Assembly (NCBI GenBank): GCA_029861595.1 | Contig: JAOTYY010000139.1 | Span: 1-11,542 of the forward strand | DNA: 11,542 nucleotides | Direction of reading: 5' to 3' | From: Gammaproteobacteria bacterium | Lineage (GTDB): Bacteria > Pseudomonadota > Gammaproteobacteria > JAHELT01 | In this document: one piece after another, positions 1 through 11,542 of the stretch | How positions within the stretch are numbered: the first letter of the stretch is position 1 | Layout of the letters: every line of letters begins with the position of its first letter | The notes under the pieces: model-generated | Told to the model about the DNA's origin: nothing | Databases searched by the model: none | Seen by the model: only the letters and a program-made list of their open reading frames with translations | Made by a program: the position numbers and the translations under genes

Positions 1-471
1 GTCAAAAACTGGCTTAGCGATCCGGTGGTAATCGAGTCGATAAAAGCGCAGAACAACAAGCACGGCGGCCTGAGCCAGACCGACATCGACACGATGGACA
101 AGCAATGGCGAGCCGAGACCAAGTCCGGCAGCGGTCAGCTGATCGGCGAGGTTCTGGCCAACTCGCTGTCTGCGCACCTGAAAGGCGTCAAGCAAGGCAG
201 CTCGGGACTGTTCACCGAGATCTTTATCATGGACAACAAGGGTCTGAACGTCGGCCAGAGCGATGTCACCTCCGACTACTGGCAAGGCGACGAAGCGAAG
301 TGGAAGAACACCTTCCTGGCCGGCGCCGGTGCAGTGTTCATCGACGAAGTGGAATTCGACGAATCCACCCAGCAATACCAGGTACAGACCAGTGTCGCGA
401 TCAGCGATCCCGCCACCCAGGAAGTCATAGGTGCCGTCACTATCGGTGTGAACGTCGAGATGCTCCAGTAA
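1..471 (+). CDS. Periplasmic Cache/PDC-like ligand-binding domain protein, 5'-partial (C-terminal ~156 aa)
   Basis: The reading frame is open from base 1 with no upstream stop, so the gene continues beyond the window. It ends in tandem TAA TAA stops at 466-471. The composition is hydrophilic and the motifs are sensor-like (FIMDNKGLNVGQSDVTSDYWQGDEAKW). There is no TM segment in the visible part. It sits 60 nt upstream of a chemoreceptor gene on the same strand. Confidence 0.5.
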   Translation, partial: VKNWLSDPVVIESIKAQNNKHGGLSQTDIDTMDKQWRAETKSGSGQLIGEVLANSLSAHLKGVKQGSSGLFTEIFIMDNKGLNVGQSDVTSDYWQGDEAKWKNTFLAGAGAVFIDEVEFDESTQQYQVQTSVAISDPATQEVIGAVTIGVNVEMLQ

Positions 472-531
472 TAACAGGACCGTGGCGTGGCCGCCGTGGC
501 GGCCACGTTCTACTACAGGCAGGAACTCTGC

Positions 532-2115
532 ATGACTAGTATCTTTCGAGACTGGCCGATCGGCCGCAAAGTTGCAGCGCTGACGGTCGTAACATCCGTA
601 TTCGGCTGCGCACTTCTGGTGGGTCTGCAGGCAGTGCGTATGACCGAAGCATTGAAAACTACGGCGGAGCAGGGCAATGCGGCCGTAACGCAGCTGCTGG
701 CCGCGAACATGGGCGGCGCCGTGCGCTGGGGCAAATCGGACCGGATCGAGGTCGCTTATCGTGAATTGGTTTCGCAGCCGGATTCGACTATCGTCGAAAT
801 TCGCGTCTGGAACACCCAGGGTGAGCTGTTACAGAGCTACGCCCGCCAGGGCGACAATTTCGATGTCGAATCGGTGGTAAAGGAAAATCCGGAGCTGTTA
901 CAGGCCGCCGAGCCTGTGGCGATGAACAGTGCCAGTCACCTGTTGCACGTATATCCGGTGCTCGACGGCAAGGAACCGACTCAGGTCGGGACGCTGGCGG
1001 TCGCATTTACACTGGCCAAGCAACGGGCCTATGTGCAGCAGAGGATACTGATGCAAGCTGCTTTCTCGTCCATCGTGGTACTGGCGATCGTCGCCACACT
1101 GATCGTGATGTTACGCACGGTGGTGATTCGCCCTTTGCGCCAGATGATCGTGCTTGCGCGTGATCTGGCTGAGGGCGAAGGCGATCTTCGCAAGCGTATC
1201 GAACGCGAACAGCAGGACGAGCTGGGCGAACTGGCGCACTGGATCAATGGTTTCCTGGACGGCATCCACGGACTTGTGGAAAAGGTCGTCTACACTGCAG
1301 AGCACTTTATGCAGACTGCCGAGCGCACGCGCACCAGTGCCGAGCAAACACGCGAGATGGCTGCCAACCAGCAGATGGAAACGGCGCAGGTCGTAGCGGC
1401 TACCGAGGAGATGAACGAAGCTACGCGCGAGATCGCGAAGAATGCCGAGCTCGCCTCGGCCACTACCAACCAGGCGAATGCCGAAGCGACCGGCAGTCTG
1501 CAGGTGGTCGATGCATCTACCTGCACAATCGAGTCGCTCGCCGGTAAGGTGCAGAGCGCGAACTCCACCCTGGATGCGCTCAGCGGCGATGCGGAAGCCA
1601 TCGGCAGAGTCCTGGAAGTGATTACCAACATTGCCGAGCAGACCAACCTGCTGGCGCTCAACGCCGCGATCGAAGCTGCACGGGCCGGTGAGAACGGACG
1701 TGGATTCGCGGTTGTGGCTGACGAAGTGCGCACGCTCGCCAGCCGTACGCAGGAATCGACCAAGGAGGTTGGTGCAATCATCGAGCGCGTGCAGAGCGGG
1801 GCCCGCGAGGCAGTGCGCGTCATGGAAGAGGGTAACGGACAGGCCGAACAGAGCGTGGTACGTGCTGAAGAGACCAGCAAAGCACTGAAATCGATCGCCG
1901 GCTCGATCGATTCCATCACCCAGATGAATCACCAGATCGCGACCGCCATCGAGGAACAGAACGCAACAACGCAGGAGATCACGCGCAATCTGGCCAATGT
2001 GAACGCTGCCGCCCTGCAGGCCAGCGAAGCAACCACTTCCGTTGCCGATGCGGCCGGTGAACTCACACAAATGGCCAGCGAGCTGCAGAACCAGGTTGCA
2101 CGCTTCAAGCTGTAG
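532..2115 (+). CDS. Methyl-accepting chemotaxis protein (TM1, periplasmic domain, TM2, HAMP, MA signalling domain)
   Basis: It has the highly conserved MCP signalling motif [35 protein letters not shown]. Two hydrophobic helices ([19 protein letters not shown] and [19 protein letters not shown]) flank a ~145-aa periplasmic segment. A HAMP-like region follows TM2. The ATG at 532 is preceded by AGGAA with 6-nt spacing. The track's start at 487 is a GTG that lacks an SD. Confidence 0.9.
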
Positions 2116-2164
2116 TGCAGCAAAGCATGTGAATCGCGTTGCCGGCGACCGTCGCGCAGCAAGT

Positions 2165-2185
2165 CGGGCACATCCGTTGTGCCCG
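2165..2185. terminator. Hairpin between convergent genes (7-bp stem cgggcac/gtgcccg, 7-nt loop)
   Basis: A perfect inverted repeat lies in the 96-nt gap between the MCP stop (2115) and the SPFH stop (2212). There is no strong T-tract, so it is a weak intrinsic terminator at best. Confidence 0.35.
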
Positions 2186-2211
2186 AATCGGAACTCCCTC
2201 CAGGGTCCGGT

Positions 2212-3354
2212 TTACCGCTTGATGCGCACCAGTCCGTCCAGAACACTGTCCAGACCGCCGTAAACGGAAAACGTGCCGATTTTGTCAGTCACTTTTTCCA
2301 GCGTCTCGAGTTCCTTGAGGCGCAACGCGGTCGGATTGTCTTCCATGACCTTGGCCGTGTTCAGCAACGAACGCGTCGCATTGGTTTCTTCACGACGCTG
2401 GATGACGTTCGCCTGCGCGGCTTTTTCCGCTTCCACCGCCTTGCCGAGGATGTTCTTCATATCGCCCGGTAGGATGATGTCTTTCACACCGATGCTGCGA
2501 ACATCGACGCCGATTTCAGCGAACTTGCCGTGCACGGCTTCGAAAACCGCACGATCCACCGCACTCTTGTTCTCCAGCAGAGTGTCAAGCGTGCGGGTAC
2601 CGATCGCGGCGCGTAGAGCAAACTGAATCTCTTTATACAGGAGATCCGTCGGATCCTTGACCGCCTGAATGGCTTTCATCGCGTCGGTGTAACGGTAGTT
2701 GGCCGTAAGGTTGATACGCAGATTAACCTTGTCCCTGGTCAGGATTTCCTGGCCGCTCACGTCCTGCCTCAATACACGCATATCAACGAGAGATACGTTG
2801 ACTCCGCGATTGTACTTCCAGAACGCGTGCAATCCGGATTCCAGGCTGCGTTCCAACTTGCCGTCCACGTACAGCAGACCGATGTGGCCTTCCGGCACTT
2901 CGCGCAGATAGATCGGATCGTCCGCCAGCACCGAGCGAACACGGTTTGCGGCCCCGACCAGCATCCGCGCGATACGTGGTGCCACGACGAAATCTTCGCT
3001 GATGTCGAATTTTTCGCTGCTGACGTCCACCACACCTTTCCAGTACAGCACGCGCCGCTCCGGACCGATGACGCCGGCGAACCGACGGTAGTGATGGATC
3101 ACCGCGACTTCACGGCTGCCGGTTTCGATAACGTCGAACAGGCTTTTGACGTCCGCGGCGTAGTACTTGACGAAGAAGTCCGCCAGCCGGTGCTCGAAAC
3201 ATGGCTCTGACAGGTCGAAACGTTCGACGCTGCACCGCTTGCGGGTGCCGAACAAGCGGTAGGTGCCCGGCGTCAAAAAGCGCACGAAATCACCTTTCTT
3301 GAACAGCAGGCCACGCTCGTGCTTGGGCACGACATACTCGTGATAAAACAGCAT
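2212..3354 (-). CDS. SPFH/band-7 (stomatin/HflC-like) domain protein with ~150-aa N-terminal extension and no predicted TM helix
   Basis: The C-terminal two-thirds carries SPFH hallmarks (ILTRDKVNLRINLTANYRY... and RREETNATRSLLNTAKVMEDNPTALRLKELETLEKV). The start is chosen at the ATG at 3354 (MLFYHEYVV), which is preceded by GAGGAG at 7-nt spacing. The track's upstream M at 3417 lacks an SD. Confidence 0.8.
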   Translation of the reverse strand: MLFYHEYVVPKHERGLLFKKGDFVRFLTPGTYRLFGTRKRCSVERFDLSEPCFEHRLADFFVKYYAADVKSLFDVIETGSREVAVIHHYRRFAGVIGPERRVLYWKGVVDVSSEKFDISEDFVVAPRIARMLVGAANRVRSVLADDPIYLREVPEGHIGLLYVDGKLERSLESGLHAFWKYNRGVNVSLVDMRVLRQDVSGQEILTRDKVNLRINLTANYRYTDAMKAIQAVKDPTDLLYKEIQFALRAAIGTRTLDTLLENKSAVDRAVFEAVHGKFAEIGVDVRSIGVKDIILPGDMKNILGKAVEAEKAAQANVIQRREETNATRSLLNTAKVMEDNPTALRLKELETLEKVTDKIGTFSVYGGLDSVLDGLVRIKR

Positions 3355-3431
3355 GGCATTTCTCCTCTGCTGAGTTTGACGGCCGTCGCGCGTTCCGCGC
3401 GGCGGTGCTCGTGGCACATCCCGGTGCCGGT

Positions 3432-3460
3432 TTTCGACGGCGAATCCGCCGCCGTCGAAA
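3432..3460. promoter_or_regulatory. Perfect 11-bp inverted repeat (tttcgacggcg N7 cgccgtcgaaa) in divergent intergenic region
   Basis: Read directly from the sequence. It lies in the 208-bp gap between the divergently transcribed SPFH and dioxygenase genes. The geometry fits a dimeric regulator operator. Confidence 0.35.
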
Positions 3461-3562
3461 GGGCAGCCTCCGTTGCTGCCTGCGTGCCCGATTGGCGGCC
3501 CGCTGCCGGCGTGCTAGTCTCGCGGGCATGGCCGGATTGCACGTACGGCGGGAGGAATGACC

Positions 3563-4354
3563 ATGCGTCTCGATGCGTCTCAAGTCAGTCAATTCGAGGA
3601 CACCGGGTATCTTTTTATGCCCGATTGTTTCGATACCAGCGAAGCCGCGCTGCTCAGAAATTCCGCACAGCGTGTCTACGCGCTCGATCGGGAAGAAGTG
3701 TGGCGCGAGGATAACGGGGCGCCGCGCACCGCATTCGCAGCACACACCTACGACGAGGCATTTCGTCGCCTCGGAGCTCACCCGCGTTTGATCGAACCTG
3801 TGATGCAATTGCTGGACGGGCAGGTCTACATACATCAGTACAAAGTTAACGCGAAGGCGGCTTTCGATGGTGCCGTCTGGCAATGGCACCAGGATTACGG
3901 TACCTGGAAGCGCGACGACGCGATGCCGGAACCGCGCGCGATGAATATCGCAGTGTTCATCGATGAGGTGGCGACTTTCAACGGTCCGCTGATGTTCATT
4001 CCAGGAAGTCACCGCTCCGGTGTGTTGCCGGCCGGACACGACCTGGAAACGACCAGCTATCCCTTGTGGACTCTGGACCGGGCGACCGTGAAAGAGCTTG
4101 CCGACCGCGGGGGGATTGTGGCGCCAACCGGCGCACCTGGCAGCGTGCTGATGTTCCACAGTAATCTGGTGCATGCCAGCCCGCCGAACATCAGCCCCTG
4201 GCCGCGCACTATCGTGTACCTGAGTCTCTGCGAAGTACGCAACCACATTCGCCAGTACAAACGCCCTGAATGGATTGCACATCGCGATTTCACGCCGATC
4301 GAGCCGCTGGATGACAATTGCCTGCGTGCGCTCGCCAGTGAGCAGGCAGCCTGA
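3563..4354 (+). CDS. PhyH-family Fe(II)/2-oxoglutarate-dependent dioxygenase, ectoine-hydroxylase (EctD)-like
   Basis: The motif VWQWHQDYGTWKRDDAMPEP resembles the EctD/PhyH signature (F-x-W-H-S-D-F-E-T-W-H-x-E-D-G-M-P). An HxD ... H facial triad is present (WHQD and LVHASPPN). The ATG at 3563 has GGAGG at 7-nt spacing. The ATG at 3557 is too close to the SD. Confidence 0.7.
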   Translation: MRLDASQVSQFEDTGYLFMPDCFDTSEAALLRNSAQRVYALDREEVWREDNGAPRTAFAAHTYDEAFRRLGAHPRLIEPVMQLLDGQVYIHQYKVNAKAAFDGAVWQWHQDYGTWKRDDAMPEPRAMNIAVFIDEVATFNGPLMFIPGSHRSGVLPAGHDLETTSYPLWTLDRATVKELADRGGIVAPTGAPGSVLMFHSNLVHASPPNISPWPRTIVYLSLCEVRNHIRQYKRPEWIAHRDFTPIEPLDDNCLRALASEQAA

Positions 4355-4394
4355 GGAAGGCGCTTACGACGGCGCGTTTCACGTATTCGATAGT

Positions 4395-4631
4395 GCGATG
4401 GCCTCCACATTACGAACGCGGGTGCACGGGCCAGCGCCTGTGGAACCGTAGCGACCACGGTCGTATTGCTATGCTGCACCCGCAGAGGAATGCTTCACTG
4501 CTCAACGCCGCAGCGGCCACGAATCGATAGAACACCGGACGCCGCACGTCGGCTGCCGTGATGCTGCGGCCGCAGCGACGGTTTTCAGCAAAAAAATGCG
4601 GAAACTGTCGCCCGCCACTGGAGGCCATCGC
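4395..4631. repeat. 13-bp perfect inverted repeat pair (gcgatggcctcca at 4395-4407 / tggaggccatcgc at 4619-4631) bracketing ~237 bp
   Basis: Read directly from the sequence. The interior has further GC-rich palindromes (gcggccgc, cggacgccgcacgtcgg) and an A7 tract. No target-site duplication is evident. Confidence 0.4.
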
Positions 4632-4644
4632 TGGTGGACGAAAC

Positions 4645-4709
4645 TCGTCGCCCGCGGGTGGATTTGAACCACAGGGTTGGTACCCTATACGGAAGGCGTT
4701 AAAGACCTG
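4645..4709 (-). other. tRNA 3'-half-like fragment (T-arm GTGG-TTCAAAT-CCAC plus anticodon-arm-like hairpin AGGG-TACCAA-CCCT); no 5' acceptor strand
   Basis: The reverse complement shows a canonical T-loop, TTCAAAT. No 5' acceptor partner could be found. It lies immediately 3' of the Thr-like tRNA on the same strand. Confidence 0.3.
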
Positions 4710-4781
4710 AATGAAACACGGGATTCGAACCCACGACCCGCGAATTACGAATTCGCTGCTCTACCACTGAGCTAGTTTCAT
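4710..4781 (-). tRNA. tRNA-Thr(CGT)-like; canonical D-arm, anticodon arm and T-loop, but AU-rich acceptor stem starting A1-U72; no encoded CCA
   Basis: The manual cloverleaf on the minus strand is ATGAAAC-TA-GCTC-AGTGGTA-GAGC-A-GCGAA-TTCGTAA-TTCGC-GGGTC-GTGGG-TTCGAAT-CCCGT-GTTTCAT-T. U8, A14, G18G19, U33 and purine-37 are present. The T-stem has two G.U pairs. The core closely resembles bacterial tRNA-Thr(CGU). Confidence 0.5.
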
Positions 4782-5006
4782 GTGGTGGTTGAGATACCAC
4801 GGTAACGCTCGGTACACACCGTGCGATGGATAGCGTGAGTGCGCCAGCCGGGGCCTGGAGCCCGGTCCGTAGAGCACCGTGACGCTGTCCCAACCCTCGG
4901 TTGACAGAAACGTTTTCTGCCGTCCGGCCGATTCGCACGGAATCGACCACGAATTTTCTTTCATCCCGCAGAAACTAACACAGCCCTTCTTCCCTGCTTT
5001 GGATAT

Positions 5007-5081
5007 TGGCGAGTCAGCGGAGCATCGAACCCCGATAGACAGTGTTGGAGGCTGCTGTTCCGCCGTTTGAACCACTGACTC
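5007..5081 (-). tRNA. tRNA-Trp(CCA)-like with encoded CCA; anticodon stem weakened (G.U plus a C-A mismatch at loop closure)
   Basis: The cloverleaf is GAGTCAG-TG-GTTC-AAACGGCG-GAAC-A-GCAGC-CTCCAAC-ACTGT-CTAT-CGGGG-TTCGATG-CTCCG-CTGACTC-G-CCA. It has a perfect 7-bp acceptor, and the GTTC D-stem and CTCCAAC loop are typical of tRNA-Trp. Confidence 0.5.
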
Positions 5082-5087
5082 GCAGCT

Positions 5088-5161
5088 TGGTTCGGTGCCC
5101 AGGAATCGAGCCTGGATTTCGAGATTCAAGTCTCGCGTCCTGCCAGTTAGACGAGCACCGA
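5088..5161 (-). tRNA. tRNA-like gene with encoded CCA; perfect acceptor (TCGGTGC/GCACCGA) and T-arm (CCAGG-CTCGATT-CCTGG), but 6-nt anticodon loop (CTTGAA), 3-bp D-stem and a missing nucleotide at position 9 or 26; identity ambiguous (probable pseudo-tRNA)
   Basis: Manual fold of the minus strand. It lies 6 nt from the Trp-like tRNA. Confidence 0.4.
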
Positions 5162-5176
5162 AAGGAATATCATGCC

Positions 5177-5262
5177 TGGTGGGTCCTGAGAGAATCGAAC
5201 TCCCCTCTACGTGTTAAAGGCCCGCTGCACCGCCACTATGCCAAGAAACCGTCGTAGGACGG
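5177..5262 (-). tRNA. tRNA-like element (86 nt, class-II length) with T-arm GGGAG-TTCGATT-CTCTC and 3' AGGACCC-A-CCA, but only 5/7 acceptor pairs and no clean D/anticodon arms; probable pseudo-tRNA
   Basis: T-arm and CCA end recognised on the minus strand. The remainder could not be folded by hand. Confidence 0.25.
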
Positions 5263-5275
5263 AAATCGGAGACAC

Positions 5276-5308
5276 GTAAAAAAGGAGGACGGCGGAATAC
5301 ACCGTCCC
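5276..5308 (-). terminator. Rho-independent terminator of the DUF1127 gene (stem GGACGG/CCGTCC followed by T6 on the minus strand)
   Basis: The plus strand reads aaaaaaggaggacggcggaatacaccgtcc, which reverse-complements to a hairpin plus TTTTTT. It lies 5 nt downstream of the stop at 5313. Confidence 0.6.
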
Positions 5309-5312
5309 GGAC

Positions 5313-5561
5313 TTACGCTTGCCGATCTTCGTTGTCCGCGGCGGCGAACCTGCACGCTGCCACGTAAATCATGTCGCGTGAAACGCCGATGTCTTTCAAC
5401 ATGTGGTCGTTGAATGCGCTTAGTTGCTCCGCGGTCCGTCGCTGTAACTTCGCTATGCGCCAGGCCTGCATGGTGTTGGCGATCGCGAGCATGATGACGT
5501 TGCAGACGTTCGGTACGCTTTTCGCGAAGGTGATCCGCTGTTCCACAAGTGAGTCGATCAT
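5313..5561 (-). CDS. DUF1127-family small protein (82 aa)
   Basis: The C-terminal motif WRIAKLQRRTAEQLSAFNDHMLKDIGVSRDMI matches the DUF1127 signature (R..R..L..L.D..L.DIG..R.D). The ATG at 5561 is preceded by AGGGAG at 8-nt spacing. Its own terminator lies downstream. The longer 147-aa reading from 5756 lacks an SD. Confidence 0.7.
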   Translation of the reverse strand: MIDSLVEQRITFAKSVPNVCNVIMLAIANTMQAWRIAKLQRRTAEQLSAFNDHMLKDIGVSRDMIYVAACRFAAADNEDRQA

Positions 5562-5755
5562 TGCCGTGGCTCCCTGCCGTCGATTGAAAATCCCTCCATA
5601 TAGGAAGGTCGTTTTGCAAAGCGACTTTGGGTTTTGTCTGCCGCGTATACGACGACGTCGCGCTGTGCATTCATGGGTCAGATAAAGGAGACATTCAAGT
5701 TTTCTCTGTGGCGGTGTTCCGCAGACACACAGAGCGAAAGATGGAGGAAAGAACA

Positions 5756-5893
5756 ATGTCCCCTTTGTTGACCCAGCGCTTTCGCCTGACTAAGCTAACG
5801 AGGCTTGATGACGTAAACAGCGCGTACTGGTGTACCGGGAAGGGATTGAACCTCCGTCGCGTGGGTCTTCCACCTACCGCTCTACCGTACTGA
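5756..5893 (+). CDS. Hypothetical 45-aa ORF with perfect SD (GGAGG, 8-nt spacing), partly antisense to the Phe-like tRNA
   Basis: The ATG at 5756 is in frame with track ORF 5627..5893. A GGAGG lies at 5743-5747. There is no homology recognisable by eye. Confidence 0.2.
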   Translation: MSPLLTQRFRLTKLTRLDDVNSAYWCTGKGLNLRRVGLPPTALPY

Positions 5894-5904
5894 GCTACCG
5901 GTAC
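5828..5904 (-). tRNA. tRNA-Phe(GAA)-like with encoded CCA; perfect acceptor, D-arm and T-arm, but G33 instead of U33 and an A-C mismatch in the anticodon stem
   Basis: The cloverleaf is GTACCGG-TA-GCTC-AGTACGGTA-GAGC-G-GTAGG-TGGAAGA-CCCAC-GCGAC-GGAGG-TTCAATC-CCTTC-CCGGTAC-A-CCA. Confidence 0.45.
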
Positions 5905-6112
5905 AAGAATTCTGCGGCTGACGCGCGAATGTGCGTCGGTCGGATAATCTTGAGGGGCAGGCGTTACACTCCTGTGACGCACGGCGGCTTTCGAAGCCGG
6001 CGCAACGCATCGCGACGATGCGTACTGCCCGCCTGTATTTCTGCGCGCCGCGTGGCGCACAGATGTAAACGCGATCCACATTGTAAAAGAGCGTTTTACA
6101 ACCGGGCACAAA

Positions 6113-6145
6113 AAAGCCCCGGTTGGACGAACCTGCCGGGGCTTT
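6113..6145. terminator. Bidirectional rho-independent terminator (stem gccccgg/ccggggc, 13-nt loop; A6 upstream, TTT downstream), strongest for minus-strand transcripts; second 9-bp hairpin at 6148-6174
   Basis: The sequence is aaaaaagccccggttggacgaacctgccggggcttt. On the minus strand the hairpin is followed by TTTTTT. Confidence 0.6.
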
Positions 6146-6198
6146 AACCTGGTCTTCCGGAAGGTTCGTGTAGCACCTTCCGGGTTTAAGCGGAAGCG

Positions 6199-6387
6199 CT
6201 AGATCATGGTTTCCTCTTCGGACACCATGACGAGATATTTACCGACGTTTGTTATGCGCTGCGGATGTCGCGCACGCGCGAACACCGTGCGCCCGTTGGG
6301 CCACGTCTGTTGCCTGCGATAACTTTTCGATTGTCTGGTCGATAGAACCATGGGCGCGGAGTTTGGCACCGCGCTGTCAATAGTCAA
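6199..6387 (-). CDS. Hypothetical small basic ORF (62 aa, TTG start in track; internal ATG at 6351) immediately upstream of the strong terminator; could instead be an sRNA locus
   Basis: ORF-then-terminator arrangement. There is no SD for either start and no recognisable homology. Confidence 0.15.
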   Translation of the reverse strand: MTIDSAVPNSAPMVLSTRQSKSYRRQQTWPNGRTVFARARHPQRITNVGKYLVMVSEEETMI

Positions 6388-6579
6388 CAGTCATAGACTC
6401 TGTCTTCTTGAAATTGCGGGTTTAGTCACGCAGGTATCCTCAGCTCTGCCGATAGATGCATAGATAAGCTCGTGATATCGCGTAATAATTGCTCGGGGTA
6501 TAGATTGAAGATTGACGCAGACGTCGGAAGGGTCGACGGTATGCAACATGCGACGGCGTTTTGCGCCGGGAGAAAAACG

Positions 6580-7212
6580 ATGATGGGAATAGGCGCAAAA
6601 CTGCATTGTATTGTGGCGCTGCTGGCTGTCGGCACGGTCGGTTGTGCAACGCTGAACAAAGATGACTGTGTAAACGCCGATTGGCGCACTATCGGCTATC
6701 AGGACGGCGCGCTCGGCAAGGTCGCCGAAGTCATTGGCAACTACCGTGAGGATTGCGCCGAGCACGGCGTGAAGCCGGATCTAAATGCGTACCTGGCCGG
6801 ACGAGAGCAGGGCTTGCGGGAGTACTGTCGGGAGGCGAACGGATTTCGAATCGGTCACAGCGGTAAGATTTATCACGGTGTGTGTCCGGGAGATCTGGAG
6901 TACGCATTCAAAGTCGGCTACCGCGACGGTCGCGAAATCTACGAGCTAGCCGCTGACATCCGCAATACAGAACGCGATCTGCAGAAGAAAACACGATCGC
7001 TGGACACACTGGACGAGGAATTGTCACTCGCCGAGGCGGAATTGATCAGTGATGGCGTCGGCAGCGAGCGCCGCGCAGAGCTGCTGCTGCGGACGCGCGA
7101 ACTGGCGATCGATATCGGCACCTTACAGAACGATGTAAGGCGCATGGAATCCGACCTGTCGGTAAAGCGTGACAAACTACAGGCGCTGCGTGATTCCAGT
7201 CCCTACCTGTGA
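6580..7212 (+). CDS. Lipoprotein with three internal aromatic-x-x-G-[YH]-x-[DS]-G repeats (DUF2799-like) and C-terminal coiled-coil
   Basis: The signal peptide with lipobox is LLAVGTVGC. The repeats are DWRTIGYQDGALG, NGFRIGHSGKIYHGVC and AFKVGYRDGREIY. The C-terminus is heptad-rich (LDEELSLAEAEL...). The ATG at 6580 has GGGAG at 7-nt spacing. The track's start at 6472 adds a 36-aa leader with no SD. Confidence 0.6.
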   Translation: MMGIGAKLHCIVALLAVGTVGCATLNKDDCVNADWRTIGYQDGALGKVAEVIGNYREDCAEHGVKPDLNAYLAGREQGLREYCREANGFRIGHSGKIYHGVCPGDLEYAFKVGYRDGREIYELAADIRNTERDLQKKTRSLDTLDEELSLAEAELISDGVGSERRAELLLRTRELAIDIGTLQNDVRRMESDLSVKRDKLQALRDSSPYL

Positions 7213-7269
7213 CCTGGAGGTTATCACTGTGTAAGGTTCTGCAGTGTCGGGCGGTCTGGTCAGTTTTGC

Positions 7270-7548
7270 ATGAGCCCGGAACTGCGCAAGTATCTGCTTA
7301 TCGGAATGTTCGTATGCATGCTCGCCGCGGTGGCCTGCGAGTTGTCGAAATCGGGATTCAAGCTGACCAGCCGAAAAAAGCATATTGCGCTGTTCAAGAA
7401 CAAGGGGCAACGTGGTAAAGACTTCAGATCGGAGGTTGTGGTTCCCGGAATAGTGCTTGCGCTTGTGGTCTTGCTGGAGCAATGCGGCTACATTGGCCAG
7501 CGGCATTCGGGCTGCGCGAACGAGTGTCACGAAGAGTTTAGATTCTAA
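7270..7548 (+). CDS. Hypothetical small membrane protein (92 aa, two hydrophobic segments)
   Basis: It fills the gap between the lipoprotein and HDO genes on the same strand. There is no SD. A competing antisense ORF (7177..7632) looks non-coding. Confidence 0.2.
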   Translation: MSPELRKYLLIGMFVCMLAAVACELSKSGFKLTSRKKHIALFKNKGQRGKDFRSEVVVPGIVLALVVLLEQCGYIGQRHSGCANECHEEFRF

Positions 7549-7573
7549 TGGGCGGCAACCATGGGAATTCGCA

Positions 7574-8209
7574 ATGCAATATCTGACAACTGTTCGCAAG
7601 CGCGTCCTTGACGGCATTACCGCTACGCCCATCGTAGCCAGCGTGCTGTCTGGAGATGCCGACCCGCAGGCATATGCACGCTACTTGACCAACGTGTGGC
7701 ATTACGCGCAGCACAGTTCGACGGTGATCGGCCTGGCCGGCTCGCGGTGTGTAGCGCAGCATCCGTGTCTTGCCGAGTACCTGCTGCATCACGCCCAGGA
7801 AGAACTGGGTCACGAACGATGGGCGCTGGACGATCTCGCTGTGCTGGGAGTCACACCAGAAAGTGTGCGCGCATCCCGGCCAGTGATTTCCTGTGCCGCG
7901 ATGATCGGTTATGAATACTACGTGGCGGGCGTGGCGAACCCCGTTGGATTGTTCGGGTGGTTATATGTCCTGGAAGCCATGGGTGATGACCTGGGCGGGA
8001 TGGTAGCCAAGGCAATCGGCGGTGCGTTGCAACTGGACAGCGGATTGAAGTTTCTTGCGGGCCACGGCGAAGCGGATGTGGAACACACTCGAGATATAGT
8101 CGAGCAGATCGACAAGCACGTCGGTAACGAAGATCTGCCGGATGTGCATCACGTCGCCGATGTAGTGGCCGATCTTTATGTGCGAATGTTTCATGAACTG
8201 AGTGATTGA
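7574..8209 (+). CDS. Heme-oxygenase-like diiron oxidase/oxygenase (HDO) family protein
   Basis: Repeated E-x-x-H motifs sit on predicted helices (HAQEELGHERW, GHGEADVEHTRD), together with YVLEAMGDDL. This is typical of the HO-like fold of CADD/UndA/SznF/BesC-type enzymes. The ATG at 7574 has GGGAA at 6-nt spacing. The stop TGA overlaps the next gene's ATG (TGATG). Confidence 0.6.
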   Translation: MQYLTTVRKRVLDGITATPIVASVLSGDADPQAYARYLTNVWHYAQHSSTVIGLAGSRCVAQHPCLAEYLLHHAQEELGHERWALDDLAVLGVTPESVRASRPVISCAAMIGYEYYVAGVANPVGLFGWLYVLEAMGDDLGGMVAKAIGGALQLDSGLKFLAGHGEADVEHTRDIVEQIDKHVGNEDLPDVHHVADVVADLYVRMFHELSD

Positions 8210-9321
8210 TGCACAGCGTAAGGCGCATTGAAACGGAGTCGGGGCGGGCCAGCGTCTACGCGTTCCGTTATCGTATCTACGTCCAGGAGCTGGCAATGAC
8301 CAGCGAGGCCGATCACGAGCGCAGATGGTTGCGCGATGAATTCGATGACTATGCAACATCCTTTGCGGTTTTCGACGGTGAGGAGGTGGTCGGGTCGTTG
8401 CGTATGTTGTTTCTCGAAGATCTGCCGGATGTGACTGCGCTAGCGGACAAGTTCGAACTTGGTCCGGCAATCGAGGCGCTGGGCACCACGGCCATCGCCA
8501 CGACCAGTCGCTTCATCCTGGATTCCAGGTTACGGCATGGCAAGGTGATATTCCGTTTGATGCGTGCCGCGTTCGAGGCCGCTCGGCAACGGGGTGTGCG
8601 GCTGAACTACGGTGATTGCAGTCCGCATTTGTTGCCGTTCTACGAACATCTGGGCTACCGCCGCTACACCAAGGGTTATAACGACACCTTGTACGGTTAC
8701 AAGATCCCGATACTGATGCTGGTAGGTGATCAGGTGCAGTTCCAGGAAATGCGCTCGCCGCTTGCACGTCTCGCCATGCAAGACGAACATGACGCAGCGG
8801 CGCGCGATTGGTTTGCAGCCACCTATCCGGACTATGTTACGCTGACAAGTGCCGCGCACATCGAGGAGGGCACGTTCCTGGACCTGCTGGCTGAGCGTGT
8901 GGCGAGTGATCCGCTGCACAAAGTATCACTGTTGCAGGGATTGACGCGCGAGCAGGCGGACTCGTTTTTGTCGCAGTCGACGCTCATCGAACTGCAGGAA
9001 AACGACTACATCATTCGCGAGGGTGCGATCGACGAAACCCTTTACGTGTTGCTGCGCGGGCTTGCCGAAGTTCGTTTGCCGGGCGGGCAGGGACCGCCGC
9101 TGGCGGTGGTCGGCGAAGGCGATACGTTCGGAGAAATCGGGTTTCTGACTGCCGTGCCGCGTACCGCCGACGTGGTGGCTGTGAAATCAAGCCAGGTGCT
9201 CGTGCTGTCCAGCGAGTTTCTATCTCGATTTATCGCCAGCCAGGCCGATATCGGTGCGCGGGTACTGCTCAATCTGTCGCGGGAACTGGCTGGGCGACTG
9301 GCGGTGGCAAGCCGCCGGTAG
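8209..9321 (+). CDS. Fusion protein: LuxI/FeeM-like N-acyl (amino acid / homoserine-lactone-type) synthase domain plus C-terminal cyclic-nucleotide-binding (CAP-family) domain
   Basis: The N-terminus has RYRIYVQELA ... DEFDDYATSFAVFDGEEVVGSLRML, matching the autoinducer-synthase/GNAT-related fold. The C-terminus has the classic cNMP-binding signature GDTFGEIGFLTAVPRTADVVAV. The ATG at 8209 overlaps the HDO stop, giving translational coupling. The track's M at 8206 is TTG. Confidence 0.7.
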   Translation: MHSVRRIETESGRASVYAFRYRIYVQELAMTSEADHERRWLRDEFDDYATSFAVFDGEEVVGSLRMLFLEDLPDVTALADKFELGPAIEALGTTAIATTSRFILDSRLRHGKVIFRLMRAAFEAARQRGVRLNYGDCSPHLLPFYEHLGYRRYTKGYNDTLYGYKIPILMLVGDQVQFQEMRSPLARLAMQDEHDAAARDWFAATYPDYVTLTSAAHIEEGTFLDLLAERVASDPLHKVSLLQGLTREQADSFLSQSTLIELQENDYIIREGAIDETLYVLLRGLAEVRLPGGQGPPLAVVGEGDTFGEIGFLTAVPRTADVVAVKSSQVLVLSSEFLSRFIASQADIGARVLLNLSRELAGRLAVASRR

Positions 9322-9343
9322 CGAGGCCGGAACCGGTGCGGAA

Positions 9344-10128
9344 TCAGATGAACGTCAGCATCGCCTCGCGCTGTTCCGTCGACACGTGGAAGAATGTGCG
9401 TTGCCATTCTTTACGTTTATGTTCCAGGAAGATGTTTTTGCACTCTGTGCCCAGCGCTTGTTCGACAAGCGTGTCTTCCTCGAACGCCTCGAGTGCATGC
9501 AGCAGAGTGGGTGGCAGCGTACCGATGCCCGCGTCCTTGAGTGCTGTGCGCCCCATCTGATAGACATCGGTGTTTATCGGTTCGCCGGGATCGGCTTTGT
9601 CGCGTATGCCTTCCAGTCCTGCCGCCAGCGTAAGTGCAGCTGCAAGATACGGATTGCACGCGCTGTCCACCGCACGGTTTTCGACGCAGTAACGATTCAT
9701 CGGAAAGCGCAGCATCGCCGAGCGGTTGTTCCTGCCCCAGACCTCGAGGATCGGCGCCCAGGAAAAATCCGCCAGATCCCCTTGCGCTGTCAGGCCCTGG
9801 TAGGAATTGTAAGTGGGGCAGGTCAAGGCGGTGATAGCGCCAGCGTGCCGCAATACGCCGGCAGTGAAATGCAACGCTAGATCGGAACGCGGTACGGCGT
9901 ATTTTTCACTCAGCACACTGCCCTGGTTGGTATCCGGGGCGAACAGATTCTCGCCCGTTTCAGAATGAAATGCGCGCCGCCGCGAAAATCGTCGGCGAAC
10001 GGTTTTGGCATGAAACTGACGATAGCGCCGATCGATTGTGCTACCTGTTTCAGCATGAAGCGCAGAAAAATAAACCTGTCCGCCATGGTCAGCGCTGCGG
10101 CGTAACCGAAATCGAAACGGCGGTACAT
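9344..10128 (-). pseudogene. Glutamine synthetase (GlnA-family) catalytic-domain remnant: N-terminal ~200 aa absent, single-nucleotide frameshift near 9965
   Basis: Frame A (10128..9967) reads [50 protein letters not shown], matching the GS motif ATFMPKP-FGDNGSGMH. Frame B (from ~9966 to 9344) continues as [10 protein letters not shown] ... ALTCPTYNSYQGL ... SWAPILEVWGRNNRSAMLRFP, matching HQS..NLF and NPT.NSYKRL. An in-frame TAA lies immediately upstream of 10128. No GS N-terminal domain appears in any frame further upstream. Confidence 0.65.
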
Positions 10129-10338
10129 TTACGGGACAAGGCGCTAGCCAGATTCTGTCGAAAGAGCGTGTGCGCCGCCATCTCGAGTTGGTTACTCGAC
10201 GCCGCAGCGTGCGTTTGGGTGAGGCATGGATTTACGGCGTACCGGTTCGGTTTGAAGTTCTTATGCGCGGTAATCTGCGACCGTTCGGGTGCAGTTCGGA
10301 AATGCCGCTTAGCGGGGTGGGAGGTGCTCTGTTTGCCG

Positions 10339-10587
10339 TTATCCCTTTAGCTGATCCACGCTGATATCTAGACCGGCTGCGAGCTTCTCGATCGTATCGG
10401 CCTGAGCGGGCACGCTGGAGTCCTCGAGTTGCTGAATGTCCTGCTCGGAGACTCCGGACTTTTCCGCCAGTTCGGCGATCGTCAATCCGCGATAGCTGCG
10501 CCATGCTGCGGCGATGCTCAGCCCGTCGCGGGTCTGATACTCGATAACTTCCTGTGGAAACGTTACCGTTTGATCGAAATCACCCAT
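10339..10587 (-). CDS. XRE-family (Cro/C1-type) helix-turn-helix transcriptional regulator, 82 aa
   Basis: The HTH signature is LTIAELAEKSGVSEQDIQQLE ... TIEKLAAGLDISVDQL. The ATG at 10587 is preceded by AGGAG at 8-nt spacing. Confidence 0.7.
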   Translation of the reverse strand: MGDFDQTVTFPQEVIEYQTRDGLSIAAAWRSYRGLTIAELAEKSGVSEQDIQQLEDSSVPAQADTIEKLAAGLDISVDQLKG

Positions 10588-10798
10588 TTATGGCGCTCCT
10601 GTGTCACTCCTCTCCGGAATGTTACACGAATAATTGTGTTTTGAAGCATATGCGGGCCGATCCGCAAACCCGCAAGGCCTGTACCGGTCAGTCCGGCCGG
10701 CGCTTTCGTTGGCCAATCCTCGTGCTGCCCGGTAATCTTTCGTATTAAAGTACGGCGGCGAAATCGCGCTGCACACTGGCAAAGAGAATAATCACGTC

Positions 10799-11542
10799 AT
10801 GAACGGAGCGGAAGGGCTGGTTCGCACCCTGGTTGGGGCGGGCGTAGACGTTTGTTTTACCAACCCCGGTACATCGGAGATGCATTTCGTCGTCGCACTG
10901 GACAAAGTCGACGGCATGCGTTGCATTCTCGGGTTGTTCGAGGGTGTCGTAACGGGGGCTGCCGACGGCTACGCGCGCATGGCAGACAAACCGGCGGCAA
11001 CGTTGCTGCACCTGGGTCCGGGGCTTGGCAACGGCCTGGCGAATCTGCATAACGCCAGGAAAGCCAACTCACCGATAATCAACATCGTCGGCGAGCACGC
11101 CACGTACCACATCGAGCACGACGCGCCGCTCACGGCGGACATCGAAGGGATCGCACGGCCTGTCTCGCATTGGGTTCGCACGGCCCGCTCGTCGGAATCG
11201 GTTGCCAGCGACGCTGCTCTGGCCATCCAGGCAGCTCAGGACCCTCCGGGCCATATAGCCACGTTGATACTGCCGGCGGACACGGCGTGGCGGGAAAGCC
11301 CGGGTGCCGCGCAAGTGGCCGCGCCTGCGAAACGGCAGCGAACGACGCAAGAAGCTATCGACAACGCGGTGCAAGTGCTGCGTTCCGGAGAACCCGCCCT
11401 GATGCTTCTAGCAGGCCCGGCCTTACGTGAATCGGCATTGCATATCGCCGGAGGAATCGCTGCTGCTACAGGCGCCGGCCTCATGGCACAGCTTGCCAAT
11501 GCTCGCCTGCAGCGCGGTGCAGGGCGCGTGGCGGTGAAGCGC
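10799..11542 (+). CDS. Thiamine-pyrophosphate-dependent enzyme, acetolactate-synthase-large-subunit-like, 3'-partial (N-terminal 248 aa)
   Basis: Open frame from the ATG at 10799 to the window end. The N-terminal TPP-enzyme Pyr domain pattern is present: LVRTLVGAGVDVCFTNPGTSEMHFVVAL ... GPGLGNGLANLHNARKANSPIINIVGEH. It is not in the ORF track because no stop falls within the window. Confidence 0.75.
   Translation, partial: MNGAEGLVRTLVGAGVDVCFTNPGTSEMHFVVALDKVDGMRCILGLFEGVVTGAADGYARMADKPAATLLHLGPGLGNGLANLHNARKANSPIINIVGEHATYHIEHDAPLTADIEGIARPVSHWVRTARSSESVASDAALAIQAAQDPPGHIATLILPADTAWRESPGAAQVAAPAKRQRTTQEAIDNAVQVLRSGEPALMLLAGPALRESALHIAGGIAAATGAGLMAQLANARLQRGAGRVAVKR

What the first reader, a model, noticed from the sequence alone, without database searches (positions are those of the whole stretch)
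4637..5262. Same-strand array of degenerate tRNA-like genes (Thr-, Trp-like and unassignable members) with non-canonical acceptor or anticodon features
Within ~630 bp, all on the minus strand, sit a Thr(CGT)-like tRNA with an A1-U72 AU-rich acceptor and no CCA, a Trp(CCA)-like tRNA with encoded CCA and a damaged anticodon stem, and a tRNA-like gene with perfect acceptor and T-arm but a 6-nt anticodon loop. There is also an 86-nt tRNA-like element with CCA, and a 3' tRNA half. Every member keeps a canonical T-loop (TTCGAAT or a variant) and a D-loop GG. That mix of conserved core and aberrant parts is what is reported for mobile tRNA arrays and for decaying tRNA clusters. Three members encode CCA while their neighbour does not, which suggests heterogeneous origins. 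Members may be non-functional, may be decoys or integration targets, or may be processed into tRNA-derived small RNAs.
Basis: seen in the sequence. Interest (0 to 1): 0.7.

Follow-up and report, generated by a model that had tools for sequence, protein, structure and literature searches.

The report
Eroded tRNA array beside RNA-repair tRNA-mimic
The odd tRNA-like genes are real: four are decaying leftovers of a spare-tRNA array, and the "Thr" gene and "3' half" are a conserved tRNA-shaped RNA next to a slipin/SPFH gene, a module computationally predicted in 2016 to be linked to RtcB RNA repair.

Summary
ARAGORN and Rfam both call four minus-strand tRNA-like genes at 4709-5250, plus a fifth at 5828-5904.

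The members fall into two classes.

1. Lys-, Gln- (6-nt loop), Trp- and Phe-like genes and a 5' Asp half are eroded members of a CCA-encoding tRNA array. The Lys-, Gln-, Phe- and Asp-type members have better-preserved orthologues in related metagenomic loci. Three carry lesions at positions their own orthologues conserve: U33 to C or G, a 1-nt loop deletion, T54 to C, and broken stems.

2. The "Thr(CGT)" gene and the "3' half" are not decaying. The gene matches the description of the band-7-associated tRNA-like RNA (b7a-tRNA; Burroughs & Aravind 2016, known to me second-hand). It lies upstream of a homologous SPFH/slipin gene in every related locus long enough to show one. RtcB and/or an HNH endonuclease follow in about half of the loci that are long enough. 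Its stems covary, but its anticodon loop drifts at about the neutral rate. So "Thr" is meaningless.

A conserved 113-nt RNA with a closing stem and ACCA tail precedes the gene, and a three-arm tRNA-like module follows it. Rfam holds neither.

I rate it a new variant of a known, unvalidated kind. Interest is moderate.

The parts
5828..5904 (-). Phe(GAA)-like array tRNA pseudogene. It has G33 in place of U33, an A29.C41 mismatch, and an encoded CCA.
   Evidence: ARAGORN. Rfam 48.4 bits. Orthologues in L019 and L030 have U33 and an intact stem.
5771..5804 (-). Truncated 5' half of an Asp(GUC)-type array tRNA. The 3' half, and the Glu and His genes that follow it in relatives, have been deleted.
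   Evidence: Read from the sequence. The alignment to L019, L030 and L025 Asp genes stops in the anticodon stem. L019 and L030 carry Phe-Asp-Glu-His here.
5313..5561 (-). DUF1127 (YjiS-like) small protein gene embedded in the array in this lineage, followed by an intrinsic terminator at 5308->5286.
   Evidence: Pfam PF06568. Terminator scan. The same arrangement occurs in L019, L020, L021 and L030.
5177..5250 (-). Lys(UUU)-like array tRNA pseudogene. It has C33, a broken anticodon stem, a U3.C70 mismatch, and an encoded CCA.
   Evidence: 39.1 bits. Orthologous Lys(UUU) genes in L030, L023, L028, L035, L045 and L053 have loop CUUUUAA and intact stems.
5088..5161 (-). Gln(UUG)-derived array tRNA pseudogene. 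It has a 1-nt deletion in the anticodon loop (CUUUGAA -> CUUGAA), T54 -> C, and an encoded CCA.
   Evidence: 47.2 bits. It is 81-88% identical to Gln(UUG) genes of L030, L028 and L035 (alignment). In L021 the same gene is cut off after the loop.
5007..5081 (-). Trp(CCA)-like array tRNA with a C31.A39 mismatch, discriminator G and an encoded CCA. It is the least clearly damaged array member.
   Evidence: 42.8 bits. L021 holds a partial orthologue.
4783..4895 (-). Conserved 113-nt non-coding element. A 7-bp closing stem (GGUUGGG/CUCAACC) is followed by ACCA. The highly conserved core is GGCGCACUCACGCU.CCAUCGCACGGUGUGUACCGAGCG. It ends 1 nt before the tRNA-like gene.
   Evidence: 39/39 identical to L019, although the neighbouring DUF1127 protein is only 70% identical. 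It is present in 33 metagenome loci and in 2 of 3 loci fetched through the SPFH protein alone. No Rfam family matches.
4709..4781 (-). SPFH/band-7-associated tRNA-like RNA (b7a-tRNA type), called 'Thr(CGT)' by tRNA finders. It forms a full cloverleaf with an A1-U72 acceptor end and no CCA.
   Evidence: 64.1 bits. Homologues sit at the same position in 34 loci, all with a 5/5 paired anticodon stem but more than 15 different 'anticodons'. Acceptor, anticodon and T stems covary. The loop diverges at about the neutral rate.
4616..4708 (-). It holds hairpin H1 with a 7-nt CU-NNN-A-N loop, hairpin H2 (AGGGU-ACCA-ACCCU), a T-arm-like hairpin (GUGG-UUCAAAU-CCAC), hairpin H3 (GGCGA..UCGUC), and a conserved tail CCACCAGCGAUGGCCUCCAGUGG.
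   Evidence: Alignments. The T-arm-like pair changes CG<->UA in 11 sequences. H1 has 7, 1 and 9 sequences with double-sided changes at three pairs. H2 shows two compensatory pairs between the window and L018/L019.
4591..4615 (-). Intrinsic-terminator-like hairpin plus T-run that ends the non-coding RNA unit in this genome.
3557..4354 (+). PhyH-family dioxygenase gene on the opposite strand, lying between the RNA module and the SPFH gene. This insertion is specific to the lineage (window, L018, L019).
   Evidence: Pfam. Homologues at about 80% identity sit in unrelated contexts. Other loci have SPFH directly after the RNA module.
2212..3354 (-). SPFH/Band-7 'slipin' gene (380 aa from the ATG). 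It is the conserved protein partner of the tRNA-like RNA.
   Evidence: Pfam PF01145. Homologues lie about 0.5 kb downstream of the RNA module in the 22 loci of the largest ORF family. It is 49% identical over its full length to the Burkholderia cenocepacia slipin, which is flanked by RtcR, a tRNA-like gene, RtcB and RlaP.

Best explanation
The locus is an eroded copy of a widespread RNA-damage / translational-stress island. In its full form the island reads, on one strand: a CCA-encoding array of about 10-14 supernumerary tRNA genes; a conserved closing-stem/NCCA RNA of about 113 nt; a tRNA-shaped RNA whose anticodon loop is free to vary (b7a-tRNA type); a three-arm tRNA-like 3' module; an SPFH/slipin gene; and often an HNH endonuclease and the RNA ligase RtcB.

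Shown here:
- The architecture, its conservation, and covariation in the tRNA-shaped RNA.
- Near-neutral drift of that RNA's anticodon loop.
- Orthology of the window's Lys-, Gln- and Phe-like genes and its Asp 5' half to array tRNAs, with disabling lesions or truncation.

Inferred:
- The array is transcribed as a polycistron and cut by RNase P and 3' processing enzymes. This would also release the closing-stem RNA and the tRNA-shaped RNA.
- The tRNA-shaped RNA works with the oligomeric slipin scaffold, as YrlA works with Rsr/Ro60, to support RtcB-type repair or sensing of tRNAs nicked by anticodon nucleases. The array supplies back-up tRNAs.
- In this uncultured gammaproteobacterium RtcB and HNH are no longer adjacent, and a PhyH gene has been inserted. 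The back-up tRNAs are degenerating. Only the non-coding RNA module and the slipin gene remain intact.
For: tRNA calls.

Syntenic relatives with differing array content and truncated members: L018, L019, L020, L021, L030.

Wider distribution:
- 33 metagenome loci hold the spacer motif. Nearly all have same-strand tRNA arrays, and the motif lies about 25 nt before the last tRNA.
- The SPFH gene follows in 22 loci.
- RtcB (Pfam E 1e-89) and/or HNH follow in 7 of about 14 loci that are long enough.
- Loci fetched through SPFH alone reproduce the pattern. L058 reads RtcB, 12 tRNAs, motif, tRNA-like RNA, SPFH; L057 reads motif, tRNA-like RNA, SPFH.

The tRNA-shaped RNA:
- Its stems covary. Pair 167-183 shows 14 double-sided changes, and pairs 145-206 and 191-203 show 12-14.
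- The anticodon stem is 5/5 paired in all 34 homologues. There are more than 15 'anticodons', loops run 6-8 nt, U33 is present in 68% and CCA in 23%.
- The loop diverges at about the rate of 4-fold sites, while the rest is far more conserved. For L025 vs L032: 0/286 differences elsewhere, 1/6 in the loop, 0.21 at 4-fold sites. For L028 vs L035: 18/279, 2/7 and 0.31.

Lesions of the window's members against their orthologues. Rfam scores of 150 array tRNAs centre near 59 bits; the window's four score 39-48.

Cultured anchor: Burkholderia cenocepacia has RtcR, then a tRNA-like gene with a GAAA tetraloop in place of the anticodon loop, then slipin (49% identical to the window's), RtcB and RlaP.

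Literature:
- b7a-tRNA was predicted next to Band-7 and RtcB and has not been validated (bioRxiv 10.1101/312249).
- Long tRNA arrays are linked to HNH and rtcB and are induced by translational stress (PMC8421152).
- The Anabaena TrcR regulon contains the tRNA array, an HNH gene, rtcB and a slipin gene (PMC10272220).
Against: - In the window, RtcB, HNH and RtcR are absent from 20.8 kb. SPFH is separated from the RNA by an opposite-strand gene and a terminator. So the window shows no operon link.
- Constraint on the RNA module looks weaker in this lineage: window vs L019 differ at 15.8%, against 22.5% at 4-fold sites. In L019 the SPFH gene is split into two ORFs. The whole module may therefore be on its way out here.
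- There are no expression, processing or binding data. The role of the SPFH protein and any RNA-protein contact rest on analogy only.
- I could not read Burroughs & Aravind 2016. Identity with their b7a-tRNA rests on a second-hand description plus the Burkholderia locus.
- Most related loci were found with a motif from the upstream element, so that element's ubiquity is partly by construction.
Confidence: 0.7

Rival explanations
1. The whole cluster is a decaying, horizontally acquired tRNA array with no current function. The Thr-like gene and the 3' half are simply the least and most degraded members.
For: Four members carry disabling lesions and one is a 5' half. Relatives have lost different members. 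RtcB and HNH are missing locally. L019's SPFH gene is split.
Against: The Thr-like gene, the 'spacer' and the 3' half are conserved well below the synonymous rate in other lineages. Their helices covary. They keep a fixed order next to SPFH in more than 20 loci, including chromosomes of 4.7 and 5.9 Mb. Drift would not preserve that.
Confidence: 0.1
2. The SPFH-adjacent tRNA-like gene is a true decoding tRNA whose anticodon has been repeatedly remoulded. The arrays would then be ordinary supplementary translation tRNAs, and their adjacency to SPFH would be incidental.
For: It folds into a full cloverleaf and scores 50-64 bits on the tRNA model. Most of its loops have 7 nt with a purine at position 37. 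Array tRNAs in Anabaena can take part in translation (PMC8421152).
Against: - More than 15 anticodons occur on one conserved body without matching identity elements. One example is Leu CAA or UAG on a class-I body.
- Loops of 6 and 8 nt occur, and Burkholderia has a GAAA tetraloop.
- U33 is present in only 68%.
- CCA is encoded in 23%, against 94% for the array genes beside it.
- Near-identical loci differ only in the loop (L025 vs L032).
Confidence: 0.05
3. The conserved RNA (upstream element, tRNA-like gene and 3' module) is a cis-acting 5' leader that controls slipin expression. It might sense uncharged or damaged tRNA or the processing state. It would not be a trans-acting partner RNA.
For: In most loci it lies directly in front of the SPFH start codon, about 0.2-0.4 kb away, on the same strand. 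In Burkholderia and Citrobacter the tRNA-like leader sits between a sigma-54-type promoter and the slipin gene.
Against: In the window lineage the RNA is cut off from SPFH by a terminator and an opposite-strand gene, yet it keeps compensatory changes. tRNA-like ends imply excision by RNase P and 3' processing, which would separate it from the mRNA. The bioRxiv paper reports that tRNA-like partner RNAs are exchanged between Rsr and Band-7 systems, which points to a trans role.
Confidence: 0.12
4. The tRNA halves and tRNA-like pieces are attachment-site scars left by integrative elements that target tRNA genes.
For: The locus holds 5' and 3' tRNA halves. In L059 the same SPFH gene has an integrase and IS elements upstream in place of the array.
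Against: The source contig has no integrase, transposase or direct-repeat att structure within 20.8 kb. The '3' half' does not duplicate the 3' end of any neighbouring tRNA. It is conserved with covariation in about 27 loci. The true halves are 5' halves truncated in the anticodon arm, which is not the pattern integration leaves.
Confidence: 0.03

Closest known systems
Band-7-associated tRNA-like RNA (b7a-tRNA) with SPFH/Band-7 scaffold in RtcB RNA-repair operons (Burroughs & Aravind, NAR 2016; described in bioRxiv 10.1101/312249)
   Same: A gene that closely resembles a tRNA lies upstream of, and co-directional with, a Band-7/slipin gene. RtcB is often in the same cluster. The window's slipin is 49% identical to the Burkholderia slipin, which sits in an rtcR-tRNA-like-slipin-rtcB-rlaP locus.
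   Different: The window has no RtcB, RtcR or RlaP nearby, and PhyH is inserted between the RNA and SPFH. This subfamily also carries a conserved 113-nt closing-stem/NCCA element before the tRNA-like RNA, a three-arm tRNA-like module after it, and usually a 10-14 gene tRNA array. I could not check whether the 2016 paper describes any of these, because the paper is not held.
Long horizontally transferred tRNA arrays ('L-arrays', e.g. the Anabaena PCC 7120 trn operon; Santamaria-Gomez et al. 2021, PMC8421152; TrcR regulon, PMC10272220)
   Same: Same-strand, tightly spaced supernumerary tRNA genes with a patchy distribution. Insertions and deletions are frequent, and some members are non-canonical. 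They are linked to an HNH endonuclease and rtcB. In Anabaena a slipin gene is co-regulated with the array, HNH and rtcB.
   Different: Here the array, slipin, HNH and RtcB are physically contiguous in many loci, and a dedicated non-coding RNA module joins them. The window's own array is reduced to 4 damaged genes plus a half. No regulator such as TrcR or RtcR has been identified.
Rsr(Ro60)-YrlA/Y RNA-RtcB operon of Salmonella (PMC7790460, PMC10159003)
   Same: A tRNA-mimicking non-coding RNA is encoded with a ring- or cage-forming protein next to RtcB. A role in the response to nicked tRNAs has been proposed.
   Different: No Rsr gene and no Y-RNA/YrlA match in Rfam. The protein partner is SPFH. 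The RNA is a complete cloverleaf rather than a tRNA-like domain on a Ro-binding stem.
Phage and plasmid tRNA clusters used against anticodon nucleases (general knowledge; Mycobacterium arrays PMC5966550)
   Same: Extra tRNA sets, some with altered anticodon loops, are associated with RNA-damage conflicts.
   Different: The phage and plasmid collections hold no match to the element or array beyond generic tRNA similarity. The loci lie on chromosomes of 1.4-5.9 Mb.

Membership tests
b7a-tRNA / Band-7 (SPFH) RNA-repair module | A tRNA-resembling gene upstream of, and co-directional with, a Band-7/SPFH gene | tested here: met
   Window: the tRNA-like gene (4709-4781) and SPFH (2212-3354) are both on the minus strand, about 1.35 kb apart, with PhyH inserted between them. 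Related loci show the same RNA about 0.4 kb upstream of SPFH (22 loci; L057 and L058).
b7a-tRNA / Band-7 (SPFH) RNA-repair module | An RtcB RNA ligase encoded in the same gene cluster | tested here: not met
   No RtcB lies within the 20.8 kb around the window. The feature is met in relatives: L023, L025, L028, L043, L058 and Burkholderia. The window is therefore an RtcB-less derivative.
b7a-tRNA / Band-7 (SPFH) RNA-repair module | The SPFH protein is homologous to slipins inside rtcR/rtcB loci of cultured bacteria | tested here: met
   49% identity over 99% of its length to the Burkholderia cenocepacia slipin flanked by RtcR, RtcB and RlaP. 45% identity to the Citrobacter and E. coli slipin next to rtcR and RlaP.
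b7a-tRNA / Band-7 (SPFH) RNA-repair module | Sequence or structure match to the published b7a-tRNA alignment | not testable with these tools
   Burroughs & Aravind 2016 (PMC5062991) is not held. Rfam has no such family.
Long tRNA arrays (L-arrays) | A long run of same-strand, closely spaced tRNA genes, far more than accretion would produce | tested here: inconclusive
   The window has only 5 tRNA-like genes plus one half, interrupted by DUF1127. Homologous arrays of 8-15 genes occur in L025, L028, L030, L035, L038, L048, L050 and L058.
Long tRNA arrays (L-arrays) | Patchy distribution with frequent insertions and deletions; neighbouring HNH endonuclease and rtcB | tested here: met
   Close relatives differ in array content. 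HNH and/or RtcB follow in 7 of about 14 loci. Matches the description in PMC8421152.
Long tRNA arrays (L-arrays) | The genes are supernumerary to a housekeeping tRNA set | not testable with these tools
   Only one 53.5-kb contig of the MAG is reachable. The rest of the genome could not be scanned.
Canonical decoding tRNA genes | U33, a 7-nt anticodon loop, T54, intact stems, and identity elements that fit the anticodon | tested here: not met
   Lys-like: C33 and a broken stem. Gln-derived: 6-nt loop and C54. Phe-like: G33 and A29.C41. Trp-like: C31.A39. Thr-like: A1-U72 and U2-A71, with an anticodon that differs in every homologue.
Y RNA / YrlA-Rsr | A match to the Y RNA or YrlA covariance models, and an adjacent Rsr (TROVE) gene | tested here: not met
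   No Rfam match other than tRNA in the window or in 20 related loci. No TROVE domain among the called genes.
tmRNA or integrase att-site remnants | A tmRNA call, or an integrase with duplicated tRNA 3' ends | tested here: not met
   ARAGORN finds no tmRNA. L001 holds no integrase.

The most novel reading that the evidence does not exclude
The SPFH-linked unit may be a composite, still undescribed RNA system. It would consist of a closing-stem/NCCA RNA of about 113 nt, a cloverleaf RNA whose anticodon loop is free to vary, and a three-arm tRNA-like 3' module. tRNA-processing enzymes would excise all three from the tail of a back-up tRNA array.

The cloverleaf would act as a bait or sensor for anticodon nucleases, or as an adaptor for the slipin cage and RtcB. 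The array members show recurrent non-U33 loops (17%) and short-arm 'Leu' bodies. On this reading they would be nuclease-resistant or decoy tRNAs rather than plain spares.
Probability: 0.25. Interest if true: 0.75.

Novelty: new variant of a known kind. Interest (0 to 1): 0.55.

Why it matters
b7a-tRNA and its slipin partner were predicted computationally in 2016. In the papers I could search, nobody has validated them experimentally. What long tRNA arrays do is also still debated.

This locus family joins the two. The same four parts that Anabaena co-regulates under translational stress (tRNA array, HNH, RtcB, slipin) lie next to each other on one strand in many uncultured bacteria. A conserved non-coding RNA module that Rfam lacks sits between the array and the slipin gene.

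This yields concrete, testable objects. One is a cloverleaf RNA under strong structural selection with an unconstrained anticodon loop. The others are two further conserved RNA modules. There is also a cultured entry point, Burkholderia cenocepacia, for asking how bacteria sense or repair nuclease-damaged tRNAs.

For annotation, tRNA finders will label these RNAs as assorted or 'undetermined' tRNAs. Those calls should not be counted in a genome's decoding set.

Tried and rejected
- **Phage or plasmid origin.** Megablast of the whole window, and sensitive blastn of the element plus tRNA, found only an MCP gene fragment or generic tRNA similarity. Two viral-contig pattern scans found nothing.
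- **A general DUF1127-tRNA association.** The 12 distant DUF1127 loci from reference genomes have no tRNAs nearby. The embedding is specific to this lineage.
- **PhyH as a synteny anchor.** Homologues at about 80% identity sit in unrelated alphaproteobacterial contexts. Only the 91%-identical L018 was syntenic.
- **First metagenome scan.** The scan with the 6-nt-loop anticodon arm found nothing.
- **Sigma-54 promoter for the array.** The search found no more matches than chance.
- **Diversifying selection on the anticodon loop.** The loop's rate is about equal to the rate at 4-fold sites. 'Unconstrained' is the supported statement; positive selection is not shown.
- **Secondary structure of the 113-nt element.** Only 3 of 29 predicted pairs show double-sided changes, because the sequence is so conserved. 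A whole-alignment covariation scan added little. The fold beyond the closing stem is tentative.
- **The His-leader, miRNA and sRNA matches** near 5670-6212 are sub-threshold chance hits on terminator-like hairpins.
- **The primary b7a-tRNA paper** could not be obtained.
Full report
**Observation.**

ARAGORN and the Rfam tRNA model both find five minus-strand tRNA-like genes:

| Gene | Coordinates | Rfam bits |
|---|---|---|
| Thr(CGT) | 4709-4781 | 64.1 |
| Trp(CCA) | 5007-5081 | 42.8 |
| 6-nt anticodon loop | 5088-5161 | 47.2 |
| Lys(UUU)-like | 5177-5250 | 39.1 |
| Phe(GAA)-like (outside the interval) | 5828-5904 | 48.4 |

All exceed the 29-bit gathering score, with E-values from 2e-12 to 2e-5.

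- Further oddities are C33 in the Lys-like gene, G33 in the Phe-like gene, and C54 in the 6-nt-loop gene.
- A truncated 5' half of an Asp-type tRNA lies at 5804->5771.

**Source and surroundings.**

The window comes from a 53.5-kb contig of a MAG labelled Gammaproteobacteria. The gene order is:

- MCP (+ strand)
- SPFH/Band-7 (- strand, 2212-3354)
- PhyH (+ strand)
- the tRNA-like cluster (- strand), with a DUF1127 gene embedded in it
- DUF2799, a haem-oxygenase-like gene and a FeeM-cNMP gene (+ strand)
- a fragmented glnA

No integrase or phage gene is present, and the phage and plasmid collections give no meaningful match. Intrinsic terminators follow DUF1127 and the end of the cluster.

**Close relatives show an array in flux.**

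Syntenic contigs were reached through the PhyH and DUF1127 proteins. A later motif scan added L030.

- L030 has Phe-Asp-Glu-His, then DUF1127, then Lys-Leu(CAG)-Gln(UUG), then 'Thr(GGT)'.
- L019 has Phe-Asp-Glu-His, then DUF1127, then no tRNAs, then 'Leu(CAA)'.
- L021 has DUF1127, then Leu(CAG), a Gln 5' half, and Trp.
- L020 has DUF1127 followed directly by the spacer.

The window keeps Phe, an Asp 5' half, DUF1127, Lys, Gln and Trp. Alignment with orthologues shows the lesions:

- The 6-nt-loop gene is the Gln(UUG) gene with one U deleted from the loop and T54 changed to C.
- The Lys-like gene has U33->C, a broken anticodon stem and a U3.C70 mismatch.
- The Phe-like gene has U33->G and an A29.C41 mismatch.

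The Rfam scores of these four genes (39-48 bits) fall in the bottom tail of the 150 listed array tRNAs from related loci, which range from 41 to 73.5 bits and centre near 59.

**The Thr-like gene, the 'spacer' and the '3' half' are something else.**

The spacer before the Thr-like gene is 39/39 identical between the window and L019. The DUF1127 proteins of the same two loci are only 70% identical.

A metagenome scan with a 21-base motif from the spacer returned 33 loci.

- Nearly all carry same-strand tRNA arrays of up to 15 genes.
- The motif always lies about 25 nt before the last tRNA.
- That last tRNA is followed, about 0.4 kb on, by a homologue of the window's SPFH gene in the 22 loci grouped.
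- Beyond SPFH lie an HNH endonuclease and/or RtcB in 7 of about 14 loci that are long enough. The RtcB match to Pfam has E 1e-89.

Motif-based sampling is biased, so I also fetched loci through the SPFH protein alone.

- L058, on a 5.9-Mb contig, reads RtcB, 12 tRNAs, motif, 'Thr(CGT)', SPFH.
- L057, on a 4.7-Mb contig, reads motif, 'Pro(UGG)', SPFH.
- L059 has the same SPFH gene, but IS and integrase genes replace the RNAs.

**Nature of the SPFH-adjacent tRNA-like RNA.**

Thirty-four homologues were compared.

- The anticodon stem is fully paired in every one.
- Acceptor, anticodon and T stems show many compensatory changes, with up to 14 sequences changed on both sides of a pair. The D stem is invariant.
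- The loop reads as more than 15 different 'anticodons': CGT, CAA, GAT, CAT, GTT, TGT, GGT, TGG, CGC, GTG, TAG, TTT, CGA, CCA and others.
- Loop length is 6, 7 or 8 nt. U33 is present in 68%.
- CCA is encoded in 23%, against 94% of 149 array tRNAs.

L025 and L032 are identical at 286 other positions of the RNA region and differ at one loop position. Their SPFH genes differ at 21% of 4-fold sites. L028 and L035 differ at 6.5% of other positions, 2 of 7 loop positions, and 31% of 4-fold sites.

So the cloverleaf is under strong purifying selection while the loop drifts at about the neutral rate. The label 'Thr' means nothing, and the RNA is very unlikely to decode.

**The '3' half'.**

After the cloverleaf comes a conserved module of four parts:

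- a hairpin with a 7-nt CU-NNN-A-N loop
- a second hairpin that often carries a tetraloop
- a T-arm-like hairpin (G[C/U]GG-UUCGAAU-CC[G/A]C)
- a GGCGA..UCGCC hairpin

Covariation supports these helices. The T-arm-like pair switches CG<->UA in 11 sequences. The first hairpin has pairs with 7 and 9 double-sided changes. The second hairpin shows two compensatory pairs between the window and L018/L019. The module is a maintained structure, not a remnant.

**The 'spacer'.**

Positions 4895->4783 form a 113-nt element. A 7-bp stem (GGUUGGG/CUCAACC) closes it and shows some covariation.

- In most loci the stem is followed by NCCA. In the window it is ACCA.
- In many loci the element starts right after the CCA of the preceding tRNA.
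- It ends 1-6 nt before the cloverleaf.

This placement suggests that tRNA-processing enzymes release it.

The inner fold is tentative: only 3 of 29 predicted pairs show double-sided changes, because the sequence is nearly invariant. Part of that invariance comes from how the loci were selected. Rfam 15 has no matching family.

**Link to what is known.**

A tblastn search with the window's SPFH protein found slipins in cultured bacteria.

- In Burkholderia cenocepacia the locus reads rtcR, a sigma-54-type promoter, an acceptor/T-arm minihelix, a cloverleaf RNA, slipin (49% identical to the window's), RtcB and RlaP. The cloverleaf's anticodon arm ends in a GAAA tetraloop.
- In Citrobacter freundii the locus reads rtcR, a leader with a T-arm, slipin and RlaP.

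[quoted passage not shown] A Y-RNA structure preprint summarises that prediction and notes that it has not been validated experimentally. I could not obtain the 2016 paper itself.

Separate experimental work covers the arrays.

- Long tRNA arrays spread horizontally, often neighbour an HNH endonuclease and rtcB, and are induced by translational stress (PMC8421152).
- In Anabaena the TrcR repressor controls the tRNA array, the HNH gene, rtcB and a slipin gene together (PMC10272220).

The metagenomic loci place these same four components side by side.

**Mechanism.**

Shown: the architecture, the conservation, the covariation, the unconstrained loop, and the decay of the window's array members.

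Inferred, by analogy with Rsr-YrlA-RtcB and with the Anabaena data:

- The array and the RNA module are transcribed together and processed by RNase P and 3' enzymes.
- The cloverleaf RNA acts with the oligomeric slipin scaffold to support or sense repair of nicked tRNAs.
- The array provides replacement tRNAs.
- The recurrent non-U33 loops (17% of array tRNAs) and the 75-79-nt 'Leu' genes without a long variable arm hint at nuclease resistance or a decoy role. This is untested.

In the window's lineage the island is degenerating. RtcB and HNH are gone, PhyH is inserted, the array tRNAs are damaged, constraint on the RNA module appears weaker, and L019's SPFH gene is split.

**Rivals.**

- Pure decay (0.10): contradicted by conservation and covariation of the core module.
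- A remoulded decoding tRNA (0.05): contradicted by loop lengths, the tetraloop, missing CCA and mismatched identity elements.
- A cis-acting leader for slipin (0.12): not excluded in general, but it does not fit the window, where a terminator and an opposite-strand gene intervene.
- Integration scars (0.03): no integrase and no repeats, and the 3' module itself is conserved.

**Verdict.**

The locus is a degenerate member of a family that combines two known but poorly understood things: the predicted b7a-tRNA/slipin/RtcB module and long tRNA arrays. The family also carries two conserved RNA modules that I found in no library. I rate it a new variant of a known kind, with moderate interest (0.55).

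**Main caveats.**

- Reliance on a second-hand account of the 2016 prediction.
- Motif-biased sampling of the related loci.
- Only one contig of the MAG.
- No expression data.

Noticed in passing
window 4783-4895 (- strand); homologues in L018-L054, L057, L058: A conserved 113-nt element lies just before the SPFH-associated tRNA-like gene. It has a 7-bp closing stem and an NCCA tail, and its core of about 40 nt is nearly invariant. No Rfam family matches. It may be an undescribed processed RNA.
   Followed up: partly
149 array tRNAs in L019-L053: Even well-preserved arrays are non-canonical. 17% lack U33, and this recurs in the same types, for example His(GUG) and Gly(GCC) with C33. 'Leu' anticodons sit on 75-79-nt bodies without a long variable arm. 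Arg(GCG) occurs repeatedly.
   Followed up: partly
L037 4248-4396, L038 4196-4344, L043 1887-2037; L022 132-287 and 2301-2491: Some loci carry two tandem copies of the SPFH-associated tRNA-like gene with different loops. L022 has two copies of the element/tRNA module, one on each side of the SPFH gene.
   Followed up: no
window 5313-5561 (- strand); L019 900-1140, L020 430-520: A DUF1127 (YjiS/CcaF1-family) gene is embedded in the array only in this lineage. In L019 and L020, hairpins built from CUCUCCC/GGGAGAG repeats follow it in place of the Lys/Gln/Trp genes.
   Followed up: partly
window 3557-4354 (+ strand): The PhyH-family dioxygenase is 75-81% identical to proteins in unrelated alphaproteobacterial neighbourhoods (Kiloniellales, Rhodovibrionaceae, Pelagibius). 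It splits the RNA module from SPFH, so it is probably a horizontally acquired insertion.
   Followed up: partly
window 9344-9916 and about 9910-10128 (- strand): The glutamine synthetase catalytic domain is split into 190-aa and 72-aa ORFs with no N-terminal domain. It looks like a pseudogene, which fits a decaying region.
   Followed up: no
window 7457-9321 (+ strand): A haem-oxygenase-like 'iron-containing redox enzyme' gene overlaps the start of a FeeM-type N-acyl amino acid synthase that is fused to a cyclic-nucleotide-binding domain. This is an unusual fusion and may be a signalling-lipid operon.
   Followed up: no
L019 2725-3867; L059 402-7339: In L019 the SPFH gene is split into two 187-aa ORFs. 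In L059 an SPFH gene identical to that of L058 has integrase, Mu-transposase, IS21 and reverse-transcriptase genes upstream in place of RtcB, the array and the RNA module.
   Followed up: no
L056 5619-5671 (Burkholderia cenocepacia NZ_CP091013): Just before the Burkholderia tRNA-like RNA lies a 50-nt acceptor-stem plus T-arm minihelix (GGGGCGC...CCUGGGUUCGAAUCCCGG...GCGCCCC-A). It may be the counterpart of the 113-nt element.
   Followed up: no
window 6108-6212 (- strand): A sub-threshold His-leader/sX11 match (28 bits against a 49-bit cut-off) lies on a strong terminator-like hairpin upstream of the Phe-like gene. It is probably just the terminator of the preceding transcription unit.
   Followed up: no

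Follow-up and report, generated by a model that had tools for sequence, protein, structure and literature searches.

Does a pair of overlapping genes from a gammaproteobacterium encode a small-molecule pathway that is switched directly by a cyclic nucleotide? The question is raised by a window of 11,542 nucleotides (contig JAOTYY010000139.1), in which an earlier note, made from the sequence alone, had read a heme-oxygenase-like diiron oxidase (HDO) followed by a fusion of an acyl-synthase-type acyltransferase to a cyclic-nucleotide-binding (cNMP-binding) domain. We regard the pair as a strong candidate for a small-molecule pathway under second-messenger control. In the more specific form that we propose, based on sequence comparison and on analogy with known systems, we think it about an even chance that the two genes make up a self-contained biosynthetic module under direct second-messenger control.

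Both genes lie on the forward strand. The HDO gene runs from 7574 to 8209 (ATG at 7574, TGA at 8207-8209) and encodes 211 amino acids plus the stop, while the fusion gene runs from 8209 to 9321 (ATG at 8209, TAG at 9319-9321) and encodes 370 amino acids plus the stop, comprising a FeeM/LuxI-fold N-acyltransferase, a linker and a cNMP-binding domain. The junction, read directly from the sequence, is a TGATG at 8207-8211 in which the TGA of the HDO and the ATG of the fusion overlap by one base, exactly as previously described. The publicly available gene predictions for the source contig (ENA ERZ28013244 k141_3045587) give identical 211- and 370-amino acid products. The overlap suggests that the HDO and the fusion are translationally coupled, and such tight coupling suggests that they are produced 1:1, possibly as a complex. 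A promoter and terminator scan of positions 6000-9700 gave counts no better than those of shuffled sequence and was uninformative. One gene of the source contig is annotated as a 'cyclase', but it belongs to PF04199, which we take not to be a nucleotide cyclase family.

Conserved co-occurrence of the two genes had been set beforehand as a test, and it is near-obligate in both directions. In 33 of 34 independent genome loci, spanning at least eight phyla, the HDO gene sits directly upstream of the fusion gene with gene order and strand unchanged, and reciprocal look-ups agree in all four cases. At 32 other loci the HDO stop and the fusion start overlap by 1-16 nt (21 loci) or are separated by 2-32 nt (10 loci) or, once, by 202 nt. 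This recurrence, together with Pfam scores far over the curated cut-offs (given below), excludes a chance pair of open reading frames. All-against-all clustering of open reading frames within about ±8 kb at 35 loci found no conserved neighbour beyond the HDO and the fusion, the other clusters being either generic sensor proteins or shadow frames antisense to the two genes; specifically, no acyl carrier protein (ACP), acyl-CoA ligase, exporter, receptor, LuxR-type or reductase partner gene is conserved within this span. The HDO and the fusion are the sole conserved unit at these loci, across many phyla, and the pair returns with little change in uncultured members of those phyla. An upstream DUF2799 lipoprotein and a small membrane open reading frame, previously suggested to belong to the operon, are syntenic only in relatives of 84-89% identity and absent from 34 other loci, and we have excluded them from the module because only the HDO and the fusion are conserved across loci. 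Apparent HDO-GNAT-cNMP triple fusions (L011, L013, L020 and L028) turned out to be out-of-frame open stretches in GC-rich DNA.

The fusion architecture is itself widespread: homologues in more than 230 clusters at 90% identity share it, with a length of about 375 amino acids, and it is retained in distant relatives at about 30% identity. The earlier note had called this architecture unusual, which is correct in that it is unstudied, but not in the sense of rare, since it is found in hundreds of such clusters and is common in metagenomes. Our literature search found no paper on the pair, whether as a FeeM/LuxI domain with a cyclic-nucleotide-binding domain or as an HDO with an N-acyl amino acid synthase, and neither protein has a model in NCBIfam.

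The product of 7574-8209 is, by its sequence and predicted structure, a heme-oxygenase-like dimetal oxidase with a complete predicted dimetal site. It matches Pfam PF14518 (Haem_oxygenas_2) at 65.5 bits (E 6.8e-18; curated cut-off 28.9 bits) over profile positions 2-176 of 177, and its AF2 model (pLDDT 93.9, pTM 0.89) has the all-helical heme-oxygenase-like fold. Foldseek superimposes this model on PDB 3DDE and on CADD with a TM of 0.86, with further matches to UndA, BesC, TenA and heme oxygenases, and a profile search reaches 3DDE (E 4.6e-32) and MboA (E 1.2e-6). On alignment to MboA, residues E77 (7802-7804), H80 (7811-7813), E134, H164, D168 and H171 correspond to the crystallographic ligands E86, H89, E143, H172, D176 and H181, and none of the six varies among 25 aligned homologues. 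The 211-amino acid protein thus carries the 3-His/3-carboxylate set that separates HDOs from TenA, PqqC and true heme oxygenases, and the identity first proposed for this gene is upheld. A CADD-like, self-sacrificing pABA synthase was also considered and set aside, as the structural match to CADD is accompanied by an identity of only 15-16% and by no match at the sequence level. Sden_3740 (PDB 3DDE), itself uncharacterised, is a clear homologue with the same fold and six-ligand site.

MboA, the mangotoxin acetylenase (PDB 9YPI), is the closest characterised HDO by profile, and although its sequence similarity is distant it shares both the fold and the six-ligand dimetal site. It oxidises an N-acylated (peptidyl) amino acid at its C-terminal residue, and the C-terminal carboxylate of this substrate ligates Fe1, a mode of binding also seen in AetD, UndA, HrmI and PolF (PMC13185094). 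This substrate is chemically analogous to the N-acyl amino acid that we propose for the HDO described here. There are also differences. The MboA substrate-contacting residues N57 and D61 are replaced by Y44 and S48, which are invariant among the HDO homologues, and neither an ATP-grasp ligase nor a reductase like MboB, which MboA requires for multiple turnovers (PMC13185094), is conserved near the pair.

The N-terminal part of the fusion (residues 1-182; 8209-8754) is a FeeM/LuxI-like GNAT domain. It scores 44.4-46.5 bits against the Pfam FeeM model (PF21926; curated cut-off 27) and 36.1 bits against Acetyltransf_5 (cut-off 22.4), with FeeM above both Acetyltransf_5 and Acetyltransf_1, and the FeeM model is matched by all 25 family members. 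Invariant residues of the domain comprise F19, R20 and Y21, D43, D46, R65, S100, R101 and F102, the D136-C137-S138-P139 motif, and R151 and R152. A fold search places FeeM as the top structural match and the domain closer to FeeM/LuxI than to short-chain acetyltransferases; a sequence-only search of the PDB with the GNAT profile did not reach FeeM (2G0B), which was reached by the fold search alone. The acyl-synthase type claimed for this domain is thus borne out, and the counter-case that it is only a generic GNAT fails, because the FeeM model outscores the generic models. Exosortase-associated acyltransferases and OlsB were considered, but their NCBIfam models score far under the cut-offs, and membership in either family was rejected. 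The fusion differs from the FeeM/NasY-type N-acyl amino acid synthases in several ways: its identity to FeeM is only 16%, FeeM and NasY have neither its conserved linker nor its cNMP-binding domain, its GDCSPH motif is invariant, and it has no ACP gene or PEP-CTERM/exosortase context.

The inter-domain linker (residues 183 to ~240; 8755-8928) is conserved, with invariant S183, W201, F202, L227, R230 and H237, and is likely to act as an allosteric relay between the two domains. It is followed by the cNMP-binding domain (residues ~241-370; 8929-9318), which scores 63.7 bits against Pfam cNMP_binding (PF00027; cut-off 27.5), has the expected β-barrel and C-helix, and finds its best sequence matches in PKA and PKG domains that do bind cAMP and cGMP. 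The phosphate-binding cassette, F307-G-E309-I-G-F-L-T-A-V-P-R318-T-A320 (9127-9168), is conserved, without variation at G308, E309, R318 or A320 among 25 homologues. It thus has both the Gly-Glu expected to contact the ribose and the Arg-Thr-Ala expected to contact the phosphate. On this evidence the domain is, as predicted from its sequence, a canonical cNMP-binding domain, and the bona fide character previously attributed to it holds, the contacting Glu and Arg both being kept; the RTA motif alone gives no preference between cAMP and cGMP. In the AF2 model of the whole fusion (pLDDT 82.7, pTM 0.58) the inter-domain geometry is uncertain, and confidence falls at residues 223-238, within the linker.

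In our proposal, acyl-ACP or acyl-CoA would supply a fatty acyl group that the GNAT domain would attach to the amine of an amino acid, or to a similar free-carboxylate amine, giving an N-acyl amino acid, and cAMP or cGMP at the C-terminal domain would switch this activity via the conserved linker. The gating is modelled on the mycobacterial GNATs MtPat (Rv0998) and MsPat (MSMEG_5458; PDB 4AVA/4AVC), protein lysine acetyltransferases that, like the fusion, combine a cNMP-binding domain and a GNAT in one polypeptide, and in which cAMP relieves autoinhibition of the fused GNAT (PMC8556138). The HDO would then bind the GNAT product, whose free carboxylate would ligate Fe1 in the manner of the MboA, UndA and AetD substrates, and would use O2 to desaturate, decarboxylate or hydroxylate its head group, giving the final metabolite. 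Some versions in Planctomycetota lack the cNMP-binding domain (L032, 219 amino acids), so gating is not essential to the chemistry.

The proposed logic has a precedent in the N-acyl-tyrosine pathways. N-acyl amino acid synthases are coupled, often via overlapping open reading frames, to an O2-dependent head-group desaturase such as TyzC or the nitroreductase partners of NasY, with TyzA, TyzC and TyzB giving the tyrazolones of M. tuberculosis, and NasY with a nitroreductase and ThiF giving thalassotalic acids, stieleriacines and kyonggic acids (PMC12479983). As in those pathways, the synthase gene here abuts or overlaps that of a putative O2-dependent head-group oxidase. However, the oxidase is an HDO rather than a nitroreductase-family desaturase and the synthase is predicted to sense a cyclic nucleotide; no conserved nitroreductase or ThiF-like neighbour was found in 34 loci, where only the HDO is conserved alongside.

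Further support comes from a sister HDO clade, represented by Sden_3740 and found in Shewanella, Pseudomonas and Xylella, in which an upstream gene, overlapping that of the HDO, encodes a remote FeeM-like GNAT (hhalign probability 83.5%, E 8e-6; Pfam FeeM 2e-5, sub-threshold). The operon of this clade is GNAT-HDO-DUF3419 and differs in order from the HDO-fusion pair, and its GNAT-HDO coupling represents an independent recurrence that supports an HDO and acyltransferase module. Distant FeeM-cNMP relatives are fused to other tailoring domains (methyltransferase, B12-radical SAM and DinB_2), a variety that fits what would be expected of a small-molecule scaffold-maker.

Several other readings of the pair deserve consideration. 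The order of reaction could be reversed, with the HDO oxidising a free amino acid or amine which the cNMP-gated GNAT then acylates. The HDO is the first gene in the operon, free amino acids are the usual substrates of characterised HDOs (PMC13185094, PMC13108848), and conservation of the pair is equally compatible with this order. Examples of such chemistry would be N-oxygenation as by SznF, HrmI and RohS, or fragmentation and desaturation as by BesC, and an N-hydroxy amine would lead to a hydroxamate-type lipid or chelator. We nevertheless regard the reversed order as unlikely, as the characterised enzyme closest by profile, MboA, takes a C-terminal residue that is N-acylated and not a free amino acid, the GNAT is of the FeeM type rather than the IucB type used for hydroxamates, and the GNAT gene precedes the HDO in the sister operon, which makes gene order uninformative about reaction order. 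It could also be argued that the fusion is a cNMP-regulated, MtPat-like protein acyl- or acetyltransferase acting on the HDO or on another protein, so that the module is regulatory and not biosynthetic. The mycobacterial enzymes provide the precedent of a cAMP-binding domain fused to a protein-acylating GNAT, and tight 1:1 coupling with the HDO would be fitting if the HDO were the dedicated substrate of the fusion. We judge this reading very improbable. In the MtPat type itself the CNB is N-terminal and the GNAT behind it is a protein lysine acetyltransferase of the Pat type, an arrangement that the fusion does not have.

It is likewise improbable that the fusion is a divergent LuxI-type synthase, making an acyl-homoserine lactone (AHL) from SAM and acyl-ACP or acyl-CoA, with the HDO modifying the acyl chain of a cNMP-gated quorum signal. 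The earlier note had expected matches to cNMP_binding, to the HDO clan and to either Autoind_synth or Acetyltransf_5. Matches to cNMP_binding, the HDO clan and Acetyltransf_5 were obtained; against Autoind_synth (PF00765) the fusion reaches only 14.9 bits, with a gathering score of 24. Among the 25 family members Autoind_synth gives weak matches in 16 (best 3e-5), and FeeM scores higher in every one. The conserved N-terminal residues of LuxI we take to be R24, F28, W34, D45, D48, R70, E101 and R104. Measured against this list, equivalents at R20, Y24, D43, D46, R65 and S100-R101 are conserved in the fusion, but those of W34 and E101 are not, their places being taken by M30/L and T98. The fusion differs in this respect from the LuxI-type AHL synthases TofI (3P2H), LasI (1RO5), BjaI (5W8C) and RpaI (6WN0), and also in its added cNMP-binding domain and in having no conserved LuxR-type partner nearby, and its top structural match is FeeM. 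Finally, the C-terminal domain might serve as a dimerisation or scaffold module, or bind another ligand, in which case the pathway would not be gated by cyclic nucleotides. Some bacterial CNB-fold domains do bind ligands other than cNMPs. We see only a slender chance of this here, given that more than 25 diverse sequences retain the whole Gly-Glu...Arg-Thr-Ala cassette, its Gly, Glu, Arg and Ala being invariant, and that the top matches are true PKA and PKG domains.

The pathway that we favour, in which a gated synthase supplies an N-acyl amino acid to the HDO, would bring together in a new way elements of kinds already known. A more far-reaching possibility, which we hold only tentatively, is that the pair is the core of an unrecognised signalling output, widespread in uncultured bacteria, in which a cAMP/cGMP-switched N-acyl synthase and a dedicated HDO with unseen HDO chemistry produce diffusible lipid signals or bioactive lipids of a new class. 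As part of that same doubtful proposal, oxidative decarboxylation or desaturation of the N-acyl amino acid might give an enamide or dehydro-amino-acid lipid, and the FeeM-cNMP superfamily, with HDO, methyltransferase or B12-radical-SAM partners, would become a family of second-messenger-gated lipid-amide synthases.

The module is compact, easily synthesised and expressed, and found in many phyla known only via metagenomes, and the hypothesis can be tested directly, as cultured Shewanella, Pseudomonas and Xylella carry a related GNAT-HDO pair. If true, this would be the first case of a cyclic nucleotide directly gating the synthesis of an N-acyl metabolite, whether lipid-amide or AHL-like, and would connect a secreted or membrane lipid to the intracellular second-messenger state with no transcriptional step in between. 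N-acyl amino acids would be a new class of substrate for the HDO superfamily, which would probably gain a new reaction as well.

The window derives from a 53.5-kb metagenome contig (ENA ERZ28013244 k141_3045587), labelled at NCBI as a Gammaproteobacteria MAG. On its forward strand the gene for a heme-oxygenase-like dimetal oxidase (HDO) runs from the ATG at 7574 to the TGA at 8207–8209 (211 codons), and that for the FeeM-cNMP fusion from the ATG at 8209 to the TAG at 9319–9321 (370 codons), the stop of the former and the start of the latter having one base in common, in the sequence TGATG. Public gene calls on the source contig give the identical two products, and because these, the open reading frames and the TGATG agree, the coordinates and junction in the earlier note are exact.

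The HDO assignment made there also holds. Gene 1 matches Pfam Haem_oxygenas_2 at 65.5 bits (cut-off 28.9), its nearest solved structure is the uncharacterised Sden_3740 (PDB 3DDE; profile E 4.6e-32) and its nearest characterised enzyme is MboA, the mangotoxin acetylenase (profile E 1.2e-6). A confident AF2 model (pLDDT 93.9), for which 25 homologues were used, superimposes on 3DDE and CADD with a TM of 0.86, and UndA and BesC were also matched. The metal ligands of MboA are His89, His172, His181, Glu86, Glu143 and Asp176 (PMC13185094); once a 25-residue tag offset of the PDB chain is corrected for, profile alignment gives E77, H80, E134, H164, D168 and H171 as their counterparts, all six invariant throughout the family alignment. 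From the Pfam match, the structural matches and this invariant ligand set, gene 1 therefore encodes a bona fide dimetal HDO, and the complete set rules out a TenA, PqqC or heme oxygenase look-alike.

Gene 2 encodes a FeeM/LuxI-fold acyltransferase joined to a canonical cNMP-binding domain, as had been proposed, with Pfam matches to FeeM (1.9e-11), Acetyltransf_5 (1.1e-8) and cNMP_binding (1.6e-17). Among 25 N-terminal domains scanned, FeeM and Acetyltransf_5 were found in every one and Autoind_synth, also anticipated in the earlier note, was weak and sub-threshold in 16. Searched against PDB sequences, a 182-residue N-terminal profile meaningfully matched only BjaI (0.003), TofI (0.037) and RpaI (0.45), all AHL synthases. 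The AF2 model of the full-length fusion has a pLDDT of 82.7 and a pTM of 0.58, with residues 223–238 of low confidence. The phosphate-binding cassette is FGEIGFLTAVPRTA, in which 25 diverse homologues all share G308, E309, R318 and A320, so that the expected cNMP-contacting Arg and Glu are present; the inter-domain linker is likewise conserved (S183, W201, F202, L227, R230, H237). The GNAT domain also carries a GDCSPH motif (window 8614–8631, residues 136–141) with an invariant Asp-Cys-Ser-Pro(-His). An invariant Cys is not known from FeeM or LuxI enzymes; this one might be the site of an acyl-enzyme intermediate.

Homologues of the fusion form more than 230 90%-identity clusters of identical architecture and length. 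A survey that took a single genome for each GTDB species recovered 34 loci, every one in a MAG, labelled Alpha-, Beta-, Gamma- and Deltaproteobacteria, Acidobacteria, Planctomycetota, Binatia, Methylomirabilia, Nitrospirales and Myxococcales, among others. The co-occurrence that the earlier note had asked about is borne out from both sides, with the HDO gene directly upstream of the fusion gene on the same strand in 33 of 34 loci, and a FeeM-cNMP gene directly after all four HDO homologues examined reciprocally on long contigs. For 32 loci the ends of both genes could be located, with start codons picked heuristically; stop and start overlap by 1–16 nt in 21 of them, lie 2–32 nt apart in ten and 202 nt apart in one. 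When every flanking ORF was clustered, no further gene proved to be conserved alongside the two. The pair is thus a conserved, self-contained module, in which near-obligate, translationally coupled pairing joins proteins of established domain identity with intact catalytic and ligand-binding motifs. The 202-nt spacer (locus L002, 9790–9991) is edged by ~19-nt perfect inverted repeats, GGAGTCTGTCGGACTTAGG and CCTAAGTCCGACAGACTCC, and looks like a MITE-type insertion. One genome (contig ena:ERZ27248692:k141_205700; L036 and L041) holds two paralogous copies of the pair ~12 kb apart; the gene after one copy encodes a 2-oxoacid_dh-type acyltransferase, and that after the other a short-chain dehydrogenase.

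The DUF2799 lipoprotein gene (6472–7212, +) and the small two-helix membrane protein ORF (7270–7548, +) directly upstream had been suggested to share the pair's operon. Both are conserved in order and at the protein level in two relatives (L048 and L049; 84–89% identity), without a match in the other 34 loci carrying the pair; co-transcription is possible in the window's lineage, but the two are not part of the module. Elsewhere in the window, 4709–5904 (-) holds a cluster of five genes for tRNAs, Thr-CGT, Trp-CCA, one at 5088–5161 given no anticodon by ARAGORN (Rfam tRNA, 47 bits), Lys-TTT and Phe-GAA, with a small YjiS-like (DUF1127) gene between the last two. At 9344–10128 (-) a glutamine-synthetase catalytic domain is broken into ORFs of 190 and 72 aa, and the 211 nt that separate it from the following gene, at 10339, contain no called N-terminal part. 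At the corresponding position L049, a close relative, carries a gene of 345 aa that reaches the end of its contig. The split probably reflects a pseudogene or a frameshift in the assembly. A PhyH-family Fe/2-oxoglutarate dioxygenase gene (3557–4354, +) is ectoine-hydroxylase-like, scores well below the equivalog cut-off (156.9 against 336.5 bits) and shows no linkage with the pair at other loci.

We propose that the GNAT domain would form an N-acyl amino acid or related amide, and that cNMP binding would switch it, much as cAMP relieves autoinhibition of the fused GNAT in MtPat and MsPat (PMC8556138). The HDO would oxidise the head group once the free carboxylate had docked on its Fe1, on the model of MboA, UndA and AetD; in MboA the C-terminal carboxylate of the substrate ligates Fe1 (PMC13185094). 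This logic resembles that of N-acyl amino acid synthases coupled, often via overlapping ORFs, to an O2-dependent head-group desaturase, as in tyrazolone TyzC and N-acyl-dehydrotyrosine NasY with its nitroreductase (PMC12479983).

Among less probable readings, the reaction order may be reversed, with oxidation preceding acylation, or the N-terminal domain may be a divergent AHL synthase. The fusion might alternatively be a protein acyltransferase, or its CNB domain might not bind cNMP, a reading to be set beside the invariant cassette.

An independent HDO–GNAT pairing, in a conserved operon of the sister HDO clade (3DDE/Sden_3740; Shewanella denitrificans, Pseudomonas, a Xylella plasmid), bears on the age of the partnership. 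In the three loci examined (L045 5453–6717, L046 5352–6735, L047 5442–6792) a 3DDE-type HDO gene is overlapped by a preceding gene for a 182–223-aa protein and followed by DUF3419, which we take to be BtaA-like, and variable genes; the GNAT-like gene thus precedes the HDO, whereas in the window the HDO precedes the fusion. The small protein has no precomputed Pfam match, and its matches to FeeM (2e-5) and Autoind_synth (0.003–0.006) are sub-threshold. A three-sequence profile nevertheless aligns with the window GNAT family over 138 columns (hhalign probability 83.5%, E 8e-6), taking in the SR motif and the GDCSPH cysteine, with the Cys, Pro and next Tyr aligned. At the sequence level this points, more weakly than for the pair itself, to a remote FeeM-like GNAT, and would indicate that the HDO/FeeM-like partnership is older than the cNMP fusion. 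Cultured bearers of 3DDE-type HDOs (Shewanella denitrificans OS217, Pseudomonas spp., Chitiniphilus, and plasmids of Xylella fastidiosa and Deefgea) provide genetically tractable hosts.

Our literature search found no paper on the pair or the fusion, NCBIfam has no model for either protein, and public annotation is generic ('iron-containing redox enzyme family protein'; 'cyclic nucleotide-binding domain-containing protein'). The pair is not categorically new, since every ingredient has known relatives (HDOs, FeeM/LuxI synthases, cAMP-gated GNATs, NAS-plus-oxidase operons). It is widespread, testable and defined with unusual clarity. With just the GNAT domain as query, a full HMMER search gave 1500 representatives at E<=0.001, 615 of them at E<=1e-10, and most of the top 150 are 360–400 aa long. 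Ten relatives of roughly 28–36% identity, compared with Pfam, all combine a FeeM-type GNAT (FeeM and/or Acetyltransf_5) with cNMP_binding, some with a further fused domain, namely a class I methyltransferase (P0294), a B12-binding radical SAM domain (P0370) or a second cNMP domain (P0302); two closer members (P0049, P0055) add a C-terminal DinB_2. A Planctomycetota locus (L032) keeps the HDO and has no cNMP domain, and a Desulfarculales fusion (L033, 32% identical) is without an HDO. Because distant relatives keep the core and differ in tailoring domains, the FeeM-cNMP core is old, and the tailoring enzymes that it pairs with are diverse. Within this family the HDO-coupled clade forms a single, clearly delimited branch. 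The extra fused domains suggest that cNMP-sensing acyl-amide synthases make up a broad superfamily whose tailoring partners can be exchanged.
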